Shown here one piece after another: positions 1 through 64,000 of a stretch of 64,000 nucleotides of DNA. Source of the DNA: Octopus sinensis (taxonomy: Eukaryota). The first letter of the stretch is position 1; every line of letters begins with the position of its first letter. A program made the position numbers and the translations under genes. Under the pieces are notes generated by a model that saw nothing but the letters and a program-made list of their open reading frames with translations, was not told the DNA's origin and did not search any database. Location: NCBI RefSeq assembly GCF_006345805.1, contig NC_043008.1, positions 7,998,001 through 8,062,000 of the forward strand, in the 5' to 3' direction.

Positions 1-11
1 TGGCAATTTTT

Positions 12-178
12 TTCCTCCGTCTTCCTTCTCTGGATCTTTCCTTTTCCTATGTTTCTTACGAAGAGCTCCGCTCGAAACGTAAAACCTTCCTCTTTCTTTC
101 TCTCCTGAGCGTCCAATAATACTATATTTGTTCCACGTCCTCGCGTGTTGTGTTTTGTTTTCATGTTTGGATAAACTT

Positions 179-180
<2 letters not shown>
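12..180 (+). mobile_element. Short non-autonomous PLE-type repeat carrying a degenerate minimal hammerhead (family A, copy 1)
   Basis: Homologous to 3585-3757 in the opposite orientation. Contains gttt-CTTACGA-a-gagc/tcc/gctc-GAAA-cgta-aaac at 51-85, with a G5->T change in the core. Ends in (TA)n. Confidence 0.65.
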
Positions 181-209
<29 letters not shown>

Positions 210-277
210 TATATATATAATATATATATATGCATAAATATATTATATATATATTTATTTTATTTATTTTATTTTAT

Positions 278-320
278 CTAGTTTCAGCTCACGAGCTGTG
301 GCCATGCTGGGGCACCGCCA
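278..320 (-). mobile_element. 3' tail remnant of the CORE-type SINE
   Basis: gtttcagc...tggccatgctggggcaccgcc resembles the tails at ~42981-43020 and ~55224-55261. Confidence 0.55.
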
Positions 321-401
321 TATATAAAGATTTATATATATATAATATATATATAAAGAGAGAGAGAGAGAGAGAGAGAGAATATGCAATTATATACTGT
401 A

Positions 402-790
402 CTATCAGTATCCTCCGGCGTTGCTCGGGTTTGTAAGGGAAATAACTATATAATCATTTTTAGAGGTGTAAAGTATAATAGCCATCTCAATATGGCTAAC
501 CACAAAGGGGAGGTGTTACTGTAGCTTTTTACGTTCTGAGATTTAATAATAAATGTTAGAGAGTTACTTCCCTTATATATGCCAAAAATGCATTAAAATG
601 GGAAAAATTTATGGTAATTTTTTTTAAATCGTAGACTCATTGTAGACGCGCGCTAATACCCAGAAGGGCTTGATATGAATCACGACTATAAGATACCCGG
701 TTTTGGTTAAACTGCACCGCAAAATGTGGCAGTAGTTAGGAATCTAAATCGTAGGAGACAGACAGCACACAACCTCACTTTTATATATAT
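402..790 (-). mobile_element. Non-autonomous Helitron (family H1, copy 1) with an extra 96-bp internal unit
   Basis: Near-identical to 36309-36606. Has the 3' hairpin ccgagcaacgccgg and a mutated CTAG end. Extra segment 466-561 is bounded by ttagag repeats. Confidence 0.8.
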
Positions 791-1903
791 TGTATGTAGT
801 CACGTTATATTGGTTTATATTTAAGTATTTTTATAGGAAAATATACTTCGACTTTAACGTTACGTTCATCGATTTGTTCGGATCGAAACATTGTTATCGT
901 TTGTTCATAGACGTATCTATATAATATATTAACTAGAGATTTAACTTAACAGTTACCAGATTGTCTTTGGAGTGAAAGCCATCGTATGTGTGTGTGACAG
1001 AGGGAGATAGTGTGAGGATCGTTTTTAAAAACTTATTTCAGTTTCAAAATATTAAAATTGATGATGGATTCCACATGTTCAAATTTCAGGAAGAAATAAG
1101 AATAGTTCAAAAGAATTAAAGAAGACTTCATTGTGTTTTACTCATAAGTTTGACAGGTAATGTAATAGTATATGAAAAATTGATTAAGAGAACAGTCGAA
1201 TATCCGACAAGCGAACATATAGTTAAACAAAAGAAAGCAAATTTTTTAATATGCTTGTCAAATAATTGAATTCCGTTTGCTTTTTATTATTATTATTAAA
1301 CTGAATTATAGCATATGGTTTAGTAATCAGTGTCATTAACATAAAAGCGGAAATATTTATGAATCATAAAATACAAACCACTTTATGATTTAGTTAACTT
1401 CATTTGAACAAAATCTTTTCAAAAATTTATCTAAATAGCAACCGACAGAATCATATCACTTTTGTGCTACAGATTGCATAATGCATAGAAGATATTTAAT
1501 TCGATACCGGAGTAAAATCACGGAATTCATTAATTCGCGAATTTTATATAGTTGAATTAAAGAGAACAGCTTCTTGGCCACCTCTCCTTTTAATAAATAT
1601 TTGAATTTCTTGTTGGGAAATCAAAGGACACTTTATTACGCACTTCGATTTCTTCCAATATACTTGTTTGTACTCGTTTTAACGCCCTATAAAAACCAAT
1701 TTTCTTCTAAATTCTTCTCCCGAAGTTTCTATATTGGAAAGAAAACACGAAATTATTATATTTACTATTATTTTTATTATTACTATTATTATTGTTGTTG
1801 TTGTTATTTTTGCTGCTGTTTTTGTTGTTTTTGTTTTTCTTCTTTTGATTCGGGTTTTGTTGGAATGCTTGGAGCCTTGCCTGTGTAGAAGATTTGCTAC
1901 GGA

Positions 1904-2325
1904 ATGAATCCACGCTGCACCGTAGTTTTGGGAAACCTCTTGTCCCCAGATGTTATTCCAAACTTGGCGGGTCTCACCTGCTTCAGGAGGTGTAATATAT
2001 TCTGTATTTCCCCCTAAGACCCTATAAACTGCTACTGGTTATTTAAAAATAACCAGTTTTGCTGGAACTGCGATATACGATCAGAGTAGCGCTGCACCTA
2101 TGTTTTTGGCAGCACACGATGTTTCAGGGTTTCGATGACAGTTTTGACACCTTTCTTTTCTATTTGGTACTTCGTGTCAATTTATGCCCTTGCACATTTT
2201 TTCTTTTTTTCCATTACCCTTTGAACCACTCTTCTATGCGGCTCAGATCTTTACACGGCTAAGTTAAAATATTGCCTTCAATTCTCCGTTTCCGCCTACC
2301 TCTCTGTTTTTCTTTCCAACCACTT
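1904..2325 (-). pseudogene. Degenerate R4/Dong-like non-LTR ORF, pre-RT region
   Basis: Minus-strand translation with stops and frameshifts gives DLSRIEEWFKG...KYQIEKKGVKTVIETLKHRV...RISQFQQNWLFLNNQ...PEAGETRQVWNNIWGQ...AAW. This is the motif order I recognise upstream of RT in R4/Dong elements. Confidence 0.7.
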
Positions 2326-2455
2326 GACCTCCTAAAATTGAAGCGGATCTGAGCAAGTCCTTTGTTTCCGTTAGCTATTTTATCAGAATGTATAACCTCA
2401 TCAACGTTTTTTGGGTCTGCGTTTCACATTGTTACAGTCGCAGCTTCTTTAATTC

Positions 2456-2665
2456 GCGGTGAGCTGGCAGAATCGTTAGCACTCCGGGCAATATGCCTAG
2501 CGTTATTTCGGCCGTCGTTAAATTTTGAGTTCAAATTCTGCAGAGGTCGAATTTGCCTTTCATCAATTCGGATCGATGAAATAAGCATGAGTTAAGTACT
2601 GACGTTGATGTAATCGACTAGCCCCTTTCCCCAAAATTTCAGACCACGTACCCATACTAGAAAGG

Positions 2666-2668
<3 letters not shown>
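2456..2668 (+). mobile_element. tRNA-derived SINE with Deu/Nin-like domain (family S1)
   Basis: gcggtgagctggcagaatcgttagc head, B-box-like gagttcaaattc, gcctttcatc...gatga domain, and a (TTA)n tail to ~2701. About nine copies in the window. Confidence 0.8.
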
Positions 2669-2701
<33 letters not shown>

Positions 2702-3061
2702 GCAGAATATCAGGTGTTATTTTGATTGAACTTATATAGATTTCATTTTAAGTTGTAGTGTAGTGCTATGCCTAAATAATATCATTAGCAACAGCAACAA
2801 ATACGATGCGACATCGCTTCTAAAGAGATATGGCATCTAGTTCATTTTCCAACCAATTATCTCGAGATTTTGCGCATTTCTTCACCAGCAATAAAGGTAT
2901 CTCTGTAAGTAATGTTTTCAAAATTATGAATAACAGTTTCTCAAAATAAATGAGGCAATGCAAATTTGTTGCGTCATTCAATATCTTTTTTACATTACTT
3001 GTTATTGCATTGTATCAAATGTATTTTCTAGTATGCAGGTACTCAATTCTCAGTTGCGAAT

Positions 3062-3435
3062 TTATAGGGTGACCGAAATCTCAGCGTATTTTTGATCTAA
3101 TTAAATGCACTTCTTTCTCAAACTTTACAGGCACCAATATCTTAGAATTTGCACCTCATCTGCGATGAAATTTAAATATAGATCATTTCCAGTGTAACTA
3201 TGGAAAATTGATCAGGAGTTATGTAACAGTATATGAGCCATGCATTATCTTAAATAAAAACAGGGCAATGGCCTTTTCAATTGAGAAACAAAGAGGCGAA
3301 TTCCAGCAATAAAAATGGAATGCAGATATTCAGTAGACTATTTTTAGAGACAATACGTGATTAATTAAAACATTTGTTATACGAACTGCGAGAAAATAGA
3401 AGTACTGACACACGTTTTCCTGTTCAAACTGCGCA
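3062..3435 (+). mobile_element. Possible degenerate Tc1/mariner-superfamily 5' end
   Basis: TA-TAGGGTGACC terminus followed by a decayed frame starting MAFSIE. Weak. Confidence 0.3.
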
Positions 3436-3511
3436 AAAGCTTAGATAAATAGCATAAAATTCATGTGATCATACGGCCACAAGTACTCATGCGTTTGAAA
3501 ACGCACACATG

Positions 3512-3549
<38 letters not shown>

Positions 3550-3584
3550 AATATATATATATAGATATGTGTATATATATATAA

Positions 3585-3757
3585 AGTTAATCTAAACAAG
3601 GAAGCACAAAAAACACAACAACGCGGGGACGTGGAATAACTAAGTATTATGGATTGCTCAGGAGGAAGAAGGAAAGAAGGAGGGTTTAACGTTTCGAGCG
3701 AAGCTCTTCGTCGGAACATAGGGAAGGAAAGATCCAGAGAAGGGAAGACAGAGGAAT
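3585..3757 (-). mobile_element. HHR-bearing short repeat (family A, copy 2)
   Basis: Minus strand 3717->3684 reads gtt-CCGACGA-a-gagc/ttc/gctc-GAAA-cgtt-aaac (U4->C in the core). Flanked by (TA)n on both sides. Confidence 0.65.
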
Positions 3758-3787
3758 AATATATATATATTATATATATATATATAT

Positions 3788-3888
3788 ATGAGGAATTATT
3801 AAAAAATTCCCGGACTAATTCTGTGGCGCGCCAACAGGTCGCAGCACACGATTGCGTGCACAGCGAGGGCTAGCAGTGACATTCATGA
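3788..3888 (+). mobile_element. Mariner-like terminal fragment
   Basis: TA + tgaggaattattaaaaaattcccggact resembles TACGAGGG..TCAAAAAGTTTCCGGACT-type mariner TIRs. Starts directly at a (TA)n run. Confidence 0.4.
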
Positions 3889-4523
3889 TTTTGGTAGATG
3901 CGATAATTTTAGTAAGATCTGTCTTTCACCAAGAAAAAATATAAAATTATTACCACACGAGTCAAAGTATTCGGATTCTAAGCCAAATTTTATGGGCATT
4001 TGGTATAGAATAACCACATTCCAAAACACATCCTGTGTATAAAGCTTACTCAACAAACCTCTCTTCCAGGAAATGCTGAAAAATCATTTATGCTTCACAC
4101 ATTCAGCATAAACCCTTACGTTCTATATCAATTAGGCAAGCACATGAGAGTGTTCTTCAAATTTAATGATACTAGCAGTGCTCAAGGGCACCCTAATCTT
4201 CCATTTCATTTATTCCCTCTTATTTTTTCCGTATGAACCCATTGAAAATACATATGATTTAAATTCAATTTCAAACTCCAATAGTTTTAAGCTTCGGAAC
4301 CTTTATCGTTTTTTCAACAGTTTCATTTAATTAAGAATATTATTACTTCTAAAACAGAGCTTCGCTTGTTTTATTCATATACACAATAATATATATATAC
4401 GTATATATATATATATATATATATAGATATATATAGATATATATATACGTATGTATATATATATTATATATATACGTAGTATAGTATATATATATATATA
4501 TATATAATATATATATATGTATG

Positions 4524-4558
<35 letters not shown>

Positions 4559-5743
4559 AGATATATATTATTTATGTATATAAAATTATATATACACATT
4601 ATATATAATATAAAAATATATATATATGCACACAAACAGGTACGTATGCATAATAAAGATGTATGTATCCTATACGTGTTTTGCAGATGTGGCATTCTGT
4701 TTGTGTATTATCTAACACGATATAATTAAATATATATGCATGTATGGTATACGCATACACATAATATAGTTATACACAAAGATATATCTATACACACGCA
4801 GATATATATGTATATATATATATATATATGTATGTATATAGATACACGTATATATATATATATATATAATATATATATATATATTATATATATATATATA
4901 TATAGAAGAAGATAAGTAATGTTAATCCGTTACCAGCAGGGTGGAGTTTCTTTAAATATTAGAAACACAATGTGTACAACAGACAATAAAACAATTTCAG
5001 GCATGTAAATGAATAGATGTTTCTCGAAAAGCATTGTATCTAATGCTTCAGTACACTTAACACTAAAACTCAGCATTAGTCTCCCATCCGCAAATGTTCT
5101 GATACGAATTTGTGTGTACCTTATGTATACGTATATATATAAACGTATATTGCGCATGTGTGTCTATGTAAGCTCAAGTGCACAGACATACGCATGCATA
5201 CACGCATAGGTATGTTTGTCAGTAGACAGATAGATACAACCGTAAATTTCATGGTTGTATTCTGTTTATGATAAATAATCTATTTCCCCTTGGATTTATC
5301 ATATTTTGAAAACATATCCGGTGTAATATCACTTGATAAAATGGACGGTGTTTAAAAATACGAATTTACGTTATGTTACTCTATTCAATTACATACTGGA
5401 TTCGTATATAAATTAAAACAGCGCTATTGAAAACATGTAGTAATATTTTAAAATATCCATGCATTTTCTTTTTTACTTTATACACATATAGGTGTGTCTG
5501 TTTGTGTGTGTGTGTATTTCATAAATGGGTTCCTTCAATCAACGGAAACGTAATTTATTGGTTTCCCAAAGAATTTTTTCGAAATTTCTCTCCCAGGAAT
5601 TATAACTTTTAAACTTATATATAGTAAATAATCCATTATGTTTGCAGGTCGTCCTTGCACGCCTGCAAAATAGACGTCGACGAAGGCAAGGGTACAGCTA
5701 TCCACAATTGTGTCACGATTCAGTGTACTTGTATACATTTACT

Positions 5744-5784
<41 letters not shown>

Positions 5785-6020
5785 CGCTAAATCAAGTAGC
5801 GTTCCGTGTTGTGCTTATTTCTTTTGCATGTGTGTAAAAATATTTAAGTGTCTCAACCCATCCTTAGTGTATAATCCATCTGTGTACAAAATGTCCATAA
5901 AATCGGTTGAAAACTTTAAAAATTACGGTAGAAAATAAAGGTTCATATGAGAATTTGCTTTGAAAAATCGATGCTGATTAAAAATTATCGACTTTGTGAT
6001 ATTCCAAGTTCATAAAAGCC

Positions 6021-6064
<44 letters not shown>

Positions 6065-6066
6065 AT

Positions 6067-6112
<46 letters not shown>

Positions 6113-6116
<4 letters not shown>

Positions 6117-6321
6117 CTCAGTCGAAGTGGATTCTCGGTTACTCGTTGGATCAGTGTCCTCCAGTCAGTTCTATCCCCTGGGCCGCTTCTTTCAGATCGG
6201 CTATGTCCATTCCGGTATCCCTCTTGATGGTGTCAAGCCAGCGGGTTCTTCGTCGACCTCTTCCTCTCTTGCCACTGACCATTCCGAGCATGATGTCCTT
6301 CTCCAGGGATTTTCTCCGCAT
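6113..6321 (-). mobile_element. RTE-clade LINE 3' end (5'-truncated)
   Basis: MRRKSLEKDIMLGMVSGKRGRGRRRTRWLDTIKRDTG...LKEAAQ, then after a frameshift WRTLIQRVTE. Typical RTE/BovB-like C-terminus, embedded in (TA)n. Confidence 0.9.
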
Positions 6322-6322
6322 A

Positions 6323-6382
<60 letters not shown>

Positions 6383-8690
6383 ATACAAATATACACGTAT
6401 ATATATATTCATACATACATACATGCTTACATATGATCAGGTATGTACGTAGGTAGATAAATAGATCGATAGGTAGGTATATATGTATATAGGTGGATAG
6501 GTAGGAAAGTAGCTAGGTAGCTAGGTAGGTATGTTGGCGGGTAGGTAGGGGAGAGGATGGGAGGTTGAGATATATGTAGGTCAGGAAATAGAAATAATAT
6601 TCATATTTGAAAACCAATCTTTCATCAAATATATAGAAATATGCTGCGTTCTTTTACACACTTTTAGCATGTTTCATATAGATATTTGGATGTGTGCAGA
6701 CATATCCTGATATCCATATGTGTGTGCGCGCGCATGTGTGCGACCGTTTGTAAATGCGCAAATGCGAAATTTCTGGATTTACGTTTGATTCTTACTTACC
6801 ATTCATTGAATTAGAGCGAATCGGAAACAGGTACAAATCTTAGATTTTTTTTTTATTCTTTATCAAACGAATAAGGATGAATCTGTTATTCGATCACTCC
6901 GCAGCAAGACTTTTAATTATATTTCCAAAATATTCATGAAAAACAATCATCAATATTTATGATGTCTTTGCTTCGCCAAATTATCTTTGCTCACCTTTGA
7001 TATTCCCTTATAACAACTTCAGCAGAGGCTTTCAATAAATTCAACAGTCACATGTCTACGGAAACATACATCCAGACTTATGTAGGTAAATCAATAGATA
7101 TATACAAATGAAATTGGATACATAGGGACAAAGATTCCGGAGCATATTCCCTTTCATACATGTACTAATACATGTTCGATCGAGCAAGTAGACACTACAC
7201 TCTTCTGTTTTCTCTTAAACATAAGAATAATCCCCTTATAAAAATACGCTCACACCTGTAAATTGATTAATTTGCGTAAATCCTCGTATTTACACAAATA
7301 GTTATATTCTCCTTTTCACACCCTGCATTCTTTTATAGTTCACACATCTCTCCCTTTATATTCAACAAAGCAATTTTCTTGTAAAATCTCAAGAAGTTTT
7401 TCTTAATGTAAATGTAGAGTTTAAATTATTTTATTCAAAAGGTATGGCGTTGCATTATACATAACCTCAGAACTCTATTAAAAGATTTACCAATTTTTAC
7501 ATAGCTTGTGATGTGAAACACATCGTCTGAAATTGCATACACTATCACACACACATATTTATGTGTGAGTATATTTAAGTGTGTGTGTGTGTATGTTAGT
7601 GTGTATGTGTATATGTGCGTGCACGCGTGCTTGTGCGTGTGTGCGCAGCTATATGTTTGTTTTCGTATTTCTGCCGAAATTCCTGACGAAATGAACCGGC
7701 AACATTTTATCACGAAAATATAGCGACAGAAATAGAGATCGATAGATGAATAGTGAAACACACAAAAAGAGAGAGAGTATGTAATTGTCTGGGAATCTTT
7801 CCTTGTACCACTGAGCAAGAACGAATACTCAAAATGTCCTTGAAATGAGACAGGCTTTATACAACTTATACTCGCTGCTAGTCACTCATATTTCGCAATC
7901 TCTAATAACAAATGAATGTTCCTCAGTAATGGATGTTCATTTCTGTGAGCGCTTACGTACATCCCTCGAAAGTAAAAAAATATTTTTAGCATGATATTTT
8001 GCCCATAAATTTCTGCCTGCCAATAATCTGGTTGAGGAATATTCTAGTTGCGAGTTATTGTCGATTAAACGTTGTGAATATTCACTAAAAGTTTGTGAGA
8101 GAAATTTACCTACTTTGTATTCCATCGAATCAGAACACAGACACACACAGACACACACACATACAATACGCTCATACACACATATTCTAGTGGCTACGTC
8201 TACCGAACATTTGAACAAATAAGTGCTTAGCTCCAAGTTATATTTGCAGACACTTGATTTCGGAGTGAAATTCAGAAAGACGCCTGTGCCTAGTTTATCT
8301 GCTGTTTAATTTCTTGGTATTAGTTTAATTACAGCACCACGCCTCTAGGCAGAGAGAGAGAACTATTTCCTTGTTACAACGTTAACTCTATTGTTCTGAG
8401 GAAATATTTGCTTGCCATATATCATACAGTTCTAATCGATGAGTATTACTTGCATATATGCGTACTACAAAATAAAGTATTTTACAAAAGCTTTCCTTTA
8501 ACATAAAACGTTCAATATGAATATTTTACAAGAATTAATAATTATTACTATACATGTGCTTCAGTATTAGGAAAGCAAAATATATCTCGATGTTTTCCAT
8601 CTTTCCAGGAATTTGTTTCAATAAAATAAATTGGTACATTATGTACTATATTTACACTTGACGGATATTAGTCCTCATCCTGATGTTATT

Positions 8691-8736
8691 AACACAACGT
8701 TTCGGCTGATATACCTTCCACCTTTCATCAGGTGTC
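8691..8736 (-). ncRNA. Minimal type I hammerhead ribozyme motif (family B, left arm)
   Basis: gacac-CTGATGA-aaggtgg...cagcc-GAAA-cgtt-gtgtt. Stem I is gacac/gtgtt, stem III is the ACGT palindrome, and stem II is weakened. Confidence 0.7.
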
Positions 8737-8837
8737 TTGGGGAAATTTTAAACCTGGGTTCTCATTCCTAAGGTATTTTTAGATGTTATTATTATATTAT
8801 TATTATTATTATTATTAATATTATTATTATTATTATT

Positions 8838-9430
8838 GTTCAGTAGTTTTATTTTTATTTTTATAGCGTGCTTTCACTTCACTACCGAGCGCAGTTCTGT
8901 GTGCCTTGGGTATGTGCTGTGATTTGTTGTGATGCTCTGATGGTTATTGTATGGAAAGTGTTCTGCGTAGGATGTGTGCAGTGCCTAGTAGTGCAATTTT
9001 CTGTATGTTATATGTGTTTGTAAGTCCTGGTGTTTTTGTTATGTGTTATGTATTTGTCTGAATATTTTTTTATCATGCCTAATGCGACCTACCATGATAG
9101 GAATTGTTTCTGTTTTCAGATTCCACATTCTAGTTACCTCTATTTCCAGGTCTTTGTATTTTGAGAGTTTCTCCATTTCTTTTAGAGACACGTTGTCATC
9201 AGCCGGTATTGATACATCAATTAGAAAGCATTTTTTTTCTTCATGGTCTCTGACAACTATATCTGGTCTGTTGGCCTTAATTTCTCTATCTGTGTGTATC
9301 GGCATATCCCAGAGTATGGTTGCTTTCTCGTTTTCTGTGACCTTTTCTGGTGTGTGCCTATACCATCTTTTTTCTGTTGTTATTCCATAATGTTGGCATA
9401 GCTTCCAATGTATGTAAGTTCCAACTCTGT
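8838..9430 (-). mobile_element. R4/Dong-like LINE 3' end with restriction-like endonuclease (RLE) domain, copy 1
   Basis: DRVGTYIHWKLCQHY...ILWDMPIHTDREIKANRPDIVVRD...LIDVSIP...EKLSKYKDL...IQKIALLGTAHILRRTL*, including the PD..D motif, with frameshifts. Both ends abut (TAA)n. Confidence 0.9.
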
Positions 9431-9457
9431 CATTATTATTATTATTATTATTATTAT

Positions 9458-9886
9458 TCTATGTTTGACTTTTGCTTTATATATGTACAAGTTGGCTCCA
9501 AGTCTCACCCAGAGACCTCAAGAGACAACAGGGTTGGAAGTTCATGTTGTTGTTATGCCTAGTGTGCCATATATTTGGGGGGTGGGGATGTTGTACTAAT
9601 GAATGTCTAAAAAAAAAAAAAAATTTTTTTTTTTTTTTTTAAACCGAAAATTATGGTTGTTTTAAACCTTGAGGTTACATAGAGAGTATTTTGCGTAGGA
9701 TATGAGCAGTTCCATGAGCACTATCTTTTGAACTTCTGCCATTTTTGGGTTTCCTGGTATCTGAGTTAGGTAGCTATCAGCCCCTTTTGCTATCATTCCC
9801 AGGGCACCTATGACAACAGGTATTGTTTTAGTCTTCAGCTTCCACATTTTGCTGATTTCTATTTCAAGATCTTTATATTTGCTCAG

Positions 9887-9887
<1 letters not shown>
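9458..9887 (-). mobile_element. R4/Dong-like LINE 3' end, copy 2 (different subfamily)
   Basis: KLSKYKDLEIEISKMWKLKTKTIPVVIGALGMI...VQKIVLM, frameshift, TAHILRKILSM*, then a 3' UTR unlike that of copy 1. Both ends abut (TAA)n. Confidence 0.88.
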
Positions 9888-9942
<55 letters not shown>

Positions 9943-9960
9943 CATTATTATTATTATTAC

Positions 9961-10098
9961 TATTCAGGTCACTGCCTGGAATCGAACTTGGCATCTTGGG
10001 GTTAGTAGTCCGTATATTAACTACTACGCCATATACCCGTAGGTATAGGCGTAGTAGCATACTAACCCCAAGATTCCGAATTCGATTCCGGGCAGTGA

Positions 10099-10106
<8 letters not shown>
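9961..10106. promoter_or_regulatory. Two divergent tRNA-like Pol III heads forming a hairpin
   Basis: Minus copy has A-box-like TGGCGTAGTAG and B-box-like AGTTCGATTCC. Plus copy has AGGCGTAGTAG and AATTCGATTCC, with a ~12-nt deletion between the boxes. Confidence 0.65.
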
Positions 10107-10167
<61 letters not shown>

Positions 10168-10288
10168 GAAGAAGAAGAAGAAGAGAGAAGAAGAAGAAGA
10201 AGAAGAAGAAGAAGAAGAAGAAGAAGAAGAAGAAGAAGAAGAAGAAGAAGAAGAAGAAGAAGAAGAAGAAGAAGAAGAAGAAGAAGAA
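10103..10288 (+). repeat. Compound (TAA)n(GAA)n microsatellite
   Basis: About 21 TAA units followed by about 40 GAA units. Confidence 0.98.
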
Positions 10289-10313
10289 ACTGTATTAGGA
10301 ATGAGAACCCCAA

Positions 10314-10359
10314 GACACCTGATGAAGGCCAGAGAGTAAATCAGCCGAAACGTTGTGTT
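10314..10359 (+). ncRNA. Minimal type I hammerhead ribozyme motif (family B, right arm)
   Basis: gacac-CTGATGA-a-ggc...gcc-GAAA-cgtt-gtgtt. Core intact; predicted cleavage after GUU at 10354. Confidence 0.78.
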
Positions 10360-11012
10360 AACAACAAACAAGATGAGGACAAATATCCGTCTAATGTGAA
10401 TAATGTAAATAATGTACATAACTCCTGAAAATTTACAAATGGTTTGTATCAGACGAAATCCTGCCTGTATATGAATATATCTACATGACGTATATTTCTT
10501 TTAGTGATATTTTAGGAACAAACTATTTTGATATTTATTGATTCTGTCCAGTAATGATATTTATCAACAAATCAGAAGCTATTATCTTTTTTAAACGTCA
10601 CCAATCAGGCCGTACGGGCGTCATTAACCGAAGAGAAATAGTTATCGGTTATGAGAAGTATAAATATTTATAGCGAAATGTTTTCAACACAATTTTTGAC
10701 ATTTTTTCCTTACGCATTTAATATTGTAGAATACACTTATTAAAGTTGTTTAAACGCTTAACGCACTGCATGATATTATTCTGTATCAAGTTTATATTTG
10801 AACATTGTGAAAGAATTTAGATATTCAGAGAGAGAATAATTAGTATTATTTCTCTGTGCTACAACATCTGTGCTAGGATTATAATGAGGCTACTTAAATG
10901 CAAATAATTGTATGGATGCCTTCTGTATTGTAAAACATTAATGATGCCCAAATAACTTTATAAGTAACCTCAGTTGACGACTACTTTCGCTTTCATTATT
11001 AATGACTTAAAA

Positions 11013-11200
11013 GGCTGTGAGCTGGCAGAGTTAGAACGCCAAAAGAAATACTGAGCGACATTGTTCTGAATTTAGAATCCACCGAGTGGTGTTTTGTCTT
11101 TCACCGTTTCGGATTGAAGAAATAAATACTAGTTGAGCAGTGGGGGTTGATGACTTCGATTCACAATCCCTCAACATTTCACTTATGACAATAAGATTAA
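11013..11200 (+). mobile_element. Degenerate S1 SINE
   Basis: ggctgtgagctggcagagttag head plus a decayed central domain. Confidence 0.6.
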
Positions 11201-12475
11201 TTATGCCTAACATATTTCATTTGGTTAATTGCGATAGCTGCTGATACAAGAACCGTAGAAAATGCAATTGTCGAAATCATTACATTCCAGTTTAAATGCC
11301 ACGTCAATAAGGACAATGCTTATGCATATGAACTGAATGTCTATTTAAAATTCTATAGCTTTAGCTATATTTTGCGTGCTTCCATATATAGTTTATAAAT
11401 ATTTGTATATTATATATCATGTTCTGCTAAAATACTTCCGATAACATTTAAAATATATTCAACATGCAGCGGTTTCTTTATATTATATTTACTTCTTGAG
11501 TGGTTTCAATGACAGAATTGTTAAAGTTTTAAAAAATTATGTATTGTGGCAATTGTTCTACTTCTCAAAATTATAACCTAAAAATACACTGCGATTACTT
11601 TGTCTTCCATCTTCGTGGTGTCGTTAAAAATATTCTAATCCTGATGAAACAGTGGACTGGAATTACTCTGATATATGTCAGCAGGTAGATAAGTAGGATA
11701 TTGCCTTCATGACGGTACTGATTTCTCATGTGCCAAAACAGTTGTCTGCATTCCTTTAGATAAACGAATTAGGACAAATGGTCAACCGATTTATACATTT
11801 CAAATGAATTCCACTAATAAGATTTCGAAAGCATTGTGGTCGAAATTAAAAGGAAAGAATATGGAAATAAAGTTGTTCGTTTATAAGATTTTGAATGTAT
11901 ATGTAAAAACAAAGAGCATTACTGACTATTGTTATGCTTATGCCGACGAAATTGTGTGTTAATGAAATAAAAATTACCTAAATTTAATTTTCGTTTGCTG
12001 TTTTATCCACTGGCATCACAACTATCTCAATGACATATATTGTCGTTCATATTAACAAAAGCAAGAGCAGTGAACCAGTAAAGTGGATGTGTATAAAGTT
12101 ATGTTGGGGCCAGGGATTTCAAGTACGAACGAAAATATGAAAACAATAAAATGTATTTGCCAAAGAATCTACTCTGAAGTGAACTGTATATTGTCGTCTT
12201 AATGTACATTACCATAGACTGAAGTGAAGTATTTCAGGTATAGATCTATAGTTTCATGACATATGCAGATTGAAGGCTGAAAACATATCACTTTGCCAGG
12301 GATGAATGACTTCTACATCGATTACACGAGGAACGAATATGGAGATAGCATAAAAGTTTACGATCCAACATTTTCAAATCTCAACACATATGTTCCTAAT
12401 ACATATCATATGTCATTAAAAGATTACATATATCTAGATATATATATCTATCTAAGCATATCTATATCTATCTAA

Positions 12476-12532
<57 letters not shown>

Positions 12533-14486
12533 CATGAAACATTACTTTACGTGGTTATTGAAGCGACATAGTCGTATTATATTCCTCTTTTATGCGCAAT
12601 ATGAAAGCTAGAGATATTTTTGTAGCATAAAAATAGTAAAAGAATCTGCACTCTTGTTCTACTCTGATCTTAATTTTGAAAATATCTACGCCTAAAAAAT
12701 AACAATCATGATATAAAGCGTAAGAAAAGCGTTGCATATATTTCTATTAATAGGGTATCAATATGATATATGGCGTATTTAAATTAGTTTTTAACATCGC
12801 CTATTTGATTATTTCTCATCTACGAAAACGCGTAAGTATATTACGGACGTCAGAGACCGGAAAAATCGAGATATATGTGTTATATTTGCATAAAGGACAG
12901 GCCTTATTAATTTCAGAAATTTTAATAATATTTTCCAACAGAATATTGATTTTGCCTAATATTTAATGCACAGGGACTGAATTGTTCGAAGACAATTATG
13001 TATAATGAATTCATAAAAATACATAAGAAAAATAATGAAAATAAGGAAGATTATAGCAAAAATACAAATATCAATATTTTATCAAATAACCTCGTTGGAA
13101 AATTGCAGATTTCATACTGGATAGAAATGAACCAAAATAAAGATTGCTAGGCAGAAATGTGCATATCCATATTCGATGAAAACATGCTACTGAATCGGGT
13201 ATTTTTCATTATAGATCAGCTGCCGTCATAGGACATGCGAAGTTATTAAATCCTAGACGTTGCCTCTCTGTTCCAAAATAATTAGAATTCAAGAAAAAGA
13301 AAATAAATGAATTACGAAGACATGAAAGATATTTATCTAATTTTACACGCACATGAATAAAACACCAGCGGTATGTAATTAAACTCTAAAATGGCGTCTG
13401 TTTGCACTTAATTTTACCTTCTATATAGAAAAGTTATATACGCTGCCTTTGCCGAGAATTATTTATATACTTTTTTATCATTTATATTTTGATATTTATG
13501 TTGATTTATATATTAGTTATTTCTATATAAAACAAGCTTTAGGACTAAATTAGAAGTTTCGCTTCACATCTTATACGAAGTAAAAAAACATATTTTTCTC
13601 GTTCAAATAATATCATGTTTTTAGTAGGGGTTATATTTCCTTTGTACGTTTGAGAAATAGATAAAATAGATAAAAGGAGGTGTAGTAGTTAAAATTGTCA
13701 TATAAAACCCTTGAATTTACAAATCATTTGATCGAATACTTTCCATGATTTTTAAATTGAAAATGATAATTTTAATCATTTAAGAGGCGGCTGGTGTCAT
13801 ATAAACTTATTTGTGAATGGTCTCTTTTATTTGATGTGACCAAAGCAGCGACATATCAGTTTATGTCTTGAAATCGCTCGGAAAATAGAGTCCATATAAA
13901 ACTTCACTGATAATGTTAAATATGTGTGAACGAGGTGTATGTCACGACACTTTACATCAGTTAGAGTGACGTATAGACATAAAATGTGACCATCATTACA
14001 TCAAATATTTACCTAGTAAATGTAGGAAGTAGAAAACTAAATATAATTTCAATATATGTAGCCATATAGATTATGCGAATATATGCTACACATTACTCTA
14101 TTTACTGCCTGTTAACGACATCGGGGTTATATACATAGAGGTGGCCACCACACGCGCCTTGTTTATTTATAACATATAAGAATATAGGAAATACAAGAAT
14201 TATGTAAAGTAAGCGGACTAAAACATAATGAAGTGCACTTTTTAGTATGGCCTCTTTCACTTTCACTTCTAATACATAAACAGAGTAAAGTATCTGTGTT
14301 CAAGTGAATTAATTAAAGTAGGAATCACATTTTCGCTGAACTCATAGCGTAGAAACTACACATACTTAAATGAAATTCATTTTATTTCAGCATTTAAGGT
14401 CCATGGAATATATTGATAATTGTCTTCTAATTTAAATGACTTCGTTAAAAATATGTGTGCATATGTATACATTGACATACTTCGAT

Positions 14487-14517
<31 letters not shown>

Positions 14518-14534
14518 CATACATACATATATGT

Positions 14535-14621
<87 letters not shown>

Positions 14622-14637
14622 TACATGCATACATACA

Positions 14638-14696
<59 letters not shown>

Positions 14697-16749
14697 ATAT
14701 GTATATATATATGTATTTATATATATGTGTGTGTGTGTATGTATATAGGCGCAGGAGTGACTTATTTATTTTTGCTGGTGATCATGACGATTTGTATTCT
14801 TAAGTAAAATTTTGAAACGATAATAGGAAACAGCTCTTCATCAATCAGGAGGGGTTTTGACGCTAGCAGATCTAGTATCTCCTTGACTTTGATTATGCTG
14901 ATCTTGCCCCGATTTGCTTCAATGATGTGTTGCAGAAAACTCATTAACCTCATTTAAAAATTGTGTAAATTAGTTCATGTTCTCATTAGCGCATATGACT
15001 GTAAATGTCAATGATAGTAAATTAATTAAACGCACAACACAATGAGGTCATCGACTTCATGTGCCTTGGAGCCAATGCTTTCAGAATTAGAACGAATTCC
15101 AGACACACACGAAAGAAACTGGAATGCCAGTAACATGTTTCATAAACATTAACAGCCAGGTATTTCTAAGGGAAAAGTTTGCTCTTTTTCCATGCTTGTA
15201 TATAAAGAAGAATTTTCTAAATAAAGCGTAAACAGGCATATAAATAAGCAACAGTAAAATCGTTTCAGCGTTACGTACACCAGTTATTTACGAGCATATG
15301 AAAAAAAAACATCGCATGTCGTAAACGTCAGACCAAAGAAGAATTTTATGAATATAGTCCAGTGTTATCACAAAGCAGGATTTCATGACCATTGCTGTCG
15401 TGCTGAACCCCAGGTCATTACGATGATGCGTTTCGAAGAATTCCAGATCGTAAGAAAAAAAAACGATATTATGAGACAAAAGCATAAAATTGTGGACGTA
15501 CAAAAACAAATGTGGGATAGATTCGTGTTGCAACATGGGGAAACGACCACCTCGGTTGCAACCAATTAAGTGTGTGTGTGTGTGTGTGTGTGTTTGTGTG
15601 TGTACGTATATGAATGTGCGTATACGTGTATGCGTGTTTGAAAAAGAAACATATGAACTGGTAGATACGCTCAATTTTAGATTGATCACTAGGAGAGTTG
15701 TGCAAAACCATTCTATTATGTAAGACATTACTTTATTATGTACTACACTTCTGTTCAGTACAAATGTTCACATTTGTTTCTGTAATAAGCTTTTCAGCGA
15801 TTTCTGGAATTTCTTGGTGTGTAAACATGTCCCTATATGCATTGAAATATACATTTTTAATCAATGCGCCATACATAAGTATATGCATACATATATATAC
15901 ACACACGCATGCACACAAACACATACACACAGCCAAGTACAAATATATGTATGCGTATGTGTATTTTTGTTTATTTATATGTATGTGTATGTATTTTACA
16001 TGTATACACATATATGTGCATGGATTCATGTATATTTGTTCACTTATGTATGTCCATGTGTGTGTAGTCTTTTTTATTAAATATACATACTTTAATACAA
16101 TTTCACAACAAAATTCCCGAGTTATTACTAGCTGTAAGCTATTCATCGTTTTTATACTTATATAGACTTGGAGCAGTAAGAATTTCGGATTACATTTAAC
16201 AACGAATTCTTCCAAAAACAAATAATTTTTTGACATCGGTAAATTTCTTCGTAACCAACGCTTTTCGACATGTATGTTTATTTTACGATATCCCACAACA
16301 TCCTCTCTCCTGCATCCTCCCTTCACAATCTGATTTCACTTTACAACTGTTTTGAAATGCCATTTCTAACTAATTTTCATTGTTTTTGTTCTTCGATAAA
16401 AGCTAAAATTAATTTATAAGCACACCTCCTGTGCCCCATTGATGTAAAAACATTCAGCAAATGATACAGTTTGCAGTCCATACATGCTAGCATGAAATCT
16501 AACTTTCTCCCCCTTCCTTTCATTTTTCATTCATTTTCGTGTTTTCTTCTTTCGCCTCCTATTTTTTGGTTCTTTTTCCCTTATTTCTTCTTTCATTGCC
16601 ATTCGATCTTTTCCAACGGCTTTTCTTCCACTAAATGTTATTGCTACATTGTTCCCCTTTCATTCATTATACTACACAATCAAGGCCTAAGAATTTCAAA
16701 TTGTTGAGCTTTCATTTTTTATATTTTGCCAACGCTGTGTCTTATGGCG

Positions 16750-16910
16750 ACAAAACCTGTTTTTGAAAATCCTTGATAACGCAGGAGCACATTAACATAT
16801 CAACACCTCATACAATAAGAATCAATATCAATTTTTTTACCCTTTATTCCCAAAAGAAAGCTGTTGTACGAGTGCAAAGACACGATAACCAAGTTCCACT
16901 CAATTAATTG
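16750..16910 (+). pseudogene. pogo/Tigger-like DDE transposase relic
   Basis: ILDNAGAH followed by an I.FLP-like stretch, matching the DDE_1 motif order. Heavily decayed. Confidence 0.45.
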
Positions 16911-17446
16911 GTTCAAATGACTGAAAGTTGAAAATTTAACGAAACACTTGGGAAACATGGACATCAGCTAGGTTTGAAATATCGTTAAGTTGTAGTAAAA
17001 TTCAGGACGTGCTACACATCTGCTTTTCATTTAAAGGATATCAGAACAGTGGTGCATGAGCTAGAGGGATACGATAAGTTGCTAGATCACATATATAGCA
17101 GATAAATATGGGACCGTAATGAACAAATCAACAACCAGTCGTATAAAAATGTATTTGATACATGGGGAGGAGATGCTTAATTTACAAATAGGTTTAGGTG
17201 TAGGTTTGAATAGCTTTAAGCATGAGAAAATACCCGATATGATGAGACTCAGAATAACACAGAATTGCGATCGTAGGATTGACGCAGCATCTGACTCTGG
17301 AGAAGATGCAACTGTAGAGAATTGCGGATTATTAGTGAGATATCCTGTATATCACCCATTATAGGCGTTTCCCTCAGCGAAAACAGTATCTAAATACGTA
17401 TCAAAACAATTGTTTCTACATATATTCGTCATAAGATGTAAATATA

Positions 17447-17582
17447 TATATACATTAATATATATTAAATATATATAAATTAATATATATTAAATATATA
17501 TACATTAATATATATTAAATATATATAAATATATGCCTTAATATATATCATATGTTAATATATGTTAATATATGTTAACACA
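17447..17582. repeat. AT-rich minisatellites: ~22-bp unit x3-4, then 10-bp atatgttaat x3
   Basis: Tandem repeats directly visible. Confidence 0.85.
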
Positions 17583-18380
17583 TATTTACATACATATATA
17601 CGTATGAATGCGTGTATATATTTAGGTGAGTCTGTATTAATATAACAATGTATTGACGTGTGTGCATGTATCATGTTTCACTTATGTTTTCATATCTCTA
17701 TTCTATGAAAGTCAACACTACTAGATACCCTGTGTTCGTTTGCCTAATCACTAATAACGCCTCACTTCGGCAAACAGTAGACTAATAGTACAGATTCTTT
17801 GGACTTTACTGAAAATTCCTGGGAAGATATGCTTAAATATACCCCCAGATATCGTACCGAGTATGGTAATATGCCTGAAATCAAACACATGCCTAAAAAA
17901 CGACGAAACACACAAACTTTTCACCATATATTCAATATATTTCAATATATGCTCAATATATTTCCCAAAACTTTAGTCTTTATAACTCGTTATCTCTGTT
18001 GTTTTCGTTTGTGATTTAAAGCTTTTGCTTTTCACAATACAAAACGGTCTCTCACCAAATCAAAAGTCAAAAAAGCTCTTGGCCTTTCCATTGGACAATG
18101 GAGTTGATTGGTCTGTATTTCATGAGTGTGAGAGATAAATGTTCTCATGCATTGAACGTTACATATCGCTTTAGTACACAGCAATATCTGCGATGTTCTC
18201 AGTATGTCTATTCATGTTGTTGTATATAATTATATTCAAATTAAAACTCCCTGGAACTTTTAGTAAGAGATCGTGTTTAAAGAAAGGGAATTACGTTATC
18301 TTGTTCTTGTTAGGAGAAACCAGCAATCATAATATATACTCAGATCTCGTGCTATGTAGAACAGTGCACACACACACACA

Positions 18381-18438
<58 letters not shown>

Positions 18439-18440
<2 letters not shown>

Positions 18441-18835
18441 AGCATTTTCATTCAAACTCTTTTATATATATATATATATATATACAAGAATGGTTTTATA
18501 CTGTCAATCTAACACGAACGTGACAGTAGGGGGTACACCACCGCTGTTTAGCCCTAGGAAGCTTCGACGCCTCCTGATGGCTTTGACGCATTTTTCCTGT
18601 GTCCTTATATACAATTATATAAATGTATATAAGGACACAGGAAAATGTGTCAAAGCCATCAGGAGGCGTCGATGCTTCCTAGGGCTAAACAGCGGTGTTG
18701 TACCCCCTACTGTCAGGTTCGTGATAGATTGACAGTATACAACCATTCTATCGCCCCACCACCGTACATATCTCTACGAGAGATTTAGAAATTTAGTATT
18801 TCTGATATATACAAGAGTTTGAATGAAAATGCTTA
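18439..18835. repeat. Nested fold-back: ~131-bp inner inverted arms plus ~30-bp outer inverted arms
   Basis: 18487-18618 vs 18619-18749 differ by about 7 mismatches and 1 indel. 18439-18468 vs 18806-18835 differ by 1 mismatch. Confidence 0.95.
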
Positions 18836-19325
18836 TTGTTGATGTAAAAGCTGTAGACTTTTGCGTTCGGTTTTCGTAAATGTTTCTCCCTAACTTTTGA
18901 CGAGAGCTTTACACACGCCTCGCTGCTGATACAAAGCATGATATTTTGCGCTTCAGATACAAGAATATCCAAATTTCTGTGATGAGAGCATGTTGCTGAT
19001 TTAATTGGAATACTTCAATAAATGGAATGGATAAGCATTGCTTCGAGTATGCCAATACTGGGCATAACATTCTTAGATGTTTTAACGTAAATGTCATATT
19101 TCAGTGACAGTTTGTATCTTGCTGAACTTTCTTAGAAATTGCTCATCTTATGAGTGATATCTTGTACTGTAGTATTGCAAAAATCAACATGTTCTATCAC
19201 AAAGCATACGTATTAAAGACTTTGAATTTCTTCCAATAATAATAATGTATTTGTCTTGAGATGTTTGCCTTGCATTAACGTTTGTTGTCCTCTTTAAAAA
19301 TTATATATATATATATATATATATA

Positions 19326-19482
19326 TTGGTAAAAACGGTAAGATAACAAAAGAAAGAAAGAGACCCCTCAATATTACGTAAATAGAGAAATTTATCTGTA
19401 AATATAATATGTGACAATTATTCGGTAGCCAAGATAAAACTCTGAGTTTCGAATGCCGTGGTGGATATCCATTCCACCATCT
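19326..19482 (-). mobile_element. Truncated PLE-type repeat retaining the 3' half of a hammerhead
   Basis: Minus strand has a tggtgga/tccacca hairpin, then ..c-GAAA-ctcagag-TT. The CTGANGA half is missing at the (TA)n junction. Confidence 0.4.
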
Positions 19483-19483
19483 A

Positions 19484-19521
<38 letters not shown>

Positions 19522-19734
19522 CATTTTTGTGCAAATGTATGCAGTAGCATATATATGTATGTATAACACGGGTATATATGAGCACGTTTATGTGTTAGAG
19601 TGAGTGTGGCTGTGTGTGTCTCTGTGTGTGAGTGTGTGTGTGTACTTGTGTGTATGTATGTGTAAGTTTTGTGTCTGCATTTTTCTCCTTCTTTTCATCA
19701 TACATCCACAGTCTTTTTAAGAATGGAATCAATA

Positions 19735-20030
19735 AATTTTTCAATTGCTTTTTGCTGCAATCTGATGCAGCGTATGCAGCTTGTCAGTCACAAGATTTGG
19801 CAATAACGAAGTACAAGTTTTTAAGCAACGTCTCTATCAAAGAATGTCTCATGCGACGATGAGGAATTTATTTTCATAGTCTCAGAGTCTTCGGATTAAG
19901 TGATACAAGAGGTGAACAGTTCCTTGCTCTCTCACCTACGACTTGCCTGACTTTTGTAAGTCTCCATTGGAAATAATTGGCAGATATGGCCGTCAAGTGT
20001 CTCGTTTTATGGTGGTTCTACTGCACATAG
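19735..20030 (-). pseudogene. Degenerate mariner transposase N-terminal relic
   Basis: GRP-like gacggcca followed downstream by KL..R.LPNLVTDK, resembling the WVPHEL linker. Many lesions. Confidence 0.35.
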
Positions 20031-21685
20031 CGTTAGATGTCTACAATATGCATACATACGCATACACCACAAACATACACACACACACGCACTCATCCCC
20101 ACATATGTATATATATATATATATATATAGACATATACATCATTCAATATAACATAATAAACAACATAATACAATATATCATATTTTATTATGTTATATT
20201 ATATTATATTATATATTACATTCAAAAAAATACCCTGTAGTAGAAATAAGAATATACGAATATTCTTTATATGGCGTTGATGTACGCAAAAAGAAAACGA
20301 CGGGAATTCTCGAGACGATCTGTTTCATGGTTTATTGAAATGAATGTATAGGCATCGACGCTGAAATATTGAACCTTTTCTACATATTTAATAAAATAGG
20401 CCGATAATACGATGTTCCAGTCTTGTATTGAGACCACTTTAATAAAATATATTACGCGAAATCATGTGGTATTGAGTCAATGTTGTAGATCGATACTCAA
20501 TCTTTTAACATACATAATACACATTTGTGTACATGTTATTTACCAATAAATTTGCGTGAATATCACTGCATTAGAGTTTGAGAAATATTCATGATAGGAC
20601 CCTACGTCCTAGTTTTTTTTTTTATGAAGATGACAGAAATATTTATTCTCTCGCTTGCATGTTTACTAAATATTTGTTATATGCATCGAAAAGCATATTG
20701 AAAAGAAGGAACGAATATATTTAATTTTGTACCAGTTCATTAGAAGAATTCCCTAGAAATATGTTGAATATGCTTGTGACTTCATCGCGTATCCAGGGAA
20801 AGTCACAAGTGCTGTAATTTATATTCAATTGACCTAACAGAGACTGGAAACCGCAGCAATGTTAACATAAGCCTAATATTTAGTCCGATTCAGTTTTGGT
20901 CGGCACTTTCATCGAGAAATATAACTTATGGCTAGAAATGTTAGATGGCATTTTCTTTCTATGGAACCAATCCTTAAATAAATCATTAAAGATTATTAAA
21001 ATTTCTTTGTATTTAAAATTTCCTAATAGTTAAAATTTAATTATTGTTAAGCAATTAAATATTACATCATTCCTCGAAAGCTGTTTAGTGAATATGAGGG
21101 CGTACTTTCATTAGTAGATTACTTTTAGGAAGAAATTTACTCTAAAAATATAAATTTCAGAAGATGACAACTTAATTTCTTTTCATTTCTTTTCTTATGA
21201 TAGTCGAATAAAATAATTAAGCACACAACGGCCATACTGTTGAAAATGTATAACTTTCTACATTCATATGGGGAAGTAAAACAATGTAACAACGCTTAAA
21301 ACTCATTACGAAATGGAGACAATGTGTTGAATGACGTAATAACTATGCTACCTGCCTTAATCCATCTGATTTTTTCGGTGGCACATTCAGGTCCAAGCGT
21401 ATGTTCTCAGATATTTAAGTTGCATGACGTATTGACGAGAGTTAACGATGATTCAATTTGTGCATGTGCACACAACGCATCGCGGTGGAACTAAATATTT
21501 GTTGCAGTGAGAGCTTGAGATCAGTGAGAGAATGTATGTGCATGTATGTGTACGTGTGTGTTTGCACGCGCGAACGATAGTAAGAGAGAGGGAGTTGCGC
21601 TGCTATTTTAACAGTATGGTTGAGGACATAACGAAAGACATTTGCAGCAACGGCTTGAAGAAAGTGGAATGAATTTCAACTGTTG

Positions 21686-21858
21686 TGGCGGTAGGTGAGT
21701 TCAAATTCCGCCGAGGTCGACTTTGCCTCTCATCCTTTCGGGGTCGATAAATTAAGTACCACTTACGCACTGGGGTCTATGTAATCGACTTAATACCTAT
21801 GTCTGTCCTTGTTTGTCCCCTCTGTGTTTAGCCCCTTGTGGGTAGTAAAGAAATAGGT
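21686..21858 (+). mobile_element. S1 SINE with internally deleted head
   Basis: gtgagttcaaattccgccgaggtcgactttgcctctcatcctttcggggtcgataaattaagtacc is nearly identical to the 28831 copy. Confidence 0.85.
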
Positions 21859-23012
21859 AGGATGGAAATAGCATACACGAACTGCAGAGAGGGATAGGAC
21901 AATATGCTTCCAAAAATGGCAGTAAATTACGAAGTTAGTGTATATATTACCTTGAATGTTTCTTCGGGGTTTATCTCTATTTTCTACTCTAAGACAATTC
22001 AATTTCTTGATCATAACCCTTAACACAAGCGCGCAAAAGAATGACACACATGTCCTGTAAAATATATCTATATGTGCGTAGGATGCTAGTAATATATTTA
22101 ATTATCATTTGAGTCATTTACACCTGTCTGATCAGGTATTCCATGAGGCAGTTTTCTTTCGGTAAAAACTAAACTAATATTTGTGTATTTTATCGAACCA
22201 AGGTATCTGAGTGAAAAATATGTAGTCAACCCAAATCTCTGGAGTGTAACTAAAGATAAAATTATTAGTCTCACGACAAAATTTAGACAACAATCGGAGC
22301 CACTTCCTTCGATTCCAAATTGCTAGAATAAATTTTGGAACTTAACGGCCCGTAGTTAGATGCAACATATCATTTATAGAGCGGCAATATCGTTTGGGCT
22401 AGCGCTTTACCGAAGCGAAACGGTGGTAGTTTATCACTGGGGCGGTCTGTAAAGATTAATAGACACCTAACACTAAAAATTGCTCTCAAACAAGATAAGT
22501 AATAGAAAGATCATCAGAGTACCGTAGAAATACAAGCGGTTTCTACAGGACTTTATGAAATTAAGGAAATGTGAAGACTCGCCCACATCACATAATCTGA
22601 TGTAAACCGTCAGTTCAATAAAATAATTTGCTCATTGAAAGTTCAAATCGGTGTGTTGGTCATTGACAGAGATGCGTCCATACTTCTTCTGTACCGTTCA
22701 AGTTTATTTCCTGTGGATATAGTATTCCGCATCGATTATTTCCTGTGGATTTACTTTTTTGCATCATTCGCAGGTGCCCAATTTAAAATAAAAATGTTGT
22801 TGGAAGTATCGTAAATAACGATTCATCTCAAGCAAATATTGTGTCAAAATTTGTGAATCAACTTAAAATGAGTGTGTGTCTGCTTGTTTGTATGCGTGTG
22901 TGTGTGTGTGTGTGTGCGTGTGTATGAATGTGTGTGTGAGTGTGTGCGTGTGTATGCGTATATGTATATTCATATGCTCATGTGTATATAAACATGTATA
23001 AGTGTGTGTTTT

Positions 23013-23055
<43 letters not shown>

Positions 23056-23309
23056 CAAATATACATATTTGTCTATCCAGGAACTTGACTTGCTCAAATT
23101 GCTAATTCCAGACTGTTAACCCGATAAATCGATTCTGTATTATGAAAGAAGCCGTTTTAACCAAACAACGTTGATACAATTACAGAAGACACACGAGAAC
23201 TTTCAAAAACATCTCATAGTAATTGTCATAAAATAAGTTTTTTTATTACTACCGCAATTTTTCAATATAAAACGGTGTATTTCACTGTTTCTATACATAT
23301 TGGTTTTAA

Positions 23310-23515
23310 ATTTTAGAAGAAAGCCTGCAATTTCGTATTATGTTGTAAGTCGATTGAACCGGCTGCAGTGCTCAAACGGTAGTTATTTTATCGACCTTGA
23401 AACGCTGAAAGTCAAAGATGACTTCGTTAGAATTTGAACTCACTGCATAAAGACAGGCGAAATGCTGCTAAGGATTTTGCCGGCGTGCTAACGATTCTCC
23501 CAAGTCAGTGCCTTA
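23310..23515 (-). mobile_element. S1 SINE (older copy)
   Basis: Reverse complement of the S1 head and the ttttatcgacc domain. Confidence 0.7.
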
Positions 23516-23551
23516 ACATTCAACACGCCACGTTATTCTTGGATATAGATA

Positions 23552-23772
23552 TTGGTTTCAAATTTTGGTACAAGCTGAAGGCCAGCAATTCCTAGGAAAG
23601 GGATAAGTCGACTACATTGAACTCAGTTCTCATATGGTACTTATTTTATCGACTCAGAAAAGATGAGAGGTAAAATCGAGCCCGATGGCATTTGAACTCA
23701 GAAACTAATGTCGGAATACATGCCACAAATAATTTATTACTGCAAAGTAACGAATCAACCACCACGCCGCCC
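23552..23772 (-). mobile_element. S1 SINE (older copy), tandem to the previous one
   Basis: ggtacttattttatcgac...tttgaactcagaa...cgccgcc; shares the ggtttcaaattttgg tail. Confidence 0.7.
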
Positions 23773-24429
23773 TGAGCGTGAATATAAATGTTAGTGACAC
23801 ACATGGTAATTTCTCTTGAGATTTAAACTCGCGAATGTGGTTGGTTTAATGAGTTTGCCTAATCAAATATTTAGTCACTTCTTGGCGAAGTAGAGCACTA
23901 CGCAATGTAGTTTATGGTCACTAGTGTACGTGTATGTACATATATTATTCTTATGTTATGTAATAAATACCTCTTGTTCTCTTTTCTCGGACAGATGTAA
24001 TATCGAGAAGTTATATGATATCTATGATTATATAATCTCTTGCCCTCCGTGTATGTAACGCATGAGACTTTGCAGCATATATGAACGTATATGAACATAC
24101 GCATACATATAATTATATATACATAAGCATTCACTCTCCTTCTCATAATATTTGGGATGCAGCTGTGCGTCGTTAATCAGTTAGAGGTGAATGTCTTCTT
24201 GGGGTTAAAAAATGGCAGCAACGTCCGTTCAAACGGACAGCCATGCTGAAGTGGCTACGAACATTACTTATATATACGTATATGCATAAATACCATTTGT
24301 GTGTGTATATATATATATACACATATGGTATTTATGCATATACGTATATATAAGTAATGTTCGTAGCCACTTCATATATATATATATATATGCATATATT
24401 ATATATATATATATAATATATATATATAT

Positions 24430-24482
<53 letters not shown>

Positions 24483-24813
24483 TATATATAGTGAGAGAGT
24501 GGGGTGGAGGTTTGAGACCTGAGAGAAAATACCGCTTCACTAAACCAAGTACGTTGTAGTTAAGAAATACATATATTTGAAAATGTAAGGACAATATATG
24601 GAGATTTATTTAAATTTCAAATTAAGCATATATGCATATACATACCTAATTAACCGGTTTCGCATTTCTTGATTTTGAAAATGTACGTCATTGAAGAACG
24701 TTGAGTTGTATGAAACGCTGTATCTTTTCTGCGTATTTTGTTGCTAGGTTGAATCAAATACAAGCGACACACACGAGGGTACTCGTGCAGGAACACGCAC
24801 ATTTGCGTTTTCA

Positions 24814-24852
<39 letters not shown>

Positions 24853-27689
24853 ATACACAGACATGCATGGACACACACACACATACACTTCATTTTTATT
24901 TTATTTTTTAAGTATTCTTTTATTCATATTTGCTTGTTTAAATGGATTTAGTGAAAATTTAGGAAGCAAATAAATATATTTTTGATATTTGAGAAAGTTT
25001 AGTGATGTTTAACTAACATAACTGTTATGCCATTCAAATAGCTTAAAATCACAATTTCTTTTTCAACCGTTTTTGACCATATTTTGGTAAGAAAATGTCT
25101 TATTCACTTAAATAGTATAAATAACATGAAAAATATCAACGAACCTTGGTTAAGTAAAAACAATACCTAGTCACGCTGCTATTGGAGAAAACCAAGATGC
25201 TAAAACCACCCTGAATTAGAAACAAAATTTCAGCTTCCATAGATATTGTTTTCACTGTCCTATGATATACCTAATGGACTTAATAACTTATAAGCACCCT
25301 CAACCAATAAAGCCGTATGTTAAATAACATCGATATGATATTGTCTTTATAATATGAAACGATTTTTACAGCCAGAGAATATGCATTTGTGACATAGATC
25401 AATTATCCTCATAATGCACACATTTAAAGATCACCAAAAGTGAAACCAGTGAAGTGTAAATGTGTATAATTCAAAATGCAAATAAATCTTCATATATTCT
25501 TTGTGTATTTCAACTTTATATATATATATATATATATATATAGGTTGCCTGAAGAGTTGTCCATAAGCATGGTTTTAATATTTTAATACAAAAACATGTA
25601 AATTAATAAGAAATAATGCGGTGTCTTGCACTTTTACCTTCTCTTTCAATATTTTGATGTTAGAAATCCTTCTTCAGGAAATATTCGGAGGATTTGAATT
25701 TTCTGCTAATTTCTCTATTCTATAGTTTCTATCAATACACGTCACACATATAAACGTATATATATGCTCTCTGTGTGTTGTTTGTGAGAAAGCGAGTGCG
25801 TGCGCGCGTGTGTCTGTGTATTCCTAAACGCTTATGTATCTGCTGATAAGCTCAGACCCACAAGGTTCCACTAATTAGATCACTTGACATCCTTGCAGTA
25901 TTGTTTCTTTCTTTGAAGTCTAAATGAACTTCATTTTATTAAACTGTTATTGAAATGACGCATGTGGACTTGCTTTGTTGGTCTCTTCTGCTTATTTTAT
26001 GGTGCCTGAGTTAAAAACTGTCTATCTTTATTCATTCATTATTTATTAACTGGCAAATTGAGAAATCGGTATGCATCGAATGAAAAAGAAATTAATAAAG
26101 CCAACTCGTACATTTAGTCGCAAACTAGAACATGAACAAATGATATTCATGTTCAAGTGACAGTAAAAAACTGAAGAGACAATCCTTTATTGTGATGAGA
26201 TTAAGCTAGGATTCAAGCATGAGTTGACCACACAAAAAGCAATTATCATGAATGAATATGCTACTGTATTCTAAGAGTAACAAAGGAAAAAATTAACAGT
26301 AAAATCAACGAGATCAAAAACTAAAATGTAAACAGCATTAAATTATTCCGTTTTTCTTATTGAACTGCTAGAATCAATAAACTAAAAGTTAGGGGGAAAA
26401 AATAAATGAAGTAAAACATAGTCATAACTAACGTTCATACATTAATTATATTTGATCTGCAGCGTATCGAAAATATTGATTACTTTATTTCTGTTTTCAT
26501 TAGACTTAAACACATTTTGTATCGTTTGTATAGACATTCGATTGAGTGGAAGGCACTATATTACCATACGCTGTTATTTTGTGAACTACTGAAGAACGAG
26601 AGTTAATGCTGAAATTTTTTTTCATCTGAAGTCGAAGCTTATGGACTCTGAAGGAGGCTACGAACAATAATTTAAAATGTTTTCTTTCATACTACGAGCA
26701 TATCATACAAAACAAATTACATCCTAAAGTAATATTTTAAAAAAAAATTTCTTTGTAAACGGGAGTAAATGAAAATTAATATTTTTAATTATCCTTAATT
26801 GTTTATCTTGTGTAGTCGATATGAAATTCATATAAATCGTTTTTTAGCACACAAGTCTTATTCAAGTAAAGTTGTGAGAAAAAAATGCTACATATTATAT
26901 ACACGTAAGAAAAATAGGGAAGATAGAACCAATCATTGATTAGAAGTTATATACTGCACTGGATATGATAGCAGGAAGCTGAGGAATTAGATAAATAGCT
27001 TATTATCTCAGTAATATTGTCTCACTTCTAACCAGTAAGTCTCCGCCTAACATGAGTTAAACAAGTCCAGAAAATGCAAACCAATGTGTGTTATTGTAAT
27101 TAGTCATTTAACCTATGAATGTTGCTTTTTGCAATGTTAATCAGTTTATGCTGCATTAGAATGCAAATGTAATTAAAATATTTATAAAATATGTGGGGAG
27201 AAATGTAACATCATAAAGAATAATTCTGTTTTTGCATATTCTCATCCTTTGATGCTTTCATTCCAGTGACTATGTATTCTTTTTATTACATGAATGATTC
27301 ACTGTTATTCTATTCTATGCATATTGTGGCACGCTGTTGTTTACCATAAGTCCACCACACCAATACTGAGTTTGCTCAAAAACATTGAGTATTGCTTCTT
27401 TGTCATCATTCTATCAATGTTTGGTATTCGTCAAAAATGTTTCTGGTTACGTTAACAAATCATGCGATACATGGATCAAAGTACTTCAAACGATTTTGTC
27501 TTTTCTATTTCTAATTCTTTCTTAGTTCGTTACACTTAGTTCCTCTTCATAATCCTAATCATTAAAAAACAACAACAAAAAGCTGTAGAAAATGTTGAAA
27601 ATCCCCCCTTTCCTGATAGATATATTTATCCCCCAGTACAAAACTGAAACGCTCGTGAATTTGGCTGAAAATCACTCAACTGTAAAAAT

Positions 27690-27863
27690 GAGTTGCCAAG
27701 CTGTATCGGCCTTTGCCTTTCCCTTGGATAACACTGGTGGCGTGGAGAGGGGAGGTCGGTATGCATGGGCGACTGCTGGTCTTCCATAGACAACATTGCC
27801 CAGACTTGTGCCTGAGAGGGTAAGTTCCTTGGTGCAATGGTCAGTCATGACCGAAGGGGGTCT
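27690..27863 (+). mobile_element. Probable SINE/retroposon 3' fragment
   Basis: Isolated GC-rich block ending gtcatgaccgaagggggtct. No second copy in the window; recognised only from memory of octopus repeats. Confidence 0.45.
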
Positions 27864-28264
27864 CCACAAAGTGATAACTTCTATGTAGAAAAGCATCGCA
27901 TAACAAATTATTACATTTTAAAAATACTTTCAAATTAACAATTGAATAATACAACACGGCGAGACTTACGAAGCAGCAAATGCTAACTTTTAGAATAAAA
28001 AGAAAAAAAAAAGAGGTGATTGCCTAAGGAAAAATACATTTGCTGAAATGTGTATAGATTTTCCACCGGAAGATGGTTTGTGTGCAGTGGAATTGATGTC
28101 AATTAGAAGAATAAATATGGATGAAATATATATTTATTAAGTAAATAAATGAAAGTGAATATGTTTGCAACGAAAATTACTTGTCTTTGATTTTAATAAG
28201 TTAACCCAAATAGATTTACATTGCCTCATCGTCGGTAGTCAGCAGTTTCCGTTCCTGTACATGC

Positions 28265-28445
<181 letters not shown>

Positions 28446-28830
28446 TTATGTATAACCCTCAGTCCGTATGTCGGTTTACCTGGCTATCTATTTATCTATT
28501 GATCGATCGATCTATTTATATATGCGCACATGTGTGTCTGCAATTGTATTTGCACATGCACACATACATACACAAGTACGTATATATATATATATATATA
28601 TGGAGAGAGACATATAGATAGATAGATAGATAGATAGATATAGATATAGATATATACAGGTGTGTCTATGTAATTTATATGTGTGTGCGTGCGTACGTGT
28701 ATGTGGATATGGGTGCGACTAACACACGCGTGTGTGTGTTCTTTATATAGGATATTTGTAGTAACTAAACATATTTATTGATTTGTGAACTGGGTGGAAT
28801 AATGTATGATTGTTGATAATTTTGCGTAAA

Positions 28831-29045
28831 GGCGGTGTGCTGGTAGAAACGTTAGCATGCTGGGCGGAATGCTTAGCGGTATTTCATCTGCCGTTACGTT
28901 GTGAGTTCAAATTCCGCCGAGGCCGACTTTGCCTTTCATCCTTTCGGGGTCGATAAATTACGCACCAGTTGCACACTGGGGTCGATCTAATCGAATTTCA
29001 CCATCCCCCCAAAATCTCGGGCCTTGTGCCTAGAGACAAAATAAT
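28831..29045 (+). mobile_element. S1 SINE, near full length
   Basis: ggcggtgtgctggtagaaacgttagc head, gagttcaaattcc B box, and gcctttcatcctttcggggtcgataaa Deu/Nin-like domain. Confidence 0.88.
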
Positions 29046-30824
29046 TTTGAGTAACAGTTTGCGAGGTTCAAAAAGTAAAATAGTAGATTGCATATGAAAT
29101 CAATCAGAAGTAAATTACAAGTCGAGAGGCAGGTTGTAACGGACACATTTAGCCCTCGTTCTAGAGATGACAATATATGACATACCCACGGTAATACAAA
29201 TATTCTAATGTTTTCTATAATAAGGACTTCATGTAATGAATCTCATAAAGATCAGAAGTAAACCGGTAAACATTCTACTTCAGTTCAACTCCTGCATAAA
29301 CTTAAAGTGTCTGCAGAAGTTGAACTCCTATTACTTTCGTCCGATTAGCAATTCATACAACGTATGTAAAAGAGTTTATACAAGCGTGATGTGTCACCTT
29401 ATATGAAGGACTTGAGAGACACAGCTAAAAATCTATGAAAAGTATACAATATGCTACAACATTTGTAAGTATAGAAGACAGACGAAATACTTCATAAATC
29501 TTAATAACTATAAATGAGGATACATGCAGTTTCGACAGCTAAACTAAAACCACTAAACTATGATTAGTGCATGACCAGGAGACCAATAAAATCTAGAAAT
29601 TAGTGTTCTTTTTATCCTACTGAACACTATTACAGTAGTTTTAGATTAGCGATAAATTGTGGTTTTAATTATTAAATAACAGAGAGCGATTAGTTCAACA
29701 TTAAAGTAAGGACTGTTTACTAATGCATATGCAACAATGTAAAACTGTTATTAATTTTAAAAATTAAGTTACAAAATCATATAATTAAGTGCGACACATC
29801 ATATAGTATGTGACACAAACATTTACAAACAATTAAATGTTCGCTCTGATGTTCTTTGAAACAGTTGTAAATTTGAGGTTGCAATATCCATATTTACAGA
29901 ACTATCAAGAGGGATAATGAAAAATTTTATATAACCAACAAAATGGCAACAGCAATAGCCACAAAGCATAACTATAGACTACTCTCTTTCCAGTTCTCAA
30001 TGGAGTGGCCATTATAAAACACACCAAAATAATGGGTTAATTAGGTTAAATTTTATTTGTGAAATACACTTGTTCTGAATTCGCAGCAAAAAGTGGTCAG
30101 CGTTTGTGGTGGGGATTTGAAGGAGGCGCTAGGAATGTGGCCTGGAGGACAAGGATGCGACTGATCAATACGTTTTGGGAAACATAGCTCTAGACTAAGT
30201 AGTTGTGGTTTGAGTGTATCTACGAGTTCGGGTATACACAGGCATCTATTGCAATTAGAATAATTGTGATGAAAATGTAATAGATCTCACCCTCAACAGA
30301 GTGACAGTGACGCTTTATTTACATGTTTGAGTGTGAGAGGATGTGCGTGTGTGAATGCGTAAGTGCACATCACAGATGAATAAGAATGTCACTTCTGAAT
30401 CATGCATTCCTAGTTTCGATTGTATTTCGATACACATTTGCCAGGCTTCATTTTCTTTTACCTCAAGCTGACTAAATGACGTGTAAGTGAAATTGAGTAG
30501 ACAGATATTGTGTAGAAGACTGCGAACCGCATTGTATCTGCAATTCAAAGAACCAAACTTGTCCCACTATGTCGGAGTGATTCGACCGGGGAATTGTTTT
30601 AGTTCTGTCTTTTAGATTACGCTACAACCTATACGCTAAATTGAATTAGTTAAGTAGTCTTCTAGTTTTGATAATCGGCTAACTGAACTCATCGCTTGCT
30701 ATGTCGACTTAACTACCAGATCATTGTCGAAATATCTAAGTGGCTGAATATTAAATAAAGAATGTGTAGTGCTAACGACTTAAGGAGTACAAGCGAGATA
30801 TAAGAAAACTAACTGGCAGACCAT

Positions 30825-31135
30825 TGTTACGATGTGTTCCAGTTGATCGGATCAACAGAGCAGCCTCCTTCTGAAATTAACGTACAAGTGGTTGTGCACT
30901 TGGTAGACATGCGTACCATTAACACTGCTCGAAGGGAGATTCAGCGTGGCAGAGAATGTGACAAGAGTGGCCCTCTGAAATACAGGTATTAGGCATTTTT
31001 TAACCCGGCTGAGTGGACTGGAGCAATGTGAAGTAAAGTGTCCTCTCAAGAATACAAGGCGCCGCCAGGAATATCGGGTTCACGGCCTTACGATCATTAG
31101 CCGAATATCCTAATCGCTGAGCCACGTGACCTCAC
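30825..31135 (-). mobile_element. tRNA-derived SINE family S3 (older variant)
   Basis: Shares ttccagttgatc.gatcaac...ttcagcgtg...gtgacaag...tgaaatacag with the 41970 and 51415 copies. Confidence 0.75.
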
Positions 31136-31309
31136 CAAGCAAGGCATATTCTGTAACAAACATTCCCATTTTAATTCGAGTCAACTCAAAAATATTCCGC
31201 TTGATTTCTGTCACCTTCCTTTCACACTAATGGCTGGCATTCCTTGTATGGAGAGCAACGCAAAAGTACTCAGGACGACAAAAATACCTGAATGTAAAGG
31301 ACAAAACCG

Positions 31310-32325
31310 AGACATTCATTCTCCAGGCACGGATTTCATCTTTCGTCCCGTATTTTCTAAGGTTTTTCGGTATTGATAATTTCCGATTTTAATGAATATT
31401 TAATATTTTCATCCTTGAGTGACCATATAAGCGTGCTAAGACGTGTTGAAAATTTTCTCGTATTATTTCTAAATGTTCTTTCATGATTTGTTATACTTTG
31501 TTCCATAAAGAATGAGTAGTTCCAATATAGTCGTATCTATTTTCATCTGTTGAGACTACACATCTATTGACGGTATTTCGTACCTTACAGTTTATTTAAA
31601 ATCTGCATTGCTTTCTCCTAGCGCAATCGCATTTTCTGTGTATTAAGCTATAAACGTCTTTATTATTGTATCATATAATATTTGTATATGTTTTATATTT
31701 TCACTGATTATCTTTGTAATTTAGGTTTTCATGATAGTCGCTACTCTTTCTAGTCACCATGTATGCCTGTCTTTTAGTTATAGGATCTATAGAATTATTT
31801 AATTGAGTTGATTCCCTTTGATTATTGTATATTTTCCTGGCGGTGGTTTCAATAGAATTTGGATTAAACAGCTTACTATCTTTTTTAATGTAAAGTATAG
31901 AAGCCATCTTAACATGGCTAACCACATAGGGGAGGGGGTGTTACTGTAGCACCCCTCCCCTATGTGGTTAGCCATGTTAAGATGGCTTCTATACTTTACA
32001 TTATCGAGCGATTGCTGTTTCAATCTCATTCTGAGATTTAATAATGCTATCTTTTTTTAAAATTACTATTAATATTAATATCTTTAATTTTGTTTTCATT
32101 AATATTTCTCTTATTAATGTTATTGTTCCGTGACTTCGCTTTTTGTTTGGTGCTGTGCACGTCTATTATTTAAGCTAAATTTCTAGAGTTGGAGAACGCG
32201 ATTTTGATTCTTCGTTTATTAAATGAACTATGGAATTTATTCATTACTGGAAAAAATACATCTAGTGCTTCATAGAACATTCTAGGTATTTTGATTTTAA
32301 TACTAGACAAGAAAGAAGTTTTAAT
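31310..32325 (-). pseudogene. Neptune-like Penelope element: linker + Cys motif + GIY-YIG endonuclease, decayed
   Basis: IKIKIPRMFYEALDVFFPVMNKFHSSFNKRRIKIAFSNSRNLA*II ... RKCDCARRKQCRF*INCKVRNTVNRCVV...YDYIGTT ... ITNHERTF...STRLSTLIWSLKDENIKYSLKSEII...PCLE. Confidence 0.85.
31886..32003. repeat. Near-perfect hairpin (~55-bp arms) made from the Helitron H1 internal unit
   Basis: taatgtaaagtatagaagccatcttaacatggctaaccacataggggaggg and its exact reverse complement. Homologous to 467-526. Confidence 0.92.
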
Positions 32326-32589
32326 TGCTTTTGCAAACAATGTATTCATTTTAATAGATTTGAATAATAGAATGCCTTAATTTATATAATATTAATGAAC
32401 TTTTTTCTCTATTAACATCTATAATAAATGTAATAATAAAGAAACATACAAAGAATGTAAGAACAAAATTCAGTTTATATGATTATACATAGTATAACCT
32501 AAAAACTGTTTAAAACATTAGTAGTAAGAAGTTAGAAGGACTTTAGAATATAAAGGACAACTTATTTAATAACCACGTGGTTCTTACTG

Positions 32590-32725
32590 GCTAGTAATTA
32601 TCCACTACTATTATTAATAACCTTCTCAAAAGTTCAAATAATATAATCAATTCTGAAATCTATCAAAAAGCCATGTGACTATATAAAAGTATTCTATAAA
32701 TATCCACATCACGATCGTTCGAGAA
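32590..32725 (+). pseudogene. Penelope/Poseidon-type GIY-YIG start, decayed
   Basis: TTIINNLLKSSNNIINSEIYQK, frameshift, PC...TSRS resembles NT..L.K....G.Y.IPC..C...YIGQT.R. An HHR lies ~180 bp downstream on the same strand. Confidence 0.5.
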
Positions 32726-32895
32726 AAATTGCCAATACCAACATACACTGCTACTGTTGCTGCTGAATTTACTCCATAACGAATCAATGGAGGAAAACAG
32801 TACATCGATTAATGTTATGATTACCTTCTACTACTAATCCTAATTCAAACTAATAAAGGAGAAAAAATTCCTCTTTCAACAAAGTCGTATTTATA

Positions 32896-32986
32896 TACCC
32901 TGAAGAGATCGTGGTAATAATGTATAAATCGCTTCATATAAATATGCAACAATATAGAATTAGTGCGATCGAAACATATGTTGGAC
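32896..32986 (+). ncRNA. Type I hammerhead motif with long stem II insert (family C)
   Basis: cc-CTGAAGA-gatcgt...gcgatc-GAAA-catatg-TT-gg. Stem II is 6 bp, stem III is the ACATATGT palindrome, and stem I is eroded to 2 bp. Confidence 0.68.
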
Positions 32987-33753
32987 AATTATTATGAATA
33001 AACGAACTGGAAATAACCATAAAGTTTGAATGTTCAAATTCTTCATTCTCATTATTATCACTATTCTACTTTATACTCTAAGTAGCCAAGAAATAAATTA
33101 TAAAATCGGATGGGAGTTAAAGGAAGTTTACTACAAAATGAACAATCTGAAGGAACAAGGCTTGGTATTTCCCGCATAGAAATTCGGTATCTGCCTAGAT
33201 TTTGTATCCCTGCTTTTGCTAGGTATATAAATGTAAGATCCAGGGATCAAGGTGTAGGAAGACCGTTAGCTTCAAGCAATCAGTAGTAAATAAATAAATA
33301 GAAAAACAATTTCAGGGACAATAGTTGTTTATTGAGACGGAGGGTTGTGGATATTTTCTTTCGTATCGAAGAACGATAAGTTGAAAAGAACTTCTTTTTA
33401 TAGTCCTCGGGTGTAGAAATAAGAATACAAGAGATACTAAATGGAGTAGGTAAGACCCAGGCTACATATGTTTCATAGCGTGTGGAACTTCAGACGTGGT
33501 AAAAATCTGAGCGAGGTGTATACCGCCGGCTACTCTCCAGAGCAAGGTATAATAAATATGTACCATAATGGTATGATTATAAACAGGACACATTTTTAGC
33601 CATTTCTCCGTAGACTAGGTTCTCATCAGAGGGGTCTGAAGCATTCTGACAATCCCCAGAGAAAGAATTACCCAAATTGTTTATATAGTCAACAAATGCA
33701 GCAGTTACTCTATGAAGGAGTCTCTAATTTGTATCCCTAATTTGAAGCCTGTC

Positions 33754-33818
<65 letters not shown>

Positions 33819-33820
33819 CA

Positions 33821-33975
33821 ACAGGCTTCCTTCAGTTTCCGTCTACCAAAACCACTGAAAATGCTTTGGTCGGTAGAAGAATTTATAACAGAAGAGATTT
33901 GCTGAAGGTGTCACGCAGTTTACACTGAACTCCGGACCATGTGGTTTGTAAGCAATTTTCTTACCACAACATCAC
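33821..33975 (-). mobile_element. 5' half of CORE-type SINE (S2)
   Basis: cagtttccgtctaccaaa...ccatgtggtttgtaagcaa...cttaccaca matches 55513-55650. Confidence 0.75.
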
Positions 33976-34408
33976 GTCCAAATATGGAAAAATATACATT
34001 GAAATACCAGCGCCTCTTAATACCCACGCATTTGAAATGTACTCTGCTAAGCTGTTTAATCATCATATGTGGGCAGCGTAGAACAATTCAACATTTACAA
34101 GCATCAGAATAATAATATTTACTATTATAATTATTTTCATGTGAAGAGATTCAGCTTTTATTTATTTATAAATTCCTTTACAATGGCGATTGAGCTGTTA
34201 GAAATTCAGTATTATTTTCCATTCTGAGAAGTAGATGATGGTGTGGGTTTGTTAATTGCATTTTCACATTATTTTGAATTGCAACACATTTTAAATAATT
34301 TGAAATTTTTGAAAATCTTATACGTTCATGAGATTAGATTTTTACTCATTTAATGCAATAACGTCTTATCTGGTACAGGTATTTGAAGATAATATGTTAT
34401 GCAATGTT

Positions 34409-34650
<242 letters not shown>

Positions 34651-34693
34651 GTAGTAGATAGACAAATATAGATATATAGATACAAACATATAT

Positions 34694-34749
<56 letters not shown>

Positions 34750-35028
34750 CGAAAGAGAGAGAGGTAGAAGGAGAGTAAGAGAGTGTGAGAGACAGAGAGA
34801 GAGGCAATTATGCGGATAAGCTAATTTGAAATATTAAATATTTTAGATTTGTTAAATATAGAAGTTTGTGTATGAAATACAAAATATCTTCATGAGACCA
34901 CAGAAGATAGTAGCTGTACTCCTTCCCAATTTAATACTGCTACCGATTGTACTTCCAGATCTTCTGTACTAATAACGAACCAAAGGAATTTAACATCCCT
35001 AGGGGTAAACTCCAACCGCAGAGTAAGT

Positions 35029-35458
35029 AGGAAAACTTGCAGTTGTTGGGTATCTGCTCTCTTCCTCCTTCTAGGGTTCTGTCTGCGTAAAAATGTAGTC
35101 TACAAGTGTCGTGTTAAAAGACAACTCCCCCATCAAGCAAGGATCTATATCAGGGGCACTGTTGATTTCAAGCGCCTACCATGCACACACGAACACTTTC
35201 TCCAATCCAAATACTAAATTATCTACATCCTTAGCAACTTATATACAGAACCTTAAATTTCAAAATGTTCCCGATACCCTATCCTGGTCTATCCTAATTG
35301 AGGCTCCCTCATACATTGCACACAGTATCTACAAATTATGTTTATGGGAATCGCTAACCATGCTTCGTCACAACAACATCTCATTAATTAATAGATTCGC
35401 AAATGTAGTAGTGTCTTGTAAATACAAGTTCTACGCATCATTAGCCAACTTTATTTAA
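35029..35458 (+). pseudogene. Neptune-like PLE GIY-YIG endonuclease C-terminus (one frameshift)
   Basis: RKTCSCW...LGFCLRKNVVYKCRV...RIYIRGTVDFKR, frameshift, YHAHTNTF...STSLATYIQNLK...LSWSIL...APSY...KLCLWE...LINR...SCKY. Confidence 0.85.
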
Positions 35459-36308
35459 TCTATGTAAACTCATAAATATAATTATCCTTAATTAAAATTA
35501 AATTTGGTTTACGCCTAATACTACTCTTCTTATTGAATTATTCCTCCTTCTCTATTCACCTTCTATTCAAGTTCCTACGAATCTGCATACCTCAGCATTC
35601 TCGCCCTAATATCAACCAACATTCATTATTCTACCAACCACTGCTAACTTGACCACCGACTCACCCACGCCCAGTCCACTTCTCTCTATTTTCTTTCATA
35701 TCTTTCTGCAATCTAGGTTTTTTTGGGTTTTTTTTACAATCTACTTTTTAGTTCATCTACGTTGTTGGTGATACTATTAGAAGAATGTTCAGCTGTTTAT
35801 GCAACAGCATCATCTACGCTTGATTCGTAATTATCATTGTCTTTACCATGTTTTGGGTGTCCAACTTTGCATCGATTATTTGATCATCAGATCCAAACAG
35901 AAATATTCATGCTGCTGATAAATCAACGTGATTAGTCACACTTGATGCTGAAAGATCTGTTTAATTAGATATTCATGAGAATTACTTTCTTCGCTCACCT
36001 TCCATTTCCTATGCTTAAAAGTCGGAATGAATATTTCCAGTTCATGTCACTGGTGTAACAAATAGTGACAAGGGATGTAAATGTTAGCACAGAGGAATGA
36101 ATTGTGTTCCCTTTTAACTTTCGCATAGATATGCGACTGGGATGGGAAATACATGAAATGGAAAAAAAAATACAGTTCACAGAGTATGTTGCATGTTTAA
36201 TTATAAACGAGAAACGCACTCTTAGACGACAAACTCAATTGTGGTATGTAAACAGGCTACAAATAATAATTGACTACAGCGTGAAATGTTCTATTATTCT
36301 ACAAAGAA

Positions 36309-36606
36309 CTAGCAGTATCGCCCGGCGTTGCTCGGGTTTGTAAGGGAAATAACTATATAAGCATTTTTAGAGAGTTATAGCCAAAATATAGCAAAAAATG
36401 CATTAAAGTGGGTAAAATATGGTGGTCATTTTTTTTTTAAATCGTAGACTCATCGTAGACGCGCGCTAATACCCAGAAGGGCTCGGTATGAATCTCGACT
36501 ATAAGATACCCGGTTTTGGTTAAACTGCACCGCAAAATGTGGGAGTAGTTAGGAACCTAAATCGTAGGAGACAGACACCACACAACCTCTTTTTTATATA
36601 TAAAGA
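36309..36606 (-). mobile_element. Complete non-autonomous Helitron (H1, copy 2)
   Basis: Minus strand reads A|TCTTTATATATAAAA...cccgagcaacgccggg-cgatactg-CTAG|T: 5' TC, subterminal hairpin, 3' CTAG, AT target, no TSD. Confidence 0.9.
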
Positions 36607-36861
36607 TTATTGAAGACTATTTCAGTTTAAATGTTTCTTTGAATACAACTTCGCATAAAAAGGAATATATATATATGAGTAGCAAGTATTAAATGAATTT
36701 CTTTTTTTTTTATATATTGTGGGATGAAGGGGACTTTTATCTGTAAATAATATATATATATATATATATAATGAAGGGTGAAATTAATTAATTTGGAATA
36801 ATTATCAATTACACCAAGTAGTCTTCGGCATGTAAAAGCCTCATTCGAGGAAAATTTAAGT

Positions 36862-37390
36862 AATACTAAGCAATAAAGGGTTTAGCAACGAATTGCCTTA
36901 CCACATACCGAATTTAGAAATAGCAGTCAAAGGGTTTTAGCTATTTCTTCTACTAAAAAGGAGATCTCAGTAAAAACAGCAATTTGAAGGCAGACACAAA
37001 CAGGTAAGAGAGAATGAATTGACGGCAATCTATCATACATTTTTAAGTTATCTACGGACGTACGTTTCGAAATCAAGTTTTTAGGAAAGCATAAGAATAA
37101 ATATTAAATATTAAATAATTCTATCTTACCGAAACTTCTTTTCTCTTCAGCGTAGAATACTATAATCATAAATGATTATATATTGAATTTTGAGATACTA
37201 GAAGGCACCAACTCAACTCAGTATCAGAGCGAGCTAGAATCCGCAAATAGTATCACCGAATTCAATTTGTGAATGAAACGATTGTGTCACCAGCCCCTTC
37301 CCACCCGCGTGTAGCCAAAACAAGACTGCTATTTCTAAATTCGGTATGTGGTAAGGCAATTCGTTGCTAAACCCTTTATTGCTTAGTATT
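36862..37390. mobile_element. HHR-bearing element bracketed by ~67-bp inverted repeats (family D)
   Basis: 36862-36928 (aatactaagc...atagcagtc) is the exact reverse complement of 37324-37390. The HHR lies between them, and (TA)n lies outside. Confidence 0.85.
37051..37156 (-). ncRNA. Type I hammerhead ribozyme with intact core
   Basis: tctacg-CTGAAGA-gaaaagaagttt...aaacttgatttc-GAAA-cgtacg-TC-cgtaga. Stem I 6/6 bp, stem II 10/12 bp, stem III ACGTACGT, GUC cleavage triplet (cut between 37057 and 37056). Confidence 0.88.
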
Positions 37391-37398
37391 GCCTATAT

Positions 37399-37445
<47 letters not shown>

Positions 37446-37449
<4 letters not shown>

Positions 37450-37800
37450 TCGAACTCAACTGGACGGCCAGAACGAGGTGCGTCTATGAGGTCAAAGTTT
37501 CCATTTTTGAACTTGGTATACCAATCACGAGCGGTTATTTCAACTATGACACCCTCTCCATACACAGAACAAATGTCGCGAGCAGCTTTTGCGACCTTAG
37601 AACCTAGATTAAAATCAAAAACAAGGAGGTGTCGAAAATGGTCGTGTTTCTTAACTTGACATCCCAATTTAATTATCTGAAAATAAACAAAAATTAACTA
37701 AAATTAACTAGGAAAAAAAAGCAAAATAGATTCCATAATTTAAAAACGCAATAAATTCCAAAATTTAAAAAACACGGCAGGAACCTAGTTGCCAACCCAA
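37446..37800 (-). mobile_element. Mariner (mellifera-like) 5' fragment: TIR + N-terminal HTH
   Basis: TA|TTGGGTTGGCAACTA TIR. ORF reads HFRHLLVFDFNLGSKVAKAARDICSVYGEG...ARDWYTKFKNGNFDLIDAPRSGRPVEFDE and is truncated by (TA)n. Confidence 0.92.
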
Positions 37801-37815
37801 TATATATGTATACAT

Positions 37816-37857
<42 letters not shown>

Positions 37858-39585
37858 AGAGAGAGAGAGAGGAAGAGAGATAAATAGCTACATAGATAGA
37901 TATTTAGAGAATGTTAGTTATGGACAGTTCATAGGGTTATAGTTCATAGTCCCTAAATCACTCAACTTAACACAAGTCACGTCAGACCCTAAGCCACCGG
38001 TATTTAGCGTATGCTGTGACGTGTGTAACGCTAAGCGTGTTATGGACTCAAAATCCTGGGTAAGCCTATGAGGCGGCCGTAAGTAACTTTCTGTAAACAC
38101 GCTACTGCTCCGTAACTTATAGTATGCTTCTCTTATATACATACAAATGAAATCAATTTTATATTATTGATATTTTAGGCTAAGAAGCGATAATTGTACA
38201 AGTTTCTATACTCTGATACGTAGTAAGTGCTGAAATACATAATCTGGAAATCATTTGTTTTATGAAATATATTTAAATATGTATCTGAAGCTACCTTTTC
38301 CTATATTTTTGTCTTCTGTTCCTTGACCGAGAATTTATGAGACAAATTGTATTTCACCGTTAGAGATGCAGACCTACACTTACTTTTGCGACTACATTAA
38401 GGTTTAACCGGCTTCCGTTTATCCCGTACTTATATGTTATGTTTGTATTTGGGATATCGGACTTAAAATGTGCCGAACATCTTGCGTACCCTGTGAATAT
38501 TTCTTTTCCGCTCTTGGTTTGGTGTATTTCGTGTGTAATCAGTTTTATCAGTTGCTTCTGAGATTTCTAGATATTTTTATTGCATCAGAGAAGATTATGA
38601 AAGGTTCTGTTATTTTGTAGCAGATTAGTTATCTCTAAGACTATAATATTGATAAGAGTATTAGAATCAATATAAGAGCAATACTAGTCTGTGTTGATAT
38701 ACAGAAAAATATCTAACGGGTATACTAAATAAGTTATTGTTGCTTACAGTTCAATTTGGTGTAATATCTTGGACGTTAATGTTTACGTTTGTCAGTAGAA
38801 GACATTCTCTATGAAGAGAAAGTCACATTTAATAAAAAATAGATGCTCTTCACAAACTCTAAGACATCACCGAACGGTATTAAAATCTGGTGCATTACAA
38901 TGACGATTCTTCTGTGGCATTTATCGCAAATTTATGTTAACAAAATAATCCAATCATAGCTGTCAACTGAAAGAAAATGCCTCTGAATTGACGAACATTA
39001 TAAACTAAAGATTATACAATCGTAGAAAAAGAATTTCACATTATAAAGGCCCCTCATAATTCTCAATACTACTAAAATGCTACGCCTTAACTATTAGAAA
39101 ATGTTTATACATTGATATGATTATTCATATAACTGCCTATCACCGCCGTTATCAGACAAAATTCAACTATGAATAACTCATACCTTTACACATTACCCAT
39201 CAGATTTTTCTACTTCCATAGATTAATATAAATACAAGGTAGGCAAATGCACATATTCATATAATTCTAACGTTTAGTAAATTTGATAGTCGTGAAATCT
39301 ACGATTAAAAGCAACTCCCTTGTGTTTGTCGATTGACAGACACTCAACCGCGTATAGACGTCTTCAGCAATAACGGTGCTATCGGAATATACAATTAATC
39401 GACAAACTTTCGTTAAATGAGTTGTATGCCAGAGAGGAAACAGAGATATACTTAGACATACTCAATAAATTCATACTTTTAAGGTATATGTTTATCTATA
39501 GCTTTCTCCACGATTATATAGGTGCTCATGAAATACGAAATATACGTACACAAACGTAGACATGTGCATATATCAATGTTTATAT

Positions 39586-39666
<81 letters not shown>

Positions 39667-39689
39667 AGTGTGTGTGTATGCATATATAA

Positions 39690-39727
<38 letters not shown>

Positions 39728-40083
39728 TATATATAATATATATATATACATAATGTATATATACGTTCGCGTATCTATCTTCAAGTACTCACAGACAGAA
39801 CTAAGTAGGTAGTTTCCTACCTATTAGTATGCACAGCTTAACCTGTATAATATATAACAATATATGAGAACAAAGGCAGCAGTATCCATTATAATAATTC
39901 AGTTTCATTTAAGCTTCACTCGCCTCTAGATAAACGCCTATAGCCTACAATAACACTTCCCGTAATAGTTCTGGTATTGAATCGCACCTCTCTCTTTTCT
40001 CTCTTTCTTATTTCTCTCTCACGTTCTATCTTGATGTATCCGTCTATCGCTCTCTTAGCATATATATATATACATACATATAT

Positions 40084-40151
<68 letters not shown>

Positions 40152-41004
40152 ACATACACAAACAAGCAGAAATACATTCATAGTGCGATGGCTAATAAAC
40201 AAACATAATCTATGAATTGATAAAAATAAAATAATGAAAGTATGTATGGCGACGTTAAAGAAAAAAACATGGGAAAACATTGAATGAAAGTAAAGGAAAG
40301 TACAATAAATTAAGAAAAACAACTTCAATATTAAATTGTGTTGTTTTTGTTTTTTTCGTATTTGCATATCATAATTAAGTGTGAGGTCATAAGAAATATT
40401 CAAAAAACAAGACAATCTAAAATAACCACATAAACCCATGCGCGCTTAATGATGTATTATACGGATTAGTTTCTGTTCAATATTCTTTGTTCTACCAAGA
40501 ATGCATATTGCATTCTATAAAGCACCACTATGCTATGAATTAAATTGTAGTAGTAGTAGTAGTAGTGAGCGTGTGAGTGAGGGTATGAGTGAGTGAGTGC
40601 AGGATAACGCGGATGTATGCCATTGTCGGAAGTTTCTGGTGATAAGCGAATGCAATAATGAAAATATATTTTCATTTTTGTTTTTGTTTATATTTCTAAA
40701 CGTAAGCGGTCTCGTGAAAAGCTTATTTCTTTAAAATATGGCATTGAGCATTTTTTTTTTTTTTTTGCTGATAACAACGTTGGTGACACAAAAAAGTTTA
40801 ATATAGGCAGACTAAACGCAAACACATGAGGATTTCAGAATATTTCCATTTTTCCATTTACATAGAATTTTCGATTAAACCCATCAAAGTGTGAAAAGAG
40901 AAAGCTTACACATAGGCAAATGAACACATTTACGCACACATTCATTCATCCATATATATGTGTGTATGTATATATATATATATATATTATATATATATAT
41001 AATA

Positions 41005-41064
<60 letters not shown>

Positions 41065-41404
41065 ATATACATATACATACCTACATACATACATATATAC
41101 ATATATATATATTTGCATGCTTCTGTCTCATTGGTGTTTGTATGTATAAGCCTATGTATGTATGTTTATATATACGCATATATACAAACACACACAAATG
41201 CAAAATCAAACACACATACACACACACACACATATATATATACAAACATACACATATATATGTATGCAAATATATATACAGATATGTATATGTATGTGTA
41301 CATATATATGCAAAAATATATATACATATATGTATATACATATGTGTATATACATACATATATATATGCAAATATATAAACATATATGTATATGCATATG
41401 TATG

Positions 41405-41454
<50 letters not shown>

Positions 41455-41822
41455 GTGTGTGTGTGTGTGTGTGTGTCGGCGCACGATAGGCACGAATTGA
41501 TTAGTGCTGAGATGACATAAAATACCTAAGATCCAGCATCAAACGATGGGCGACGCAATCCAGGTTAACGAACATTAGCCACCGGCTATACGAGAGCAGT
41601 GCAGCCATTGCAATTAAATAAATAACGGGTGGTTGTTAATGGCATCAAAGCATTTTTAATTTGGTGAAACAGATGTGAGTATAAGCATAATTAAGCAGAA
41701 ATCGAATGTAGCAATTCGTAGATAGAAGTGTATCCAGAGAGTTCGTACTCTAACATAAAGCCCCAATATGATAGAGGCAGTTTGTGTGTATTTGTGTGCG
41801 TGTGTATTGTACAAGAGAGAAT

Positions 41823-41856
<34 letters not shown>

Positions 41857-41969
41857 CAGAGAGAGAGAGGCGGAGAGAGAGAGAGGGGCAGAGAGAGAGA
41901 GCGAGAGAGTGAGAAGGAGAGAGAGGGAGGAAGTTAGAAGGGATGAAACGTTATAGTGAAAGTGGAGTG

Positions 41970-42333
41970 GTGGCACTTCGTCGGTTACGACGACGAGGGT
42001 TCCAGTTGATCCGATCAACGGAACAGCCTGCTCGTGAAATTAGCGTACGAGTGGCTGGGCACTCCACAGAAATGTAGTTCTCGGAGAGATTCAGCGTGAC
42101 ACATAATGTGACAAGGCTGGCCCTTTGAAATACAGATACAACAAAAACAGGAATAAAGGGTGTGAGAAAGTTGTTGTGAAAGATTACAGCGAGATTTTCC
42201 ACCACCACCACCCTCTGCCGGATCCACGTGGAGCTTTAGGCGTTTTCGCTCAATAATGCCCGGTCTTGGAATCGAAACCGCGATCCTACGACCGCGAGTC
42301 CGCTGTCCTAAGCACTGGGTCATTGTGATTCCA
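41970..42333 (-). mobile_element. tRNA-derived SINE S3
   Basis: Collinear with 51415-51799; boxes TGACCCAGTG and GGTTTCGATTCC. Confidence 0.88.
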
Positions 42334-42781
42334 CATACTGTAAGAATAAGAAGGCTCAAAATTAGGAGTGATATCAGACTAGTATTAGAAGAGAAGAATA
42401 TATAGAATAATAATCATAAACGTGAGAGAATGGGCACATTTGCATAAAACAGAGTGGGAGACGTAGGTGTAACTGCATTAGAAGTAACATAGTTGCCAGC
42501 CGTTCAAAAGATCAATAAGTTTACCAGAAGAGGGTTTGAACCTACGACGATGAGTGACAGAATGAAAAGATTTGTGGTGATTGGAACGGCCGACAAGTCT
42601 CCAGCTGAACGCAAGTATGCCTAAACGTCTGGCCAATGAATGCTAAATTCATCCATGCGTGCAGACGCGTGACGCTCCCAGCAACCTATAGAATGGAATG
42701 TAAAAGCAGTGAGAGGTAAAAGACGATCAAGATTGTAAGGTATGAGTAGTCAGTACAGGAGTACTGTTGTTACTTTCTATT

Positions 42782-42885
42782 CTAGGTACAAGGCTCGAAA
42801 TTTTGGGGGAGGGGGCCAGTCGATTAGATCGACCCCAACACGCAACAGGTACTTAATTTATCGACCCCGAAGGGTAGAAAGGCCA
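42782..42885 (-). mobile_element. S1 SINE 3' half
   Basis: ggtacttaatttatcgaccccgaagggtagaaagg. Confidence 0.75.
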
Positions 42886-42960
42886 AAAACAAAACAAAAA
42901 AACAACTCAAATTTAAAATCATATTATCACATAATCATTGAAATAAAGTCTAAATGGTAT

Positions 42961-43166
42961 CTCTTTTATCTCTTTTACTTGTTTCAGTCATTTGACTGCG
43001 GCCATGCTGGAGCACCGCCTTTAGTCGAGCAAATCGACCCCAGCGATTATTATTTGTAATAATATAAGTCTCTTTGCCGAACCACTAAGTTACGAGGACG
43101 TAAACACACCGGCATCGGTTGTCAAGCGATGTTGGGGTACAAACACAGACACACACACACTCACAT

Positions 43167-43259
<93 letters not shown>

Positions 43260-43420
43260 TACCACGGGCTTCTTTCTGTTTCCGTCTACCAAATCTACTC
43301 ACAAGGCTTCGGTCGGCACGAGGCTATAATAGAAGACACTTGCCCAAGGTGCCGCGCAGGGGGACTGAACCCGGAACCATGTGGTTCGTAAGCAAGCTAC
43401 ATACCACACAGCCACTCCTA
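42961..43420 (-). mobile_element. CORE-type tRNA-derived SINE S2, full length with internal (TA)n(CA)n
   Basis: Head ggagtggctgtgtggt...gggttcagtccc, CORE-like ccttgggcaagtgtctt, tail ggcggtgctccagcatggccgcagtc. Collinear with 55208-55659. Confidence 0.88.
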
Positions 43421-43726
43421 CGTCTAAACAATTATAGTTATAAGGTCCACTTTGGTTTGCAGTGAGACGAATAGGTGTATGCAGGATGTTTGTGATTACT
43501 ACATGCCTACCTGTAAATGTTGCATGTACACGATTTGCTCTAATGAACATTCCAGGTTATCAACACACGAAGAGATTTGGAATCTACAAGACAGACGTAG
43601 CATTAATGAAGTGGCGAATGGTGACGAAATATCTTCGGCACCCTGTTTGATTGATCGAATGATTGATCAAGCAAGAGTGTAGTTTATTGACCAATAAACT
43701 GATCGATTGTTTGGTTAATCTTGATA

Positions 43727-44054
<328 letters not shown>

Positions 44055-46888
44055 GCCTTTATGTTTGTAATTTACAAAACGTGTTTAAACCCAATTTTCA
44101 AATAAATGAACACAAAAAAAACTAATGTCATACACGGCAGATTATCAAAAGTATCGTAGGTTAGTTTCACGTTATGATAGAAGGCATCAGTCCCAGCCTT
44201 TCTTTGAACTCTAGCAAATCCGTCGCAAGAAGCTCAACCTCACAAATATCACGGAAATTAAAGCGCACATACATCAAAGAGAAAATTCCCATAGGTATCA
44301 GCCTACAGAATGGAAGAAAAGAGATTCCATTACGTGAAATAAGATTTGACCTCACAACATCTGAGAAGACACACTAATAGAAAGGAGTATCTGAGAATAA
44401 ATAATAACCTGGAAATGATAATTCCAAAAGAAACTAAAACACTAAAAGAAAATGCTACTACAATAACAATAATTTCAACACCACGAATAATTACCGACTA
44501 GATAAAAAGGGCCATGTCCAAAGAATAATAATGGAAGTTCTATGACAAGAGAGCACACTATCAAGGACATTTAGTTTAGACAAACCAACAAGACCGATGC
44601 GATGCATGATATTGTACAACGAGACCAAGATGATATATCGGTCTTTAAATTATCGCCAAAATGTGTAGCATTAAAGAAAGTTACTGATATATCCTGAGAA
44701 AATATCCTTACTAACATTATCAGGAAATCAGGAAAATAGTAATTAATCAACAAGAAATAATACTCACAGCCAACGACAGTATTACAAAAACAATAGAAAT
44801 ATGACCTCAATCACGAAAAAAGAAAAGGAAGTTCCACTATAGTAATTATAATGAAAACGCCATCCATTCAGATACAAATTTAAACAATAATAACAGCAAA
44901 AGTAATTATGGCAATTACAGTAACAACAATAGTAACAAAAAATGAGAAAAACACTACACCCATCTCTTGTAACAGAAGTAACAGGCAAAGGTAATCTTTG
45001 GCTTAACTAGATCACGGCATTAATCCCTTCATAAGAGACTCTAATAGAAATGATGATGATGATGGCGTTTAATAAATTCTTCAGGTTCATTCGCTACATT
45101 TGACATACTATATACAGCAGCGAGCGACCTCACAACTTTCGTACCCATAGGTTATCTCACCCATTAAACACGACGTGATTGATGTCGCTGCATTCTCAAA
45201 TGTTACTGACCTCGGACAACCTCACAGCAATACACAGTATTTTTTACCGCTTCAAACATATACAACATTACTTCTTTTTGCTACTTTGCGACCGAATGTC
45301 ACCCATGGAATCCATAACATTTTCTTCTAGCGAGTGTTTTCAAATTACCTCAAAAACTCTTCATTCTTGATTTCGTCCATCAAATATAAAATGCCCATAA
45401 CTGCGTCTAAGAATCTTCAAATAACTTGGAACGGAATCAGCCTGTTATTAAAAATGTGCATGTATGTACAAATATGTATATTTATTATTTTACAGCATGT
45501 TCTGCATGTGCACCTCTCTTGATATATAAATGGAGGGCTTATGCATTTCGAATATTCTGTCTATTGAATAAACTTGAAATTTAATAAGCGGTATGATTGC
45601 GCCCACGAAATCATAAACAACCCTGGTGCATACCGTGTTCAAAGACATGTTAGATAACGATTCTGATAAACTGCATTTGTGGTTTTGATGTAGATTTTTT
45701 TCATATTTGATTACAAATGATTCTGTAAGGAAAACGGCGTGTATAATTATTCGTGGCAAATAGCTTTCACAGCATCCATAGAAAGTTAATTAATCTGTTA
45801 TGTTATTTACAAATATTCTTTGCTTTTATTTCTAATAATGAAATAATTGTTAATTTGCTCTAGACCAAAATATTCGCATGTGATAAATTGTCTATTTATT
45901 CTGATTAGAACTGTCGAAGCTAGGAAATTATAATTAATCTGAGTAGCTCGGAGGAGTGATAGAAAGACTACAGCTGCGGAGGAAATGTATTTCACGTATT
46001 CATATTCAGCCGTTTACTGTTATTTTTAATGTGTCTAAAGTGAATGAATTATGTCGTCGCAATTCTCTTGTGTCTGTTTAATTGACTTTCTTCTCCCCAC
46101 CGTACAGTTTTAGCTCCGAGGCAATAAAATAAATTTAGTATATAGATGATTATATACAAATACCATATTAGATGCAGTAGTTGATATGAGCTTTACAGTC
46201 TCACATTTTAAATGTATATTCACTACTTTTAAATTTCGCATGCTATTCTTGTGATGAGATTCTGTCACCATTGTCTGTATTGAAAACGTTTCAACTCAAC
46301 TAAGTGTCATCTCAAAAGTACTGGTGAACTTGCTTCACTATAAGTAAGTACATTTTCACTAACACGAAATATACTTCTCTAAGGCAACAAATGGGCTCAA
46401 TACAAAGACATTCAAATGTTCATCACATTATTAAACTGCCGACATTTTAGGTTATTCCAATAGTAAATAGCATTCATAACCGTGCAAATGTCTACTGCTG
46501 TCTATAATTAACTTTCATCTAAAGTATTAGTGTATAAATAAGACCTCATGATTATAGTTCATAAAATGAAGGTAATATCGATGGAATATCACATGATAAG
46601 ATAAAAAAAAACTTTTGAAATGTCCATATGTGTTTGTTACATAATTAATTCTTAAACATTTTTCAGGCATTTTATTTTTCTCAAAATCATTCAGTGCAGA
46701 CATTTTGTGAGTACCAAGTGCACAGTCTATAATAACCGAAATATCAGCTCAAACTGTGATATTTGTGAAGTATTTTGCGAAGACTAAATATATATCCACT
46801 GCATAGTTATAGATTTATAAACAGCAATCGATAATGTTTGAAACTAAAAAAAATTCAGTGTGCGCTGAGAATTGTATGTGATTATTAG

Positions 46889-48521
46889 CTAATCCAATTT
46901 TACATGAAATACTGTACCGCGTTTACGTTTCGTTGGCTTAACCGGACTTAGTTTTATATACGATGAAAGCGAAGAAGGATATATGAAATCAAGAAACAGA
47001 AATTTTAATTCCACGCTTTGAAATCATATTGCACGTTATAAAGTTTCTTATACGTGCTGGTCTATGAAATGACTAACAAAAAACAAAATGTGAATTATTG
47101 TTTCGATGGAACAATTTCTAATACCATTGGCAATTGGAACAAAAGAAAACTGTTTCGAATCAAAATCCTAAAAGGACACTAAATAGTTCAGCATGGATCA
47201 CACTGAACATTCTGCACCAAGCCTCTCCTTTGTAAATATTGATACTAAGGTATGCCTCTAAAAATATATCATACCTGAAGAGGTAATATAGAGCTAACAA
47301 TATCTCATAATCCTCCGTTTAAACAGTTATCGAATTATTAAAATTATATTACCAAATTTAACGCTTACCTGAGATGATGGTTTGATATAGGTACCAAATT
47401 CATCACCGACTTTATAGAGGACTTATGCTACAATGTTAGCGAAGATAAGCAAATATCTGTGCGTTTCTCAAATGACTATAATTTACGACCAGTTCGTAAT
47501 TTCATATTCTACCGCCTTACATACAGGATACATTTAAGTACGTAATCGTGTCCAAACAAAATCTGTGAAAAACTCAGTATGATCTGTACTGCAATAAATT
47601 TTATCAGTTGTATTCACAAATTCTACTGATTTGATGCTAAACAACAACAGCGGATATTAGAGCATTCGCTATGCACATCGTCAGAACTTTCTCCCAATGG
47701 CCTTATCTTACTGCATATACTAAATTTATGACGCAGTATGCATTAAAGGTAACAAGAGGTAATTATGCAGAGACACAAGAATGTTATTCAATTATTTATG
47801 TGTTAATTACATCGGAAATTACGCTGGATTGTCTCCCGAAATATTTCAATCTTAATACATCTCGTGGGCAAACGCTATTACGGTCTTTGCGATGAGAGAA
47901 TCACAGAATAGGTGAAATTATATACTGTAAGTGGAAACATACAATAGATTTAAAATGATGTTAATGTTTCTAATATTGGTTTCAAACTGTGGGAAGGAGG
48001 CTAGCGATTTTGTTGAACGAGGCTAGTGAAAACTATAGCTTATTAGACAATAAATTTTAGAGACTCCGAAATGATGAAAGACAAAATCGACATCAGAGGA
48101 ATTTGAAGTCAGAATGTAAAGAAGAACGAAATGCAGCTAAGCTTGCTCACAATTCTGCCAGTTCGCCACCAAATTAATGTTTCTAATATTGGACACAGAA
48201 TTATTGCTGTTACCAATCGAGAAAAATCTCGTCAACGAAGAACTGCTCAAATAGAGATTGATATCAAACTTTACATATTAGGTGTTGATACACCTAATAT
48301 GTACTTAGGGGACATTAAAGTTACGAGATTCAAATGGTCTATGTTTTAGTTTCAGGTCCGCTAACACACATGTTACTCACTGACTTATTCACTTGTTGAA
48401 TCACAGAGGCTGGATTGTTACCTAATCCAATTTTACATGAAGTACTGTACCGCGCTTAAATTTCGCTGGCGTAACCGTACCTAGTTTTATATACAATGAA
48501 AGCGAAGTAAGGTATATGAAA
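46889..48521 (+). repeat. Pair of ~100-bp direct repeats (46889-46988 and 48422-48521)
   Basis: ctaatccaattttacatgaa.tactgtaccgcg...tagttttatatac.atgaaagcgaag...tatatgaaa; roughly 85% identical by eye. Confidence 0.9.
47975..48170 (-). mobile_element. Old S1 SINE
   Basis: attggtttcaaa tail...gaatttgaagtcagaatgtaaag...ttctgccagttcgccacc. Confidence 0.65.
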
Positions 48522-50777
48522 CACAGTTTGGAGCCTCATAACGGATCCCTCTAATCGAGAGACATTCAGACTCCTTTCTAAGTGTCACTATGTCATACAT
48601 CCATTTGGGAATGAAAACGAAGACTGTTTATCTGAAAAGAAAGGATGAACGTCATAAAACTTGAATTTAACGCAAGGACAACAGAAGAAATATTAAGCTT
48701 CCTCCTCGTGACTGGATACAATAATAATGCAATTATAGCACCGCCTATGTCTTAACAACACTGACATTATCTTATCTCACCATAGATCAGAGGAGAGAAA
48801 TCGTCAATGTTGGTGCACATGTATAATCAGGGAATCGTTGAACGACATGGTAGACGGTCGGCCTAAAATCTTACTTCCATGGGACATGCCAACGAAATCT
48901 CATTCATACGAAGCACAGAAATAAAATGAAGCCACATGGGAGATTGTCACAACTTAGGAATCGTGAGTGGATAAAATATATTCTTCCTGAAGTTCGCCTC
49001 TATATGGGACTTCTCCGGAAAAATATTTAAGACGAGATGACAAGAATCAGAGCCATACAGTTCTGTATCAAAAATATTTTCCGCTGTTCACAGCAAAATT
49101 TTATGCTGATTCTTAGAAATTTTTATTGCGTAAGCAAACTACCAGTATCACACAGATATACACACCACAGGTTTTCGAAGGGCAGCTCACGGATTTTATT
49201 TCTGTACCACATATTTCGCATCTTTGACCACACTGTTATGCAAGTACGTGGAAAGAGAGGTTGTATTGATTATTATCTAGTTACTTGAAGGTAACAGTTT
49301 CATAGACAGGTGGCTGGAGGTCAACAACAGGATCTGATGTATGATGACCTTTAAACTACATCGTATGAAAGATTGAATTTTGTAGCGTAGTAAAACAAAT
49401 CGCAATTCCAGTGAAGACTTTGGTTGAACAAGTGGGAAATGTGCACAGGTTTTGCCGCTCAGAAATGGTGGTTCAAACGTCTTCCAAGTTCGACTTACCT
49501 CATTGTTGTCTTATATGTATGGGAAGGAAAGGAAAAATGATTTTTCTTCCGTGTTGACACCTGGCACCTCTATATTCTTTAAAATGCATCGAACGCTCAG
49601 GAAATGAAAGAACAGAAATGCAATAATATACAATGTTTTGCTACCTCACATTTGGTAATGTACGTGAGTTTCTTGTATTGTGTAGAAACATCGAACTTTC
49701 CTAAATATACCTGGTGACTGAGAATTTTAAAGGGTAACTTTTCGTGGTATTAAACAATTTTTGAATATTCATGTTTAGAATATGCGTTGGTTTCTTCTCA
49801 TATATAAATATAAACACAAAATTATACATGTGTGTTGTCTTTTTAAAGTGTATTGGCATATACACATATATGCACATATATTTATACATATGTATATGTG
49901 GAGAGAGAGAGAGAGAGAGAAAAAGACAGCGGAGAGAATAAGTAGCATTTAAATGTACACATGGTATTGAAGGAAAATAGGCAGAGGGACATTTTCAAGA
50001 AAGTGATCGTATTTCAATACAAATCATGAGAATTGTTATTTCTACGAAAACATATATTTCAAATTCCCTTTTCATAGAATGTCATACACGTTGATTTGAT
50101 TTCTGATAGGGTTCACTTATGCATATTCCGCTTTAGAAATGGCACGATGAAACTGTGTTGAACATACGGTTTTCTGAAATCAAATCTATTACCATGGAAA
50201 TACCTTGTTTGTTTGCCTGAACAATAACTATCTGAATCAATTCAATAACTTTTAACGAATAAATAAACCTATGTTGCTTATAACGAACATACACTCTCTA
50301 TATAAATAAGATGGATAACTTTGGCGTGACAATAAAGCTATTTAGTGCTTCGCTTGAACTACAAACATAAAGCCATTACCAAATAACTGAAAACACCAAT
50401 CGATAATCATTGAATATATTCAGTCAGTATTGAATAATAACATTGACATCATCATCATCATTGGTTGATTTACGTGATGGGAAGTAATTCGTAAATGGAG
50501 TCTATAAATTATGCCATATCGTATAATGTAACTATTAATTACATAGTATTGGGAGACTCATACATAATGGGGGTCATGTCGCACTAGTGTAAGAAATGAA
50601 TAGAATATATATGTAGTGGAAAATTATGTTTGGATATCGTACAAATAACTCATTTAATGTATCTCTTAACTTCTCTAACGTTACATTGGCCTATGCATCA
50701 GAAATATTTAAATTGTCTCAATACAGAATTTTACACTTTTAAAAAGATAAGATTTGTGCATTGATATACACTTTTAC

Positions 50778-50905
50778 TATCTTACTCTTTTATTTGTTTC
50801 AGTCACTTGATAGTGGCCATGCTGGAGTACCTCCTTTAGTCGAACAAATCGACCCCAAGACTTATTCTTTGTAAGCCTAGTATTCATTCTATCGGTTTCT
50901 TTTGC

Positions 50906-50908
<3 letters not shown>
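50778..50908 (-). mobile_element. S2 SINE 3' half
   Basis: tgtttcagtca...ggccatgctggag...gtcgaacaaatcgacccca...tttgccga; broken at the internal (TA)n. Confidence 0.8.
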
Positions 50909-50949
<41 letters not shown>

Positions 50950-51414
50950 TTGACACTTTACAGATACGCAAACAAAAAGAGAAAACAGTTGTTTAAGAAA
51001 TCGTACTAAGGGATTAGACGAGATCATCGGGCCTACACGATGAAATTTAGGCCTCCCGAATAATAATTTACAGCATAATATTAAATACACGTGCAAAATG
51101 AAACGGACAGGTGTTTGATATAATATATAAATTAGTTAAACATATATAGATTGAAAATCTGATGATCTTCGAACATTTTCCCAAACTTACATATAATGAT
51201 GCAATTAAAATCTAAACGTGCATGTTCATCAAAATAAAAGCAAATGTGTAATCCGATTCCTCTTCTACGTATTTAATTTTATATGCATGGTATCTGACCG
51301 GAAAATGCTGTTATTTTATTATGTAAACTAAGTGAAATATAGCTACTCGTTTTCGTGTCTCTAAATGAGTTGTGAACAGGACAAAATGTAATTTTGGTAC
51401 TTAGATACGTTCTT

Positions 51415-51799
51415 ATGGAAGCACTCCGTCGGTTGCGACGACGAGAGTTCCGGTTGATCCGAATCAACGGAACAGCCTGCTCGTGAAATTAACGTGTAAT
51501 TGGCTGAGCACTTCACAGACACGTGTACCCTTAACGTAGTTCTCGGGGATATTCAGCGTGACACAGAGAGTGACAAGGCCGGCCCTTTGAAATATAGATA
51601 CAACAGAAACAGGAAGTAAGAGTGAGAGAAAGTTGTGGTGAAAGAGTACAGCAGGGATCACCACCATCCCCTGCCGGAGCCTCGTGGAGCTTTAGGTGTT
51701 TTCGCTCAATAAACACTCACAACGCCCGGTCTGGGAATCGAAACCGCAATCCTATGACCGCGAGTCCGCTGCCCTAACCACTGGGCCATTGCGCCTCCA
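51415..51799 (-). mobile_element. tRNA-derived SINE S3, best-preserved copy
   Basis: ggaggcgcaaTGGCCCAGTGGttagggcagcggactcgcggtc...GGTTTCGATTCCcag, with clear A and B boxes. Confidence 0.9.
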
Positions 51800-53202
51800 C
51801 TTATAAGTTCTTATACACTGTGCATGAATACATTCCTGGGATCAACCTTATCTTTTATAGTTAATATTCTTACACCCTGTATGGAAATCCCTTCTTTTAT
51901 GTCTGGCGAAAGATCATCATTTCACTTTACAAGTTAGCCATCATGACTTTAAAGTAACAATTTCATCGCAATTCCGAAGGGAATTACTTGAAATTTACAG
52001 AAACTTCTTCCTTTGTTAACATATTCATGTCGCGAAGACATTTATGAATTCGGTTTATGAAATACTAAATGAGACTCATGATTAAAGAATTCGTATATTA
52101 TATCCGGATAGTGAATTACCCACTGCTATAATCATGACGATACCGGTTTGACTTTGACTCTCTTTAACAAATCAAAATAATTTAAATCCTCTTAATTCTA
52201 CCTCAGTTCATCTAGTTGTATTTATTTATTGCTACTTTTCATAAAATAACCTATATTTGTTTTACGCTCAATGTGCATTTTCGCTTTTTTTTCTCCTTAC
52301 TTTCCCCATACCTTTTCCACATATGAGTGCTGCTTTTTGTTCCAACGTTGCAGGACTGCAATCTTGAAGATGAGATGTCATAAGCGGGTTGTTTCTTTTA
52401 CACTGACAGTGCCGTTTATTACCTATCAAATTGCATGTATATATATTATTATGTATGACTTTATGCATGTATGGAAAACTGCACGTTTATATGTGTGCAT
52501 CCTGGCATTGGTGAATGTGCGTGCATGTGTGTATGACCGTGTGCGTGTATGTATTTGTGCTTGTGGGTGTTTGTGTAAAATAGTTCCGATTTGTTCTTGT
52601 CCTTCTATATTTGCATTTACCGATCGGCAACGCTGTACAGATATTCAATAGTGTTATTCTGAAAAGAGAAATAAAACTTTAAATTGAGAAAACATTACAC
52701 CAGTTGAAGAACACTAACAGAAACAAAAAAAAAAAGAAAAAAAAAATTCTCCGAAGCAAAACACAACAGTAGAAGATATTTTTGCAACAAAGGAAAAACC
52801 TTATGATATATTGAAAGCTTTGATTACAAGCTGATATTATTATTCCAGTACAAAAATATCTATTAGTCGTCGAAAAATACCTGATGTTGTTGTTAAAGCA
52901 GTTAATATCGTCAAATGTGGTCATTTTGCTGTGTTTCTATTAATGCATCGATCGAGCGTATAAAACATAATGAAAGGACTAACATATATGTAATCACAGA
53001 ACGTGTTTCAAATATGATTATTGCATCTGTTATTTGAAGGGGAACTATCGCCATAACTGACAAAAGGATCCAAAGAATACGTTTTGACTGTTTATGTGCT
53101 TTTGGGGGATGTTCCTTGATTTATTGTTTTCTGATAAATTTATATCAATTATTACACACACACATGAGCGCACACACATACACACACACTTGTGTATATA
53201 TA

Positions 53203-53253
<51 letters not shown>

Positions 53254-53308
53254 TAGATATGTGTGTGTGTGTGTGTATATATATATAATATATATGTGTG
53301 TGTGTGTG

Positions 53309-53353
<45 letters not shown>

Positions 53354-53460
53354 GTATATATATCTGAAAATATACACACAGATGTATTTATAGAAGAATA
53401 TGCAAGTTTTCTATATATATATATGTATGTGTATGTGTTTTTGCGTGTATACATGTATAT

Positions 53461-53499
<39 letters not shown>

Positions 53500-55207
53500 A
53501 AATATAAATATAATTATGTATATATATATATGTGTGTGTGTGTGTGTACCTATATACATACTGTCATACATACATATATACATACACACACGGAAATATA
53601 TATATCTGCATCTATATATGCAAACACTTCATTGATTTTTTTAAATCAATATCCTTTACATAAGTCAGGTTTTTTTCTTACACATATTTCCTGGCCTAAT
53701 TCGATTTTAATTCATTCTTTACATATCTGTCACGGTATACTGTTTTTATACAATTACATAACTCAACTCATTACATTCTTTTTTCTTTATTAAGATAAAT
53801 CCTAAAACATTGTTTCTGTGTTTATATGCGCATTTTTACTTCTTAAAACTTGTATTTAATCTCCTGATTTACTTTTACCAGTTATTTGATTGTATTTTTA
53901 TTGAGCATTATATTTTAAACATACTTCATATTTTATACGGAATGTTTGCTTATAAAATCTTATGTTATTTGTGAATATTAATGCCGTAATATCTGCCATT
54001 TTTTTCCTTTTTTTCCTGTAGATAAATTTTATTATTGTCATAATGGTGATTTATTGTCACATTAACATCGAACCGTTTTCAGTAAATTATTCTTGCTCGT
54101 ATTTATACTGGCGTTAATGATAAATAGCAATGAAAATGGTAAATTATTGTTCCATGATGACTACTTCGTCTACTCAATAAAACGATTCGTCTTCATCTAC
54201 TGACTCGCGAGAATATAGGTGCCACATCTTCTTATCTCAATACAGTCCAAGCAGCGATCATAAAAAGTATTTCTCCAATATTTCTTAACACATTGTGCTA
54301 TAGCTTGTCACTACGATCGTCATTAACTGAGCCATTAAATACTGAGCTAGTAGCTATTGTTTTCGTAATCAGAAATGATTATACAAATATACATAGAATT
54401 ATTTCACAAAGCACATGCCTTATGATCACTATTTTCTGTAAAGTACGAGAAAACCTGATATGATAATGATATATCCACAATATATTCAGTTTATTATAGA
54501 AAGCTTCGAGGTTATGCAACAAACAAAACGGCCCAGATTTATGATGACAAATAAACTTAATATTGGATTTTAAAAATATTAGAAATATTAATCAGAAGCT
54601 ATTGCATAACATGCAGTATCTTTAATTTCAGAGATCACGTGCAGTAAATATTGTCAAATAATTGATAAAACGAACGCAATGCTTTCGTCCTTATTTTTGT
54701 TGAGATTGGTCTTCTTTGAACCTAAATTAATGAAAATGGTTACCGCCATGAGAATAATGATATCAAGATCCTTCCAAGGCGAGTTAGATAACGTTTTCTA
54801 TTGCGGAATTAAACTTTTCATAAGGATTCATCTGTTAAGAAGACTAATTTGCAATGAAGACTTACAAATATTTGTAGAACCTAACGCTGTTATAGAGGGC
54901 GCATATAAGGACATTAAAGATCACACTGGCGCAACGTTCAGTGATACGTGTGTGTACCCAGTCACGTGACAAATACTCAAGACTAACTTTCACTGGATAC
55001 TTTCTACACATGCTATATTAGTTAGGTATGTACTCTTTATTTTACAGTGGAAACTCTTTTACACAAAGACATGTGGATGTACGAGTATGCAGGTATGGAT
55101 ATGTATGAATAAATATGTGTCTGTATGCAAGTGTACTTGAATGTATAGATTAAAGCGTTTGACAGTGTGTATCTAAATTTATAACTACACTATGCTTACA
55201 TTTTGCC

Positions 55208-55450
55208 TTTATTCTTTTACTTGTTTCAGCCATTTGACTGCAGCCATGCTGGAGCACCGCCTTTAGTCGAGCAAATCGACCCCAGGACCTATCATTTGTA
55301 AGCCTAGTACTTATTCTATCGGTCTCTTTTTCCCGAACCGCTACGTTACAGGGACGTAAACACACCAGCATCGGTTTTCAAGCGATGTTGTGAAGACGGG
55401 GGCAAACACAGACACAGAAACATAAATATACACATACACACATACATACA

Positions 55451-55499
<49 letters not shown>

Positions 55500-55659
55500 G
55501 GCGGGCTTCTATCAGTTTCCGTCTACCAAATCCACTCACAAGGCTTTGGTCGACCCGATGCTATAGTACAAGGCACTTGCCCAAGGTACCATGCAGTGGT
55601 AATGAACCCGGAACCATGTGGTTGGTAAGCAAGCTACTTACCACACAACCACTCCTGCA
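55208..55659 (-). mobile_element. CORE-type SINE S2, full length
   Basis: Collinear with 42961-43420. Confidence 0.88.
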
Positions 55660-56740
55660 CTTACATGTGAACATGTGTCTTCAAGTATGCATAATGTTAT
55701 GCATGGATGTAGAATGAGTACAAAATATTAAACACTATTCATACAATGGCTAAACTTCACGATGTATTTCTTCATATACGGAGGCGTTGATGTACAAACA
55801 CCTTGTTTTCGAACTTAGGATTTTTTTTTTCGCTGAAGTGCGCCTGTAAGTTCCCTCAGAAATTATGAAGTCCGATGAGGTAACTTACTACCGATCATGT
55901 ACGAATTGTATGAACTTCCATTTCCGGACCTATATAAAAGGATGCAACGCTGTAAAACAGCTATCGTATACTGTGCTTATATTTTATCCTATTATATACT
56001 GTGATTCTAGCAATAAAAGCGTGAACCTTTAAAGAAATAACCCGTTTCATTTTGTGAATCTGTTTATGATTACATTCATTGGTGTCTATGTCATCTTCCA
56101 CTTCCCACTCTATGCATTACGCATGACAATTGGAAACATTGCTAGCGTAAGTTCTTTTAATATTCCATTCTAATTTTGCAGGTGCTATTACACAAATTGC
56201 GCGTGTTAGAAGTGTTGTGTGTTTAAAATTTTCTATTGTATGCTTGTATATTGTTTACGACAACTAAATTTCATTTTGTTTGCGGTATTTCGTTTCTTAT
56301 TTTTTTAGAGTGTAGGGCTTTTGGGTTTCCTTCAGAATCAAAATATGTTCTAAATTAGAGAATGGCGGTAGTACAATTGAATGCATCATTAAATTATCAA
56401 GACAGAAAATTTAAAGCTATAAAGATGCGAAGAAAAATTAGCAATAATTAGCAAGCTAATTAGCACTGGGACTATTGAAGCTAAAATAGGTTGTAACCGT
56501 GCTATGGATGAGTCCATATTACAATATTATTGAAAACACACATTTCTATTAATGAGAATGAAATGCTTCTACGGCATTGAACTCCCAAGCAACGAGATGC
56601 AGAAGTGCTTCGAGAATCGAGTCGGAACGAAATTTCTCAATTTCGATCAAAAATCAAAATCATAATCGCTTTGATGTCAGTAAAATGGCTGCAAAAACGA
56701 GGGGTTTTTTTTCTTCTACGAGTTAAATTATAATAATGGA

Positions 56741-56939
56741 TTTGGTTTCAAATTTTAGAATAAGTATCCAGTTTTAGGAAGGGAGACTTAGCCGAATACA
56801 GCGATGGCAGAAATTGATATTTCATCGACCAGGAAAGGGTAAACGGCAATGGTGACCAAAGTAGCATCTGAACGGATTATGAAAAGACGGAAGGAATGCC
56901 TTTAAGTATTTTCTCTGAAGCACTGCCATTTCGCAGCCT

Positions 56940-56943
<4 letters not shown>
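56741..56943 (-). mobile_element. Very old S1 SINE
   Basis: ttggtttcaaatttt tail, ttcatcgacc, gaatgcctttaagtattt. Confidence 0.5.
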
Positions 56944-56987
<44 letters not shown>

Positions 56988-58529
56988 TAATATTAATAAT
57001 GATGATGATGATATGATGATGATGATGATGATAAATGTCCTGATGCGGTATCAGACAGTGGCTCTCATGGCTTCTGATCTTAGCTGATTGGAAGTGTTAT
57101 CATGTACATTGTTTTGTCTTGGTATAAAAGAAGGGCTACATATATATATATGTATATATATATGTGTGTGTGTAATTATTGATGGAACGCGACTGATTTT
57201 GAAACCAATTTCAGAATAAATTTTATTTACCGAAAAAGAAAATATTGATTCGGACCTTTTCAAATATTCGGCTGACAGAAATATAACACTTGTAATATTC
57301 TTCATGATTTTTAAATGGAACTGCAATTTGAATTATGAAAATACACAATCAATTTTTGACATTTTTGATCAGCGTTAACATATATAATGTATTGGCAAAT
57401 CTTACTGATGTATTGCATTGATGCAACTTCCAGGAATTCGAGAATTATTTGGAAGATTTCTAATTCCAATAATTTGTGTTGGATGCGAGGCTGTAGTTGG
57501 AGGATCTGCCGTAGAAATCACAAACATTTATTCACAACTGGGGACAACTGAAAAAGACAGCAGGAATAATTCTCATTGTGTAGACATTATTAATGAAGAT
57601 ATTTGCAGATAATTTACTGGCGTAGACAGAATGAGGATGAAGACCACAACAGAAAAGCTAAAACTGAAGCCCAGCAACTGCCGTTTAATCAAAACCATTT
57701 TTCATTCATTGATATTGATCATGGTACACTTTCTGTGTGTATCTTAAAATATAGAAAATTTAGTAATTTTCATAGTCTAGACATCAATTGACTATTTGAA
57801 ATATATTTATATATTCGTATATTAATGTTCAAATACTGCGGTGAGATATTCTGACGCGCATTATTTATCTGTGTTAAATCAGTAGACGGTGACTATGTAA
57901 CAGATGATCACATTGAATCTTGTTAGCATATATTCACTTCTATAAATCTGATTTATATTTGGTGGGTATTTTGCAGGCCCGTCCGACTATGTCCATTAAT
58001 GGAGACAAATATATAAAATGGTTTAATATAAATTTCAAGATTGCCATTTGACTGGACATGCAATGCTGTTTCCCATGTCTTTGCGCTTATATCATTGAAT
58101 TGTTGAAGGTTTACATATGTGAAAATTGACACATAAATAAATATTTTATTGGAAATATATTAACTGCGAGGAGGAGAAGACAAACAGGCTAATATTATAT
58201 CTATGCATGTTTGTAATACAGTAGCATAGACTATATTTTACACAATGTTAATATGACCTTATACACAGAAAATGTGTTTGATATATTAAGAAAGAAGAAA
58301 CTATAAGTAAACGCAACTTGCGATAATCTATTTCCAGATAACTTGATCTCTTTTCTTTCATTCTTCAATATTGATAGCATTTCAATAATGGATTTACATT
58401 CGTAGGAATAAGTTTGTTACATCCCTGTTATTGTTAAATATATGCGCCATTATTTTGTAACCCATATGAAAAAAAAATCTCTTGATGTCAATATTTGTAA
58501 AGAATGTAATGAGCAGGAATGAGAGGGTG

Positions 58530-60060
58530 ATGCTGACGGGGATAATATAATTGATGATAACACTTAGCTCTATGATATAACATAGCTTTCCAATGCTGAT
58601 GCATAACAAGGAGATAGCAAAATTTCCATTCATATTAAGTTTATTGCTCTCAACAATATTTCATAAAACTCTCTAGAAAAACAAGATTCTTTTCACCATT
58701 ACTACCTTCTTATTAATAGATACGAAAATTCAGGAGAGAGAAAATTTGATATAAGCTCTTTCTTCTAAATTTACACATTTTATTCAACACAACCAGAAGT
58801 GAGGGAGGTTTCTTGCACAACGTCAAGCAAAGGGTATAAGTGATAAGTAATTCAAGAGGTTAGCGACTCATGACATAGAAGGAGAATGAGGAGATCCGTC
58901 TAAAATTATTTTTCCTCTTCATTTTTCATGGACAACTACTGCTGAACAATTCAGTTCACTTGAAGCGCATCTTGAAATAACTTCTTTGTTCTCTGAAAGG
59001 TAAAAAGAGGCTAAATACTTAAGATTCAGCCGCATCCTTCAAAGAACACTGGAAGGAATTGTCACGGACCTTCGATAGATCTAGGCGTCTGTCATCTATA
59101 AAATCCCGACTCATTTTAAAAGAAAATACTTTTATTTTCATATTTAGTTCCATCAATATGTTAGGTTTTTCTCAATGATGTTACTTTGAGATTTTTCGTA
59201 AGTTGTTGTCTATATTATTCACAAAAGTATGATATATGCTCAGAGGCTTCTAAACAATCTGGTTCCGCTGCAGTGTTGTGCCATATAACAGAATGAACTA
59301 TGAAGCAACATTCTAATAACATCACACATAACCTACTTTAACTGGATTGTGCTAGCTAAGTTTATTTTTGTTTCTTTATCTTATATTTCTCGAACAGTGT
59401 GCACTAGATATCGGTTGGCAGACTATTAGATTATTCAAGATAAAAAGCAGAGACTTTTTACACATTACACCTTTGGATACAATTGAAAGGTTCTTCACAA
59501 AACTTTGTCAAGATGCAAATCACATCAAAGCAATAACAGAAATTTCTTTTGTTTGTATCAAAGATCGCAAAATTTTGATCTGCTCTATGTGCACTTTACT
59601 GAATATACTATGCTTTTATCAGGGATTATCCCACATAAAGATGTACCGACATCTCTCTTCAATGCATATTTATCAAATCTTATTATCAAATTAATCTGAT
59701 TATTCATTTAGTATTTGAAGACGCTCGCATTCTCTGGTCCAGTCAAAACAGAAACCAACACATACGAATAAGGCTTCAAACATAAAACACAATATTCTGT
59801 CTATTTTTCTTTTGTTGGTCAACTCAGGCATAAATGATTTAGTTGCGGTTATCAATTTTTCAATCTTTTGTCACAATACTGAAAATTGTGGTAGATCATT
59901 GAAACGAGTAAATAATTCGATTAATCCTAATTGTGCGAAGTTATTCCATTAATCCTTCTTTGAAAACCCTTTACCAATATGCTGCAGAAGACTTAGTTAT
60001 ATGTGTTATAGGAAATCTTTTTAGGAGTGTTATGCACCTATAACATTTGAAAGTTATCAT
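58530..60060 (-). pseudogene. Possible highly decayed hAT transposase
   Basis: Minus-strand order HIG (~59990), LKRDVGT (~59665, cf. L..DV.TRW) and AIS..ASALES (~58610, cf. AIP.S.ASES). Each match is weak. Confidence 0.3.
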
Positions 60061-60543
60061 TTCTGCTGTGTGCTACGAAACATTCTCCGATTGAATACCC
60101 GCAAGACCACACGTGGTGTAAACATGCACAAGAAAAGAAATGCTAGATCTCGGCATACGGAAAAAGAAATATTTATGCTTAGTGGTTACATTGATACCTG
60201 ATGCGTTAACAAATTATTGGTGGTAAGGAAAGAAGAGACAAGCATACATCAAACCCCTGGGAGCGCAAGCTATCGCATAATTTTAGTAAGGTTATAAAAC
60301 CCTGAGAGGTGAGAGGATATGTGTTGGTGTATGTAAGAAGCTGACTTCATGCCGCTCAGTTAAGGGATCCTTTCTAGGACTTCCATACAAATAGTAGAGG
60401 TACAATGTGCATTCCAGTTTCAGAATTTTTTAGAAGTGGCAGCTATATCTGTCCTAGTTTATTGTGAGTTTAGTAAATTATCATCTATTTAGCTGAATGA
60501 CCAACTATAATTTATTGAAGAAGGAAGGAGACAACTATAACAA

Positions 60544-60603
60544 CTCTTTGAACACACTCTCTTTGAACACACTCTCTTTGAACACACTCTCTTTGAACAC
60601 ACT
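60544..60603 (+). repeat. Perfect 15-bp x4 tandem repeat (ctctttgaacacact)
   Basis: Directly visible. Confidence 0.97.
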
Positions 60604-60669
60604 GGTTGTCACAGCTGGTTCGTTTGTAGAACAGGTCAGGACATGGTGACAGTTTTGGTAGCTCACTAT

Positions 60670-60825
60670 TCAATAAAGTTTTGTACTGATTTTTGGCAAA
60701 ACATTATAGAAACTTATGAAATGCTTCACATGTATTTACTTCTATGAGCACAGCATCTGCTTTTCGTGGGCTGAAGAGGTTCAAGAACGGTAAATGGAAG
60801 GTCAGACACGGTGAGAGGTGGTAAT
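60670..60825 (+). pseudogene. Mariner transposase N-terminal HTH relic
   Basis: SIKFCTD..GK..IETYEML...MSTASAFRGLKRFKNGKWKVRHGER, with frameshifts. Confidence 0.65.
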
Positions 60826-61687
60826 GAGACTGGAAAGTCTAAACAGTAGAAACGGTTTTAAAAAATCCATATTTTAAAAAATAAAAGACAGTTGTGTACG
60901 TATAAAGACAATAAGTGGAGAAAATAAGTAAGCAAAATGCAGATTATATATATAGGTGCATGTGTGATTTTGTGTGTGTGTGTGTTTGTGTGTTTGTGTG
61001 TAGGAAAGTAAATTGCTATAAAACCGCCCTCTAGATGCGAGAGCCGCACCACCCATTCTTTCAATCATTATCTTCGGTTATATTACGCAAGTCTCCTTGG
61101 CCTCTATTAAACAGTCGGTTCAGAATTAATGGATACTCGGATACTATTTCTATCCAGAGGAGCGACTGTGTAGAAGTCTGATGAGGATGAGTGCAGTAAC
61201 GGGGTTTTGGCTATATATGCGATCATATATTATCAAAGAAGTTTTAATTCTAAGCAAATTTTTTAGATATAGTCCATTAAATTTTTGTGGCCATATGATA
61301 CGATTTTTTGTCGTTTTTATTCAGTTTTCAACACTAAAAATAAATTAAATTAAATAGCACAGGGTTCTACAAATTCCGTTGACAGATTTTGTTACCCTCC
61401 TTTACATTCTGTGACCTGCTTTTGGCGATGTCAATCTTCCGTTAAAATTTCATGTAGTTCACAAACCACACAAGAACGAGTCTCAACATGGCCACATTGA
61501 GACATCGTGAAACACCTATAAAATGAACCTAGGCACATATCAAACCGTAGAATATCAAGAATAACAGAACATTTTCCTTGTTCAACAGAAAATATCCACG
61601 AGCCAAGAAGTGTCTGTGCTTATGTTGAAATTGGTATTTTTTGTCTTTGCAACGGATATTATCGTAGTAATTATATATATATATATA

Positions 61688-62034
61688 CGAGTAAAACGCT
61701 CCCCGTCCAATGGGCGGTGCACAGTTGTCAAACATTTAAACCAAATTTTCTCAAAATAACTTGTCCGACCGTTCCATTTTGTGGCATTATTTCAAGGCAG
61801 CCGGCATTTTTTGCGCAAACTGCACGTGCATTTTCCTCGCGTACGCGTAATATCGATCGCAATAGCTGATGTACTTGCGAGTACAGATGCACGTTCCCAC
61901 GACTTTATCGATCGCAATCTCACCTGGAATCGATTTTTGTAATGTTTTCAAGACTTATACACACCCTGATACCGTCGGTATCTACGTATCAAATTTGAAC
62001 GCAATCGGATGGAGGATACCCAAGATCCCAGAAG

Positions 62035-62068
<34 letters not shown>

Positions 62069-62086
62069 CGGATGTTATATAATAGA
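61688..62086 (-). mobile_element. Non-autonomous Helitron-like element (family H2) with 5' (GT)n
   Basis: Minus strand reads TCTATTATATAAC-(GT)n-...ccgattgcgttcaaatttg...GC-rich hairpin-like ccgcccattggacgg-...CTCG|T (variant of CTAG). Confidence 0.6.
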
Positions 62087-63271
62087 ATATATACATATGT
62101 ATAAGCATAATATCTTACTTTCTAAACAAATTAGACAATACGTTAGTGAAGTGCATGACGCAACAAAATTCGTGTTTTATTGCATTTACACATGTAATAC
62201 CAATACGGTTCCATCATACCAATATGCGCATATATATACATGGATGTATGCATATTAACAGACACCAAAACACATACTCACATGCATACCCATGCACGAA
62301 CACAGGCACTCACATGCGCATGCATATATGAAGTTGCAAGAGAGAGAAGGAAAAGATAGGGTCTATAATGTAAAAATAGACGGAAAATAAGCGAAAATCT
62401 AGCAGAAATATTTCCTTCCATATGTATGTGGGAGTATCCATTTTTATACGAATAAGTATCCGCGTGAATGTGTGTATGACTGAAAAAGCCGTTCCCACTT
62501 TGCTTTCTATTGCAAATAACTCAATTTTAAAATGAAAAGATCGAGAGAAGTCTATTATATGTTGCTGTTTTTCTATTTTTGCAATAAAATTATTCCATGG
62601 CGACATCTAATGCTTTCAGCTAAATGCATCCTTCAAAATAAAATTTTGCTATCAACATTTCCTAAACGTTAAAAAACTATACATATCGTAAATATTACAG
62701 AGTATAAATCCAATGATTGATATTTAAAAACATAAATAAAAGCTACAATTACATTAAATCAGAGTACAGTAACAAACTTTTCATGCAAAGCCCTGTTCTC
62801 TAAGAACGTAAGGAATTTTGTTGTTATGCATTTAGAAATTTGTGGTCTTATATTCGGAATTTCAATAACTTTAAATCTAATAAAACTTTCTTTGTCAGAA
62901 ACGGAACACAGATGGAGATAATATGAATTCCTTTTAACTAATTTCCTTTACCGTAGATCTTATTGTATCCATGTTAGTAATGTATTCAGAAATTGTTTTT
63001 CACTGTATATGTGTTCTCAGTGAAAATTATTAGATATCACACAGAATTGCTTTCTTCTTCTTCTCTTTTTCATTACTTGCGCTTTTGAGGAATTGCGCGC
63101 TAAATGCTACTCTTTACAAATTTATATCAGAGCCATTTGTTTATGCCAACCCAGACTTTTATCTGAATATTCCAATGATAAAAATCTAATTTAAAATATG
63201 AGAAGAGATTGATGGGTTGAAACTTTGTAAGTGTATGTAACATTTTTCGTGGGAAAAAATACGTGTATGAA

Positions 63272-63343
<72 letters not shown>

Positions 63344-63414
63344 TTATATACATATATATATACATGCATGCATACAAACATATAGTTAGAGATAGACGGA
63401 CAGAGAGATAGATA

Positions 63415-63478
<64 letters not shown>

Positions 63479-64000
63479 TAGTCGGATATATATATATATG
63501 CCAAATGTTTAAGGCTTTCGTTACATTTTAAGACGGCATAATCATTTTATATTCTAAAATTTGAAATATTAATTTAATTTCGATATAATCTATTTGTTTC
63601 GATGTAACATGTTTTAAAGTCCTATTGTGCCAAGCATGTTTCATAAATTCAATCGAAGAAAACTTTGATGAAATCTTGTGAAATTTACAGATTCCAGTCT
63701 GTGGAAGGGAGATGAATAATTTAGAGGTATCATTGTAGACATTTTTCAGCTGACTAAATTGAATGGGAAGCCGTCAGAGGAGGATTTCAAGTAATTAATC
63801 AATGATTAATGATCCGTTTCTTATTTGAATTGGTGACTGAAATCACTACAAGAAATCAATAATAAAAATAAAAACCTACCTATTTTTTTTTGTTTAATCA
63901 CTCGTTCCTATATTTTCACACATGTTTACCAAATAATATTATTATGGCAATTTTTCTTATTAATTATAAATATATAAAAGCACTATTTTAGATAAAATGA

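What the first reader, a model, noticed from the sequence alone, without database searches (positions are those of the whole stretch)
8639..10421. Divergent dimer of a tRNA-headed, hammerhead-tailed element: candidate Penelope-mobilised ribozyme SINE
Seen: two copies of one module (tRNA-like A/B-box head, (TAA)n, ~130-bp tail with a minimal type I HHR) fused head-to-head around a 4-nt loop at 10038-10041. The arms differ by substitutions and deletions, which argues against a read fold-back artefact. Known: minimal HHRs with a palindromic stem III (here ACGT) mark Penelope pseudo-LTRs and are reported to cleave as dimers, and PLEs often insert with inverted ends. Typical SINEs instead carry a LINE-derived tail. 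Inference: this is a Pol III non-autonomous element that borrows PLE RT/GIY-YIG and whose 3' end is set by self-cleavage. Read-through transcription would give a long hairpin RNA. I cannot tell from here whether this family is already described.
Basis: partly seen in the sequence, partly recalled or inferred. Interest (0 to 1): 0.85.

Follow-up and report, generated by a model that had tools for sequence, protein, structure and literature searches.

The report
Penelope retrotransposon with tRNA-derived promoter repeat

Summary
The head-to-head pair is real, but it is not a separate SINE with a borrowed tail. The whole module (tRNA-like head, (AAT)n, hammerhead tail) is the terminal repeat (pLTR) of an autonomous Penelope/Poseidon element. 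The head follows the GIY-YIG stop codon in 27 of 29 ORF-end loci. The tail is the first 55 codons of the ORF. Outward-facing pairs are the family's normal insertion form: 30 of 35 have one long and one short 3' end, and 18 of 35 show a target duplication of 8-15 bp. Copies end 34-95 nt past the ribozyme cut; none of 45 ends at it, so self-cleavage does not set the 3' end. The open question is Pol III transcription of the full coding element. In favour: 5' ends pile up just before the head, and the ORF has 0.29 TTTT runs/kb against 3.5 in a same-genome control. This is suggestive only (p about 0.01-0.08); RNA reads gave no support. The short form may be the octopus OK SINE of 1994 (recalled, unverified).

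The parts
8634..8787 (-). Left tail: 3' part of the Penelope pLTR, i.e. 5' UTR plus first ~43 codons of the ORF (ATG at 8765, now with a stop); ends at family position ~155 ('short' end)
8696..8731 (-). Minimal type I hammerhead core, left arm; predicted cut between 8696 and 8695; helix II broken
8786..8864 (-). (AAT)n of the left arm, tail side
8865..9434 (-). 3' end of an R4/Dong-type LINE (restriction-like endonuclease piece P0002 at 9093-9434, then ORF end and 3' UTR), nested in the (AAT)n
   Evidence: clade name from recalled motifs and the (AAT)n target
9432..9458 (-). (AAT)9 between the two LINE ends
9460..9888 (-). 3' end of a second, related LINE family (P0001 at 9704-9886, then 3' UTR), 73% identical to the first over 97 nt
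9888..9964 (-). (AAT)n of the left arm, head side
9965..10038 (-). Left tRNA-like head, full length; A-box-like 10021-10031, B-box-like 9978-9987
10039..10040 (.). 2-nt junction (AC on the minus strand), the recurrent fold-back junction of the family
10041..10102 (+). Right tRNA-like head with ~13 nt deleted and a changed first B-box base (10080)
10103..10288 (+). (AAT)22 then (AAG)41
10291..10426 (+). Right tail: ORF start (ATG 10301, followed by a 16-nt deletion); ends at family position ~164, 72 nt past the cut
10319..10354 (+). Minimal type I hammerhead core, right arm; predicted cut after 10354; helix II reduced to 3 bp

Best explanation
The feature is a decayed, outward-facing pair of terminal repeats (pLTRs) of a Penelope/Poseidon retrotransposon, each made of a tRNA-like head, (AAT)n and the hammerhead-bearing start of the element's own ORF, likely inserted in one event by the element's RT/GIY-YIG from RNA that likely began at the head by Pol III, with two LINE ends likely added later inside the left (AAT)n. 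Steps: (1, shown) In ORF-bearing copies the order is RT, GIY-YIG, stop, 29-nt leader, head, (AAT)n, tail, and in full-length-type copies the tail runs in frame into the ORF. (2, shown) Insertions are mostly two 5'-joined, outward-facing copies, one with a ~30-nt longer 3' end, often inside one target duplication. (3, inferred from the Anolis Poseidon element) Reverse transcription starts inside the RNA at two zones around a stem-loop in the first 55 codons, not at the ribozyme cut. Any RNA that starts at the head and enters the ORF therefore carries a complete ~270-nt mini-template at its 5' end, and the short SINE-like copies are by-products of the parent RNA. (4, inferred) The cDNA ends a few bases before the head, where leader and head form a hairpin; it folds back or switches template, which gives the inverted second arm and the recurrent AC/GT junction. 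(5, inferred, weakest) The head is a Pol III promoter used by the coding element itself, and the ORF avoids TTTT terminators. The ribozyme likely processes tandem parent transcripts or is dispensable for insertion; this window's copies are likely dead.
For: Head after ORF stop 27 of 29, tail after it 22 of 29, inverted head or tail upstream 18 of 29 (the query stopped before the head). Tail continues into ORF in 4 of 4 fetched top N-terminal hits; L208 starts at the head itself. Tail translation matches the N-terminus of homolog P0127, 19 of 45 identical, E 2e-4. Protein 33% identical to an Anolis PLE protein, E 7e-48, no Neptune zinc linker. Divergent pairs 22 of 29, 18 of 30, 3 of 4 loci; convergent 3 of 63; head-to-tail tandem 0 of 63. 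Long+short ends 30 of 35, p 9e-6; flank repeats of 8 nt or more 18 of 35 against 0.6% shuffled. Arms share variants 0.107 against 0.029 shuffled. ORF pieces from beyond the tail sit in 2 of 45 junctions (L033, L054). 5' pile-up: of 74 exact head-start matches on C1+C2, 15 continue exactly as leader, 13 exactly as fold-back, 46 neither (hand count). TTTT runs 11 in 37 kb of family ORF against 90 in 26 kb of Neptune ORF at equal T content; Phe TTC:TTT 254:66; 13 of 14 run positions private to one copy. Box changes between old and young subfamilies fall only on degenerate positions. Literature.
Against: No direct sign of Pol III RNA: reads from a related organism are strand-balanced, with no pile-up of starts or ends at head or cut. 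The pooled TTTT count reflects one lineage: for a single 2.4-kb ORF p is 0.013 (codon shuffle) to 0.076 (dinucleotide shuffle). 6 of 70 related PLE ORF stretches also have no run, among them L211, whose UTR is full of T runs. The leader-head hairpin alone could explain the 5' pile-up. How an uncapped Pol III RNA would be translated is unexplained. No target duplication at the window's own pair, and neither arm has a clear long end. No intact full-length ORF was found among 134 and 143 matches. Rfam and ARAGORN do not call the head a tRNA.
Confidence: 0.55

Rival explanations
1. Same Penelope pLTR identity, but an ordinary Pol II-transcribed element. [quoted passage not shown]
For: Read depth falls steadily from tail through head into the ORF, as for 5' truncation. 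Leader-head hairpin folds at -11.5 kcal/mol; 211 exact fold-back junctions. RNA strand-balanced. TTTT absence per lineage is only borderline.
Against: A full-length-type copy starts at the head (L208). Many 5' ends stop 2-10 nt before the head with no fold-back. Boxes kept across two subfamilies. An unrelated intact PLE (L210) also has box-like motifs before its ribozyme and few T runs.
Confidence: 0.27
2. One reading: after arising from the pLTR, the short form became an independent Pol III SINE family with its own source copies (including head-to-head dimers) mobilised in trans by the Penelope protein.
For: Short copies dominate: 3 of 3 sampled insertions and the window lack ORF beyond the tail. 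Several copies begin with a 10-nt fold-back-type stub rather than the parent leader, as if transcribed from a dimer. No T4 terminator in the module majority.
Against: Head, (AAT)n and tail are all parent sequence. The core position-7 variant occurs in both short and ORF-bearing copies. ORF pieces in junctions show templates that ran into the ORF. This likely holds for a share of copies rather than for the family.
Confidence: 0.15
3. A LINE-mobilised tRNA SINE ending in (AAT)n into which Penelope fragments insert independently, or an assembly fold-back artefact.
For: R4/Dong-type LINE ends are found in the (AAT)n of several copies; inverted arms can arise as artefacts.
Against: Fixed head-(AAT)n-tail order in 28 of 30 loci; target duplications enclose whole pairs; arms differ and junctions vary; the fold-back junction also appears in reads and contigs of other runs.
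Confidence: 0.03

Closest known systems
Penelope/Poseidon-clade PLEs, esp. Poseidon of Anolis carolinensis (PMC11167929; PMC8557442)
   Same: Single ORF with RT and C-terminal GIY-YIG; ribozyme overlapping the ORF start; copies extend past the cut; optional 30-40-nt tail at one end; inverted 5'-truncated partner.
   Different: The pLTR here holds a tRNA-like A/B-box head and (AAT)n; solo head-tail copies far outnumber ORF copies; ORF poor in TTTT. No such head is mentioned in the parts I read.
Schistosoma Sm-alpha / Sj-alpha SINE-like repeats (via review PMC6765202)
   Same: Apparent Pol III promoter followed by a type I hammerhead in a short repeat.
   Different: Those are described as head-to-tail tandems released by cleavage, with no coding parent named; here 0 of 63 loci are tandem, ends are not at the cut, and the module is part of a coding PLE.
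Octopus OK SINE (Ohshima and Okada 1994, PMID 7932738; seen only as a reference entry, content recalled)
   Same: Recalled as tRNA-Arg-related with AAT repeats in the middle and a stretch like newt satellite 2; best tRNA match here is Arg-TCT.
   Different: Identity not testable here. As recalled, no Penelope parent was known.
Non-LTR retrozymes (bioRxiv 10.64898/2026.07.22.740005)
   Same: Short pLTR-related sequences with type I hammerhead, thought to use PLE enzymes.
   Different: Defined as tandem arrays; the text has no mention of tRNA, promoter or Pol III.
TRIMp3: Cassandra, Helenus, Ajax (PMC10886601)
   Same: Small-RNA-derived Pol III promoter inside a terminal repeat.
   Different: Non-autonomous LTR elements; the paper expects their autonomous partners to use Pol II and not share the repeat, whereas here the coding element shares the whole head.
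Tx1 LINEs sharing U1/U2-derived 5' ends with SINEU (PMC4494074, PMC4758252)
   Same: Autonomous retroelement and short element share a small-RNA-derived head.
   Different: LINE, snRNA-derived head without known internal promoter; no ribozyme or pLTR.

Membership tests
Penelope/Poseidon PLE | One ORF with RT and C-terminal GIY-YIG endonuclease | tested here: met
   L206 covers residues 19-843 of P0127 in two pieces; RVT_1 hit; homolog domains
Penelope/Poseidon PLE | No zinc-finger-like linker between RT and EN (present in Neptune/Nematis) | tested here: met
   Absent translations, present in Neptune loci; criterion
Penelope/Poseidon PLE | pLTR repeated at ORF end and ORF start | tested here: met
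Penelope/Poseidon PLE | Inverted 5'-truncated copy next to the insertion | tested here: met
   43 of 63 short loci; 18 of 29 ORF-end loci
Penelope/Poseidon PLE | 30-40-nt tail at one end only | tested here: met
   30 of 35 pairs
Penelope/Poseidon PLE | Intact, active copy in this genome | tested here: not met
   No full-length open frame among the best 134 and 143 matches; only the best candidates were scored
Minimal type I hammerhead | Core CUGANGA / GAAA / UH with palindromic helix III | tested here: met
   Both arms; 36 of 83 tails keep the core; 15 of 21 relatives' motifs keep ACGT
Minimal type I hammerhead | Helix II paired | tested here: not met
   3 bp and 0 bp in the window arms; 5 bp or more in 23 of 83 tails
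Minimal type I hammerhead | Self-cleavage as a dimer | not testable with these tools
   Cofold favours a dimer by 3-6 kcal/mol only; no read ends at the cut
tRNA SINE (SINE2) | tRNA-derived head with A and B boxes | tested here: inconclusive
   Alignment score 59.5 against shuffled maximum 46.5 of 500, 51 of 79 columns with tRNA-Arg(TCT), only 9 anticodon types in the set; Rfam and ARAGORN negative
tRNA SINE (SINE2) | Head is not part of the autonomous partner; only the tail is shared | tested here: not met
   Head in 27 of 29 ORF-end loci
tRNA SINE (SINE2) | Tail from a LINE | tested here: not met
   Tail is the start of a PLE ORF
tRNA SINE (SINE2) | Transcription by Pol III | not testable with these tools
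   Indirect only; RNA reads uninformative
Non-LTR retrozyme / Sm-alpha type | Head-to-tail tandem units | tested here: not met
   0 of 63 loci
Non-LTR retrozyme / Sm-alpha type | Unit ends defined by ribozyme cleavage | tested here: not met
   0 of 45 tails end at the cut
Octopus OK SINE | Sequence identity to the published family | not testable with these tools
   Paper not held; no Repbase, Dfam or SINEBase sequences available

The most novel reading that the evidence does not exclude
An autonomous, protein-coding retrotransposon transcribed by RNA polymerase III: a Penelope whose pLTR promoter is a captured tRNA gene, whose 2.5-kb ORF has been purged of TTTT terminators, and whose every transcript doubles as template for a SINE. 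The same design may have arisen a second time in an unrelated PLE (L210), and would give hammerhead SINEs such as Sm-alpha a Penelope parent.
Probability: 0.35. Interest if true: 0.88.

Novelty: new variant of a known kind. Interest (0 to 1): 0.66.

Why it matters
SINEs are thought to be Pol III heads fused to LINE tails, and coding retrotransposons to need Pol II. Here a SINE-like family of roughly 20,000 insertions is simply the terminal repeat of a coding Penelope, which names a PLE rather than a LINE as its motor and shows a route from pLTR to SINE without any fusion at the SINE stage. If the head drives the full element, it would be a natural 2.9-kb Pol III mRNA, testable with standard assays. 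The many short copies with long/short ends, target duplications and templated junctions are also a large natural record of the poorly understood PLE integration reaction.

Tried and rejected
Neptune PLEs as partner: none of 30 GIY-YIG loci matches the tail. R4/Dong LINE as partner: nested passenger only. Self-cleavage as 3' end and tandem/circular model. Rfam at gathering and E-value thresholds: no tRNA or hammerhead, only hairpin-driven miRNA hits. ARAGORN: nothing at default or 90%, only implausible folds at 70-80%. Target duplication at the window pair: best 8 of 9 nt, not accepted. Head or tail profile in 77 metagenome PLE loci: no hit; a tRNA profile gave one weak hit (L210, 5.1 bits, E 0.4) among 63 UTRs and itself missed 2 of 5 own-family heads. 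Relatives in viral and prokaryote collections: none. RNA reads: the family is present in RNA of a related organism, both strands alike, no end pile-up; library strandedness unknown. Runs with small word shares (X18-X23) were not used. Careful tree unfinished; quick tree used, L142 dropped as too short. Earlier findings: none. No host gene recognised among 48 long frames in the window (by eye).
Full report
Setting. The window lies on contig C12 of a 2.7-Gb animal genome rich in microsatellites. No call names the organism; an octopus is my inference from the repeat landscape.

Observation. Two copies of one module face outward from a 2-nt junction at 10039-10040. Each has a 75-nt head with A- and B-box-like motifs, (AAT)n, and a tail with a minimal type I hammerhead core. 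Both ribozymes have damaged helix II. ARAGORN and Rfam find neither tRNA nor hammerhead. The head majority aligns to 27 tRNA sequences from the genome better than all 500 shuffles (59.5 against at most 46.5), best to tRNA-Arg(TCT), with Ala, Cys and Lys close behind and only 9 anticodon types present.

Family. Searches gave 1502 tail and 1047 head candidates, 40 scored and 30 fetched each. In 40 evenly spaced 10-kb stretches there were 3 insertions with 5 tails, all 3 with an inverted partner: about 20,000 insertions, roughly 4,000-60,000 by a hand Poisson interval. Head and tail are linked in 28 of 30 head-selected loci; divergent pairs occur in 22 of 29, 18 of 30 and 3 of 4 loci, convergent in 3 of 63, head-to-tail tandems in 0 of 63 (L001, a duplicate of the window, left out). 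Tail ends form two groups, positions 126-164 and 179-187, with the cut after 92. Of 45 tails in head-selected loci, 41 end in those groups, 3 before the ribozyme's end and one at 98. Of 35 pairs, 30 have one long and one short end (p 9e-6) and 18 share a direct repeat of 8-15 nt across the flanks, against 0.6% of shuffled flanks (the set includes the window pair and a locally duplicated pair). Arms of a pair share variants more than shuffled arms. This fits the PLE signature in PMC8557442 (passages): inverted 5'-truncated partner and a 30-40-bp tail at one end. The window pair itself shows no target duplication.

The parent. Neptune PLEs do not match. A young pair at L045/L131 sits inside an old RT+GIY-YIG element whose ORF end is followed by a worn head. 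A search with that ORF end, stopping before the head, returned 29 other loci: 27 have the head after a 29-nt leader, 22 the tail, 18 an inverted head or tail upstream. The protein is of Penelope/Poseidon type. In the four best N-terminal hits fetched (4 of 143) the tail continues into the ORF; L208 begins at the head and L206 spans almost the whole ORF. The tail's 55 codons align with the N-terminus of homolog P0127. The Anolis element has the same layout: ORF starting in the ribozyme, RT starting internally at two sites that bound the tail, cleavage not needed for insertion, no RNA ends at the cut (PMC11167929, parts 1-2 of 4). A predicted stem-loop in the tail has the short ends in its upper part and the long ends just past it. 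Two subfamilies, 7% apart in the ORF, both carry the head. No intact full-length ORF was seen; copies are 5-8% from their majority.

Why short copies. None of the 3 sampled insertions has ORF beyond the tail. Among 41 full heads most leave the parent sequence within 10 nt upstream, either ending or turning into an inverted head. Genome-wide exact counts are 211 fold-back and 249 parent-leader junctions; of 74 exact head-start matches on C1 and C2, 15 continue as leader, 13 as fold-back and 46 as neither (hand count; decay inflates 'neither'). Two of 45 junctions contain ORF pieces from just beyond the tail, so some templates ran from the head into the ORF. A Pol III start before the head, a hairpin between leader and head (-11.5 kcal/mol), or both would explain this.

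Pol III test. Family ORF pieces have 11 TTTT runs in 37 kb, Neptune ORFs 90 in 26 kb at the same 22% T, LINE pieces 5 in 6 kb. Of 14 run positions 13 are private to one copy, so the source elements likely had none. Against: this is one lineage; p is 0.013-0.076 for one ORF; 6 of 70 related stretches also have none (median 2.4 per kb), one of them with a T-rich UTR. L210, an intact tandem PLE from a metagenome contig, has A- and B-box-like motifs and a short AAT stretch before its ribozyme and 2 runs of four T per 2.8-kb unit; it is not sister to this family (quick tree) and its tRNA-profile score is weak. RNA reads from a related organism cover head, tail and ORF on both strands equally, with no pile-up of ends; 372 reads show the fold-back junction. 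This neither supports nor excludes low-level Pol III RNA.

Known or new. Nine literature searches listed no paper whose title or abstract start describes a tRNA head in a PLE pLTR or a PLE-mobilised tRNA SINE; the narrow ones gave 0 or 1 hit. Read as passages: PMC6765202 (Schistosoma promoter+hammerhead SINEs), PMC4209133, PMC10886601, PMC13282606, PMC4758252, PMC3531059, PMC9223172, PMC4494074, PMC5786205; bioRxiv 10.64898/2026.07.22.740005 part 1 of 5 and passages. Ohshima and Okada 1994 was seen only as a reference; my recollection that its OK family has a tRNA-Arg head, AAT repeats and a newt-satellite-2-like stretch is unverified, but makes it likely that the short form was described long ago as a SINE. 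Repbase, Dfam and paper supplements (e.g. the repeat library of PMC13282606) were not seen and may hold this family.

Verdict. Real, decayed, and one of thousands of like insertions. Identity as a Penelope pLTR with a tRNA-like head: about 0.9. Pol III use by the full coding element: about 0.35. New variant of a known kind; interest 0.66.

Noticed in passing
L210:180-5199 (metagenome contig): Intact tandem PLE, units 100% identical, with A/B-box-like motifs (about 2830-2895) and an AAT stretch between ORF end and hammerhead; few T runs; not sister to the family here.
   Followed up: partly
window 8865-9888; L004, L006, L016, L036, L038, L043, L049, L052, L156: R4/Dong-type LINE ends repeatedly sit in or beside the module's (AAT)n, sometimes two in a row; the repeat acts as a landing pad.
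   Followed up: partly
L067, L068 and many hits: A Neptune-type PLE family with many 781-aa open frames and equal scores, so likely young; nearby hammerhead-like motifs begin with T instead of C.
   Followed up: no
L131:3974-4497: A young pair of the module inserted into an old ORF-bearing copy of its own parent family, with a clear target duplication.
   Followed up: yes
window 51601-51800 and 42139-42335 (minus): Copies of another abundant repeat with a tRNA-like 5' end (27 hits in 464 kb); not identified.
   Followed up: no
window 9605-9644: A long A run directly followed by a long T run in the second LINE's 3' UTR, a self-complementary stretch.
   Followed up: no
L030:208-1979: Two near-identical pairs side by side with the same junction, likely a local duplication after insertion.
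   Followed up: no
L209 (sense 953-1115): A GC-rich foreign stretch of about 150 nt inserted in the 5' UTR between (AAT)n and the ORF start.
   Followed up: no

Follow-up and report, generated by a model that had tools for sequence, protein, structure and literature searches.

Invertebrate genomes each carry thousands of hammerhead ribozymes that belong to Penelope-like elements (PLEs) and retrozymes, and a further copy of this kind is therefore ordinary. PLE insertions often include an inverted 5'-truncated copy and a 30-40-bp extension at one end, with a (TA)n bias that masks target-site duplications (TSDs) (PMC8557442), and their junctions are usually head-to-head (PMC3846280). The tail of a PLE corresponds to the interval that separates two RT start sites lying internally within a stem-loop (PMC11167929). 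Metazoan non-LTR retrozymes have been proposed as derivatives of PLE pseudo-LTRs (pLTRs) (10.64898/2026.07.22.740005). Mollusc retrozyme RNAs are 350-390 nt long and highly self-paired, and in the invertebrate-type retrozyme hammerhead stem III consists of 2 bp and a tetraloop (PMC7229834). As to stem II, a core-only hammerhead search used spacers of 7-17 nt, with eight split cores marked at 35-50 nt (PMC8557442), and a "long helix II" described elsewhere is 6-8 bp (PMC13725137).

The window analyzed here is a stretch of 64,000 nucleotides from Octopus sinensis, AT-rich (GC 0.28-0.38) and rich in microsatellites and decayed mobile elements. It holds a hammerhead between inverted repeats, with the following parts, in window positions:

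36751..36770, no strand: (TA)n microsatellite, left flank, the presumed target
36771..36861, minus: one-sided extension, putative 3' tail, 91 nt, ending in a stem-loop that adjoins the (TA)n run; presumably part of the element
36862..36928, minus: inverted repeat on the left, which the best model assigns to the main copy as its 3' part
36929..37323, minus: predicted structured interior, comprising a long imperfect rod, a multiloop (two hairpins and the hammerhead) and a 3' hairpin at 36980-36940
37051..37156, minus: type I hammerhead ribozyme, predicted cut between 37057 and 37056
37156-37151 with 37056-37051, minus: stem I, 6 Watson-Crick pairs
37150-37144, minus: core CUGAAGA
37069..37143, minus: stem II, 75 nt, closing pair G10.1-C11.1; 4 bp, a 2x2 internal loop and ~20 imperfect AU-rich pairs beyond
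37068-37065, minus: core GAAA
37058..37065, minus: stem III palindrome ACGUACGU, 8 nt; 2 bp and a tetraloop as a monomer, 8 bp as a dimer
37057, minus: C17
37324..37390, plus: inverted repeat on the right, which the best model takes for the end of the element, copied in inverted orientation and 5'-truncated
37394..37445, no strand: (TA)n microsatellite on the right flank, directly adjoined by a truncated mariner remnant

The minus strand at 37051..37156 holds a complete CUGANGA, GAAA and NUH core. Stem I is open-ended, and stems I and II are predicted to close the junction. A preliminary description of this DNA had claimed an intact hammerhead with its core, a 6-bp stem I, an 8-nt palindromic stem III and a long AU-rich stem II; every one of these parts was located on the minus strand, and C17 at 37057 gives the same predicted cut that it had named, 37057/37056. 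Its further claim, that this is the best ribozyme candidate in the window, agrees with a strict descriptor (Watson-Crick stem I of at least 6 and stem II of at least 4 pairs, palindromic stem III, stem II up to 150 nt), which this site alone passed in the 64-kb window and which found nothing in 150 simulated order-3 Markov windows. A loose descriptor gave two sites in the window, and chance sites in 48 of the 150 simulated order-3 Markov windows. Rfam listed no hammerhead among 150 of the 160 matches from one scan, nor among both matches (2/2) of a further scan, probably because stem II is long. Judged from its sequence, the motif is a genuine hammerhead.

Stem I and the base of stem II are predicted with pair probabilities of ~0.9-0.96 in five of six sequence contexts, the whole element included (~0.96); only in the 211-nt context was stem I lost. 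The proximal pairs of stem II have P ~0.95, and the distal arm is no better than shuffles. Stability of the 75-nt stem II against shuffles gave z -1.03 (158/1000) and, in a second run, z -0.84 (48/200), and the 131-nt ribozyme fragment was likewise no more stable than shuffles (z -0.01). As a monomer, stem III has a predicted pairing P of 0.04. Two copies co-folded without constraints form a double hammerhead through the 8-bp palindrome, at -43.2 vs 2 x -15.4 kcal/mol, a dimer fold predicted to be favored by ~12 kcal/mol. A reading of stem II as a spliceosomal intron was rejected: GTAAGA at 37129 looks like a donor, yet the arm offers no suitable acceptor after it, and donors of this sort turn up 1.4 times per kb on each strand. 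Pairing between 37003-37020 and the 5' arm of stem II, considered as an alternative, was absent from the computed folds.

On how well such a ribozyme might cut, published results point in both directions. Hammerheads with a short palindromic stem III range, as monomers, from inactive to moderately active (PMC4209133, PMC11167929, PMC7229834). Retrozyme hammerheads cleaved as monomers at ~0.8/min (coral) and ~0.1/min (mussel), or to 22% in 1 h (axolotl) (PMC7229834). A minimal PLE hammerhead showed no cleavage as a single unit and little as dimers (PMC4209133), the Anolis PLE ribozyme required its protein (PMC11167929), and 8/9 Xenopus retrozyme dimers were inactive (10.64898/2026.07.22.740005). 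In the Octopus motif, the U at position 1.7 (37050) is unpaired and an A (37073) stands just 5' of the stem II 3' strand; a U and an A so placed make up a known rate-enhancing contact, and additional internal loops within stem II can inhibit cleavage (PMC11875169). The 37051..37156 ribozyme would probably cut slowly alone and better as a dimer.

The whole interior is predicted to be a structured RNA, a point overlooked in the preliminary description. On the hammerhead strand the 395-nt interior folds at -102.2 kcal/mol (z -4.84, 0/100 shuffles), compared with z -1.66 (4/100 shuffles) on the plus strand; this signal is a single-sequence fold of one copy and is distinct from covariation. The rod is formed by 37316-37273 paired with 36989-37036, closing the multiloop, and its helix probabilities are mostly ~0.9-1.0. 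A survey covered 212 strand-tiles of 395 nt across the window, with 6-8 shuffles each and 53 tiles with microsatellites skipped; on this grid, which was placed so as to contain 36929..37323 exactly, the interior ranks first of 208 non-palindromic strand-tiles, and just four strand-tiles score higher, all over perfect palindromes. When G.U pairs were forbidden, the strand difference was gone (z -1.5 minus, -1.6 plus). G.U pairs make up 15 of the 130 pairs in the interior fold, a share of 0.115 vs 0.156 in shuffles. Reading them as a trace of A-to-I editing is unsupported, as they are not enriched over shuffles.

The repeats at 36862-36928 and 37324-37390 match at 67/67 bases, which bears out the perfect 67-bp inverted repeats described earlier, and their identity supports the young insertion proposed with them. 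The non-repeated stretch reported beside the left repeat, 36771-36861, was also recovered: its 91 nt end at the (TA)n run and have no second occurrence within the window. Folding of this extension gave z -2.17 (6/200 shuffles) on the minus strand and z -1.21 on the plus strand. Three bases lie between the end of the right repeat and its (TA)n run. Towards the 3' end, the predicted cut site is separated by 195 nt from the repeat end and by 286 nt from the (TA)n run. On their inner side the perfect repeats are continued by a weak similarity (9/10 bases), offset by three bases; an equal inner continuation was seen in 8 of 2431 random pairs without microsatellites (3000 drawn). The match can be taken for microhomology at the junction, for a segment of the RNA rod or for the inner, diverged portion of a longer terminal inverted repeat (TIR), and so does not decide between models. 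No TSD was seen at the ends of the 67-bp repeats. These ends can also be read as 63-bp TIRs flanked by TA, yet a TA duplication is no evidence, since it is automatically contained in any palindrome. The window contains no direct or tandem repeat of the element and no further copy detectable by blastn, nhmmer or pattern search. In prokaryotic collections, two element patterns had 0 exact matches among genome contigs, and there was no plasmid or phage match; being prokaryotic, these sets give blanks of little weight.

Two PLE remnants lie nearby:

34951-35458, plus: GIY-YIG endonuclease remnant of a Hydra-clade-like Penelope element, tblastn E down to 9e-14 over 34951-35452
32313-31324, minus: second Hydra-clade-like remnant (linker and endonuclease), tblastn E 4e-10, interrupted by a 118-bp palindrome at 31886-32003

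For the endonuclease remnant near the element, an atlas lead pointed to GIY-YIG at 0.89, and a word-index search returned nothing. The ORF remnant at 35099-35455 has 160 protein matches at E up to 0.001 (best 1e-9). By eye, the two longest of these carry the RWK/RWR and DKT motifs of Hydra-clade PLEs; Pfam named none of 8 long matches. A second hammerhead, at 32893-32985 on the plus strand, has a stem II of 64 nt, which 5 Watson-Crick pairs close, together with the 8-nt palindrome ACAUAUGU. Only 2 pairs of its stem I are left, a U occupies the cut site, and the surrounding region shows no unusual structure. It lies ~590 bp upstream of the 32313-31324 remnant on the opposite strand, an inverted-pLTR-like position. 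A long stem II is thus recurrent in this genome, at 37051..37156 and at 32900, a second point overlooked in the preliminary description. Among the hammerhead regions at 37150, 32900 and 33629, no sequence homology was found beyond that of shuffles.

Other hammerhead-like sequences are scattered through the window. A minimal hammerhead with a 21-nt stem II occurs in two copies, 10314-10362 (plus) and 8736-8688 (minus), which are 84% alike over 110 bp; only 10314-10362 passed the loose test. At 33629-33460 (minus), near (TA)n, GAAA and the palindrome ACAUAUGU are found; one core lies 148 nt upstream of them and another, degenerate, is nearby, which makes this an ambiguous site that could be a decayed hammerhead. 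Near-perfect palindromes lie beside (TA)n or (AAT)n microsatellites at 18487-18749, 24251-24370 and 9965-10102; no hammerhead was found in the two beside (TA)n, 18487-18749 and 24251-24370. A mariner remnant (Mos1-type HTH; HTH_48, E 6e-18) at 37448-37790 (minus) ends at the (TA)n beside the element, and no continuation of it was seen on the element's other side. One repeat is present in two copies, 401-776 and 36308-36600, the latter ending 170 bp to the left of the element; by its look, we take it to be a non-autonomous Helentron/HINE. The ORF remnants at 9039-9458 and 9662-9900 (minus) look like the C-terminal protein region of an RTE-type LINE.

We consider it likely that 36771-37393 is a non-coding Penelope-like insertion, pLTR or retrozyme, in a (TA)n microsatellite, with its end copied head to head in inverted orientation and a 91-nt extension on one side. 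The best reading of the fragment is a pseudo-LTR fragment or a retrozyme-like non-autonomous derivative that arrived as a single young retro-insertion. In the mechanism we propose, RNA read from 37323 towards 36771 would fold into the rod, from which the hammerhead branches off. A PLE protein acting in trans would nick the (TA)n run, and the RNA would be reverse-transcribed from two start sites 91 nt apart, yielding one cDNA of 553 nt and another of 67-70 nt. Their head-to-head joining would account for the identical inverted repeats and for an extension on one side only. In the parent element, the ribozyme may have cut tandem transcripts after C17, best as a palindrome dimer or aided by the PLE protein; in the present solo copy, cutting would probably be only slow, if the copy is transcribed. 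The long stem II may be a tolerated family trait outside the catalytic core.

The preliminary description had likened this geometry to that of PLEs. The inverted truncated copy, the one-sided extension and the (TA)n on both flanks agree with that comparison, whereas the length of the extension, 91 nt, does not fit the published 30-40 bp. The PLE reading draws further support from the endonuclease remnants 1.3 and 4.5 kb off, and from the hammerhead and the structured interior occupying the same strand between (TA)n runs. Against it, the extension exceeds the published tail and could be target DNA, the imperfect continuation inside the repeats resembles that of TIRs whose inner parts have diverged, and the junction is no clean microhomology join. 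Palindromes beside (TA)n without a hammerhead also occur elsewhere in the window, indicating that inversions arise here by other routes too. In six frames the element holds no detectable RT, GIY-YIG or other PLE coding sequence, and the two of its frames used in protein searches found no homologue. A profile of 150 PLE-like proteins matched nothing in the element or in 32320-33757, 35450-36310 or 31000-31330, and across 27 translated frames around the element the one significant Pfam match was the mariner HTH. The nearby PLE remnants show no detected DNA similarity to the element, and no tRNA head was found in it. Resemblances to PLE N- and C-termini were seen by eye only and were dropped; a DIRS-like layout was set aside as well, there being no internal complementary region by eye.

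The same inverted ends could belong to a non-autonomous DNA transposon, a MITE or a Crypton-like foldback with 63-67-bp TIRs and a captured hammerhead fragment, or, as a variant, to a 395-nt retrozyme monomer inside a 134-bp palindrome; the ribozyme would then be a passenger. The perfect and symmetric repeats, readable as 63-bp TIRs flanked by TA, their imperfect inner continuation, the coincidence of the structured domain with the interval between them and the other palindromic elements of the window all speak for such an origin, which we nevertheless judge unlikely, if deserving of serious weight. The first 12 bases of the element may resemble Crypton-type termini. Animal Cryptons, however, are reported to lack terminal repeats (PMC3212892), and the literature accessible on hammerheads, terminal inverted repeats and MITEs together yields plant work only. 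A transposon of this kind also leaves unexplained the (TA)n on both sides and the hairpin in which the extension ends on the minus strand (z -2.17), and gives no reason for an intact core and a strand-specific RNA fold.

If the hammerhead were instead an intronic ribozyme, co-opted or acting by accident, its target would be a minus-strand pre-mRNA of the host. Within the whole element, stems I and II are indeed predicted (P ~0.96), hammerheads with a 2-bp stem III and tetraloop cut as monomers in coral, mussel and axolotl (PMC7229834), and U1.7 (37050) and A37073 provide the bases of the rate-enhancing contact (PMC11875169), but this U and A could easily both occur by chance. The monomer stem III has a P of only 0.04, 8/9 Xenopus retrozyme dimers stayed uncleaved (10.64898/2026.07.22.740005) and extra internal loops in stem II can be inhibitory (PMC11875169). 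With identical repeats, the insertion is young, and co-option would not yet be visible in it. The ORFs scanned from 22 to 51 kb, 150 of the 157 ORFs of at least 48 aa starting at 22-52 kb (369 window-wide), yielded no host exon; the lone match was mariner, and short exons would escape such a scan. The intron idea is therefore not established, and we hold it to be improbable. Least credible of all, to the point of being very nearly dismissed, is a chance array of short motifs in AT-rich DNA. The silence of Rfam, a 131-nt fragment that folds no better than shuffles and the loose motifs of 48/150 simulated windows would suit it. Yet the strict motif appeared in 0/150 of those windows, stems I and II form unconstrained, the motif shares its strand with the structured interior and its architecture recurs at 32900.

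Taking a Penelope-like insertion as the preferred reading, what was known is that small jumping-gene insertions carry a self-cutting motif; what is new is a side arm beyond the published search patterns. Arms of 64-75 nt escape a core-only search because of its 7-17-nt spacers (PMC8557442), and two such long arms within 64 kb suggest that these ribozymes are undercounted. Young, with its core intact, and combining a dimer palindrome with a structured body, this copy offers a convenient test of how PLE ribozymes manage without a normal loop II and of the way in which inverted pLTR ends arise. Its transcript, if there is one, would also form a perfect 67-bp duplex on which editing or silencing would be likely to act. 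The features that most deserve following are the long arm and the rod. A bolder proposal, which we offer tentatively and think more apt to fail than to hold, is that 36771-37393 is a recently active, non-autonomous, PLE-dependent RNA element, whose 400-550-nt RNA was selected for a G.U-rich rod with a 75-nt-stem-II hammerhead. It would represent an unrecognized long-stem-II class missed by standard descriptors and Rfam, in which the internal loop after the fourth stem II pair replaces loop II in the contact with U1.7 and the distal arm stays available as a module for docking proteins or dimers. Some half-core PLE families could then carry complete ribozymes.

The supplement of PMC8557442 allowed a direct comparison with described PLEs. 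Four short motifs had 0 exact matches to the Naiad/Hydra consensus in its accessible part, where line breaks can hide matches, and by eye there was no likeness to two complete Octopus Naiad 3' ends or to the Hydra-1_Obim end given there. The element family may already be catalogued, for instance in Repbase or Dfam. In the mainly open literature, as far as accessible, on hammerheads in PLEs, Octopus or MITEs, or with an extended stem II, no comparable stem II arm is described.

Set against MITEs and other TIR or foldback DNA elements, the locus is similar in size (~530 bp), in being non-coding and in its perfect inverted ends, but differs in having no independent TSD, an intact ribozyme, a strand-specific RNA fold and an extension on one side. 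With metazoan non-LTR retrozymes (coral, mussel, axolotl, Xenopus) it shares a non-coding nature, a 6-bp stem I, a 4-bp stem II and a stem III of 2 bp and a tetraloop, as well as, by single-sequence prediction, a highly self-paired RNA within the 150-450 nt range. Unlike them, it has no tandem repeat and is arranged in inverted rather than direct orientation, and loop II is replaced by an internal loop and long arm. Stem II also separates it from PLE hammerheads: it is 75 nt here, vs ~26 nt or less in 26 Hydra-clade rows of supplementary file S2 of PMC8557442 by our own count, and the longest among the 34 S2 rows is, again by our count and with the figures possibly holding longer ones, ~54 nt, in spike-moss PLE-X1. 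In contrast to the minimal-hammerhead consensus, no extra base stands between A9 and G10.1, and in contrast to PLE pLTRs, the extension is 91 nt rather than 30-40 and there is no ORF remnant. With neither an ORF link nor a tandem repeat, the element is not firmly filed as a PLE pLTR or as a retrozyme. The 6-bp stem I, the 4-bp proximal stem II and the palindromic stem III match metazoan PLE and retrozyme hammerheads alike (PMC4209133, PMC7229834). The inverted truncated copy, the one-sided extension and the (TA)n flanks are those of PLE pLTRs (PMC8557442), and the CUGANGA...GAAA...UH core, the G10.1-C11.1 pair, the palindromic stem III and the dimer fold are those of the pseudo-LTR hammerheads of EN+ PLEs in the Penelope/Poseidon, Neptune and Hydra clades.
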